From a virus (taxonomy: Duplodnaviria; Caudoviricetes), in the IMG/VR virus record IMGVR_UViG_3300021066_000062, positions 1-32,375 of that record: a stretch of 32,375 nt of DNA, one strand, 5' to 3'. The translations under genes and the position numbers were made by a program. The notes beneath the pieces were generated by a model. The model was given only the letters and a program-made list of their open reading frames with translations, was not told where the DNA came from and ran no database searches. This document shows, one piece after another, positions 1-32,375 of this stretch (positions are counted from its first letter, which is position 1; the number at the start of each line of letters is the position of its first letter).

Positions 1-67
1 TTGGGCCGCGCAGAAAATTTCCCGGCCCCCACGACCAAGCACAAACACACGATACGGAGCCAGCAGC

Positions 68-268
68 ATGAACCCAGCGATCGCCCACGTCCTCCAGTTC
101 TTCAATTACGCCCACCTGCCGCCGCATCTGCAGGAGATCAGCCGCCCGTTCGCCGAGCTGGCCCAGCAGGCGGCCGAGCGCGCGCAGAACCAGGAAACCA
201 CCGTAGCCCTCCGCAAGCTGCTGGAGGCGAAGGACGCGGCTGTGCGCGCGGCGCTGGTGAAGGCATGA
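68..268 (+). CDS. Small helical phage protein (66 aa), possible nucleotide-signal sponge
   Basis: GGAG upstream; FFNYAHLPPHLQEISRPF...ETTVALRKLLEAKDAAVRA is a pattern I recognise from small phage proteins; stop overlaps next start (ATGA 265-268). Function is inference. Confidence 0.7.
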   Translation: MNPAIAHVLQFFNYAHLPPHLQEISRPFAELAQQAAERAQNQETTVALRKLLEAKDAAVRAALVKA

Positions 269-480
269 CCTTCCACGAAGCCCTCACGCTGCTGCTCGAA
301 GCCCCCGGCGGGTACGCCACCCGCGCCTGCTTCACCTTCGCCGTGGTCCGGGCGCCAACCGGCGAGCCGATCTTCCTCCAGCGGTACCCCGACGATCCGC
401 GGGCCGGCGAGTGGGGCCAGATCAACCACATCCGCGTCGACCACATCCTCGCCACCGACTGGAAGGTTGTGTCGTCGTGA
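265..480 (+). CDS. DUF2829/Tad2-like small protein (71 aa)
   Basis: Starts MTFHEAL and ends DHILATDWKVV, matching the MxFxEAL...DxLAxDW termini of the DUF2829 (Tad2) family; ATGA-coupled to upstream gene; it is the C-terminal part of the 1..480 track ORF. Confidence 0.65.
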   Translation: MTFHEALTLLLEAPGGYATRACFTFAVVRAPTGEPIFLQRYPDDPRAGEWGQINHIRVDHILATDWKVVSS

Positions 481-528
481 CCTTCTCTCCAACCCGCCGC
501 AGGCGCCCACCCGACCACGGAGACCCGA

Positions 529-1422
529 ATGCGCAGTGACGACCTGGAATCCAACGAGTTCGGCGCAGCCGAGCGCAAGGTCGGCAACCTGTCCGATCTC
601 GCCACCGCGTTCGAGTCGCTCATGCGGCTCGACGTGCCCGAGCTGCACGGCGCCTGCAGGCTGCACGAGCCCCCGGCGACCCGCACCGAGGACCGGGAGG
701 GCGTGACCTACGTGCGGCACGAGGTCATGTTCCGCGAGCACGACTTCTCCTTGTCGGCCGCCCGGCTTCTGCCATGCGAGGCAGAGCAGATGGCGCGCAT
801 GGGCAACTGGCTCGCCCAGCTCGTGGCCGGCCTGTCCGACGACTACGGCGGGACCTGGCGGGTGTGCGCGTTCTTCTGCGGCCGTCGCGCCGTCGCGAGC
901 GCGGCGATCGGCGCGACGACCCAGACCACCGAGGACTTCGCCACCGCCTTCGGCCGGGCCATCCAGGGATCGAACACGAACGGACAGCCGGCGCGCGACT
1001 TCACCCCGGGCGTGGTCGCGTCGAGCGGGCGCATGGGGGCGGAGGTGGTCCACGACGAGGCGCTCGTGGTCCAGGTCGCGCTCGTCGAGATGACGGGCGC
1101 TCAAATCAAGGACCCGTCCGCCGGCTATTCGCCGACCGAGCGCTCGGTGTTCCACCCCTACATCGAGTCGGGCTCGATGCTCCGCCGGCTTCCCGAGCAG
1201 ATGCGGCGCCAGCGGGTGGCGGGCGAGGAGCTCATCGCCAGCTTCTGGCAGGGGCGCGTGGGCAAGAACGGCAAGCGGCAGTCCACCGCGGGTGACGCCG
1301 AGCGGCGCCGCAAGCTGCTGACCCCTCTCTCGCCGCGGGCCTACCTCGGTCTGCGCGCGAGCTTCGCGCCCAACCAGGTCGAGGTCCCCGAGCGGGCGGC
1401 GCAGGAGGTTCGCGGCGCATGA
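529..1422 (+). CDS. Hypothetical phage protein (297 aa)
   Basis: GGAG RBS, strong GC3 bias, normal composition, ATGA overlap with next gene; no motif recognised. Confidence 0.8.
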   Translation: MRSDDLESNEFGAAERKVGNLSDLATAFESLMRLDVPELHGACRLHEPPATRTEDREGVTYVRHEVMFREHDFSLSAARLLPCEAEQMARMGNWLAQLVAGLSDDYGGTWRVCAFFCGRRAVASAAIGATTQTTEDFATAFGRAIQGSNTNGQPARDFTPGVVASSGRMGAEVVHDEALVVQVALVEMTGAQIKDPSAGYSPTERSVFHPYIESGSMLRRLPEQMRRQRVAGEELIASFWQGRVGKNGKRQSTAGDAERRRKLLTPLSPRAYLGLRASFAPNQVEVPERAAQEVRGA

Positions 1423-1853
1423 GGACCCCCGACGCCGAGGCGTGGATGGCAGACGTGCTCGGCCCCGGCGAGGGCGCCGAGGCGGTGTCGTGGCTCGCGC
1501 GCGCGTACGCGGTGGTGCTCGCGGCCGACCTCGCCAACGGCATCCCCGCGCCCTTCGCGGAGATCCGCGCCCGGGCCATCGCCGCGGCGGTCTGGCGCTG
1601 GAACCGGGTCACCGGCGACCGCCTCGACCGGACGACCGAGGTGCTCCAAGGGACCACGGCGACCGAGCAGCGGCGGCGGGAGTTCCTGCTCGCCGACGAT
1701 CGGAACCGGCTCTACGGCGCGTACCAGCGCCAGCTCGCGCAGGCGGGCGAGCTGTGGACCGCCCTCGACCAGCTGCTGGGGGAGCGCACCGTCCCGACGC
1801 CCGGCCTGCCGGAGATCCGCCCCCCGCTCGAGGTGGTCCATGGCGGCCGGTGA
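1419..1853 (+). CDS. Hypothetical helical protein (144 aa)
   Basis: GGAGG upstream, ATGA coupling, GC3 bias. Confidence 0.75.
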   Translation: MRTPDAEAWMADVLGPGEGAEAVSWLARAYAVVLAADLANGIPAPFAEIRARAIAAAVWRWNRVTGDRLDRTTEVLQGTTATEQRRREFLLADDRNRLYGAYQRQLAQAGELWTALDQLLGERTVPTPGLPEIRPPLEVVHGGR

Positions 1854-2352
1854 GGGCGTGTGCCTGACCTGCGGCGGGCTCGTGCGACGGGGCCTCGTGC
1901 ACGTCTGCGCCGCGCCCTCGGCCATCGAGCGGGCGCGGACGCTGGTGCTCGAGGCGGCGGCAGACCCCGGCCTCGACATCGCCGCCGGCCGGGTGGCGCT
2001 CGTGCGCGCGGCCCTGCTCCGCGCGGTCGAGCCCGAGGCCACCGGCGTCACCGCGATCGCCAACATGATGGCCGCGCTTGGAGGGGAAGGTGAACAAGCG
2101 GGGTTCGGGCGAGAGGCGCAAGATCAGTTCTTCCGCGGGGTTCAAGCCGCTATGGCTGACGCGCGACAGGCGGCTGTACTGCCGGCTGTCGCCAACCGCG
2201 CACCAGCGGCTGCTGGAGGTGGCGCAGCGGACGGGGGCGACGCCGGGGGCGGTGCTCGACCGGCTGCTCCGCGGCCTGCCAGCGGCGACGCTCGCGGAGA
2301 CGGTGGCCGCGCAAGAGGACGAGGACGCGCGCGCGATCGCGGCGTGGAGTGA
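1840..2352 (+). CDS. Hypothetical protein with N-terminal CxxC...HxC; positional candidate for terminase small subunit
   Basis: GAGGTGG RBS; first ~110 aa look protein-like, the tail is low-complexity and overlaps another ORF; lies just upstream of TerL. Confidence 0.5.
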   Translation: MAAGEGVCLTCGGLVRRGLVHVCAAPSAIERARTLVLEAAADPGLDIAAGRVALVRAALLRAVEPEATGVTAIANMMAALGGEGEQAGFGREAQDQFFRGVQAAMADARQAAVLPAVANRAPAAAGGGAADGGDAGGGARPAAPRPASGDARGDGGRARGRGRARDRGVE

Positions 2353-2362
2353 CGAGCCGTGA
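2090..2362 (+). CDS. Ribbon-helix-helix-like DNA-binding protein (90 aa)
   Basis: GGAGG 5 nt before GTG 2090; RRLYCRLSPTAHQRLLEVAQRTGATPGAVLDRLL fits the strand-helix-helix RHH pattern; GTGA-coupled to TerL. Confidence 0.55.
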   Translation: MNKRGSGERRKISSSAGFKPLWLTRDRRLYCRLSPTAHQRLLEVAQRTGATPGAVLDRLLRGLPAATLAETVAAQEDEDARAIAAWSDEP

Positions 2363-4020
2363 ACTGGGAGGAAGCTGGCCGGCTCTGCGGAGATCCCTAC
2401 CGATTCATCGGTGGGCTTCAGATCGCCGACAAGCGCGGCAAGCTTCGGTCCATGGCTCCGTTCTGGCCGGAGCAGCTCGACACGATCGCGGCCATGCTCC
2501 TGTTCGACAACGTGTTCGCGCTCAAGAGCCGCCAGCGCGGAATTACCACGGTGGTCCTCGGCTTCTTCTTCTGGCTGCTGTACTGCAGCCCGGACCCTGC
2601 CCACCTCATCAGCGTCACCCACGCGTTGTGGGCGCGAGGCTCGGTGAACAGCAAGCTCCGCCTGTTCCAGCGGAGGATGCCCGAGCCCCTGCCGAACGGC
2701 TTCGCCAAGGACTCCGCCGAATACCTGCAGCTCGCGCACAACAAGGCGGGCGCGGTGCAGATGGTGGCGGGCGGCCGCGGGCAGGGGCGGTCGTTTACCT
2801 TCCAGCATCAGCACTGGACGGAGATGGCCTACTATCCCGTAGGGAGCGCGGCGAACGCCAGCAAGCAGCACGACAAGGCGGCGGACCGCCAGGTGTGGGC
2901 GTCGGTCAACAGCACGGTCGAGTCCGCCCCCGGCCACAAGACGGTCATCGAGAGCACGGCGAACGGGCCCTACGGGCTGTACTACGAGATGCACGAGACC
3001 TCGCGCCAGAACCCGGCGGAGTGGGCGCACCTGTTCTGGCCGTGGTTCTACACGAACGACTACACGCGGCCCATCCGCGACCCGCACAAGTTCGTCGCCG
3101 AGCTGCGCGACGACGAGCGCCAGCTGCTCGAGCTCCACGGCGACGCGGGGCTGACGCTCGAGCACTTGGCGTGGCGGCGGCACCGCATCGAGGTCCTCGG
3201 GTACAAGCGCGAGCTCTTCCGCCTGGAGTTCCCTTCGGACGAGAACGAGCCCTTCGAGCTGTCCGGGGGGCTGTGGTTCGACGCCGACCGGGTGCGGGAG
3301 ATCGGCGCGCGCGCCACGCGCGAGGGGGCGCGCCTCTGCCCTCCGGGTGAGGCGTACGTCGAGATCGTGCCGCCCGAGCCGGGGCGCCGGTACTTCCTGG
3401 GCCAGGACACGAGCGGCGGCGTGGGCAAGGACTACGCGTCGGTGCAGGTCCTGCGCGACGACTTCACCCAGGTCGCCCGGTGGCGCTCCAACCGCGTCGG
3501 CCCGCGCGGCCAGGCCGAGCAGTCGGCGCGCATGAGCCTCCGGTACAACCGGGGGCGGATCAACTGCGAGCGCAACAAGTACGGGCACCAGGTCATCGCG
3601 CACCTGCTCGAGCTCGGCGCGCCGATGTGGGAGGACGACAAGGGCCGGCCGGGGTTCTGGACCCAGGGCGGATCGAACACGAGCAAGCGCTTCCTGTTCG
3701 ACTACGCGCGCGAGGTCATCCAGGCCGGGTTCTGCGCCCCGTCGGTCCCGGGCGTCGTGCCGGTCATCAGCTGCCCCGTCCTCGCCGCGCAGCTCGGCCG
3801 CGTGGCGGAGGGGGCCGACGGCAACATCCAGGTGGCCCGGAGCGCGGGCGTGAAGGTCGACGACGAAGAGGACCAGGAGACCCACGACGACGACGTCATG
3901 GCCTGGGTCCTGGCGCTGTGGTGCGGGCGCGAGCAGTTCCGCGGCCGCAAGGTCCAGCAATTCAAGCAGCCGACCGGGTTCCTCGGCGAGCTGCTCGCCA
4001 AGTATGGAGCGACGCCATGA
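2359..4020 (+). CDS. terL: Terminase large subunit
   Basis: Walker A-like ALKSRQRGITT, Walker B-like HWTEMAYY, coupling motif VIESTANG, RNase H-fold nuclease motifs LGQDTSGGVGKDYAS, NCERN and HDDDVMA. Confidence 0.95.
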   Translation: MNWEEAGRLCGDPYRFIGGLQIADKRGKLRSMAPFWPEQLDTIAAMLLFDNVFALKSRQRGITTVVLGFFFWLLYCSPDPAHLISVTHALWARGSVNSKLRLFQRRMPEPLPNGFAKDSAEYLQLAHNKAGAVQMVAGGRGQGRSFTFQHQHWTEMAYYPVGSAANASKQHDKAADRQVWASVNSTVESAPGHKTVIESTANGPYGLYYEMHETSRQNPAEWAHLFWPWFYTNDYTRPIRDPHKFVAELRDDERQLLELHGDAGLTLEHLAWRRHRIEVLGYKRELFRLEFPSDENEPFELSGGLWFDADRVREIGARATREGARLCPPGEAYVEIVPPEPGRRYFLGQDTSGGVGKDYASVQVLRDDFTQVARWRSNRVGPRGQAEQSARMSLRYNRGRINCERNKYGHQVIAHLLELGAPMWEDDKGRPGFWTQGGSNTSKRFLFDYAREVIQAGFCAPSVPGVVPVISCPVLAAQLGRVAEGADGNIQVARSAGVKVDDEEDQETHDDDVMAWVLALWCGREQFRGRKVQQFKQPTGFLGELLAKYGATP

Positions 4021-5813
4021 TGGTGGACACCGAGAGCAACCCCCGGGTGACGGCCCTCGTGGCCGATCACGCGCGGTGGGTCGAGGAGAATCGCGGGCGC
4101 TGGCGGTGCATCAAGACGAGCTACGAACGCCAGCACTGGGCTGGGTTCTCCGAGCTGCCGGGCAACGACGGCCCGATCGATCCCGACCTGGTCAAGATGC
4201 AGGTCTCGCTCCTGCCGGGCTGGATCAACGCGCGTCTCGGCAACCTCTACCCGCGTGGGGGGCTGCCGACCTCGGTGCAGCCCGAGCCGATCGAGCTGCC
4301 CGGGCGCCCCGAGCCGGGCACGGCCGACCAGGCCGACGCGATCGAGGTGGTGCTGGACCGGTTCCTTCGCCACGAGAACGTGCCCCAGGCGATCGAGCAG
4401 GCGTTCCAGCTCGGGCTCTCCTACGACGGGGGGAGCGCGTTCAAGTTCGGCGTGGACCCGGCGGCGCTGCGGGAGAAGAACAAGCCCGAGCTCGAGGCGC
4501 TGCTGGAGGCGCCCTGGGTCCAGGCGCTGACCCCTTGGGAGGTCGTCATGGACCGCCGGGTCGGCTCGGCCGACCGAGGCGAGTACACCGGCCACCTCTA
4601 CCCGATGAGCAGCGACGCGATCCGCGCGTCGTACGGCGAGCTCGTCGAGGACGTGGAGGCGCTGCTCGAGACACCGCGGCACCTGCCCGAGACGGTCTTG
4701 CGCGGGCTGCGCCACGAGACCCAGCGGAGCAACCGCGAGGAGCGCCCCGACCACCACCTGGTGCTCGAGCTGCTCGACATGTCGCCGCTCGCGGCGAGCC
4801 GCACCCGGGTGCAGCACTACCTCGTGTGCGGCGATCCCGAGCGCCCGCAGCTCAAGCTGCTCGCGACGACGCGCGCGCCGGCGGCGACGGCGCGCGGGCG
4901 CATCCTGTCGCACCTGCCGCCCATCGTGCTCGAGGCGCCGCCCGACGAGCCGCTCAAGGGGATCGCCCCGGCCTGGGGGATCTGGGAGATCGAGCACGAG
5001 ACGAGCGTGCTCGCGATCGCGCTCGCGAACGGGGCGCGCCGGGATGCGGCGAGGGTGGCTGCCTATTTGAAAGACAAGGTGGACGAGAAGGTCATCAAGG
5101 CGATCCTCGAAGGCAAGGACGTCAGCTTCGTCCCGTGCGACAGCGCGACGGACCTGCAGAAGGCCATCCAGTTCCTCAACATTCCGCCTATGTCCGATAC
5201 GATCTTGAAGTATCGGCAGTTCTTGACCCAGGCCTACAACGACACGGTGCAGCTCTCGCCCTTCGCCCAGGGCAAGCAAGGCGAGTACCTCTCGGCGACC
5301 GAGGCGCAGGCCCTCGTCGCGTACACCGAGAGCAACGAGGGGCGGGTAGCCAAGCGCATGGACGAGGTCGTCGTGCACCTGCTGCACGTCTACCTGCGGT
5401 TCCTGCACGACGCGCTGGCCGCCAGCGACCAGCCCCTCCGGGTGCGGCTCGGGCGGAAGACGGTCTCCCTCACCGCTGAGGACCTGAACCGTCCGTGGCG
5501 CCTCGGGCTCGCGGACATCGCCAGGTCGCCGATGGCGAAGGAGGCGCGCAAGCTCGCCTTCTACACGGCCAAGCCTCACCTCGAGAGCCTGGTTGCGCTG
5601 GCCAGCCTCCAGACGTCGCCCCCTCCGGTCCAGGTCTTCGCCCGCCACGCGATCGACTACATCTGCGACGTCGAGTCGCTCCCCGACCAGTTCCGCAGCG
5701 AGTCGCTCTTCCGCGACTTCGAGGCGCCGCCTGCGACACCGGCGCCGCCAGCGGGCCTCCCCGTGCAGCCGCCGCTCGCGCCCGAGGTGCTCGATGGCCC
5801 TGTTGCTCCGTAA
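4017..5813 (+). CDS. Portal protein (598 aa)
   Basis: ATGA-coupled directly after TerL; size, helical character, SATEA motif and Pro-rich tail typical of podoviral portals; true start lies inside the 3480..5813 track ORF. Confidence 0.85.
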   Translation: MMVDTESNPRVTALVADHARWVEENRGRWRCIKTSYERQHWAGFSELPGNDGPIDPDLVKMQVSLLPGWINARLGNLYPRGGLPTSVQPEPIELPGRPEPGTADQADAIEVVLDRFLRHENVPQAIEQAFQLGLSYDGGSAFKFGVDPAALREKNKPELEALLEAPWVQALTPWEVVMDRRVGSADRGEYTGHLYPMSSDAIRASYGELVEDVEALLETPRHLPETVLRGLRHETQRSNREERPDHHLVLELLDMSPLAASRTRVQHYLVCGDPERPQLKLLATTRAPAATARGRILSHLPPIVLEAPPDEPLKGIAPAWGIWEIEHETSVLAIALANGARRDAARVAAYLKDKVDEKVIKAILEGKDVSFVPCDSATDLQKAIQFLNIPPMSDTILKYRQFLTQAYNDTVQLSPFAQGKQGEYLSATEAQALVAYTESNEGRVAKRMDEVVVHLLHVYLRFLHDALAASDQPLRVRLGRKTVSLTAEDLNRPWRLGLADIARSPMAKEARKLAFYTAKPHLESLVALASLQTSPPPVQVFARHAIDYICDVESLPDQFRSESLFRDFEAPPATPAPPAGLPVQPPLAPEVLDGPVAP

Positions 5814-6255
5814 GCTCTGCCGCGGCTGCAGCGCCCGCTACGAGACGCTGGTCGAGAAGGGCGTGGACTACGGCCCCAACGGCGATGGCGTCCTCGGCTG
5901 CCCCGCGTGCGCGTCCGTCGACGCCGAGACGCTCGTGGCGCCGGTCGAGCACACGGGCCTGCGGGGCTACCCGTACTGGGACGAGACGCTGCAGGCGACG
6001 GTGCACAACGACGCCGAGCGGCGCCGGCTCGCCGCGGAGCGCGGCCTCGTGCCGCTGTGGACCCAGGACGACCTCACCGAGATCGACCGCCGGCAGCGCG
6101 ACAGGCGCAACGCCCTCGAGCAGGAGGAGCGCGAGCGCGCAGAGCGGATGGCACGGCGAGCGGCGCGGCCCGAGGCGCGCGAGTTCCAGGCCATGGTCGA
6201 CCGCGGGTGGCTCACCGACAAGATGCGCGAGATCCGCTCGCACGTGGAGGAATGA
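5794..6255 (+). CDS. FmdB-like zinc-ribbon protein (153 aa)
   Basis: GAGGTG RBS; CRGC...YETLV...CPAC pair then charged helix; such genes often follow portals. Confidence 0.7.
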   Translation: MALLLRKLCRGCSARYETLVEKGVDYGPNGDGVLGCPACASVDAETLVAPVEHTGLRGYPYWDETLQATVHNDAERRRLAAERGLVPLWTQDDLTEIDRRQRDRRNALEQEERERAERMARRAARPEAREFQAMVDRGWLTDKMREIRSHVEE

Positions 6256-6854
6256 TGCCGATCGGGTTCACGAGGCCAGGCAAGATCACCGAGGCGAAAC
6301 GCCAGGTGGCAAGCAAGGAAGTCGCCGGCGGGGGGAAGAAGGTCAACCCCGTGCTGCTGTCGATGCTCGCGGAAGCGGCGTCCACGACCATGGACGCCAT
6401 GACCGGAGGGGAGTCGCCGGTCGCCGAAGCAGATGGCAGCTACGACGGCAAGGACAGCAAGGAGGAGGACGTCGGGGCGCTTCACCTCGCGCTGTCCGGC
6501 CTGCAGTCCTACCTGAAGGCGCTCGGGCCGGCGGGCAAGAAGTACGCCTTCGACGCGACGGAGGCGCTGTCGTCCGACGATGCAGCGCTCGAGCTCTACC
6601 GGAAGCTCACCGCCGCCGCGAGCGACGCGGGCTTCCTCGTCGCGGCGGCCAACGGGCCGAAGCCGCCGGCAGACGCCAAGGACGAGACCACCACCAAGGA
6701 GGAGGCGGCCGCAGGGCCCGACCTCCGGAAACTTCTGGGAGGAACGAATGGAACCGAAGGAGCAGGAGAGGGAGCAACCGGAGGCGGCGCCGGCGCCGGC
6801 GCCGGAGGTGGAGCAACCCAAGGAGGAGAGCGGGAAGCCGCAGGCCGCCGCTGA
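6252..6854 (+). CDS. Hypothetical head-module protein (200 aa)
   Basis: GGAGG RBS, ATGA coupling; Gly-rich tail overlaps the start of the scaffold gene. Confidence 0.7.
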   Translation: MMPIGFTRPGKITEAKRQVASKEVAGGGKKVNPVLLSMLAEAASTTMDAMTGGESPVAEADGSYDGKDSKEEDVGALHLALSGLQSYLKALGPAGKKYAFDATEALSSDDAALELYRKLTAAASDAGFLVAAANGPKPPADAKDETTTKEEAAAGPDLRKLLGGTNGTEGAGEGATGGGAGAGAGGGATQGGEREAAGRR

Positions 6855-7710
6855 ACCGGTGACGCTGGGGCTGCTCGACGCCGAGCTGCCCGACCTGCTC
6901 TCGCCGTTCGAGACCTACGCCGACGGGGTCGAGGTCGACGCGGCGGTCCTCGACCGCGTGCGAGAAGACCCTGACCTCCGGGCGCTGCTGTACAACGTGC
7001 GGCTCGCATCGACGCGTCGACAGGCCGAGCTCGACGCGCGCGAGGCCGCGCTCACCGAGAAGCTCGAGGCCTTCGCGCGCGAGCGCGCGCAAGAGCGCCA
7101 GCTGCAGGAGCGGAGCCACACCGACTTCAAGGCGGCCACGGAGGCGGTGTTCAAGGACGACGGCCAGGAGATCAAGGTCCCCGACCTGCGCGAGGACCCG
7201 GAGGGCTACGTGCGCGCGGTCGCCCAGCGTGAGGCGCAGGCGCTCGTGCGCGCGGCGCTGGGCGGGCTCGGCAAGAGCTACGCCGAGAAGGCCGAGGAGC
7301 AGCTGCAGCAGACGCGGCGCGCCGAGGCCGAGGCGGTGCAGGCGTCGAAGCTCGCGGCCGTCGAGCGGTGGCAGAAGTCCGACCCGGAGATCGGCAAGCT
7401 CCTCGCCGTCCCGGAGTTCTTCGAGGAGCTCGCCGGCCTCGTGAAGGCGACGGGCAAGGATGCGCCCGAGCTGTACGGGAAGCTCGTCCACGGTTGGAGA
7501 CACCGGCTCTCCGAGAAGGAGAGCCGCGCCGAGGCGTCCGAGCGCCTCTCGGCCGCGTCTCTCGCGGGCCGCCGCGAGCGCACGAGCGCCGCGCGCATCG
7601 ATCCCGACAGCGCGCCTTACGAGGACCTCAAGAAGGCCATCGCGAACGCGCCCCCCGGATCTGCCGCGACCAAGGACCTGCTTTCGCGGAGTCGCCTCAT
7701 CCCGCGCTGA
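6748..7710 (+). CDS. Capsid scaffolding protein (320 aa)
   Basis: GGAGG before ATG 6748; acidic Pro/Glu N-terminus and long coiled-coil; immediately upstream of the capsid gene. Confidence 0.75.
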   Translation: MEPKEQEREQPEAAPAPAPEVEQPKEESGKPQAAAEPVTLGLLDAELPDLLSPFETYADGVEVDAAVLDRVREDPDLRALLYNVRLASTRRQAELDAREAALTEKLEAFARERAQERQLQERSHTDFKAATEAVFKDDGQEIKVPDLREDPEGYVRAVAQREAQALVRAALGGLGKSYAEKAEEQLQQTRRAEAEAVQASKLAAVERWQKSDPEIGKLLAVPEFFEELAGLVKATGKDAPELYGKLVHGWRHRLSEKESRAEASERLSAASLAGRRERTSAARIDPDSAPYEDLKKAIANAPPGSAATKDLLSRSRLIPR

Positions 7711-7718
7711 CGCCCCCG

Positions 7719-7747
7719 TTGCGAACACGCATTGCGTCGGGTAGGTT
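7719..7747 (+). promoter_or_regulatory. Sigma70-like promoter candidate for the capsid gene
   Basis: TTGCGA (7719-7724), 17-nt spacer, TAGGTT (7742-7747) in the intergenic gap before the capsid gene. Confidence 0.5.
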
Positions 7748-7751
7748 CGAA

Positions 7752-7771
7752 GTGCGACAAAAAAGCCGCAC
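7752..7771. promoter_or_regulatory. Operator-like dyad GTGCGAC-AAAAAA-GCCGCAC
   Basis: Same 7-bp arms occur inverted at 21482-21501; overlaps the expected transcription start. Confidence 0.6.
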
Positions 7772-7786
7772 GGGGGACCGACCACC

Positions 7787-8836
7787 ATGGCGTCCTTTAC
7801 CCTCACGGACGAGGAAGCTTCGGTACTGGGGATCCGCTTCAGCCAGAAGTTCGCGAATCCCCAGGACACGCCATACCCGGTCGCGGAGCGGCTCATCGCC
7901 GGCGCGCAAGACCTGGAGGCGGGGCGCCTGTTCACGACGAACTGGCAGGTCCGCCGGCACTCCGAGCCGCAGCGCATCACGTCGGACTTCCCGGCGATCA
8001 CCTACTCCGGGCAGGCCCAGTTCGTGCCCGGGAGCTACGGCACGTTCTACGTGGTGCAGCCGATCTTGATGAGCCGGAAGCGGGACGACGAGATGTCCGG
8101 CAAGGGCCAGCTCATCGACTACCAGGAAGCGGCGATCAAGGACGTCATGATGCACCTGCGCAGCAACCTGCAGCAGCAGGCGCTGTTCGGCGATGTCACG
8201 GCGTTCGCCGACATGGCGACCATCAACGGCACCGACTACAACACCGGCTTCGTCGAGCATCGCGCCTCCGGGTCGCAGACGAACACCGTGCACGGGCTCT
8301 CGAAGTCCACCTACGCGACGCTCCTCGGAACGCAGAACCAGTTCTACGACTGCAGCTCCGCGGCCTCCGCGCACATCCAGCGCGGCCTCGCCCAGATTGG
8401 AAGCCGTCTCCGCCGCATCCACGGCAACCGCGACCTCAAGAACACCTTCTGCTACGCGTCCGAGAAGTTCGACGAGTTCGCCCGCCGGATCGTGATCCCG
8501 CAGCGGCAGTACCTGCCGGGCGGAAGCCAGGACATCGGCGTCGGCCAGGCCGCCGCGGTCATCGACGGCTTCAAGTACGACAACGTGCTCCTGCCCTCGG
8601 CGGGCGCCACCTCGGCCGCGAACAAGTGGAGCTTCCTGGGTGTCGATCACGGCAGCATCAAGCTGAAGAAGCGGTCGAAGGCCTTCTTCACGATGACGCC
8701 CTACATGCAGCTCAACCCGCTCGTGAGCGTCTCGGTCGTCATCGTCGCCGGGCAGCTCGTGTGCGAGGTCAGCTCTGATGGTCAGTACGGCCCGCTCTCG
8801 GGCTGCTTCCTGCTTACCAACGCCGAAGTGTTCTAA
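7787..8836 (+). CDS. Major capsid protein (349 aa)
   Basis: Follows scaffold; size, strong codon bias and HK97-like layout (LIDYQEAAIKDVMMHLRSNLQQQALFGD long helix; C-terminal AGQLVC). Confidence 0.85.
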   Translation: MASFTLTDEEASVLGIRFSQKFANPQDTPYPVAERLIAGAQDLEAGRLFTTNWQVRRHSEPQRITSDFPAITYSGQAQFVPGSYGTFYVVQPILMSRKRDDEMSGKGQLIDYQEAAIKDVMMHLRSNLQQQALFGDVTAFADMATINGTDYNTGFVEHRASGSQTNTVHGLSKSTYATLLGTQNQFYDCSSAASAHIQRGLAQIGSRLRRIHGNRDLKNTFCYASEKFDEFARRIVIPQRQYLPGGSQDIGVGQAAAVIDGFKYDNVLLPSAGATSAANKWSFLGVDHGSIKLKKRSKAFFTMTPYMQLNPLVSVSVVIVAGQLVCEVSSDGQYGPLSGCFLLTNAEVF

Positions 8837-8848
8837 TCGGAGGCCGAC

Positions 8849-9331
8849 ATGCCGAGCATTGCCAACGCCCCAGGCTCCGATTCGCCCGTCACCTGGCTGG
8901 CGGACGGGAACAACACCACGTTCGCGCTCGGCTCGGTCCGCAACGACGGCGGCGTGCGCCGCTACGTGTGGGTCATCAACGAGAGCGGCGCCGACATCGC
9001 GGCCGGCGACTGGGTGACCCTCGACCTCGACGGGGCGACCCAGGGGACCAGCGGGTTCGCCGTCGAGCTCGCCGACAGCGACACGCGCCAGCACGCCATG
9101 GGCGTCGCGGACACCGCGATGGCGAACGGCAAGTGCGGGTGGGTTCAGGTCTCGGGGCCCCGCGCGAGCTGCAACGTCGCGGACGCCGTGGCGGCCGGCG
9201 ACCCGCTCAAGATGAGCTCCACGGCCGGCCGCGCGGACGCCGCAACGGTCGGGACCCACCACGTGATCGGGTGGGCGGTCATCGACGGGACGGCGGCCAA
9301 CACCTCCACCGTCTGGATCCAGTGCGGCTGA
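8849..9331 (+). CDS. Capsid cement/decoration protein (160 aa)
   Basis: After capsid gene; IAAGDWV...MGVA...GWVQVSG...VAAGDPL...GRA...VIGWA pattern of DUF2190-like cement proteins. Confidence 0.7.
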   Translation: MPSIANAPGSDSPVTWLADGNNTTFALGSVRNDGGVRRYVWVINESGADIAAGDWVTLDLDGATQGTSGFAVELADSDTRQHAMGVADTAMANGKCGWVQVSGPRASCNVADAVAAGDPLKMSSTAGRADAATVGTHHVIGWAVIDGTAANTSTVWIQCG

Positions 9332-9352
9332 TCTCCGCGGTGGGGAGGATCT

Positions 9353-10816
9353 GTGCCCCTGTGGAACCTCGCGACCCTCCGGACCCGCGTCGAGGAAGAG
9401 CTCCGCTACGCGCCTGACGCGGCGGCGTACCGAGACAACGTCTCCAGCCTCCTGAACGAGGCGCAGGCGGCGTTCCTGGGCCTCGGCAGCTGGCGCTTCA
9501 TGATGCGTGAGGCGCGCCTGTTCGTGCGCCCCAAGGTCGTGATCCCGGCCGCGGAGTGGTCCTGGGAGAACAACTACCTCTACTCGGTGCTCGTGCAGTC
9601 CGGGGCCGGCACCGAGTTCAACGACGTGGTGGGCACCGCGGCGCTCGCGTCCGACGACATCATGGCCTACTGGGGCCAGGGACTGTCGGGGGACAAGGGG
9701 TCGGGGGCGCTCTGGGGTCCGACGCGAGAGACGGGCGTGGAGTGGATGATCGAGGCGACGGAGAGCCTCGGGAGCTCCATCCGGTTCTTCCTCGATCCGA
9801 GGTACGCGCACACGGGCTCGGACAAGACCACGGTCAACGCCTCGACCCAGAACCTGACGATCCGCCCGTTCCGGCTGGCGCTGCCGCTCGACTTCGCGGA
9901 GATCATCGCGGTCACCGACCGGGGCCCAGATCTGAACGAGGACCGGCCGCTGGCTCGCGCGCCCGGCTGGCTCCCGCAATGGGACGCGGGCGCCAGCGGG
10001 CCGCCCGCGTACTGGGATCTGGTCGCCGACGGCGGCATCCAGAGCTCGGCGAGCTTGCTGCGTCCCGTGGGGCTCGACCGCGGCGGGGCCGACATGCCCT
10101 GCCCGCTCGCGCCGGTGGCGACGCCGACGGTGACGGCGACCGCGGGCGCGGGCCTGACCTCGGGGGTCAAGTACAGCTACTGCTACACCTGGGCCTACGG
10201 CGGCCAGGAGAGCGGGCCGTCCGAGGTCGTGAGCGTCACCCCAACGGGGGGCAACCTCCAGGTCACCCTTGGCAACCTCGAGACGAGCGATCAGTTCCGG
10301 TACCGGCAGCGGCTCGTCTACCGCCGCGAGGGCGAGGGGCCCTGGTACCTGCTGACCGTGATCAGCAGCCAGACCGACACGAGCTACGTCGACAGCGCCG
10401 GCACGCCCTCGCCGCTCGGCGCCGGCAAGGCGGCGCACCGCCGGCTCCGGCTCCTCCGCCACCGCTCGGCGCCCGTGTGGATGCGCGTCTACCCCTGGCC
10501 GGCGGACGCGCGCGAGCTGATGCTGACCTACTACGCGCAGGCCGCGGACATGGTGGCGCCGACGGATGTGCCCGAGATCCCCGAGGAGTACGCGCCCCTC
10601 CTCGCGCTGCACGCGGCGGCGGCCCAAGCCGAGCGCAACGGCAACGGCACGCTCGGCGTGCAGCTGAGGGAGCGGGCGGCGCCGCTGCTGTCCGCGTGCA
10701 TCAACCGGTACATGATCGCCGACCAGTCCACCAAGGTCCGGCAGAGCTTCCTCGCGGGCAATCAGCTCGGCGGGTTCTGGCCGACGTCGCAGGCCGTGCG
10801 CTGGACCAGCTCGTGA
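9353..10816 (+). CDS. Head-tail adaptor (P22 gp4/T7 gp11-like) with inserted beta domains
   Basis: N-terminal LATLRTRV...LLNEAQ...WRF and C-terminal VYPWP...LTYY...DVPEIPEEY adaptor motifs; position before nozzle. Confidence 0.75.
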   Translation: MPLWNLATLRTRVEEELRYAPDAAAYRDNVSSLLNEAQAAFLGLGSWRFMMREARLFVRPKVVIPAAEWSWENNYLYSVLVQSGAGTEFNDVVGTAALASDDIMAYWGQGLSGDKGSGALWGPTRETGVEWMIEATESLGSSIRFFLDPRYAHTGSDKTTVNASTQNLTIRPFRLALPLDFAEIIAVTDRGPDLNEDRPLARAPGWLPQWDAGASGPPAYWDLVADGGIQSSASLLRPVGLDRGGADMPCPLAPVATPTVTATAGAGLTSGVKYSYCYTWAYGGQESGPSEVVSVTPTGGNLQVTLGNLETSDQFRYRQRLVYRREGEGPWYLLTVISSQTDTSYVDSAGTPSPLGAGKAAHRRLRLLRHRSAPVWMRVYPWPADARELMLTYYAQAADMVAPTDVPEIPEEYAPLLALHAAAAQAERNGNGTLGVQLRERAAPLLSACINRYMIADQSTKVRQSFLAGNQLGGFWPTSQAVRWTSS

Positions 10817-12921
10817 AGCCGACGACCGCCCGCCCCGACCAGCCGGCGCTCGTCCGGTTCCGCGAGCTCGGCGGCCTCAACGAGGCGATCGACCTCGAGC
10901 CGGGCCAGGCCCATCGGGTCAAGGACATGTCCGCCCCGCCCGGGGGCGGATGGCGCAACTGTCGCGGCGCGTCGCGTGTCATCACGACGACGGCGCCGGT
11001 TCACCGGTTGCACTGGTTCACGCGGCACAACGGGCGAGTACGGTTCCTCCTGGTGGAGTACGGCACGGCGTCCGCTGGGATCACGCTCGGCTACGTGCAC
11101 TGGCCGTCGAGCTCGGTCGTCACCATCGAGAGCGGCCTCACCTTCGCCGACGTCCACCGGGCGCCGCCGAGCTACGTCAACGCGCGCGAATGGGTGTACC
11201 GGTTCGATGGGCTCAACGAGCCGTTCCGATGGAACGGGCGGCAGAAGCAGCCCGTGGGGTTCGACCGCCTCCCGGCGAGCCCGCACGTGTTCTCGGGGCT
11301 CAACACGGGCACCACGCTCACCCGCGCCGTGGACCACGGGGGCAGCTACGACAACGGGCTCGGGCGCTGGTACGCGACCGCGGGACTCAACGCCGAGTTC
11401 GCGGACTACGTGGCGCACCGAGGCGTGGGGCCCACGCCGACCTCTCTCGCCGTCCTCGGAAAGTGGAAGTACGGCTACGCGATCAGCTACGTCAACGACC
11501 TCGGCCAAGAGTCGCCTCTGTCGGCGGTGGCCTACGTGTCCGGGTCCGGGGTTCAGCTCAACGACCCCAACGGGGTCTACGCGCGGATCGCGGTGCGCGT
11601 CGAGGTGGACCGCCCGCTCCAGACCAGCGTGCGGAAGATCCGGGTCTACCGTACGCGGAACATCGTCGATCTTGCCGGCGCGCCCGACGCGCCGCTGTAC
11701 TACCTCGGGGACATGTACCCGAACCAGCGGGCGTTCTACGACGACAAGCCCGACAACGAGCTCGGGCCCGAGGCGGACCTCGACGGGACCGGCCTCCTTC
11801 CCTCCCGGGTCAAGTACGCGGCCTGGTTCAAGGGCCGGCTCTACCTCGCGGGCGCGCCCGACGGGCTCGTCCGCTACAGTCACCCGACGTTCCACGAGCA
11901 GTTCCCGGCGAACAACTGGCTGAACGTCGGCAACGCTGCGACGGGCGAAGACCGCGGGTTCTTCGTCAGCAAGGACGCCCTGTTCCTGTTCCGCGAGCGC
12001 GGGATCTACGTGATCCGCGACGAGCCGGGCCAGCTGCCGACGGTGCAGACGATCACGGAGACGGAGGGCTGCTCGTCTCCGGACGCCGTGATCGAAGTCC
12101 CGGGCGTCGGCATCCTCCTCTTGGGCCCGGACGGCCCGAAGATCTTGACCGGGTCGCTGCGGGACGACGAGCCGACCTCGCTGCAGTACATCGGCCACCA
12201 CATCAGCGAGAGCTGGAAGCGGGTCAACCGTGCCGCGCTGATGCGGGCGACGGCCTGCCTCTCCCGTCGCGAGCGGGAGGTGTGGATCCAGGTCCCTGCG
12301 GACGGCGACTGGCGGCCGTCGCTCGGCTTCGTGCTGCACTACGCGAGCGCGAGTTGGTCGCTGCGGGAGGACTGGCAGATCAGCCACATGGTCGAGTCGC
12401 CCGACGCGCACGGCGACGTGCTCGCGGGGTGCTGGAACACCGGCGCGAACTACCGGGGGATCTGGCACCTCACGCGCGCGAGCAACGCCAAGGTCGGGAC
12501 GGTCTCGCTCGATCCCCAGTACGCGCTCATCGGGGCAGCGTCGCCCGACGAGGCGGCCGGGAGGGTGCAAGATCTCTACGTGGTGCCGCGGCTCCACCTT
12601 GCCGGGTCGGGCCGATCGGTCACGGTCTCGCGCGTCGTCGAGCGCCGGCAGGAGACCGGCACGACGCAGCGGACCCTCACCACGGGGGCGCAGGAGCGCC
12701 CAGAGACGGCGCTCGCCGAGTGGGGGGTCGCCACCTGGTCGGCGTCCGAGGTGTGGCCGTGGCCAGAGATCTACCCGTTCCGCATCGACCTCCGCGGAGA
12801 TCTGTCGTGGGAGGTCGGCTACCGGATCTCCGGCAACAAGTTCTGGATGCAGGACATCTCCGTCGCCACCGTGCGACCCACCACGGGTGACGCCCACTGG
12901 CCGCTCGTCGGGGGGCGATGA
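10813..12921 (+). CDS. Tail nozzle/stabilisation protein (P22 gp10/T7 gp12-like, 702 aa)
   Basis: GTGA-coupled start; N-terminal GGLN motif and beta-propeller-like repeats (FKGRLYLAG, LFLFRERGIYVI, GCSSPDAV). Confidence 0.75.
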   Translation: MKPTTARPDQPALVRFRELGGLNEAIDLEPGQAHRVKDMSAPPGGGWRNCRGASRVITTTAPVHRLHWFTRHNGRVRFLLVEYGTASAGITLGYVHWPSSSVVTIESGLTFADVHRAPPSYVNAREWVYRFDGLNEPFRWNGRQKQPVGFDRLPASPHVFSGLNTGTTLTRAVDHGGSYDNGLGRWYATAGLNAEFADYVAHRGVGPTPTSLAVLGKWKYGYAISYVNDLGQESPLSAVAYVSGSGVQLNDPNGVYARIAVRVEVDRPLQTSVRKIRVYRTRNIVDLAGAPDAPLYYLGDMYPNQRAFYDDKPDNELGPEADLDGTGLLPSRVKYAAWFKGRLYLAGAPDGLVRYSHPTFHEQFPANNWLNVGNAATGEDRGFFVSKDALFLFRERGIYVIRDEPGQLPTVQTITETEGCSSPDAVIEVPGVGILLLGPDGPKILTGSLRDDEPTSLQYIGHHISESWKRVNRAALMRATACLSRREREVWIQVPADGDWRPSLGFVLHYASASWSLREDWQISHMVESPDAHGDVLAGCWNTGANYRGIWHLTRASNAKVGTVSLDPQYALIGAASPDEAAGRVQDLYVVPRLHLAGSGRSVTVSRVVERRQETGTTQRTLTTGAQERPETALAEWGVATWSASEVWPWPEIYPFRIDLRGDLSWEVGYRISGNKFWMQDISVATVRPTTGDAHWPLVGGR

Positions 12922-13442
12922 TGCGCGTGTTCACGGAGGCCGACCTCACGACGAACGACTGGCTCGACGCAGCCGACCTGCAGGGGGAGTGCAACCGCAT
13001 CCTCGGCGAGGTCAACGGCGGGCTCGACCTCGAGAACGTGGCAGACGCCGCCGCCGGCGGCAGGCAGTTCACCTTCAACCAGCCGCACCACGTCACGGCG
13101 ACGAACCGCGTCGCGGTCGGCGGAGCGGCCTCGTTCTGGACGCTCGTGCCCGACCTCGGGATCACGCGCTCCACCGGCGCGTGCACGCTGCTCGTCTACG
13201 CGACGGTCATCTGCCGGACGGTGGCGACGTCGCGGTCCTACCCCTTCATCGGCGTGTTCGTGGACGGGGTGCTGCACGCGACCTCGTCGGCCGGCGGGGA
13301 CGCGGACGCGAGCGACGTCACGATGAGCGTGGTCGGGCAGATCGCCGTCGGCGCCGGCAGCCACCGCATCGAGATCCGCATCAACCCCGGCGACGCCACC
13401 GTCGACACGCGGCAGATGCTCGTCGTCGAGGGGAAGCGCTGA
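12918..13442 (+). CDS. Short tail/fibre-like virion protein 1 (174 aa)
   Basis: Coupled start; N-terminal LDAADLQGECNRILGEVNGGLDLENV then a beta-rich domain. Confidence 0.6.
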   Translation: MMRVFTEADLTTNDWLDAADLQGECNRILGEVNGGLDLENVADAAAGGRQFTFNQPHHVTATNRVAVGGAASFWTLVPDLGITRSTGACTLLVYATVICRTVATSRSYPFIGVFVDGVLHATSSAGGDADASDVTMSVVGQIAVGAGSHRIEIRINPGDATVDTRQMLVVEGKR

Positions 13443-14035
13443 TGGGCAAGGTTGAAGCCGACGTCGTCGCCCGCTACGGCCGTAATCGGTCGGCGGCGAA
13501 CTGGAACAACTTCGCCGCGGCGCTCGTCGCGTCCACCTTCGGCCGCGACAACTTCGCGGAAGAGGGGCTCGTCCGCCGATGCTTCTCGACGAGTGCGTGC
13601 GTCGAGAAGGCGTTCACCCCGCTGCAGGCGAACGGCGGCACCCAGGTGCTGGCCGCCGGCGGGGTCTGGGCGACCATCAACCACGGCGTCGCCTACACCC
13701 AGGCGGTCACGATCCCGGCGAACGCTGCGCTCCTCTGCTGGCTCGATCTCTCGTTCGAGCGGCAGGGCGCGACGCTCGGCATCCCGATCGGCCTCACGGT
13801 CGAGACCCGTTGGACGGTGGGCGGCGTCGGTGTCACCGGCACGCTCTGCCGGGTCGGCAACGCGGGGACCGTCCCGGGCCACGACTTCGGGACCTGGCTT
13901 TACTATGAGAACACCACCGGCGCGAACCTCGCGATCACGGCGGCCGCCGAGATCCGAGAGTCGTCTGGCGCCGGCGGCACGGTGCGCATGGGCACCGACA
14001 CCCTCTTCGGGCGCTTCATCCGGCGGGTGACCTGA
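13442..14035 (+). CDS. Short tail/fibre-like virion protein 2 (197 aa)
   Basis: TGATG coupling at both ends; beta-rich C-terminal domain; C-terminal part of the 12599..14035 track ORF. Confidence 0.6.
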   Translation: MGKVEADVVARYGRNRSAANWNNFAAALVASTFGRDNFAEEGLVRRCFSTSACVEKAFTPLQANGGTQVLAAGGVWATINHGVAYTQAVTIPANAALLCWLDLSFERQGATLGIPIGLTVETRWTVGGVGVTGTLCRVGNAGTVPGHDFGTWLYYENTTGANLAITAAAEIRESSGAGGTVRMGTDTLFGRFIRRVT

Positions 14036-14766
14036 TGGCGTGGCCCGCACAAACCTACTCGCCCAGCAATGGCGGCGTGATCGAGCCGACCAGCCTGGAG
14101 ACCGACCTCAACGCCTGGCGCGGCTACGTCAACGGCGGGTTCGTGTTCGGCGACCTCGACGCGGCGGACCTACCTGGGAGCCAGGCGATCCTGAAACCGG
14201 ACGTGCTGCCGTACCCCACGAACGCGCAGATCGGCGAATTCCAGGAGTTCCACTGGCCCGAACGAGAGACTTGGACGGACGCCGAGTTCTCCCGCGACGG
14301 GAGCAGTGTAGAGGTCGCCGTCCGCCACACGGGCAACGCCACCCGGCGTTGGTCGTTCTTCCCGGAGCAGTGCTACCCGAACGGCACGGCCGAGCAGGGA
14401 ATTATCGATCCGACCTTCCCCCTCCCCTACCTCGGGCGGCGCATCACGCTCGAGGTCGCGGCGTTGCTCGAGGTGAGGGCGACGTTTGGGATCACCGTGC
14501 GCCACACCCTGGCGGCCGCCGGGCAGTACGGCGTGTTCCGCCTCTGCTACCAGGCGGTCACGACCGCGTCAGCCACGGTCGTGAGCGGGACCCTGCGGTT
14601 CATGCAGGTCGGGGTCACCAAGCCGTACACGCTCGCCACGCAGCTCGAGCTCGCCGCGGGGACCTACGACGTCTGGGTTGAGTGGTACCTCGGCAGCGAC
14701 AACCCTACAGGGATCAAGCAAGTTATCGTCCAGGAACCCACCCTCGCGATCGAAGTGTTCAAGTAG
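14035..14766 (+). CDS. Short tail/fibre-like virion protein 3 (243 aa)
   Basis: TGATG coupling; N-terminal LETDLNAWRGYVNGG resembles protein 1; beta-rich C-terminus (LAAGTYDVWVEW). Confidence 0.6.
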   Translation: MAWPAQTYSPSNGGVIEPTSLETDLNAWRGYVNGGFVFGDLDAADLPGSQAILKPDVLPYPTNAQIGEFQEFHWPERETWTDAEFSRDGSSVEVAVRHTGNATRRWSFFPEQCYPNGTAEQGIIDPTFPLPYLGRRITLEVAALLEVRATFGITVRHTLAAAGQYGVFRLCYQAVTTASATVVSGTLRFMQVGVTKPYTLATQLELAAGTYDVWVEWYLGSDNPTGIKQVIVQEPTLAIEVFK

Positions 14767-14774
14767 GAGAACCC

Positions 14775-15533
14775 ATGCCAGTCTGGATCCCCATCGCGAT
14801 GCTTGCTGCTGCCGCCGTCGCCGGCGGTGTCCAGGCCGGCATGGCCGCGAAGAAGAGCAAGTACGACAAGGAAATGGAGGCCCGCAAGGCCGAGCTTGCC
14901 CGCAAGGAGAAGTGGGGCGGTCTCGGGCTGACCGGCCGCGAGAAGGACGTCATGGAGCGCACCATGATGGCGCCGGTGCAGGCGAACATGACGCAGCTGC
15001 AGCAGCAGCAGGAGCGGCTCCTCTCGGCGACCGGCGGCACCAGCGGTGAGCAGATCGGCCAGGTCCGGCGCGACATCAGCCACGCGACCGCGCGGGCGAC
15101 CCAGTCCGCCGCCGACCTCATCGCGCAGGCCGACATCGCGAAGGCCGAGGCGCAGCGCGCGGAGATCTCCCAGCTCGGCGCCGCGCTCGAGGGGCGCCGC
15201 GTCGAGCGGCTCAACAACGCGTTCGGCGCCATCACCGACACGCTCGGCGCCGCCGGCAGCTACGCCGGGCAGCTCTCCGACCAGGGCACCGCGAGCTCGG
15301 CGCGGATGCCGACGGAGTCGGTCCCGGGCCAGGTCGGGAGCCTGCAGGTCGAGGGCTCGGGGGAGGCGTCCGCCTACATCCAGGAGTGGGTCGACACCGG
15401 CAAGTACGACGCCGCGCTGGCCGGCCGGCTCGGCTCCACGCCCGAGGAGCGGGCCGCGAATCAGGCGTGGCTCATGGGATGGCTCGCGCAGCTCGAGGCG
15501 CAGAACACCGCGCATAGCGGAGGGACCTACTGA
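14775..15533 (+). CDS. Small ejection/internal virion protein (252 aa)
   Basis: AGGAG RBS; hydrophobic Ala/Gly N-terminus followed by Gln/Ala-rich coiled-coil, like P22 gp7-type pilot proteins. Confidence 0.65.
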   Translation: MPVWIPIAMLAAAAVAGGVQAGMAAKKSKYDKEMEARKAELARKEKWGGLGLTGREKDVMERTMMAPVQANMTQLQQQQERLLSATGGTSGEQIGQVRRDISHATARATQSAADLIAQADIAKAEAQRAEISQLGAALEGRRVERLNNAFGAITDTLGAAGSYAGQLSDQGTASSARMPTESVPGQVGSLQVEGSGEASAYIQEWVDTGKYDAALAGRLGSTPEERAANQAWLMGWLAQLEAQNTAHSGGTY

Positions 15534-16906
15534 TGCCCGCACCGCAACAAGTCGGCGCCGCGCGAACCGAGGCGCACCTTCCCGTGTACTACGTCCCCCC
15601 GCCGGGCGGAGTGCCGAACGCGGCCGCCGCGTTCCTGCACCCGTTCTTCGGGGTCCTCTCCGCGCACGCCGAGGACCTCCGCCGCCGGCGGCTCGACGCG
15701 ATGGACCCGAGCGCGCGGGCGATGGCCCAGGCGAAGCTCGCCGAGGCCGAGGCCCAGGTGGCGGACGCCTACGGGCGGCTCGCCGAGCAGCGGGTCAAGC
15801 TCGCGGAGAGCTCCGACCAGGTGCTCAAGACGGTCATCGAGACCGCGGGCGAGCAGGCCGACAGCCTGCGCGACTACCACGCCCAGCTCGGCAGCTCCTA
15901 CTACGGCGCGTCCGCCACCATCCAGGCGGCCGAGGCCGGCCTGGAAAGGGAGCACATCAAGAACTCGAGCCTCGTGGCCCAGTTCCCGAGCCCGGCGGAT
16001 CAGACCGCGATCTTGGACAAGGCGAAAGACATCGGCGAGCAAGCTCGCTTGATCGCCAAGAAGATCCGCCAGGGCGCCACGGAAAAGGAGATCACGGGCG
16101 AAGTAGATCTGATTGCAAGCCGGAACCGGGCACTCCAGGGCATGGCGGGCAGTGATCCCGGGAAGCAGGGCGCCATCCGCGAGGTCATCGACGCTTACAT
16201 GTTGAGCGCCAACGCTGCGCTCCTTGCGGACCCGAGCGATGCCGACGCCGCCGTCCTGCGGGCAGCGCTCACCGCGGCCGAGGTGGCGGCCACGAGCGGG
16301 TTCCAGCAGATCACCATGCAGCCCGGGCAATACGGCGTAAGCAAGCCCAAGCTTGCAGATCCCGCGTCGTTCCAGGGCGAGTTCAACCAGGTGCTCGGCT
16401 CTGCGCAGCAGGGCGCGGCGGCGCTCGGCGCGGGCGGCGGCTCGACGGAGGTCGCGGTCGGCACGCGCGGACCCGCGCAGCTGCTCGCCAACCCCGAGCG
16501 GGCGGCGACGCTGGCGGCGCTCGACCGGGCGGAGCGCGAGCTGCTCGCTCGCCAGGACGCACTCGCGCGCGCGCGGATGCAGACGCTGCGCCTGTTCGAC
16601 AACCCGTATGGCGCCCCCGGTGAGCCCGCCCCCTGGGTCGCCCGTCCGAACCGCGACGTGGTCCGCTCGGTCAAGGCGGTGGGCTCCGCGATCGGCCGCC
16701 CGCCGCCCCCGCCTCGTCCGCCCGGCGCGCCCCCGCTGACTCGGGCGGGCAACGCGGGGGTGTCCCGGGCCGCCGCGCTCGTCGCCGAGCCGACCCTCGC
16801 CGCCGCCCCGCCGGGGGTCCCCGTCCGCAATGGCTACGCGCTCGTGCCCGAGGAGACGGCGGCAGCGCTGCTCGGTCGCGGCCCGCCGCCCGAGCCGCCC
16901 CGATGA
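15533..16906 (+). CDS. Middle ejection/internal virion protein (457 aa)
   Basis: TGATG coupling; Ala-rich helical with Pro-rich tail; lies between small and large ejection genes. Confidence 0.6.
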   Translation: MPAPQQVGAARTEAHLPVYYVPPPGGVPNAAAAFLHPFFGVLSAHAEDLRRRRLDAMDPSARAMAQAKLAEAEAQVADAYGRLAEQRVKLAESSDQVLKTVIETAGEQADSLRDYHAQLGSSYYGASATIQAAEAGLEREHIKNSSLVAQFPSPADQTAILDKAKDIGEQARLIAKKIRQGATEKEITGEVDLIASRNRALQGMAGSDPGKQGAIREVIDAYMLSANAALLADPSDADAAVLRAALTAAEVAATSGFQQITMQPGQYGVSKPKLADPASFQGEFNQVLGSAQQGAAALGAGGGSTEVAVGTRGPAQLLANPERAATLAALDRAERELLARQDALARARMQTLRLFDNPYGAPGEPAPWVARPNRDVVRSVKAVGSAIGRPPPPPRPPGAPPLTRAGNAGVSRAAALVAEPTLAAAPPGVPVRNGYALVPEETAAALLGRGPPPEPPR

Positions 16907-19900
16907 CCCCCGACGAGGCGCGCGCCGCCCCAATGACCCCTGACGAGGCATGGGCCGCCCTTCGCGCCGGGAAGATCGACGCGGCCACCTTCTTCGCCGC
17001 GGCCTACCCGAACGGCCTCCGGGGGGACAGCGCACCGATCATTCCGAAGCCGGAGGAGGTGGCGCTCAAGGCGAGCACCCCGAACGCCATCGGCGCGCCT
17101 AAGCCCACCCAGGCTACGCCGGCCGAGCGCGCGGACTGGTGGGTTCGCGAGGAGCCGAAGCGTCGCGAGGTGGCGCTCACCGATGCCATCGCCGAGCGGA
17201 TCTTGCTCGAGCCGACCGCGGCCGGGCAAGAGGAGCAGAAGCAGCGCCTCGGGCGCATCGAGCGGTCTGGCGCCCCGGCAGGTCTCCGCGAGGCGGTCGG
17301 CCGGGTGATGGAGCGCCAGACGATGGGCGGGATGGCAGCCGAGGCGCAGCTCTCCAAGACCGGGGCAGCGGCGAAGCCCACCTTCGCCGAGGTCGCGGCG
17401 CCCGTCGCGCATCAGGCCCCCATCGCCGCGAGCCTGGTCGGCGTCCCGCCGCAAGCGGAGAAGGCCGGCTGGTCGCTGACCGGCCTCGCCGATGCCGCGA
17501 CCGCGAAGCTCGGGGGCGCGGTCGAGCTCGGCCGCAAGGCCCTTGTCGCGGCCGATGCGACGGGTGGCCGTGGCCCCGCCGACGTGACGCGCGTGTTCGA
17601 TAACCTCGCGCGCAATCATCCGACCCTGCTCGCGGCGCTGCAGACGGCGGCGCCGGCGCTGGCGGTCATCGAGGACCTCAACCGTGTGGCTGCCACCGCA
17701 GCCGCCGAGAAGGAGCCAGGGCGAACCCTTCACGGGACGGCGCCGCTCGAATCGGCGACAGGGGCTGCGCTCCGGCGCCTCACCACGCCGGGCAGCCTTG
17801 TGGCCGAGGCTGGCTGGAGCGGAGCCGAGCAGATGCCGCTGACCGAGCTCAAGGTCGGCGGGAAGTCCGTCTACCTCCCCGGCATGTGGGGCGCGGGCGT
17901 CCGGGCCGGGAGCGCTGCGCTCGACGCGGCGGGGCTCAAGACCCCGTGGGACGGGCTCGTCTCCGTCGGGCCGACGACGGGCCTCGCGGCCCCCGACCTC
18001 GCCGCCGCCCGCGGCGTGGACGACTGGGCGCAGGCGAACCAGGCGTCGGGGCTCGAGCGCGTGCTGTACCGCGGGCTCGAGCGCGCGGCCGAGGGCAGGC
18101 TCTTCGGCGGGCGCGGCGGCGACTTCGACGTGGTGTTCAAGCGCAACCTCGTCGGTCACCCGGCGCTCGCGGCGATGGGCATCAACATCGACGAGAAGAC
18201 CGCGAGCGAGCTGGCCATGCTGATGCTCGCCGTGGACCTCGTCGCGGGCGGCGAGGAGCTCGTGCCGACCGCCGCCGTGCAGGGCGCGCGCCTGGCTGGC
18301 AGTGCAGGCAAGCTCACCCAGGCCGGGCTCGCGACAGGCAAGCTCGAGGCCCTCCGCCGCGCGGCCGCGATGCCGCTCGACGTCGGGGCGCAGGTCGCCG
18401 ACGACTGGCTCGCCGTGGCCCAGGCGGGCGGCACGGGCGCCGCGCTGAAGCGCTTCCCCTCCGAGGCGATCGAGGCGATGGACATGCGCGCGCGGGAGCT
18501 CGGGACCGACCTCGCGACCCTGCGCGCGGCAGCCGACGCCGAGCTCGCCGGCACCCCGTCGGTCGCCAGCACGAACAACCCGGCCGTCAACGCGGTGCTC
18601 GGCCCGCCGCCGGGCGGCGGTGCCGCCGCGCCCCCGGTTGCGCCGGCGGCGCCGCTCAAGGACGCCACGCAGCGGCTGACCCAGGCGTTGTGGCGCGCCG
18701 TCCGCGGACGTCCCCAGCCGGCGCCCCCTCCGGGTCCGGCTACGGCGCAGCTGCACCAGCTCGTCGACGACTACGCGCGCACGGCGGCGCGGTCGGCGTT
18801 CGGCGGCGAAGAGCTCGTGAACTACCACGGGATCTGGGTCACCCCGGCCGAGCGCAAGATCGGGCAGCAACGGCTCGCCGCGCTGCTCGGGAAGGGGCGC
18901 CCGGCCGAGATCCGATCGGCGGCCAAGAAGGTCGGCTACACCGAGCCGCTCCAGACGGCGGCCGAGCTCGACACCTTCCGGGACTGGCTCGCGTACCGGG
19001 AGCTCGGCGGGCTCCGCCAGAACGGGGTAACGGTCGCCAAGCACCCTGGCTTCTTCGACAACTTGGCCGCGGGTTTCGCCCAGGCCGGCGGCGGCAAGAC
19101 TCAGCGCGCGCTCGGCCTCGCGCCCCACCGGCTCGCAATGCCCGACCGCGCAGCGTTCGACGAGATCTCCGCGTCGGTCCGCACCGCGATCCCCCGGCTC
19201 ACCGCCAAGATCGCCGCCTATCGGGAGGCCGGGCTGTCCGGCGCGCAGGCGTACGCCGCCGCCGCGCTCGGAGGCCGGGCGCTGTCGCCGGCGGACATCC
19301 GGGCCGCGATCGCAGATCCGGCGAAGCGCGCGGCGGAGTACCACGCCGCCGTCGAGCTGGGGCGCGCGGCCGCCTGGGCCTGGGTCCCCAGCGGGCACGT
19401 CACGCTCTCGGCCGAGGACTACGCCGAGATCGCCGCCACGCTGGTGGAGCACGGCCCGCGCCACCCCTCGATCGCGGACACGGTGTTCCGCGCCGGCGGC
19501 GGCAAGTGGTCGAGCGACGACGCGGTCGGGTTCGCGCGCCTGGCCGTGCGCCTCGGCGAGGACCTCGCGGAGCGGGAGGCGGTCGAGCAGCTCGTGGCCA
19601 AGCGGTTCGCGAGCCAGGCGCCGGGCGTGCGGCTGGCGCTGCAGCACATCGTCAGCGGCTACGTGCCGCCCCCCAACGCCAACGGGATCCGCGTCTTCCC
19701 CGGCGTGAGCGAGGCCGACGCGGTGACGGCGTGGGACATCGCGCGGCGCACGGACCTGCGCCCGGGCGACGCCCTCGCGTCCGACCTGGCCGCGCCCGCG
19801 TGGTTGCGCGAGGTGGTCGCCGACCAGCTCGGGCAGTCGGCGCGGCGGCTCATCCCCGAGGTGAACGCCGCCCCGCTCGGGCCCCTGGGTCGCGTGCTCG

Positions 19901-21477
19901 CGCACCCGAAGGTCGGCGCGGTGGCCGGGGCGACGGTCGGCGCCGCGGTGGGCGCGGCTGTCGGTAGCCCCCTCGGCGCGCCCGGGGCGGTGCTCGGCGC
20001 GCTGGTCGGCGGCACCGTCGGCCAGCGACAGGGCGCCCGGCAGCTCTTCAGCTGGTGGACGCAGAGCCTCACCCACGGGTTGAGCCCGCTCGTCGGCCGG
20101 CTCGGCTACTACCCTGGCGCGGTCAGCGGGCCGTTCTGGCAGGACTGGTTCGCGCGCGGGCCGGCAGCGACGGCGCGCCACGCCCTCGTCCCGGTGGCGC
20201 ACCACGAGGCGTTCCGCGCGCTGACGAAGGGGCTGTTCGCCGGGACGCTGCACGCCGACGACCTCGAGGTCACGCTCAAGTCTGGGCGCGTGCTCAACGC
20301 CCGCGAGCTCGTCGAGCACGCGATCCGCGGCGGCATCGGCGACAGCGTCGGCACCATCGACGACGCGAGCGCGCTCTTGCGCCAGCTCGGGCTCGGCGCG
20401 CGTGGGCCGCTCGAGAAGGCGGGCCTCTTCGTCCAGACCGTGCTCGGGCCCGCAGGCCTGCGACAGCTCGCCGGCGCGGTGGACTCCACGCACCGCGCCG
20501 CGGTCTACCTCGACGAGCTCGACCAGGGCGCGAGCTACGCGGCAGCGTCCGCGGTGGCTCGCGACGTCGTGTACGACCCGAGCGCGCTCGGCGCCTTCGA
20601 GCGGGACGTGCTCCGGTTCCTGATCCCGTTCTACGCCTACATGCGGCTCGACGTGAACATGGCGGTCCGCACGATGCTGCGCCACCCGGACCGGGTGTTC
20701 TCCGCGCTCCGGGCGATGCGGCTCACCCCGACCGCGTGGGGGCTGACCCGCGAGCAGCAGGCCGACCTCGAGGAGAAGTACCGCGGGAAGATGATCTGGT
20801 GGGTCAGCGGCGGCGGCGAGCCCTACAGCGCCGACGGGATGGACCCCGACGCCGTCGGCTACATGATCACGACCGGCGGCGCCGGACCCGCGGCAGCCAT
20901 CCACCAGATGGCGTCGCTGTTCTGGGGCGGCCCGGGCGAGTTCGCCGCCACGGTGGACAACCCGTTCCTGCAGCCGCTCGCCGACGCGGCCTCGGGCACG
21001 CGGAAGAACCCGCGCTACGGCCGGGTACATCCAGCCATGGTCCGGCTCGGCGTGCCTGACGCCTTCACGGGCGGCGTCCACTTCGAGCCGCTCCTGCCCG
21101 ACGAGGACCCGAACCTGGCCCAGGTCCGGAGCGCCGGCGGCGAGCTCGGCTACTACGCCGCCAACGATCCGAAGCGGTGGCAGTGGGCGACGGCAACACT
21201 GGGCGGGGTGTGGCGGAACGCTAACACCAAGCTCGAAGCCGGATTCTATGACCGTGCCCTGCGGTGGGCGGGCTACCTCCGCCCCGACGAGACTGCGGTT
21301 GCGCTCCCGCCTCGGTGGGCTGGTGGCCCCCCTGCCATCGCGCGCGGCCTCGGGTTCGGGGTCGCGCCCGTGCTCAACCCGGAGTCGGCGGCCGGGACCG
21401 TGCGGAAAGAGCGGACCGAGGCAATCACCCGCGAGACCAAGGAGCGGGCCGACCTGCTTCGTAAGGCGCCCGACTAG
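16903..21477 (+). CDS. Large ejection/internal virion protein (1524 aa)
   Basis: Longest codon-biased ORF; Ala/Gly-rich helical; glycine-zipper hydrophobic stretch; YDPSALGAFERDVLRFLIPFYAY motif of the type seen in large podoviral internal proteins. Confidence 0.7.
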   Translation: MTPDEARAAPMTPDEAWAALRAGKIDAATFFAAAYPNGLRGDSAPIIPKPEEVALKASTPNAIGAPKPTQATPAERADWWVREEPKRREVALTDAIAERILLEPTAAGQEEQKQRLGRIERSGAPAGLREAVGRVMERQTMGGMAAEAQLSKTGAAAKPTFAEVAAPVAHQAPIAASLVGVPPQAEKAGWSLTGLADAATAKLGGAVELGRKALVAADATGGRGPADVTRVFDNLARNHPTLLAALQTAAPALAVIEDLNRVAATAAAEKEPGRTLHGTAPLESATGAALRRLTTPGSLVAEAGWSGAEQMPLTELKVGGKSVYLPGMWGAGVRAGSAALDAAGLKTPWDGLVSVGPTTGLAAPDLAAARGVDDWAQANQASGLERVLYRGLERAAEGRLFGGRGGDFDVVFKRNLVGHPALAAMGINIDEKTASELAMLMLAVDLVAGGEELVPTAAVQGARLAGSAGKLTQAGLATGKLEALRRAAAMPLDVGAQVADDWLAVAQAGGTGAALKRFPSEAIEAMDMRARELGTDLATLRAAADAELAGTPSVASTNNPAVNAVLGPPPGGGAAAPPVAPAAPLKDATQRLTQALWRAVRGRPQPAPPPGPATAQLHQLVDDYARTAARSAFGGEELVNYHGIWVTPAERKIGQQRLAALLGKGRPAEIRSAAKKVGYTEPLQTAAELDTFRDWLAYRELGGLRQNGVTVAKHPGFFDNLAAGFAQAGGGKTQRALGLAPHRLAMPDRAAFDEISASVRTAIPRLTAKIAAYREAGLSGAQAYAAAALGGRALSPADIRAAIADPAKRAAEYHAAVELGRAAAWAWVPSGHVTLSAEDYAEIAATLVEHGPRHPSIADTVFRAGGGKWSSDDAVGFARLAVRLGEDLAEREAVEQLVAKRFASQAPGVRLALQHIVSGYVPPPNANGIRVFPGVSEADAVTAWDIARRTDLRPGDALASDLAAPAWLREVVADQLGQSARRLIPEVNAAPLGPLGRVLAHPKVGAVAGATVGAAVGAAVGSPLGAPGAVLGALVGGTVGQRQGARQLFSWWTQSLTHGLSPLVGRLGYYPGAVSGPFWQDWFARGPAATARHALVPVAHHEAFRALTKGLFAGTLHADDLEVTLKSGRVLNARELVEHAIRGGIGDSVGTIDDASALLRQLGLGARGPLEKAGLFVQTVLGPAGLRQLAGAVDSTHRAAVYLDELDQGASYAAASAVARDVVYDPSALGAFERDVLRFLIPFYAYMRLDVNMAVRTMLRHPDRVFSALRAMRLTPTAWGLTREQQADLEEKYRGKMIWWVSGGGEPYSADGMDPDAVGYMITTGGAGPAAAIHQMASLFWGGPGEFAATVDNPFLQPLADAASGTRKNPRYGRVHPAMVRLGVPDAFTGGVHFEPLLPDEDPNLAQVRSAGGELGYYAANDPKRWQWATATLGGVWRNANTKLEAGFYDRALRWAGYLRPDETAVALPPRWAGGPPAIARGLGFGVAPVLNPESAAGTVRKERTEAITRETKERADLLRKAPD

Positions 21478-21481
21478 AGGG

Positions 21482-21513
21482 GTGCGGCAAAATTGTCGCA
21501 CCCGTGCTAGGCT
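21482..21513 (+). promoter_or_regulatory. Operator-like dyad GTGCGGC-AAAATT-GTCGCAC followed by extended -10 TGcTAGGCT
   Basis: Reverse complement has the same arms as 7752-7771; intergenic; TGnTAGGCT at 21505-21513. Confidence 0.55.
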
Positions 21514-21533
21514 CCGCCTGTGGGGGTGCTCGC

Positions 21534-21971
21534 GTGTCCGACGCGAACGGGTGGTCACTCGACAAGACGATCACCGTGACCGGGGACGGGGTCGGCGCCG
21601 TCGTCGGATCTGCGCTGATCTTCCCGCGCGAGATGGACGGGAAGGTCGACGACATCGTGCTGCGTCTCGAGTCCGGCTCCACCAACGGTAACGCCGAGTT
21701 CTACCTCGTGCGGCAGGTGAGCAGCACCGAGAACTCCGCGTCCCCGCCCATCAATACGGCAGGGTGGGCATCCATTCCGGACAACCGGATCGTCTACGAG
21801 GACAGCGCGCGGGCCTACGCCAACTCGGCCACGGACGCGAGCCTGCGCGACACGCTGCTCTCCGGAGAGGGTGGCTTCAAGAATGGACTCATCGCCGTGG
21901 TTCGCGTGACCACCGTCGACGCGAACGTCCGGACCTTCAAGCTCTCGCTCGGCGGCCTGCGGCGGGCGTAA
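21534..21971 (+). CDS. Beta-rich virion-associated protein (145 aa)
   Basis: GGGGGTG before GTG 21534; beta-strand-rich; late-region position. Start uncertain. Confidence 0.6.
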   Translation: MSDANGWSLDKTITVTGDGVGAVVGSALIFPREMDGKVDDIVLRLESGSTNGNAEFYLVRQVSSTENSASPPINTAGWASIPDNRIVYEDSARAYANSATDASLRDTLLSGEGGFKNGLIAVVRVTTVDANVRTFKLSLGGLRRA

Positions 21972-21998
21972 CCCCCTTTTCTCCAGAGGTAGACCCCC

Positions 21999-22766
21999 AT
22001 GGCTCGATTCACCACGGCCGACGCGCTCAACTTCAACACGGCGTTCAAGTCCACGACGCTGGGCGCGCTCGTGCTCGCCTCGCTGCAGCTGTACCGCCCG
22101 CCCGCAGAGCAAGGGCGGATGCTGGAAGAGTTCGCGGCCCGCACCGGGCAGGGGCTCCCCACGTGGCTCGGGATGACCGAGACCTCGGCCGCCGGCACCC
22201 CGACCACCGACTACGTGGCCGACGCGGTGACGGGAGTCTACGCGGTCAAGTTCGACACCACGAACGAGGTCGAGACCATCACCGTGAGCCAGGGCGACCA
22301 GCGCACCTGGGACATCGCCAAGAATCCGATCGTCGAGTTCCGGCTCAAGGTCGAGAGCGACGTGACCGGCGGCGGAGGCGTGTTCGCGGCCGGCGACAAG
22401 TGCGTCTTCGGGCTCGCGCACGACCGCAACGCCACGCTCGACGACAACACCGTGCACGCGTGGTTCATGTTCGCGGGCGCGAACCACAACGTCTACGTCG
22501 AGACGGACGATGGGACCACGGACAACGACGACAACGACACGTCCCAGGACTGGGCGGAAAACACGTTCGCCCGGTACAAGATCGACACGACCGACCAGGC
22601 CAACATCAAGTTCTACATCAACGACATCGACGTCACCCCGGAGACGATGACCCTCGCGGCGGCGACCGGGAACCTCCAGGTCTACGCCGAGTGCCAGAAG
22701 GCGGCCGCCCTCAACAAAGATCACCGGCTCTCGCTCGACTACATCATCGTCGACGCGGAGCGCTGA
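21999..22766 (+). CDS. Virion protein with probable beta-sandwich/lectin-like domain (255 aa)
   Basis: GAGGT RBS; strong codon bias; Thr/Asp-rich beta pattern (VEFRLKV, YKIDTT...IKFYIND, LSLDYIIV). Confidence 0.7.
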   Translation: MARFTTADALNFNTAFKSTTLGALVLASLQLYRPPAEQGRMLEEFAARTGQGLPTWLGMTETSAAGTPTTDYVADAVTGVYAVKFDTTNEVETITVSQGDQRTWDIAKNPIVEFRLKVESDVTGGGGVFAAGDKCVFGLAHDRNATLDDNTVHAWFMFAGANHNVYVETDDGTTDNDDNDTSQDWAENTFARYKIDTTDQANIKFYINDIDVTPETMTLAAATGNLQVYAECQKAAALNKDHRLSLDYIIVDAER

Positions 22767-22769
22767 CCG

Positions 22770-23231
22770 ATGGCGCGCGTCTTCCCACCGCCGGGCGTCG
22801 CGTTGGCCGTTCTCTCGGCCGACGTGTCCAACAACACGACGACGGTGGCCGCGGTCGGCGACCTGCAGTTCACGCCCGCTCCGGGCGGCGTCTACTTCGT
22901 CGAGGTCTACGGCCTGTTCACCGCTGCGGCTGGGACCACGGGGGACCAGTGGCGGATCGACGCTGGCAACGCGGTCTCTGGCGGCGTCGAGCTTCGGTCG
23001 CGAGGTTCCGCCTCGACGAACAACGCCGTACAGACCGGGAGCATCGGGACCACCCTCGCGCTCGGCCTGTCGAGCGACACCGGCGAGAACATCTTCTGGG
23101 GCTTCGGGATCATCCAGGCCCACGCGACGGCGCCGACCGCGATTCAGGTCTACTTCGCGTCCGAGGTGGGCGGTTCGGCCGTGACGCTCAAGGCCGGGAA
23201 GTGCTTCATGCGCTGGACGAGGATCTCCTGA
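22770..23231 (+). CDS. Beta-sandwich virion/receptor-binding-like protein (153 aa)
   Basis: GGAG RBS; DLQFTP...GVYFVE...IQVYFASEV...VTLKAG pattern seen in fibre-tip domains. Confidence 0.65.
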   Translation: MARVFPPPGVALAVLSADVSNNTTTVAAVGDLQFTPAPGGVYFVEVYGLFTAAAGTTGDQWRIDAGNAVSGGVELRSRGSASTNNAVQTGSIGTTLALGLSSDTGENIFWGFGIIQAHATAPTAIQVYFASEVGGSAVTLKAGKCFMRWTRIS

Positions 23232-23539
23232 TGATCGCGCTGGACTGCCACCACCTGCTGCTCTGCTCGACGTGCGCGGCGGACCCGGCCGCGTGCGCCA
23301 CGTGCGTCGCGATCGCTGCCGCCGCCACCGAGGCGACCGGCGGCGAGGTCGCGTGGATGGTGCAGGGCCAGGTCGAGTCCTGGCAGTACGCGGCCTGGTG
23401 CGAGGGGTGCTCGAGTTGGAAGGGCGGCACCTTCACCGCGACCTCGCTCTGCCTGGAGGGCGCGCCCGACGTGGCCAAGCTCGAGGCCGCTGGACAGGTC
23501 GATGCCGCCAGGCGGGCGCGCGAGGACAAGGAGGCCTGA
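23231..23539 (+). CDS. Cys-rich hypothetical protein (102 aa)
   Basis: TGATG coupling at both ends; three CxxC pairs. Confidence 0.6.
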   Translation: MIALDCHHLLLCSTCAADPAACATCVAIAAAATEATGGEVAWMVQGQVESWQYAAWCEGCSSWKGGTFTATSLCLEGAPDVAKLEAAGQVDAARRAREDKEA

Positions 23540-23841
23540 TGCACGCTCGTTGCCTAGGCTGGGCAGGTGGGGGCCTCGCCCTCGGCGTGGCCGCGGTCGC
23601 GCACGCGCAGGATGCAGTCGTGGCCGAGGTGCTCGCCACCGAGAGCTCGATGCTCGTCGAGCTCGTCCGCACCGGCGGACTGCCGGCGGTCCTCGCTGCG
23701 CTGGGCTGGCTCCTCGGCCGCGGCGGGATCCCCCTCCGGGTAGAGCCTACCCGTGTCGTCCTCGAGCTCGCGCCTGAGGACCGAGCCCTGCTTGGTCGCG
23801 TCGCTGACGCCCTCGAGGGCGACGAACGGCGGCGCCGGTGA
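23539..23841 (+). CDS. Holin-like membrane protein (100 aa)
   Basis: AAGGAGG RBS; two hydrophobic segments and a basic C-terminus (ERRRR); upstream of endolysin. Confidence 0.5.
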   Translation: MHARCLGWAGGGLALGVAAVAHAQDAVVAEVLATESSMLVELVRTGGLPAVLAALGWLLGRGGIPLRVEPTRVVLELAPEDRALLGRVADALEGDERRRR

Positions 23842-24098
23842 TCGACCGCGCCCGGGCTTACCACGCTGGCGAGGCCCTCGAGGTCGGGCTGCTCGATGAC
23901 CACGCCTGCGCGCCGGTTGTCGCGCTGCTCGAGGACCTGCTCACCCGGGCGAGAGCTGGGGAGATCCGAGCGATCGCGGTCGCCGCGCAGACCGACAACG
24001 GCTGCGACCTGACCGCCTATCGCCTCGGCGACGGGACCGTAGCCGTGCTTCACCTCGCGGCTACCCGGCTTCGGGACCGCATTCTGGAGGTCACATGA
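23838..24098 (+). CDS. Hypothetical protein (86 aa)
   Basis: GTGA/ATGA coupling; LEDLLTRARAGEIRAIAVA pattern common in small phage proteins. Confidence 0.65.
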   Translation: MIDRARAYHAGEALEVGLLDDHACAPVVALLEDLLTRARAGEIRAIAVAAQTDNGCDLTAYRLGDGTVAVLHLAATRLRDRILEVT

Positions 24099-24322
24099 GC
24101 GTTCGAGCGAAGTTCACGGTGGTAAGGAAGGAAGGAAGCCGGGAGGAGGGCGGCACCGTCACCCTTCGGCCCGTATACGGCGGGAGCCCGGAGAACGACC
24201 AGTTCTACCGCTGGACCCCCGGCGGGCAGATCGAGTTGTCGACGGTGAACCAGGCAGCCTTCAACGCCTTCGAGGAGGGCGCCGAGTACTACGTGGATTT
24301 CCACCGGGCGGAGGGCTCGTGA
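24095..24322 (+). CDS. Conserved small phage protein (75 aa)
   Basis: GGAGG RBS; VRAKF...SPENDQFYRWTPGGQIEL...N...FEEGAEYYVDF is a pattern I recognise from phage hypothetical proteins. Confidence 0.8.
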   Translation: MSVRAKFTVVRKEGSREEGGTVTLRPVYGGSPENDQFYRWTPGGQIELSTVNQAAFNAFEEGAEYYVDFHRAEGS

Positions 24323-24732
24323 GCCGTGCCCTACTCGTACTCGCTGTGGTCGTGGCTGCTCCGCACACCGCGGCATGCACCCACGCGCCGCCCGCCCCCG
24401 CCGGCGACGTCGCGATCGATCCGGCCGCGGCGCTCGTGGCTGCTGCTGGCGCCCTCGACCTGGTCGCGCTGCAGTCCCGCGACGACCAGGTGCTCTGCGG
24501 CCTCGCGCTCGCGCTGGCGGCCGGGGCTCGCGCGGGCGCCGGTGCGCTCGCCACGGGCGCGCTCCCCGCGGTCACCGTCGACCTCGGGGTCTGCGGGGTC
24601 GCGCCGATCGAGCCGGGCTGCGAGACGGCGGCGGCGGCGTCCTACGTCGGCGGGATCGCCGCCGAGCTCGCCGCCGAGGTGGACGCGCCGGACGGGCGGG
24701 TCTCGTGGGCGGGGGTGGCGCCGTGCCCGTGA
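24319..24732 (+). CDS. Putative lipoprotein, possibly spanin-like (137 aa)
   Basis: GGAGG RBS; signal-like N-terminus ending TAAC; in lysis region. Confidence 0.5.
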   Translation: MSRALLVLAVVVAAPHTAACTHAPPAPAGDVAIDPAAALVAAAGALDLVALQSRDDQVLCGLALALAAGARAGAGALATGALPAVTVDLGVCGVAPIEPGCETAAAASYVGGIAAELAAEVDAPDGRVSWAGVAPCP

Positions 24733-24899
24733 CTCCGGCGGTAGTTGCGCTCCGCCAGCTTGCGGGCCGGCTGCGTCGCCAGCGGAGCCTGGACGAGGAG
24801 CACCGCCAGCTCGACACGGACAGGACGCCGATCAGTGTCGTCGTCCGCGAGCGAGCGCGGCTGGCGCGCGCGGCCGCGGGGGAGCGCGATGTGCGATAG
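24729..24899 (+). CDS. Small basic hypothetical protein (56 aa)
   Basis: GTGA-coupled; fills the gap to the next gene. Confidence 0.4.
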   Translation: MTPAVVALRQLAGRLRRQRSLDEEHRQLDTDRTPISVVVRERARLARAAAGERDVR

Positions 24900-25290
24900 C
24901 CGCACGGTGGACTACGAGGCTCTCGACCCGGGGATCCGCGAGGTCGTGCGCACGCTCCGGAAGTGGGGGTTCAACACCTGCGACTCGGGCGACGGCAAGA
25001 CGAAGGTCGGCGACCCCGAGTGGGACCAGGAGACAGTCAACCCGGTTCCGCACGTGGCGGTGGTCGTGCCAGCCGACGAGCTCGTCGAGCAGGCCCGGCA
25101 CCTAGCCAGCCTGCTCAAGCGCGAGGGTGTCGCGCTCGTGCCCCAGGGGCGTGGCGGTCCCTACGTCGCCGCCTCCTTCGACCCCACGGACGGAACGGCG
25201 ATCCTCTACCTGGCCGAGCTCGACGACGACGGGCTCTTGGCTGCCAGGCGATCGGATCTGGATGACTTCCCGCCGGAGTACGAGCCATGA
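24889..25290 (+). CDS. Hypothetical protein with Tyw3-like N-terminal motif (133 aa)
   Basis: GGGGGAG RBS before ATG 24889; LDPGIREVVRTLRKWGFNTCDSGDG resembles the D-x2-I-x2-LV-x2-LN-x2-G-x2-T-x-SSC-x-G pattern. Confidence 0.6.
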   Translation: MCDSRTVDYEALDPGIREVVRTLRKWGFNTCDSGDGKTKVGDPEWDQETVNPVPHVAVVVPADELVEQARHLASLLKREGVALVPQGRGGPYVAASFDPTDGTAILYLAELDDDGLLAARRSDLDDFPPEYEP

Positions 25291-25505
25291 CCATCCACGG
25301 AATCTGCGGCCTCTGCGGCGGAAGAGTAACCACTCCGTCCGTGTGGTTCGGCACGGTGCCGCCCGTCCCGACCTGCGAGAGCTGCGGTGCCATGGTGGCG
25401 TCCCACGGCCCGGTGCTGCCGATGGAGCCGCGGCGCCGGCCCGCGCGGACTGCGGTTGACCAACCGGACTTCTGGTCCCCGGTCCGTCATTGGAGCAGCT
25501 CGTGA
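25287..25505 (+). CDS. Small zinc-ribbon protein (72 aa)
   Basis: ATGA coupling; CGLCGG...VPTCESCG. Confidence 0.6.
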   Translation: MTIHGICGLCGGRVTTPSVWFGTVPPVPTCESCGAMVASHGPVLPMEPRRRPARTAVDQPDFWSPVRHWSSS

Positions 25506-25963
25506 ACCTCTCCCCCCACTTCACGCTGGCCGAACTCGCCAGGACCGAGGTGCGGGATCTGCAGCGCGCCAACTACGACGGCGCGTGCGGTCGCCTCGGG
25601 GCGCTGCGCTCCCTCGCCGGCTTGCTCGAGGAGGTCCGGAGCCTCCTGGGCGACCGGCCGATCGTGGTCCACAGCGGCTTCCGCTGCCCCGCCCTCAACC
25701 AGCGGATCGGCGGCTCCCCGTCGAGCCAGCACCTCCGCGGGGAGGCCGCCGATTGGCACGTGGTCGGGATGGGCCTGCGCGAGGCGTTCGACCGGATCCG
25801 GTGCTCGTCGCTCCGCTGGGGGCAGCTCATCCTCGAGGACGGCGACGGAGACGGCATCCCCACGTGGATTCACCTGTCGCTCGGCGCCCCGTGGCGGGCT
25901 GCCGAGCGGTGCCAGCAGGTCTACGAGTACGACGGGCGGGAGTACCGGCGGCTGGCGGCGTAG
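25502..25963 (+). CDS. Endolysin, peptidase M15 family
   Basis: LSPHFTLAEL, SGFRCPALN..IGG...SQHLRGEAAD, QLILE and WIHLS motifs (Zn ligands H, D, H); GTGA-coupled start with GGAG (alternative TTG start at 25490). Confidence 0.9.
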   Translation: MNLSPHFTLAELARTEVRDLQRANYDGACGRLGALRSLAGLLEEVRSLLGDRPIVVHSGFRCPALNQRIGGSPSSQHLRGEAADWHVVGMGLREAFDRIRCSSLRWGQLILEDGDGDGIPTWIHLSLGAPWRAAERCQQVYEYDGREYRRLAA

Positions 25964-25965
25964 CC

Positions 25966-26241
25966 GTGGCGGTGCCACGGTTCGACAGCCTCCCGAGCGG
26001 TCACCAGGTCACCTTCAGTGCCCACGCCCAGCGCCGCTGTCGCGAGCGGGCGATCTCCCGGCGTGAGGCGCTGCGCCTGCTCGGGCACACCCTCGGGCGC
26101 GACTGGGACCCGCACCGGCTCGAGGAGGGGTTCCGCGTCGAGGTGCGCACGCCCGCGCTCGTGGTCGTGGTCGCCGTCGGGGCGAACGCCTGGCACGTGC
26201 TGACGGTGTACCGGCCCGAGGTCGACGAGCCGGAGTGCTGA
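25966..26241 (+). CDS. DUF4258-like protein (putative RelE/BECR-fold ribonuclease, ~91 aa)
   Basis: FSAHAQRRCRERAIS and C-terminal VLTVY are DUF4258-type signatures. Start uncertain (GTG 25966 or 25972). Confidence 0.6.
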   Translation: MAVPRFDSLPSGHQVTFSAHAQRRCRERAISRREALRLLGHTLGRDWDPHRLEEGFRVEVRTPALVVVVAVGANAWHVLTVYRPEVDEPEC

Positions 26242-26287
26242 GGCTCGGCCGCTGCTCGAGCGCGGGAACGTCTCACCCGAGGCCGCC

Positions 26288-26866
26288 AAGGCGGTGGCAA
26301 ATTTGCCACCACCTACACCGCGTCCCCGTCGCCGCAAATTTGCGCTCACGGGAAGAGGAGCTTTCAGAGCTGAGACAGGCCGAAGCCGGTTCTGACGCTC
26401 CGTCCCCGTGAGCCTCAAATGAGGCTCACGGGAAGGCTCGACAGTTTGGCCCGTGCGGGCAAATTTGCCCGCACGGGCACCGTGCGCACCTTGGCGCGAC
26501 ACGTCGCCTCGAGGGAAGGCGAGACGTCTGCCCGAGCTCGGGGCGACGCGTCGTTCGAGGCCCTCCGAGACGTGACCTCGAGGCATGGGCGACGCGTCCC
26601 CGCCGGCGCCGCACGACGTGTCGCGGGAGGTCCTGGACGACAGGAGAGCTGTTGAGCCTTCCCGTTTGTCTAAAATTAGACCGACGGGGCAGGGCACCGA
26701 CGAGGCACCCCGTCTCCCTCAATTGAGGGAGACGGCCGGCGTGGCTGCGTAGGCGAGCGCAAATTTGCGCTCGCCTTGGGGGGATCGGTCGGAGAAACTG
26801 GAGCGCTCGCCAGAGCAGGCGCTGTCTCCGCTCATCTTCCCGTTGTGGCAAATTTGCCACAACGGG
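26288..26866. repeat. Array of eight 28-bp variable palindromes
   Basis: Units at 26288, 26325, 26405, 26450, 26661, 26709, 26750 and 26839; layout 5-bp end + 6-bp variable arm + 6-bp AT-rich centre + complementary arm + end; ends CCCGT/ACGGG in five, CCCGT/ACGGC in one, WAGGC/RCCTW in two. Confidence 0.9.
26495..26600. repeat. Degenerate ~23-bp tandem repeats (iteron-like, about 5 copies)
   Basis: CGASRCGT at 26497, 26520, 26544, 26566, 26590; YCGAGS at 26509, 26532, 26555, 26578. Confidence 0.65.
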
Positions 26867-26917
26867 AACGCAACGGGGATTCGTTGGCGACGCCGGAACC
26901 AGAACGCGCGATCTGGC

Positions 26918-27210
26918 TGCGTGTCCTTGCGTGTCGTCCTATGTGTCCTGGCCCACCCCGCGATCCACCCCCGGGACACATAGCGAACACATGGCGGCGT
27001 GTTTTGGCGTTTCGTCCGCGTGCGGTTGCGTCTCTCGCGCGAGCCGCGCATCCCGAAAAGGTGCAGGGATGCCCGGCCTAACCCCCGTCCACCGACCTAC
27101 CTCGATTTAAGTGGCTTGAGCCAGTCCTAGGCGTTCCACCCCCAACATGCTAGGGTTGCCTGGTCGCGAGACACATACAGGCCACATAGCCAGGGGGCGG
27201 CGCACATGGG
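26918..27210. other. Candidate attP region with integrase arm-type repeats
   Basis: CACATRS repeats at 26977, 26988, 27172, 27183, 27203 and an inverted copy at 26939-26948; paired copies 11 bp apart; directly upstream of the integrase. Core site not identified. Confidence 0.5.
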
Positions 27211-28492
27211 GAACCGAGGCGAAGGGGTATCGGTGGTGTCGATGGCGGCGGGCAAGTGGAAGCTCCGCTGGCGTGAGCGCGTCGACGAACGGTGGGCATC
27301 GAGGTCGCTCACGGTGGAGGGCGACAAGCTCGAGGCCGACCGGCTGCGGGTCGAGATCTTGACCGCGCTCCGCACGACCGGGCGCTACGACCCCCGCGCC
27401 TCTGCCCTGCTCGCACCTGAGGACACTGCGCCGGCCGACCTGGCGAAGCTGCTCGAGGACTGCATCAACGCTCGCACGAAGGCCGGGAAGTACCGCGGCA
27501 ACACGTCCGCCACCTATGGCGCGTACCGTCGCAGGTTCCTCGGGAGCGTCCGCGAGCTCGAGGGCCTAGGCGAGAAGGAGTCCGTGCCCGTCACCCTGCT
27601 CAGGCGCGAGCTGTTCGAGCGGGTCCACGCGCAGGACGCCGCGCGAGGAGCCGCGCAGGTGATCGCCTACGCGCCCTGTCGGTTCGTGCTGGACGCGTGG
27701 CGCTGGGCCCACGACGCCAACGAGGAGGCGGAAGCCGCGGACAGGTCGCCGCCGTGGCACCGCCTCCCGCCCGCGCCGCGCTCGGGGCGCGACTACCTCC
27801 CGCGCACGCCCCGCTACGGGCGAACGATCGCGCCGTCCCTGGCGCACGTCGACGCCGTGCTGCGCCGGCTCCGGGCGCGCGGGAAGGTGAACCACGGCAC
27901 GCGCATCGCCGCGCTGCTGATGCGGTTCACCGGCCTCCGCATCGCGCAGGTCTTCGGGATCTTGCGAGAGGACGTGGACCTCGCGGGCCGACAGCTCTAC
28001 GTGCGGGTCGGCAAGACCGACGCCGAGAAGGCGGACGCGCGAACGGTGCCGCTCTCCCGTCACCTGCTCGCCGAGCCCGGGTTCCGCGATTGGGTGGAGA
28101 GCTTCGAGGCTGGCTCGATCTTCCCGAAGCGGTCGCACCTGCAGCGCAAGGAAGGCAGCCGGGGGCGTGGAGCCGGCGACACGCTCCGCGCCGTGTGGGA
28201 GGAGGCGACGCAGGCCGGAGAGGTCCCACGTCACGTGTGGGCGCCGCCGAACCGCAGGCACGCACGCCCCGACCACGCATTCCGGGCCGCGTTCCAAGCG
28301 CACCTCGAGGAGCAGCGGATCTCGGGCGAGGTGATCGACTTCCTCGTCGGCCACGAAGGCGGCATCCGCGAAGTGCACTACGGCCGCGATCTGCTCAACG
28401 CCGCGACGGCCGCGGTCGACGCGATCCCGCCGGTGGACTGGACGGGGCCGCAAGCACCAGGGAACGTGGTGCAGCTCCACGCGCGAGCGTGA
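27206..28492 (+). CDS. int: Tyrosine recombinase/integrase (428 aa)
   Basis: Catalytic set R (FTGLR), K (VGKT), HxxR (HAFR), H (LVGH), Y (EVHY); N-terminal GKWKLRWRE arm-binding-like domain. Confidence 0.92.
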   Translation: MGNRGEGVSVVSMAAGKWKLRWRERVDERWASRSLTVEGDKLEADRLRVEILTALRTTGRYDPRASALLAPEDTAPADLAKLLEDCINARTKAGKYRGNTSATYGAYRRRFLGSVRELEGLGEKESVPVTLLRRELFERVHAQDAARGAAQVIAYAPCRFVLDAWRWAHDANEEAEAADRSPPWHRLPPAPRSGRDYLPRTPRYGRTIAPSLAHVDAVLRRLRARGKVNHGTRIAALLMRFTGLRIAQVFGILREDVDLAGRQLYVRVGKTDAEKADARTVPLSRHLLAEPGFRDWVESFEAGSIFPKRSHLQRKEGSRGRGAGDTLRAVWEEATQAGEVPRHVWAPPNRRHARPDHAFRAAFQAHLEEQRISGEVIDFLVGHEGGIREVHYGRDLLNAATAAVDAIPPVDWTGPQAPGNVVQLHARA

Positions 28493-28493
28493 G

Positions 28494-28799
28494 CTATCGC
28501 TTCGCCCTGCGGAGCGCGCGCGGGGCGAGCAGCTCGGTCCACCACTTCCGCGCCTCGGCGGCATCGGCGAAGTAGGGCGTCTTCCCGGGGTCGATGTCGG
28601 GGCGCGCCAGCCGGCGCCGCTTCACGGTGTCGTGCGAGACGCCTAGCACCTCGGCGACGGCGAGCCACGAGGTGAGCGGGCCCTCGGGTGGTGCGCCGAC
28701 CGTTCGGAGCTTGGCCTCGAGGCGGGCGGCGAGCCTGTCGGCCAACCGGTCGGCGAGCCGGTCGAGCTCCTCGTCAGGCAGGCGCTCGGCGGCGCTCAC
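28494..28799 (-). CDS. Excisionase-like HTH protein (101 aa)
   Basis: GTGA-coupled start; PLTSWLAVAEVLGVSHDTVKRR HTH; convergent with and adjacent to int. Confidence 0.7.
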   Translation of the reverse strand: MSAAERLPDEELDRLADRLADRLAARLEAKLRTVGAPPEGPLTSWLAVAEVLGVSHDTVKRRRLARPDIDPGKTPYFADAAEARKWWTELLAPRALRRAKR

Positions 28800-29017
28800 G
28801 GCGCACCCCCGGGCGCGACGTCGAGGGCATGGAGGCGACACCACTCCCCGAGTGCACGCGCGAGCTCGGCGGCCACGTCCGCAGTGACCTCCACCTCGAC
28901 CGTGCCTCCGGCGATGTGGGGAAGGTCGAGCCACACCCCGTTGGGGTCGTAGTGCCCAGGGCCGATCGCGATGTAGTAGCCCTGGGCTACCTCGATGCGC
29001 GTCACGAGCGCTTTCAT
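28796..29017 (-). CDS. Hypothetical protein (73 aa)
   Basis: ATGA/GTGA coupling in the early operon. Confidence 0.6.
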   Translation of the reverse strand: MKALVTRIEVAQGYYIAIGPGHYDPNGVWLDLPHIAGGTVEVEVTADVAAELARALGEWCRLHALDVAPGGAP

Positions 29018-29220
29018 CGCGAGCCCCGGCAGGTGCACACATGCCCCCTCACCTCCAGCATGCCGGCCGGCTGACATGCGCGAGAACACGCCTCGGTCGC
29101 CTCAAGCCGCGCTCGCTGCGCCCGATCGGCCCACGCGTCCTGTCGTGCTTGGATCTCGTCGTGGTCGATGCAGCCAGCGAGCAAGGCGAGCGCGAGCGCG
29201 GCCACGAGCTGGGCGGTCAT
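29014..29220 (-). CDS. Small lipoprotein (68 aa)
   Basis: GGAGGTG RBS; signal peptide with LAGC lipobox; C-terminal CxxxC...CxC. Confidence 0.7.
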   Translation of the reverse strand: MTAQLVAALALALLAGCIDHDEIQARQDAWADRAQRARLEATEACSRACQPAGMLEVRGHVCTCRGSR

Positions 29221-29534
29221 GGCGTCACCTCCACCGGCACGTTCTTGCCGGTCTGCGTTCGAAAGCACGGTTCGCAGAAGTGGAAGTCGTCGTCGAGCCG
29301 CCTGCCGATGGTGGCCATGAGCTCGGCGGGCGTCCGTAGACCGATCGGCACGTCGATTGCGCACTCCTCGCACAGCTCGCGGTTGCAAGGGATCATGCTC
29401 CCTTGCCTGGTGCCGTCGCACAAGATCGTGCTCGTGCGCTCGTTGCAGGCCTCGCATCGGGGGGCCGGGCGCTGTGTCGTGCAGAGAAACCCGCGGATCT
29501 CTCCGTCGAAGGCGCGGAAGGGGCGGCATGTCAT
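29217..29534 (-). CDS. Cys-rich zinc-finger protein (105 aa)
   Basis: GGAGG RBS; CEAC, LCD, CNRELCEEC and FCEPC. Confidence 0.75.
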   Translation of the reverse strand: MTCRPFRAFDGEIRGFLCTTQRPAPRCEACNERTSTILCDGTRQGSMIPCNRELCEECAIDVPIGLRTPAELMATIGRRLDDDFHFCEPCFRTQTGKNVPVEVTP

Positions 29535-29549
29535 GGGCCCTCCCGATCC

Positions 29550-29803
29550 TCGGCGCTCACGGCCGCACCCCGCGCCCCGGCGCGCACCAGCATGTGTCGC
29601 CGCTGTTGGTGCCGTAGCTCAACACGATCGAGTCGCGCCCGCGGCAGGCCGTCGCGCAGCTGCCGTCGTCGGCAACCTCGCGCCACGTGGTGTGCCCTGG
29701 GGCCAGGAACAAGCTGGCGAACACCAGGACAATCCCAAGGAGGCATCCTCCCAGGATGGCGCCAACGGCGAAGTCGAAGCCTTCGGCGCTCACGGCCGCA
29801 CCC
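29550..29803. repeat. 21-bp perfect direct repeat TCGGCGCTCACGGCCGCACCC flanking one gene
   Basis: Copies at 29550-29570 and 29783-29803; near-copy at 28790-28809. Confidence 0.85.
29557..29793 (-). CDS. Small membrane-anchored Cys protein (78 aa)
   Basis: GTGA-coupled start; N-terminal transmembrane segment then CATAC...CWC. Confidence 0.65.
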   Translation of the reverse strand: MSAEGFDFAVGAILGGCLLGIVLVFASLFLAPGHTTWREVADDGSCATACRGRDSIVLSYGTNSGDTCWCAPGRGVRP

Positions 29804-30725
29804 AAACGGCCGCCTCGGACGCGAACTTCACCGCGTTCTGGCACATCGCGTTCTCGTCGCGCCGCCCAGCGGCGTAGCCGCGCGAGTACGGGCAGTCGCC
29901 CGGGCACTCGCACGCGTCGACGTCACCGACGCACGAGCGAAGGCGCTTGAGCTCGGCGGCGATGCGACGGATGTTCGCCTCGAGATCGCCTTCGTCCAGG
30001 CGGACCCGGAGCCTTTCGTTGTCGGTGCGCGCCTTGTCGCGATCCCAGCAGGCGGCTTCCAGCTCCGATTGAAGGTTGCCAGCCATCGCCGTCAGGAACT
30101 CGATCCGCTGCACCCGGTCCCCCTCGGACCGGGTACGGCCCTCGCCGCCGAGGCCGAGCGCCTCGTCGATTGCGGCGAGCTCGGCGTGAGGGTCGGGCCT
30201 GGCCCCTTCGCACCCCGCCAGGATCCGCGCGAAGTGGGCGAGCTTCCCCTGGAGCTCGGCGATCTTGATCGCCCGGTCCCCCGGGCTCCGATCAGGGGCG
30301 CCGTACAGGCCGAGGGCGCCGTCGATCTGGGCGAGCTCGGCGAGGAGCACCTTCACCGCATCCGCGCGCGTGCCACCCTCACGGAAGGGCTCGAGCAGCT
30401 TGTCGAGCAGCTCGATCTCGTCCGCCACCTTGGCAGCCACCGCCACGACGTCCTCCCCTTCGGGCACGTCGAGCATGTCGGCGACCACGTCGAGCTGCTG
30501 CGCGGCGCGGCCGAGGGTCCCGTTCGCCACCTCGGCCGGGTAGTCCGGCACCGTCCGCCCGTGCTGGGCGTAGATCGCGATCGCCATCAACGCGTGCCGC
30601 TTCGCCACGTCCTCGAGCCAGGCCCGCTCCTCGACCGTGAGGCCGTTGCCAGCGCGGGCAAGCTTGCTAAGGGTGACCACCAGGTCTGTCAGCTCCCGAG
30701 CTGCCTTCTCGCGATGGGCGCTCAC
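29790..30725 (-). CDS. Hypothetical coiled-coil protein (311 aa)
   Basis: GGAGGT RBS and GTGA coupling; internal repeat AELAQIDGALGL / AELAAIDEALGL; C-terminal Cys cluster. Confidence 0.75.
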   Translation of the reverse strand: MSAHREKAARELTDLVVTLSKLARAGNGLTVEERAWLEDVAKRHALMAIAIYAQHGRTVPDYPAEVANGTLGRAAQQLDVVADMLDVPEGEDVVAVAAKVADEIELLDKLLEPFREGGTRADAVKVLLAELAQIDGALGLYGAPDRSPGDRAIKIAELQGKLAHFARILAGCEGARPDPHAELAAIDEALGLGGEGRTRSEGDRVQRIEFLTAMAGNLQSELEAACWDRDKARTDNERLRVRLDEGDLEANIRRIAAELKRLRSCVGDVDACECPGDCPYSRGYAAGRRDENAMCQNAVKFASEAAVWVRP

Positions 30726-31348
30726 GCGACCTCCCGAGCCAGCTCGACGCTCTCGGTGGCCACGGGCGCGGGCGCTGGCTCCATCCGCCTCAGCGTCCAG
30801 GGCTTGCCAGCCGCTTGCGCGCGCAGCGCCTCGTCGAGCATGTGGTGCAGAACCGCCGGCTCGACCCCCTGGGCGACGCGCACGAGCACGGCAACGCCCG
30901 CGTGTGCGACATCCTCGGGAGTAGGCTCCGGCTCCGGGGCTGGCGGAGGCGGGGGTGGCTGGCGCGCCAGGTCATCGAGCACCGGCTTGCGTCGGCGACG
31001 CGGCCTGCCGAGCGGGTTCGTGACCCCGCACTGCTCGAGCGCCTCGATCGCATTGTCTTCCACCCCGAGCTCGAACCCCGACGCGAGGGCGGCCCACAGC
31101 TTCGGCGGCAGACGGCCGGTCCACTGCTCCATGCGCTCCGACTCGGCCGTCCACTCGGCGAGGACCTGGTCGTAGGTCAGGCCTCCCATGGCCGTGTTCC
31201 AGCTCTCGGGCCCCTCGGCGGCCTCGATGTCGAGCAGCGCTCGGTGCTGCGCTCGCGCGAGTTCGAGCGCGTGTTCGCGCGTGCGCCCGAGGTGGAAGCC
31301 GCCAGATCCGTCGGCGGCGAAGAGGATGGTGAGGGCGACGGACTTCAT
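30722..31348 (-). CDS. Hypothetical protein (208 aa)
   Basis: GGAGGT RBS, ATGA coupling, GC3 bias. Confidence 0.75.
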   Translation of the reverse strand: MKSVALTILFAADGSGGFHLGRTREHALELARAQHRALLDIEAAEGPESWNTAMGGLTYDQVLAEWTAESERMEQWTGRLPPKLWAALASGFELGVEDNAIEALEQCGVTNPLGRPRRRRKPVLDDLARQPPPPPPAPEPEPTPEDVAHAGVAVLVRVAQGVEPAVLHHMLDEALRAQAAGKPWTLRRMEPAPAPVATESVELAREVA

Positions 31349-32364
31349 GGGGTACCTCCGGCGGGCGGCGGGGCGGGGAAGAGAGGGGTCGCGGGGATGG
31401 GGAGCGCGGCATCACGAGGGCGGCCCCAGACCCGGTAGAAGTTCCCGACCCCGCGTCGGCGCTTCTCCTTGGGCATGACCTCGATCCGCCAGATCACGTC
31501 CCCGTCCGGGATGTCCCGGTCCGAGTGCCTGGTGATGAACCGCCCGAGCTCGAACGAGTCGAACTCGCCGTCCGGCCCGGGCGCGATGGCGCGCAGACCT
31601 TCGTGCAACATCCGGTCACGCCGGGCGCGCTCGACCAGGTTGCTCGCGAGGAACCAGTCGTGTTGGAAGACGAGGAACGCGCTCGACGCGAGCCAGCGCT
31701 CGTCCGTTCGCTTCTGCCAGCGCAGCTTCGGCTGGTCGTCGAAGTAGCGGCGGCTGGCGATCTCGGCGATCTGCTCGTCGCGCTGGTCGCTCCGCGCCTG
31801 GTGCTCGGCCAGCTTGGCTTCGAGGCGTGCCCAGTACTGGGCTTCGCGACGCTCGGCCGCGTCGTTCAGCGTCGTCGCCAGCGCAGCGAGCTGCACGGGG
31901 GTGACGGCCTGCGTCGAGATCTGCGCCTGGCCGTCGAGCATCTGCGGGATCACGACCTGGGCGAGAACCTTCCGGAGCCGACGGCCTTCCTCCGTCCGGC
32001 ACAGCAGGCACGCCACGATCGCGGCATCACGTCGGATCAGCATCAGGGAGGGGGCGCGACTCGGCACTCCAAGCGTGCCGAGTTCCTTAAGAAGGCGAAG
32101 CTCCGCGCCTTTAACGACGCGCGGCGGGCACACGTCTCGGATCTCGTCGGACCAGTCGGTGGTGATGCTGGTCACGAACCGGTCCGCGACCGAGTGCCCG
32201 CAGGACTCGGCAACCTGAAGGGCAACCAACCACGGCTCGGGGTCGTCGGGGAACCAAACCGCCGACAGGCTGCCGTCGTCGAACGGGATCAAGGACTGCT
32301 TGAGCCGCACGCGCTCAAGGGCGGGCTGGAGCTCCGCAGGCCTGTTGTCGCGGGGCTCGCTCAT
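31345..32364 (-). CDS. BRO-N domain antirepressor-like protein (339 aa)
   Basis: IPFDDGSLSAVW...EPWLVALQVAESCG and CRTEEGRRLRKVLAQVVIPQM match BRO-N boundaries; early-operon position. Confidence 0.7.
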   Translation of the reverse strand: MSEPRDNRPAELQPALERVRLKQSLIPFDDGSLSAVWFPDDPEPWLVALQVAESCGHSVADRFVTSITTDWSDEIRDVCPPRVVKGAELRLLKELGTLGVPSRAPSLMLIRRDAAIVACLLCRTEEGRRLRKVLAQVVIPQMLDGQAQISTQAVTPVQLAALATTLNDAAERREAQYWARLEAKLAEHQARSDQRDEQIAEIASRRYFDDQPKLRWQKRTDERWLASSAFLVFQHDWFLASNLVERARRDRMLHEGLRAIAPGPDGEFDSFELGRFITRHSDRDIPDGDVIWRIEVMPKEKRRRGVGNFYRVWGRPRDAALPIPATPLFPAPPPAGGTP

Positions 32365-32375
32365 GCCTCACCCCC

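Follow-up and report, generated by a model that had tools for sequence, protein, structure and literature searches.

The described systems closest to the locus analysed here are ParB-parS and Noc-NBS, in which, according to the accessible parts of the sources, a protein with a ParB-CTPase fold and a helix-turn-helix (HTH) recognises a palindromic site and specificity is tracked by the recognition helix, including the position of R173 (PMC7383237, PMC12704722). Both S172 and R173 of Caulobacter ParB are described as contacting parS in the available portion of PMC7383237. The KorB-OB system of plasmid RK2 also involves a ParB-family clamp on a mobile element that acts distant from its loading site, at up to 1.5 kb in the section available (PMC11790492). 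Fusions of ParB to methyltransferases in phages are listed in section 7 of PMC12704722, where their function is given as unknown, and the word "palindrome" is absent from the accessible text of that article.

The DNA analysed here, referred to as the window, is a 32,375-base virus contig of a temperate phage in which an array of palindromes occupies positions 26288-26866. Its left neighbour is an endolysin gene (peptidase M15; 25490..25963, + strand) at which the late operon ends, with a small DUF4258-like ORF in between (25966-26241; E 6e-4, below the cut-off). A tyrosine integrase gene (int; 27206..28492, + strand) is a neighbour only, and the terminase large subunit is encoded at 2359-4020. 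The contig is probably incomplete, since it lacks a terminal repeat and the scan of 47 ORFs recognised neither a repressor nor a replication gene. Neither a ParB-family gene nor a zinc-finger-methyltransferase gene is encoded in this incomplete 32-kb window, which is also devoid of tRNA genes. A scan of the region found no sigma-70 promoter. Contigs from an RNA run (X4) covered parts of the array, as they did many other places at similar low depth. A 339-aa ORF without a family match (31345-32364, - strand), which has an antirepressor-like look, contains a 54-bp part (32051-32104) also present in another contig of runs X1 and X2.

All eight units of the preliminary description are present, with centres at 26301, 26338, 26418, 26463, 26674, 26722, 26763 and 26852, each built from a 5-bp outer frame, a 6-bp arm and a 6-bp AT-rich centre. 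These are U1 (26288..26315; arm GGTGGC, centre AAATTT), U2 (26325..26352; asymmetric, left arm CGCCGC), U3 (26405..26432; arm GAGCCT, centre CAAATG), U4 (26450..26477; arm GCGGGC), U5 (26661..26688; imperfect arms TTGTCT/AGACCG), U6 (26709..26736; arm CTCCCT, centre CAATTG), U7 (26750..26777; arm GAGCGC) and U8 (26839..26866; arm TGTGGC, a perfect 32-bp palindrome). The six said to have fully complementary arms (U1, U3, U4, U6, U7 and U8) do have perfect 6-bp inner arms, U2 pairs at three and U5 at four of six positions, and only U4 and U8 are perfect across all 28 bp. The chimeric look ascribed to U2 is also real, as its right arm GCGCTC is identical to that of U7. Nine palindrome centres reaching 10 or more of 14 pairs were counted in 26250-26900, namely the eight units and one in the central block, against a chance expectation of 0.57 on average and 3 at most in 500 first-order resamples. 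Five of the six AAATTT hexamers in the window are inside the array. The eight arms all differ, with inner triplets falling into four classes, and the outer frame CCCGT/ACGGG is common to six of the eight units. Centre-to-centre spacing is 37-211 bp and the gaps of 9-61 bp between units contain no genes.

A check proposed in the preliminary description, a search of viral databases for the unit frame, returned eight stretches, five of them in genes encoding ParB-N plus HTH, at the linker before the HTH, and three in one capsid-encoding satellite family. Two protein scans added 160 loci (the best 80 of 327 and the best 80 of 105), and together with the first five these came down to 133 genes, among which a few near-duplicates remained; the HTH could be aligned in 131. 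The proteins are ParB-like by profile and predicted fold, and a DGRNR motif is conserved in the family. Perfect 6-bp arms occurred in 44 of 131 genes in the 78-base window before the HTH versus 4 upstream and 0 downstream in windows of equal size, and at a looser threshold the counts were 92 genes versus 21 and 17. The 92 palindromes have 70 different arms and lie in three reading registers (65, 24 and 3), so it is the symmetry of the DNA that is conserved and not the peptide. The link of the units to ParB coding patches, which the preliminary description had offered, was thereby confirmed in the form of a palindrome family inside ParB-CTPase plus HTH genes just upstream of the HTH, and the proposed search for matching cores in coding sequences likewise found unit-like palindromes in phage ParB-HTH genes.

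The full own site was single and intragenic in all seven phage records considered (two complete), three of which had weaker partial matches. Thirty-eight of 69 C-terminal parts were methyltransferases (27 MT-A70, 8 N6/N4 and 3 Dam) and 31 of the 69 proteins had no recognised methyltransferase. One subgroup of the ParB-HTH genes (L030-L213) had a CCCGGG centre. The intragenic palindrome is not universal, since no clear AT-centred site was found in two cultured phages with distant ParB genes or in one Myxococcota ParB subclade (a subset of L255-L264). Among 26 genes from the Myxococcota phylum 21 passed the palindrome test and 11 of the sites were AT-centred; none held an exact unit, the best match being 19/28.

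Units were ranked over 32,335 positions with a matrix from 83 gene sites, a set that does not include the five found with the window's own pattern. Six of the eight were placed in the top 11, with U8 first, U1 second, U4 fourth, U7 fifth, U5 eighth and U2 eleventh, and third place was taken by an isolated ninth site of the same family located directly past the stop of a 1524-aa gene (21478..21505). This ninth palindrome could also serve as a hairpin. The minority-type units U3 and U6 fitted poorly (ranks 651 and 208), and U3 has a stop codon in two gene registers. U1 matches the L032 site at 23/28 positions and the L170 site at 17/18 of the core, U2 and U4 are each 23/28 identical to a site (L022 and L027, respectively), U3 is 25/28 identical to one unit of the array in L110, the U7 core is 16/18 identical to L078, and U8 is 27/28 identical to the intragenic L024 site, with 16 of these positions preset by the search pattern. 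The array units are thus very probably binding sites for proteins of the ParB-HTH type, as judged from sequence.

Co-variation of recognition helix and arm was analysed in the 88 sites left after 43 of the 131 rows had been removed, 10 of them by hand, for being weak, off-type or near-duplicates. The top four corrected mutual-information pairs joined inner arm bases with positions +2, +3, +4 and +7 after the HTH turn. Arginine or lysine at +4 went with G at arm position 5 in 56/56 cases (other residues 6/25), alanine at +7 with T at arm position 4 in 15/16 (other residues 7/71) and asparagine at +2 with A at arm position 6 in 15/15 (other residues 4/63). Pairs of proteins alike in at least three of the four helix residues had 0.76-0.92 of inner arm bases in common in every backbone-identity bin, whereas for those alike in one helix residue at most the fraction was 0.33-0.40, also where backbone identity exceeded 55%. 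Supported branches yielded few independent pairs, with 4.7 of 6 (p 0.06) and 6.3 of 7 (p 0.03) concordant for two rules where the opposite outcome averages none, and the two remaining rules were not significant on such pairs (p 0.5 for both). Out of sample, in the 11 AT-centred sites from Myxococcota, the arginine/lysine rule held (4/4 versus 1/7) and the rule joining asparagine at +2 to A failed. In a profile and predicted-fold alignment the four helix positions coincide with the recognition helix of ParB/Spo0J, and +2 and +3 align with S172 and R173 of Caulobacter ParB. Because arm bases co-vary with the recognition helix, each ParB-HTH protein is likely to bind the palindrome in its own gene.

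The preliminary description had placed four units on each side of a tandem-repeat block. A central block does lie there (26498..26622), although Tandem Repeats Finder does not report it; as a repeat it amounts to a two-copy 44-mer at 70%. It consists of six octamers 22-24 bp apart, in order GACACGTC, GAGACGTC, GACGCGTC, GAGACGTG, GACGCGTC and GACGTGTC, and six of the 11 octamer matches in the window fall within it. The block resembles the 5' coding repeats of zinc-finger-methyltransferase genes, with a short match of 91% over 32 bp (E 1.3e-4) to L242, where a prophage gene (L242:1391-2329) encodes a zinc finger and a DPPY-type methyltransferase and has 5' coding repeats that match the octamers. 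This family has at least 4503 members and no Pfam or PHROG match, and it is predicted from its motifs to be a methyltransferase. The zinc finger was present in 112 of the best 120 members. At least two D[ATVG]S repeats were counted in 21 of the 46 members with an N-terminal extension among these 120, and the density of the motif was 0.035 per residue versus 0.001 in the catalytic domain. The N-terminal repeats, frequent in the family, are encoded by short palindromic DNA octamers, which the zinc finger may bind. The central block is therefore an independent pointer to a second family that combines DNA binding with a methyltransferase.

Another contig of run X1 (8.2 kb) shares the central block at about 94% and lacks the rest of the array, which indicates that the block moves as a module. 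The block pattern had no match in viral contigs, and a DNA search of 182 class-level genomes gave short weak matches in 52, with L242 and L239 the informative ones of six loci examined. L239, which is from a Myxococcota genome, has a non-coding octamer cluster (1500-1590) at a distance of about 1.2 kb to a tRNA-like end. Replication iterons had been considered for the central block and were dropped upon the zinc-finger-methyltransferase match.

Twenty-four two-unit matches were obtained from metagenomes, of which 12 (approximately eight groups) were clusters of differing symmetric units, another 10 proved to be asymmetric or tandemly repeated, L120 was ambiguous and the last was the window's own contig. 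Clusters were located on a primase-bearing element (L121), near a tRNA-like end read by eye (ARAGORN reported no full gene), on satellite-like, capsid-bearing elements (L110 and L128), on short contigs (L114, L116, L130 and L131) and at a gene end before parA (L111, L126 and L129). In the last group the gene is a treble-clef zinc-finger gene, at the 3' end of which ParB-type palindromes alternate with GTTAC/GTAAC repeats (L126:1820-1895, L129 and L111). The L110 cluster (985-1265), flanked by a TIR-domain gene and a capsid-bearing module, comprises about 8-9 palindromes centred on CAATTG/CAGTTG. No ParB-family gene was found in the 28 loci scanned, many of them short. In both L130 and L131 a single frame has been duplicated and holds three symmetric cores that differ from one another, and a compensatory pair distinguishes the sister satellites L001 and L023; this suggests selection on both diversity and symmetry. 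The capsid gene of L001 holds in its linker an extra full palindromic site (L001:4633-4660) that L023 lacks, suggesting that the position of a site does not matter.

The neighbouring integrase had been proposed to act on the units, and this was not supported by its relatives, most of the named ones from Myxococcota/Deltaproteobacteria. The 19 loci with relatives, which are 31-64% identical and thus distant, four having little upstream DNA, are all without an array, and no relatives were found in viral contigs. A paired ACAC- or CCCCACA-type repeat immediately precedes int in most of the 15 relatives displayed. Similar repeats in the window lie at 27167-27190, 26973-26995 and, inverted, 26920-26948. 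These repeats are probably arm-type integrase sites of attP, the left ones (26920..26995, ACAC-type, inverted and direct) outside the array and the right ones (27167..27190, + strand) paired ahead of int; no exact position for the attP core was obtained in the window. The array would thus lie just outside attP, ending about 55 bp short of the inferred arm and 340 bp before int. Relatives L003-L021 insert at the 3' ends of various protein genes and in one case of a tRNA-Met gene, and the paired arm repeats upstream of int vary in sequence among them. Rearrangement between units, which had also been anticipated, was not seen, as the order was the same and joints were absent in contigs of three DNA runs, a form of assembly that hides rare variants. 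Two of these runs may be the source of the window.

We tentatively propose, with confidence falling a little short of even, that the array recruits the predicted self-marking enzymes of other elements onto the DNA of this phage. The region forms a non-coding, one-of-each collection resembling sites in foreign ParB-HTH and zinc-finger methyltransferase genes. A ParB dimer would bind the site in its own gene and close as a CTP-dependent clamp, and the clamp would then slide and methylate or coat nearby DNA, its action thereby being confined to self. By showing many specificities the array would attract clamps from several co-resident phages and load them, so that this phage would acquire foreign methylation with no need for enzyme genes of its own. 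Integration would place the array at the prophage end opposite int. Recruitment is favoured over a sponge or a promoter sensor because both parts of the array trace to genes combining DNA binding with a methyltransferase, the variants are single and position is seemingly free. Of the options in the preliminary description, the one supported is a library of site variants for the proteins of other phages, given the palindromes in ParB-HTH genes and the co-variation with the helix.

In broader terms it is possible, though somewhat less likely than not, that phages mark their own genomes by means of self-addressed methyltransferase clamps and that other phages and satellites steal the modification with non-coding collections of such addresses, drawn from at least two unrelated protein families. 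Under that same proposal, a single gene may hold the recognition helix together with its DNA site, which lies a few codons further upstream, following a simple residue-to-base code. If true, this would explain what the common phage ParB-methyltransferase fusions do, point to conflict among phages and between phages and satellites at a level carried by DNA alone, and provide many natural, mutually orthogonal pairs of protein and site whose code can be read. Possible uses include region-limited methylation and orthogonal ParB/parS labels.

Recruitment and titration are not separable by sequence, and the array could still act as a decoy or a sensor. As a decoy it would titrate ParB-type and zinc-finger proteins off the genomes of competing phages and impair them, which we regard as unlikely but worth serious consideration. 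The evidence on site identity, that is the helix co-variation and the matrix ranks, fits a decoy equally, clusters recur in satellite-like elements dependent on helper phages and a sliding clamp could make even one site a catalytic sink; a single copy per variant, however, would be a weak sponge, and a rival phage has its own site in cis.

A role as a sensor, where clamps of foreign origin load at the array, extend across attP and the promoter of int in the manner of KorB and alter integration or excision when a competitor enters, is rather unlikely. It draws on the short distances from the array to the attP arm and int, on the L121 cluster near a tRNA-like end and on the L110 cluster, which precedes a gene. 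The L001 sites between and inside structural genes and the location of the ninth site in the late operon do not fit, integration would part the array from int, and the ends of elements are in any case the usual location of accessory DNA.

The array would be the phage's own centromere if the unassembled part of the genome encoded one relaxed ParB-like protein that reads the shared CCCGT/ACGGG frame. This is improbable, although the frame of most units is rare in gene sites (3/83) and the incomplete contig may be missing its own ParB or methyltransferase gene, as the inner arms differ at just those positions that track helix residues, records that encode ParB have one full site and not arrays (7/7) and the other array loci have no ParB gene. 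Also at odds with the co-variation is the idea that the units are cassettes donated by gene conversion to the hypervariable linker in ParB genes, another option of the preliminary description and a very improbable one. In the gene register six units do translate into uninterrupted linker peptides, and flanking gene codons are retained in the L121 and L131 clusters, but U3 and U6 contain TGA in the main gene register, the recipient gene is absent from the contig and a site swapped without its helix would break the match, site and recognition helix changing together while the array has no helix codons.

There is scarcely any likelihood that the array is unselected debris of captured gene fragments, or RNA or cruciform hairpins. 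Folding of the region is strong (z -9.1), which is to be expected of any cluster of palindromes, but the symmetric diversification in duplicated frames and the compensatory change between sister satellites speak against debris, three weak Rfam matches were all far below threshold, the single terminator-like site is at the chance level seen in shuffles, and the hairpins suggested previously leave the co-variation with a protein helix unexplained. Least credible of all are shufflon-like 11-6-11 substrates of the adjacent tyrosine integrase, for which adjacency, geometry and the chimeric U2 can be cited, against the 0/19 relative loci, the separate arm repeats, the identical order and absence of joints in contigs of three DNA runs and the occurrence of the motif far from integrases elsewhere.

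Several known repeat classes share features with the array. Xer/dif and lambda-type att sites have the 28-bp length and the 6-bp centre, whereas the units have no conserved arm sequence or link to an integrase family, and variation in their arms follows a ParB helix. REP/MITE repeats are short palindromes that occur in clusters, but dispersal in genomes of the host phylum, which would have refuted the earlier interpretation, was 0/5 for a single unit and 0/401 for two units, and no transposase is nearby. The array was rightly described as not CRISPR-like, as centre spacing is irregular and no cas or tas family was found among the 47 ORFs; constant repeats at a regular period, as in a TIGR array, are likewise lacking. 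Integron attC sites have RYYYAAC/GTTRRRY ends with cassette ORFs between them, unlike the CCCGT/ACGGG ends and gene-free gaps of the array. An intragenic site in a regulator's own gene was reportedly described for HK022 Roi by Clerget and Boccard in 1996; that protein belongs to a different family, its site has a different geometry and is linked to IHF, and there is no methyltransferase link.

No description of intragenic ParB self-sites or of mixed foreign-site arrays was found in the literature searched, subscription papers and supplements lying outside its scope, and the available portions of PMC13229309 and bioRxiv 2024.03.22.586370 contain nothing on such sites. The ParB-methyltransferase fusions in the accessible text of PMC12704722 are the proteins whose genes contain the palindromes. 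KorB acts from copies of one operator on its own element in the available part of its description, whereas the units here all differ and the proteins are apparently foreign. Compared to ParB-parS and Noc-NBS, the gene sites are 6-6-6 with an AT-rich spacer, are located in their own gene, are single-copy and are highly diversified, and many of the proteins carry a methyltransferase. The array, with eight different arms and not the repeated single consensus for one ParB that defines a parS array, mixes specificities on a contig that has neither parA nor parB. Its parts therefore resemble ParB/parS, and the mixed foreign-site array, a form of molecular freeloading, would be the novel element if confirmed.
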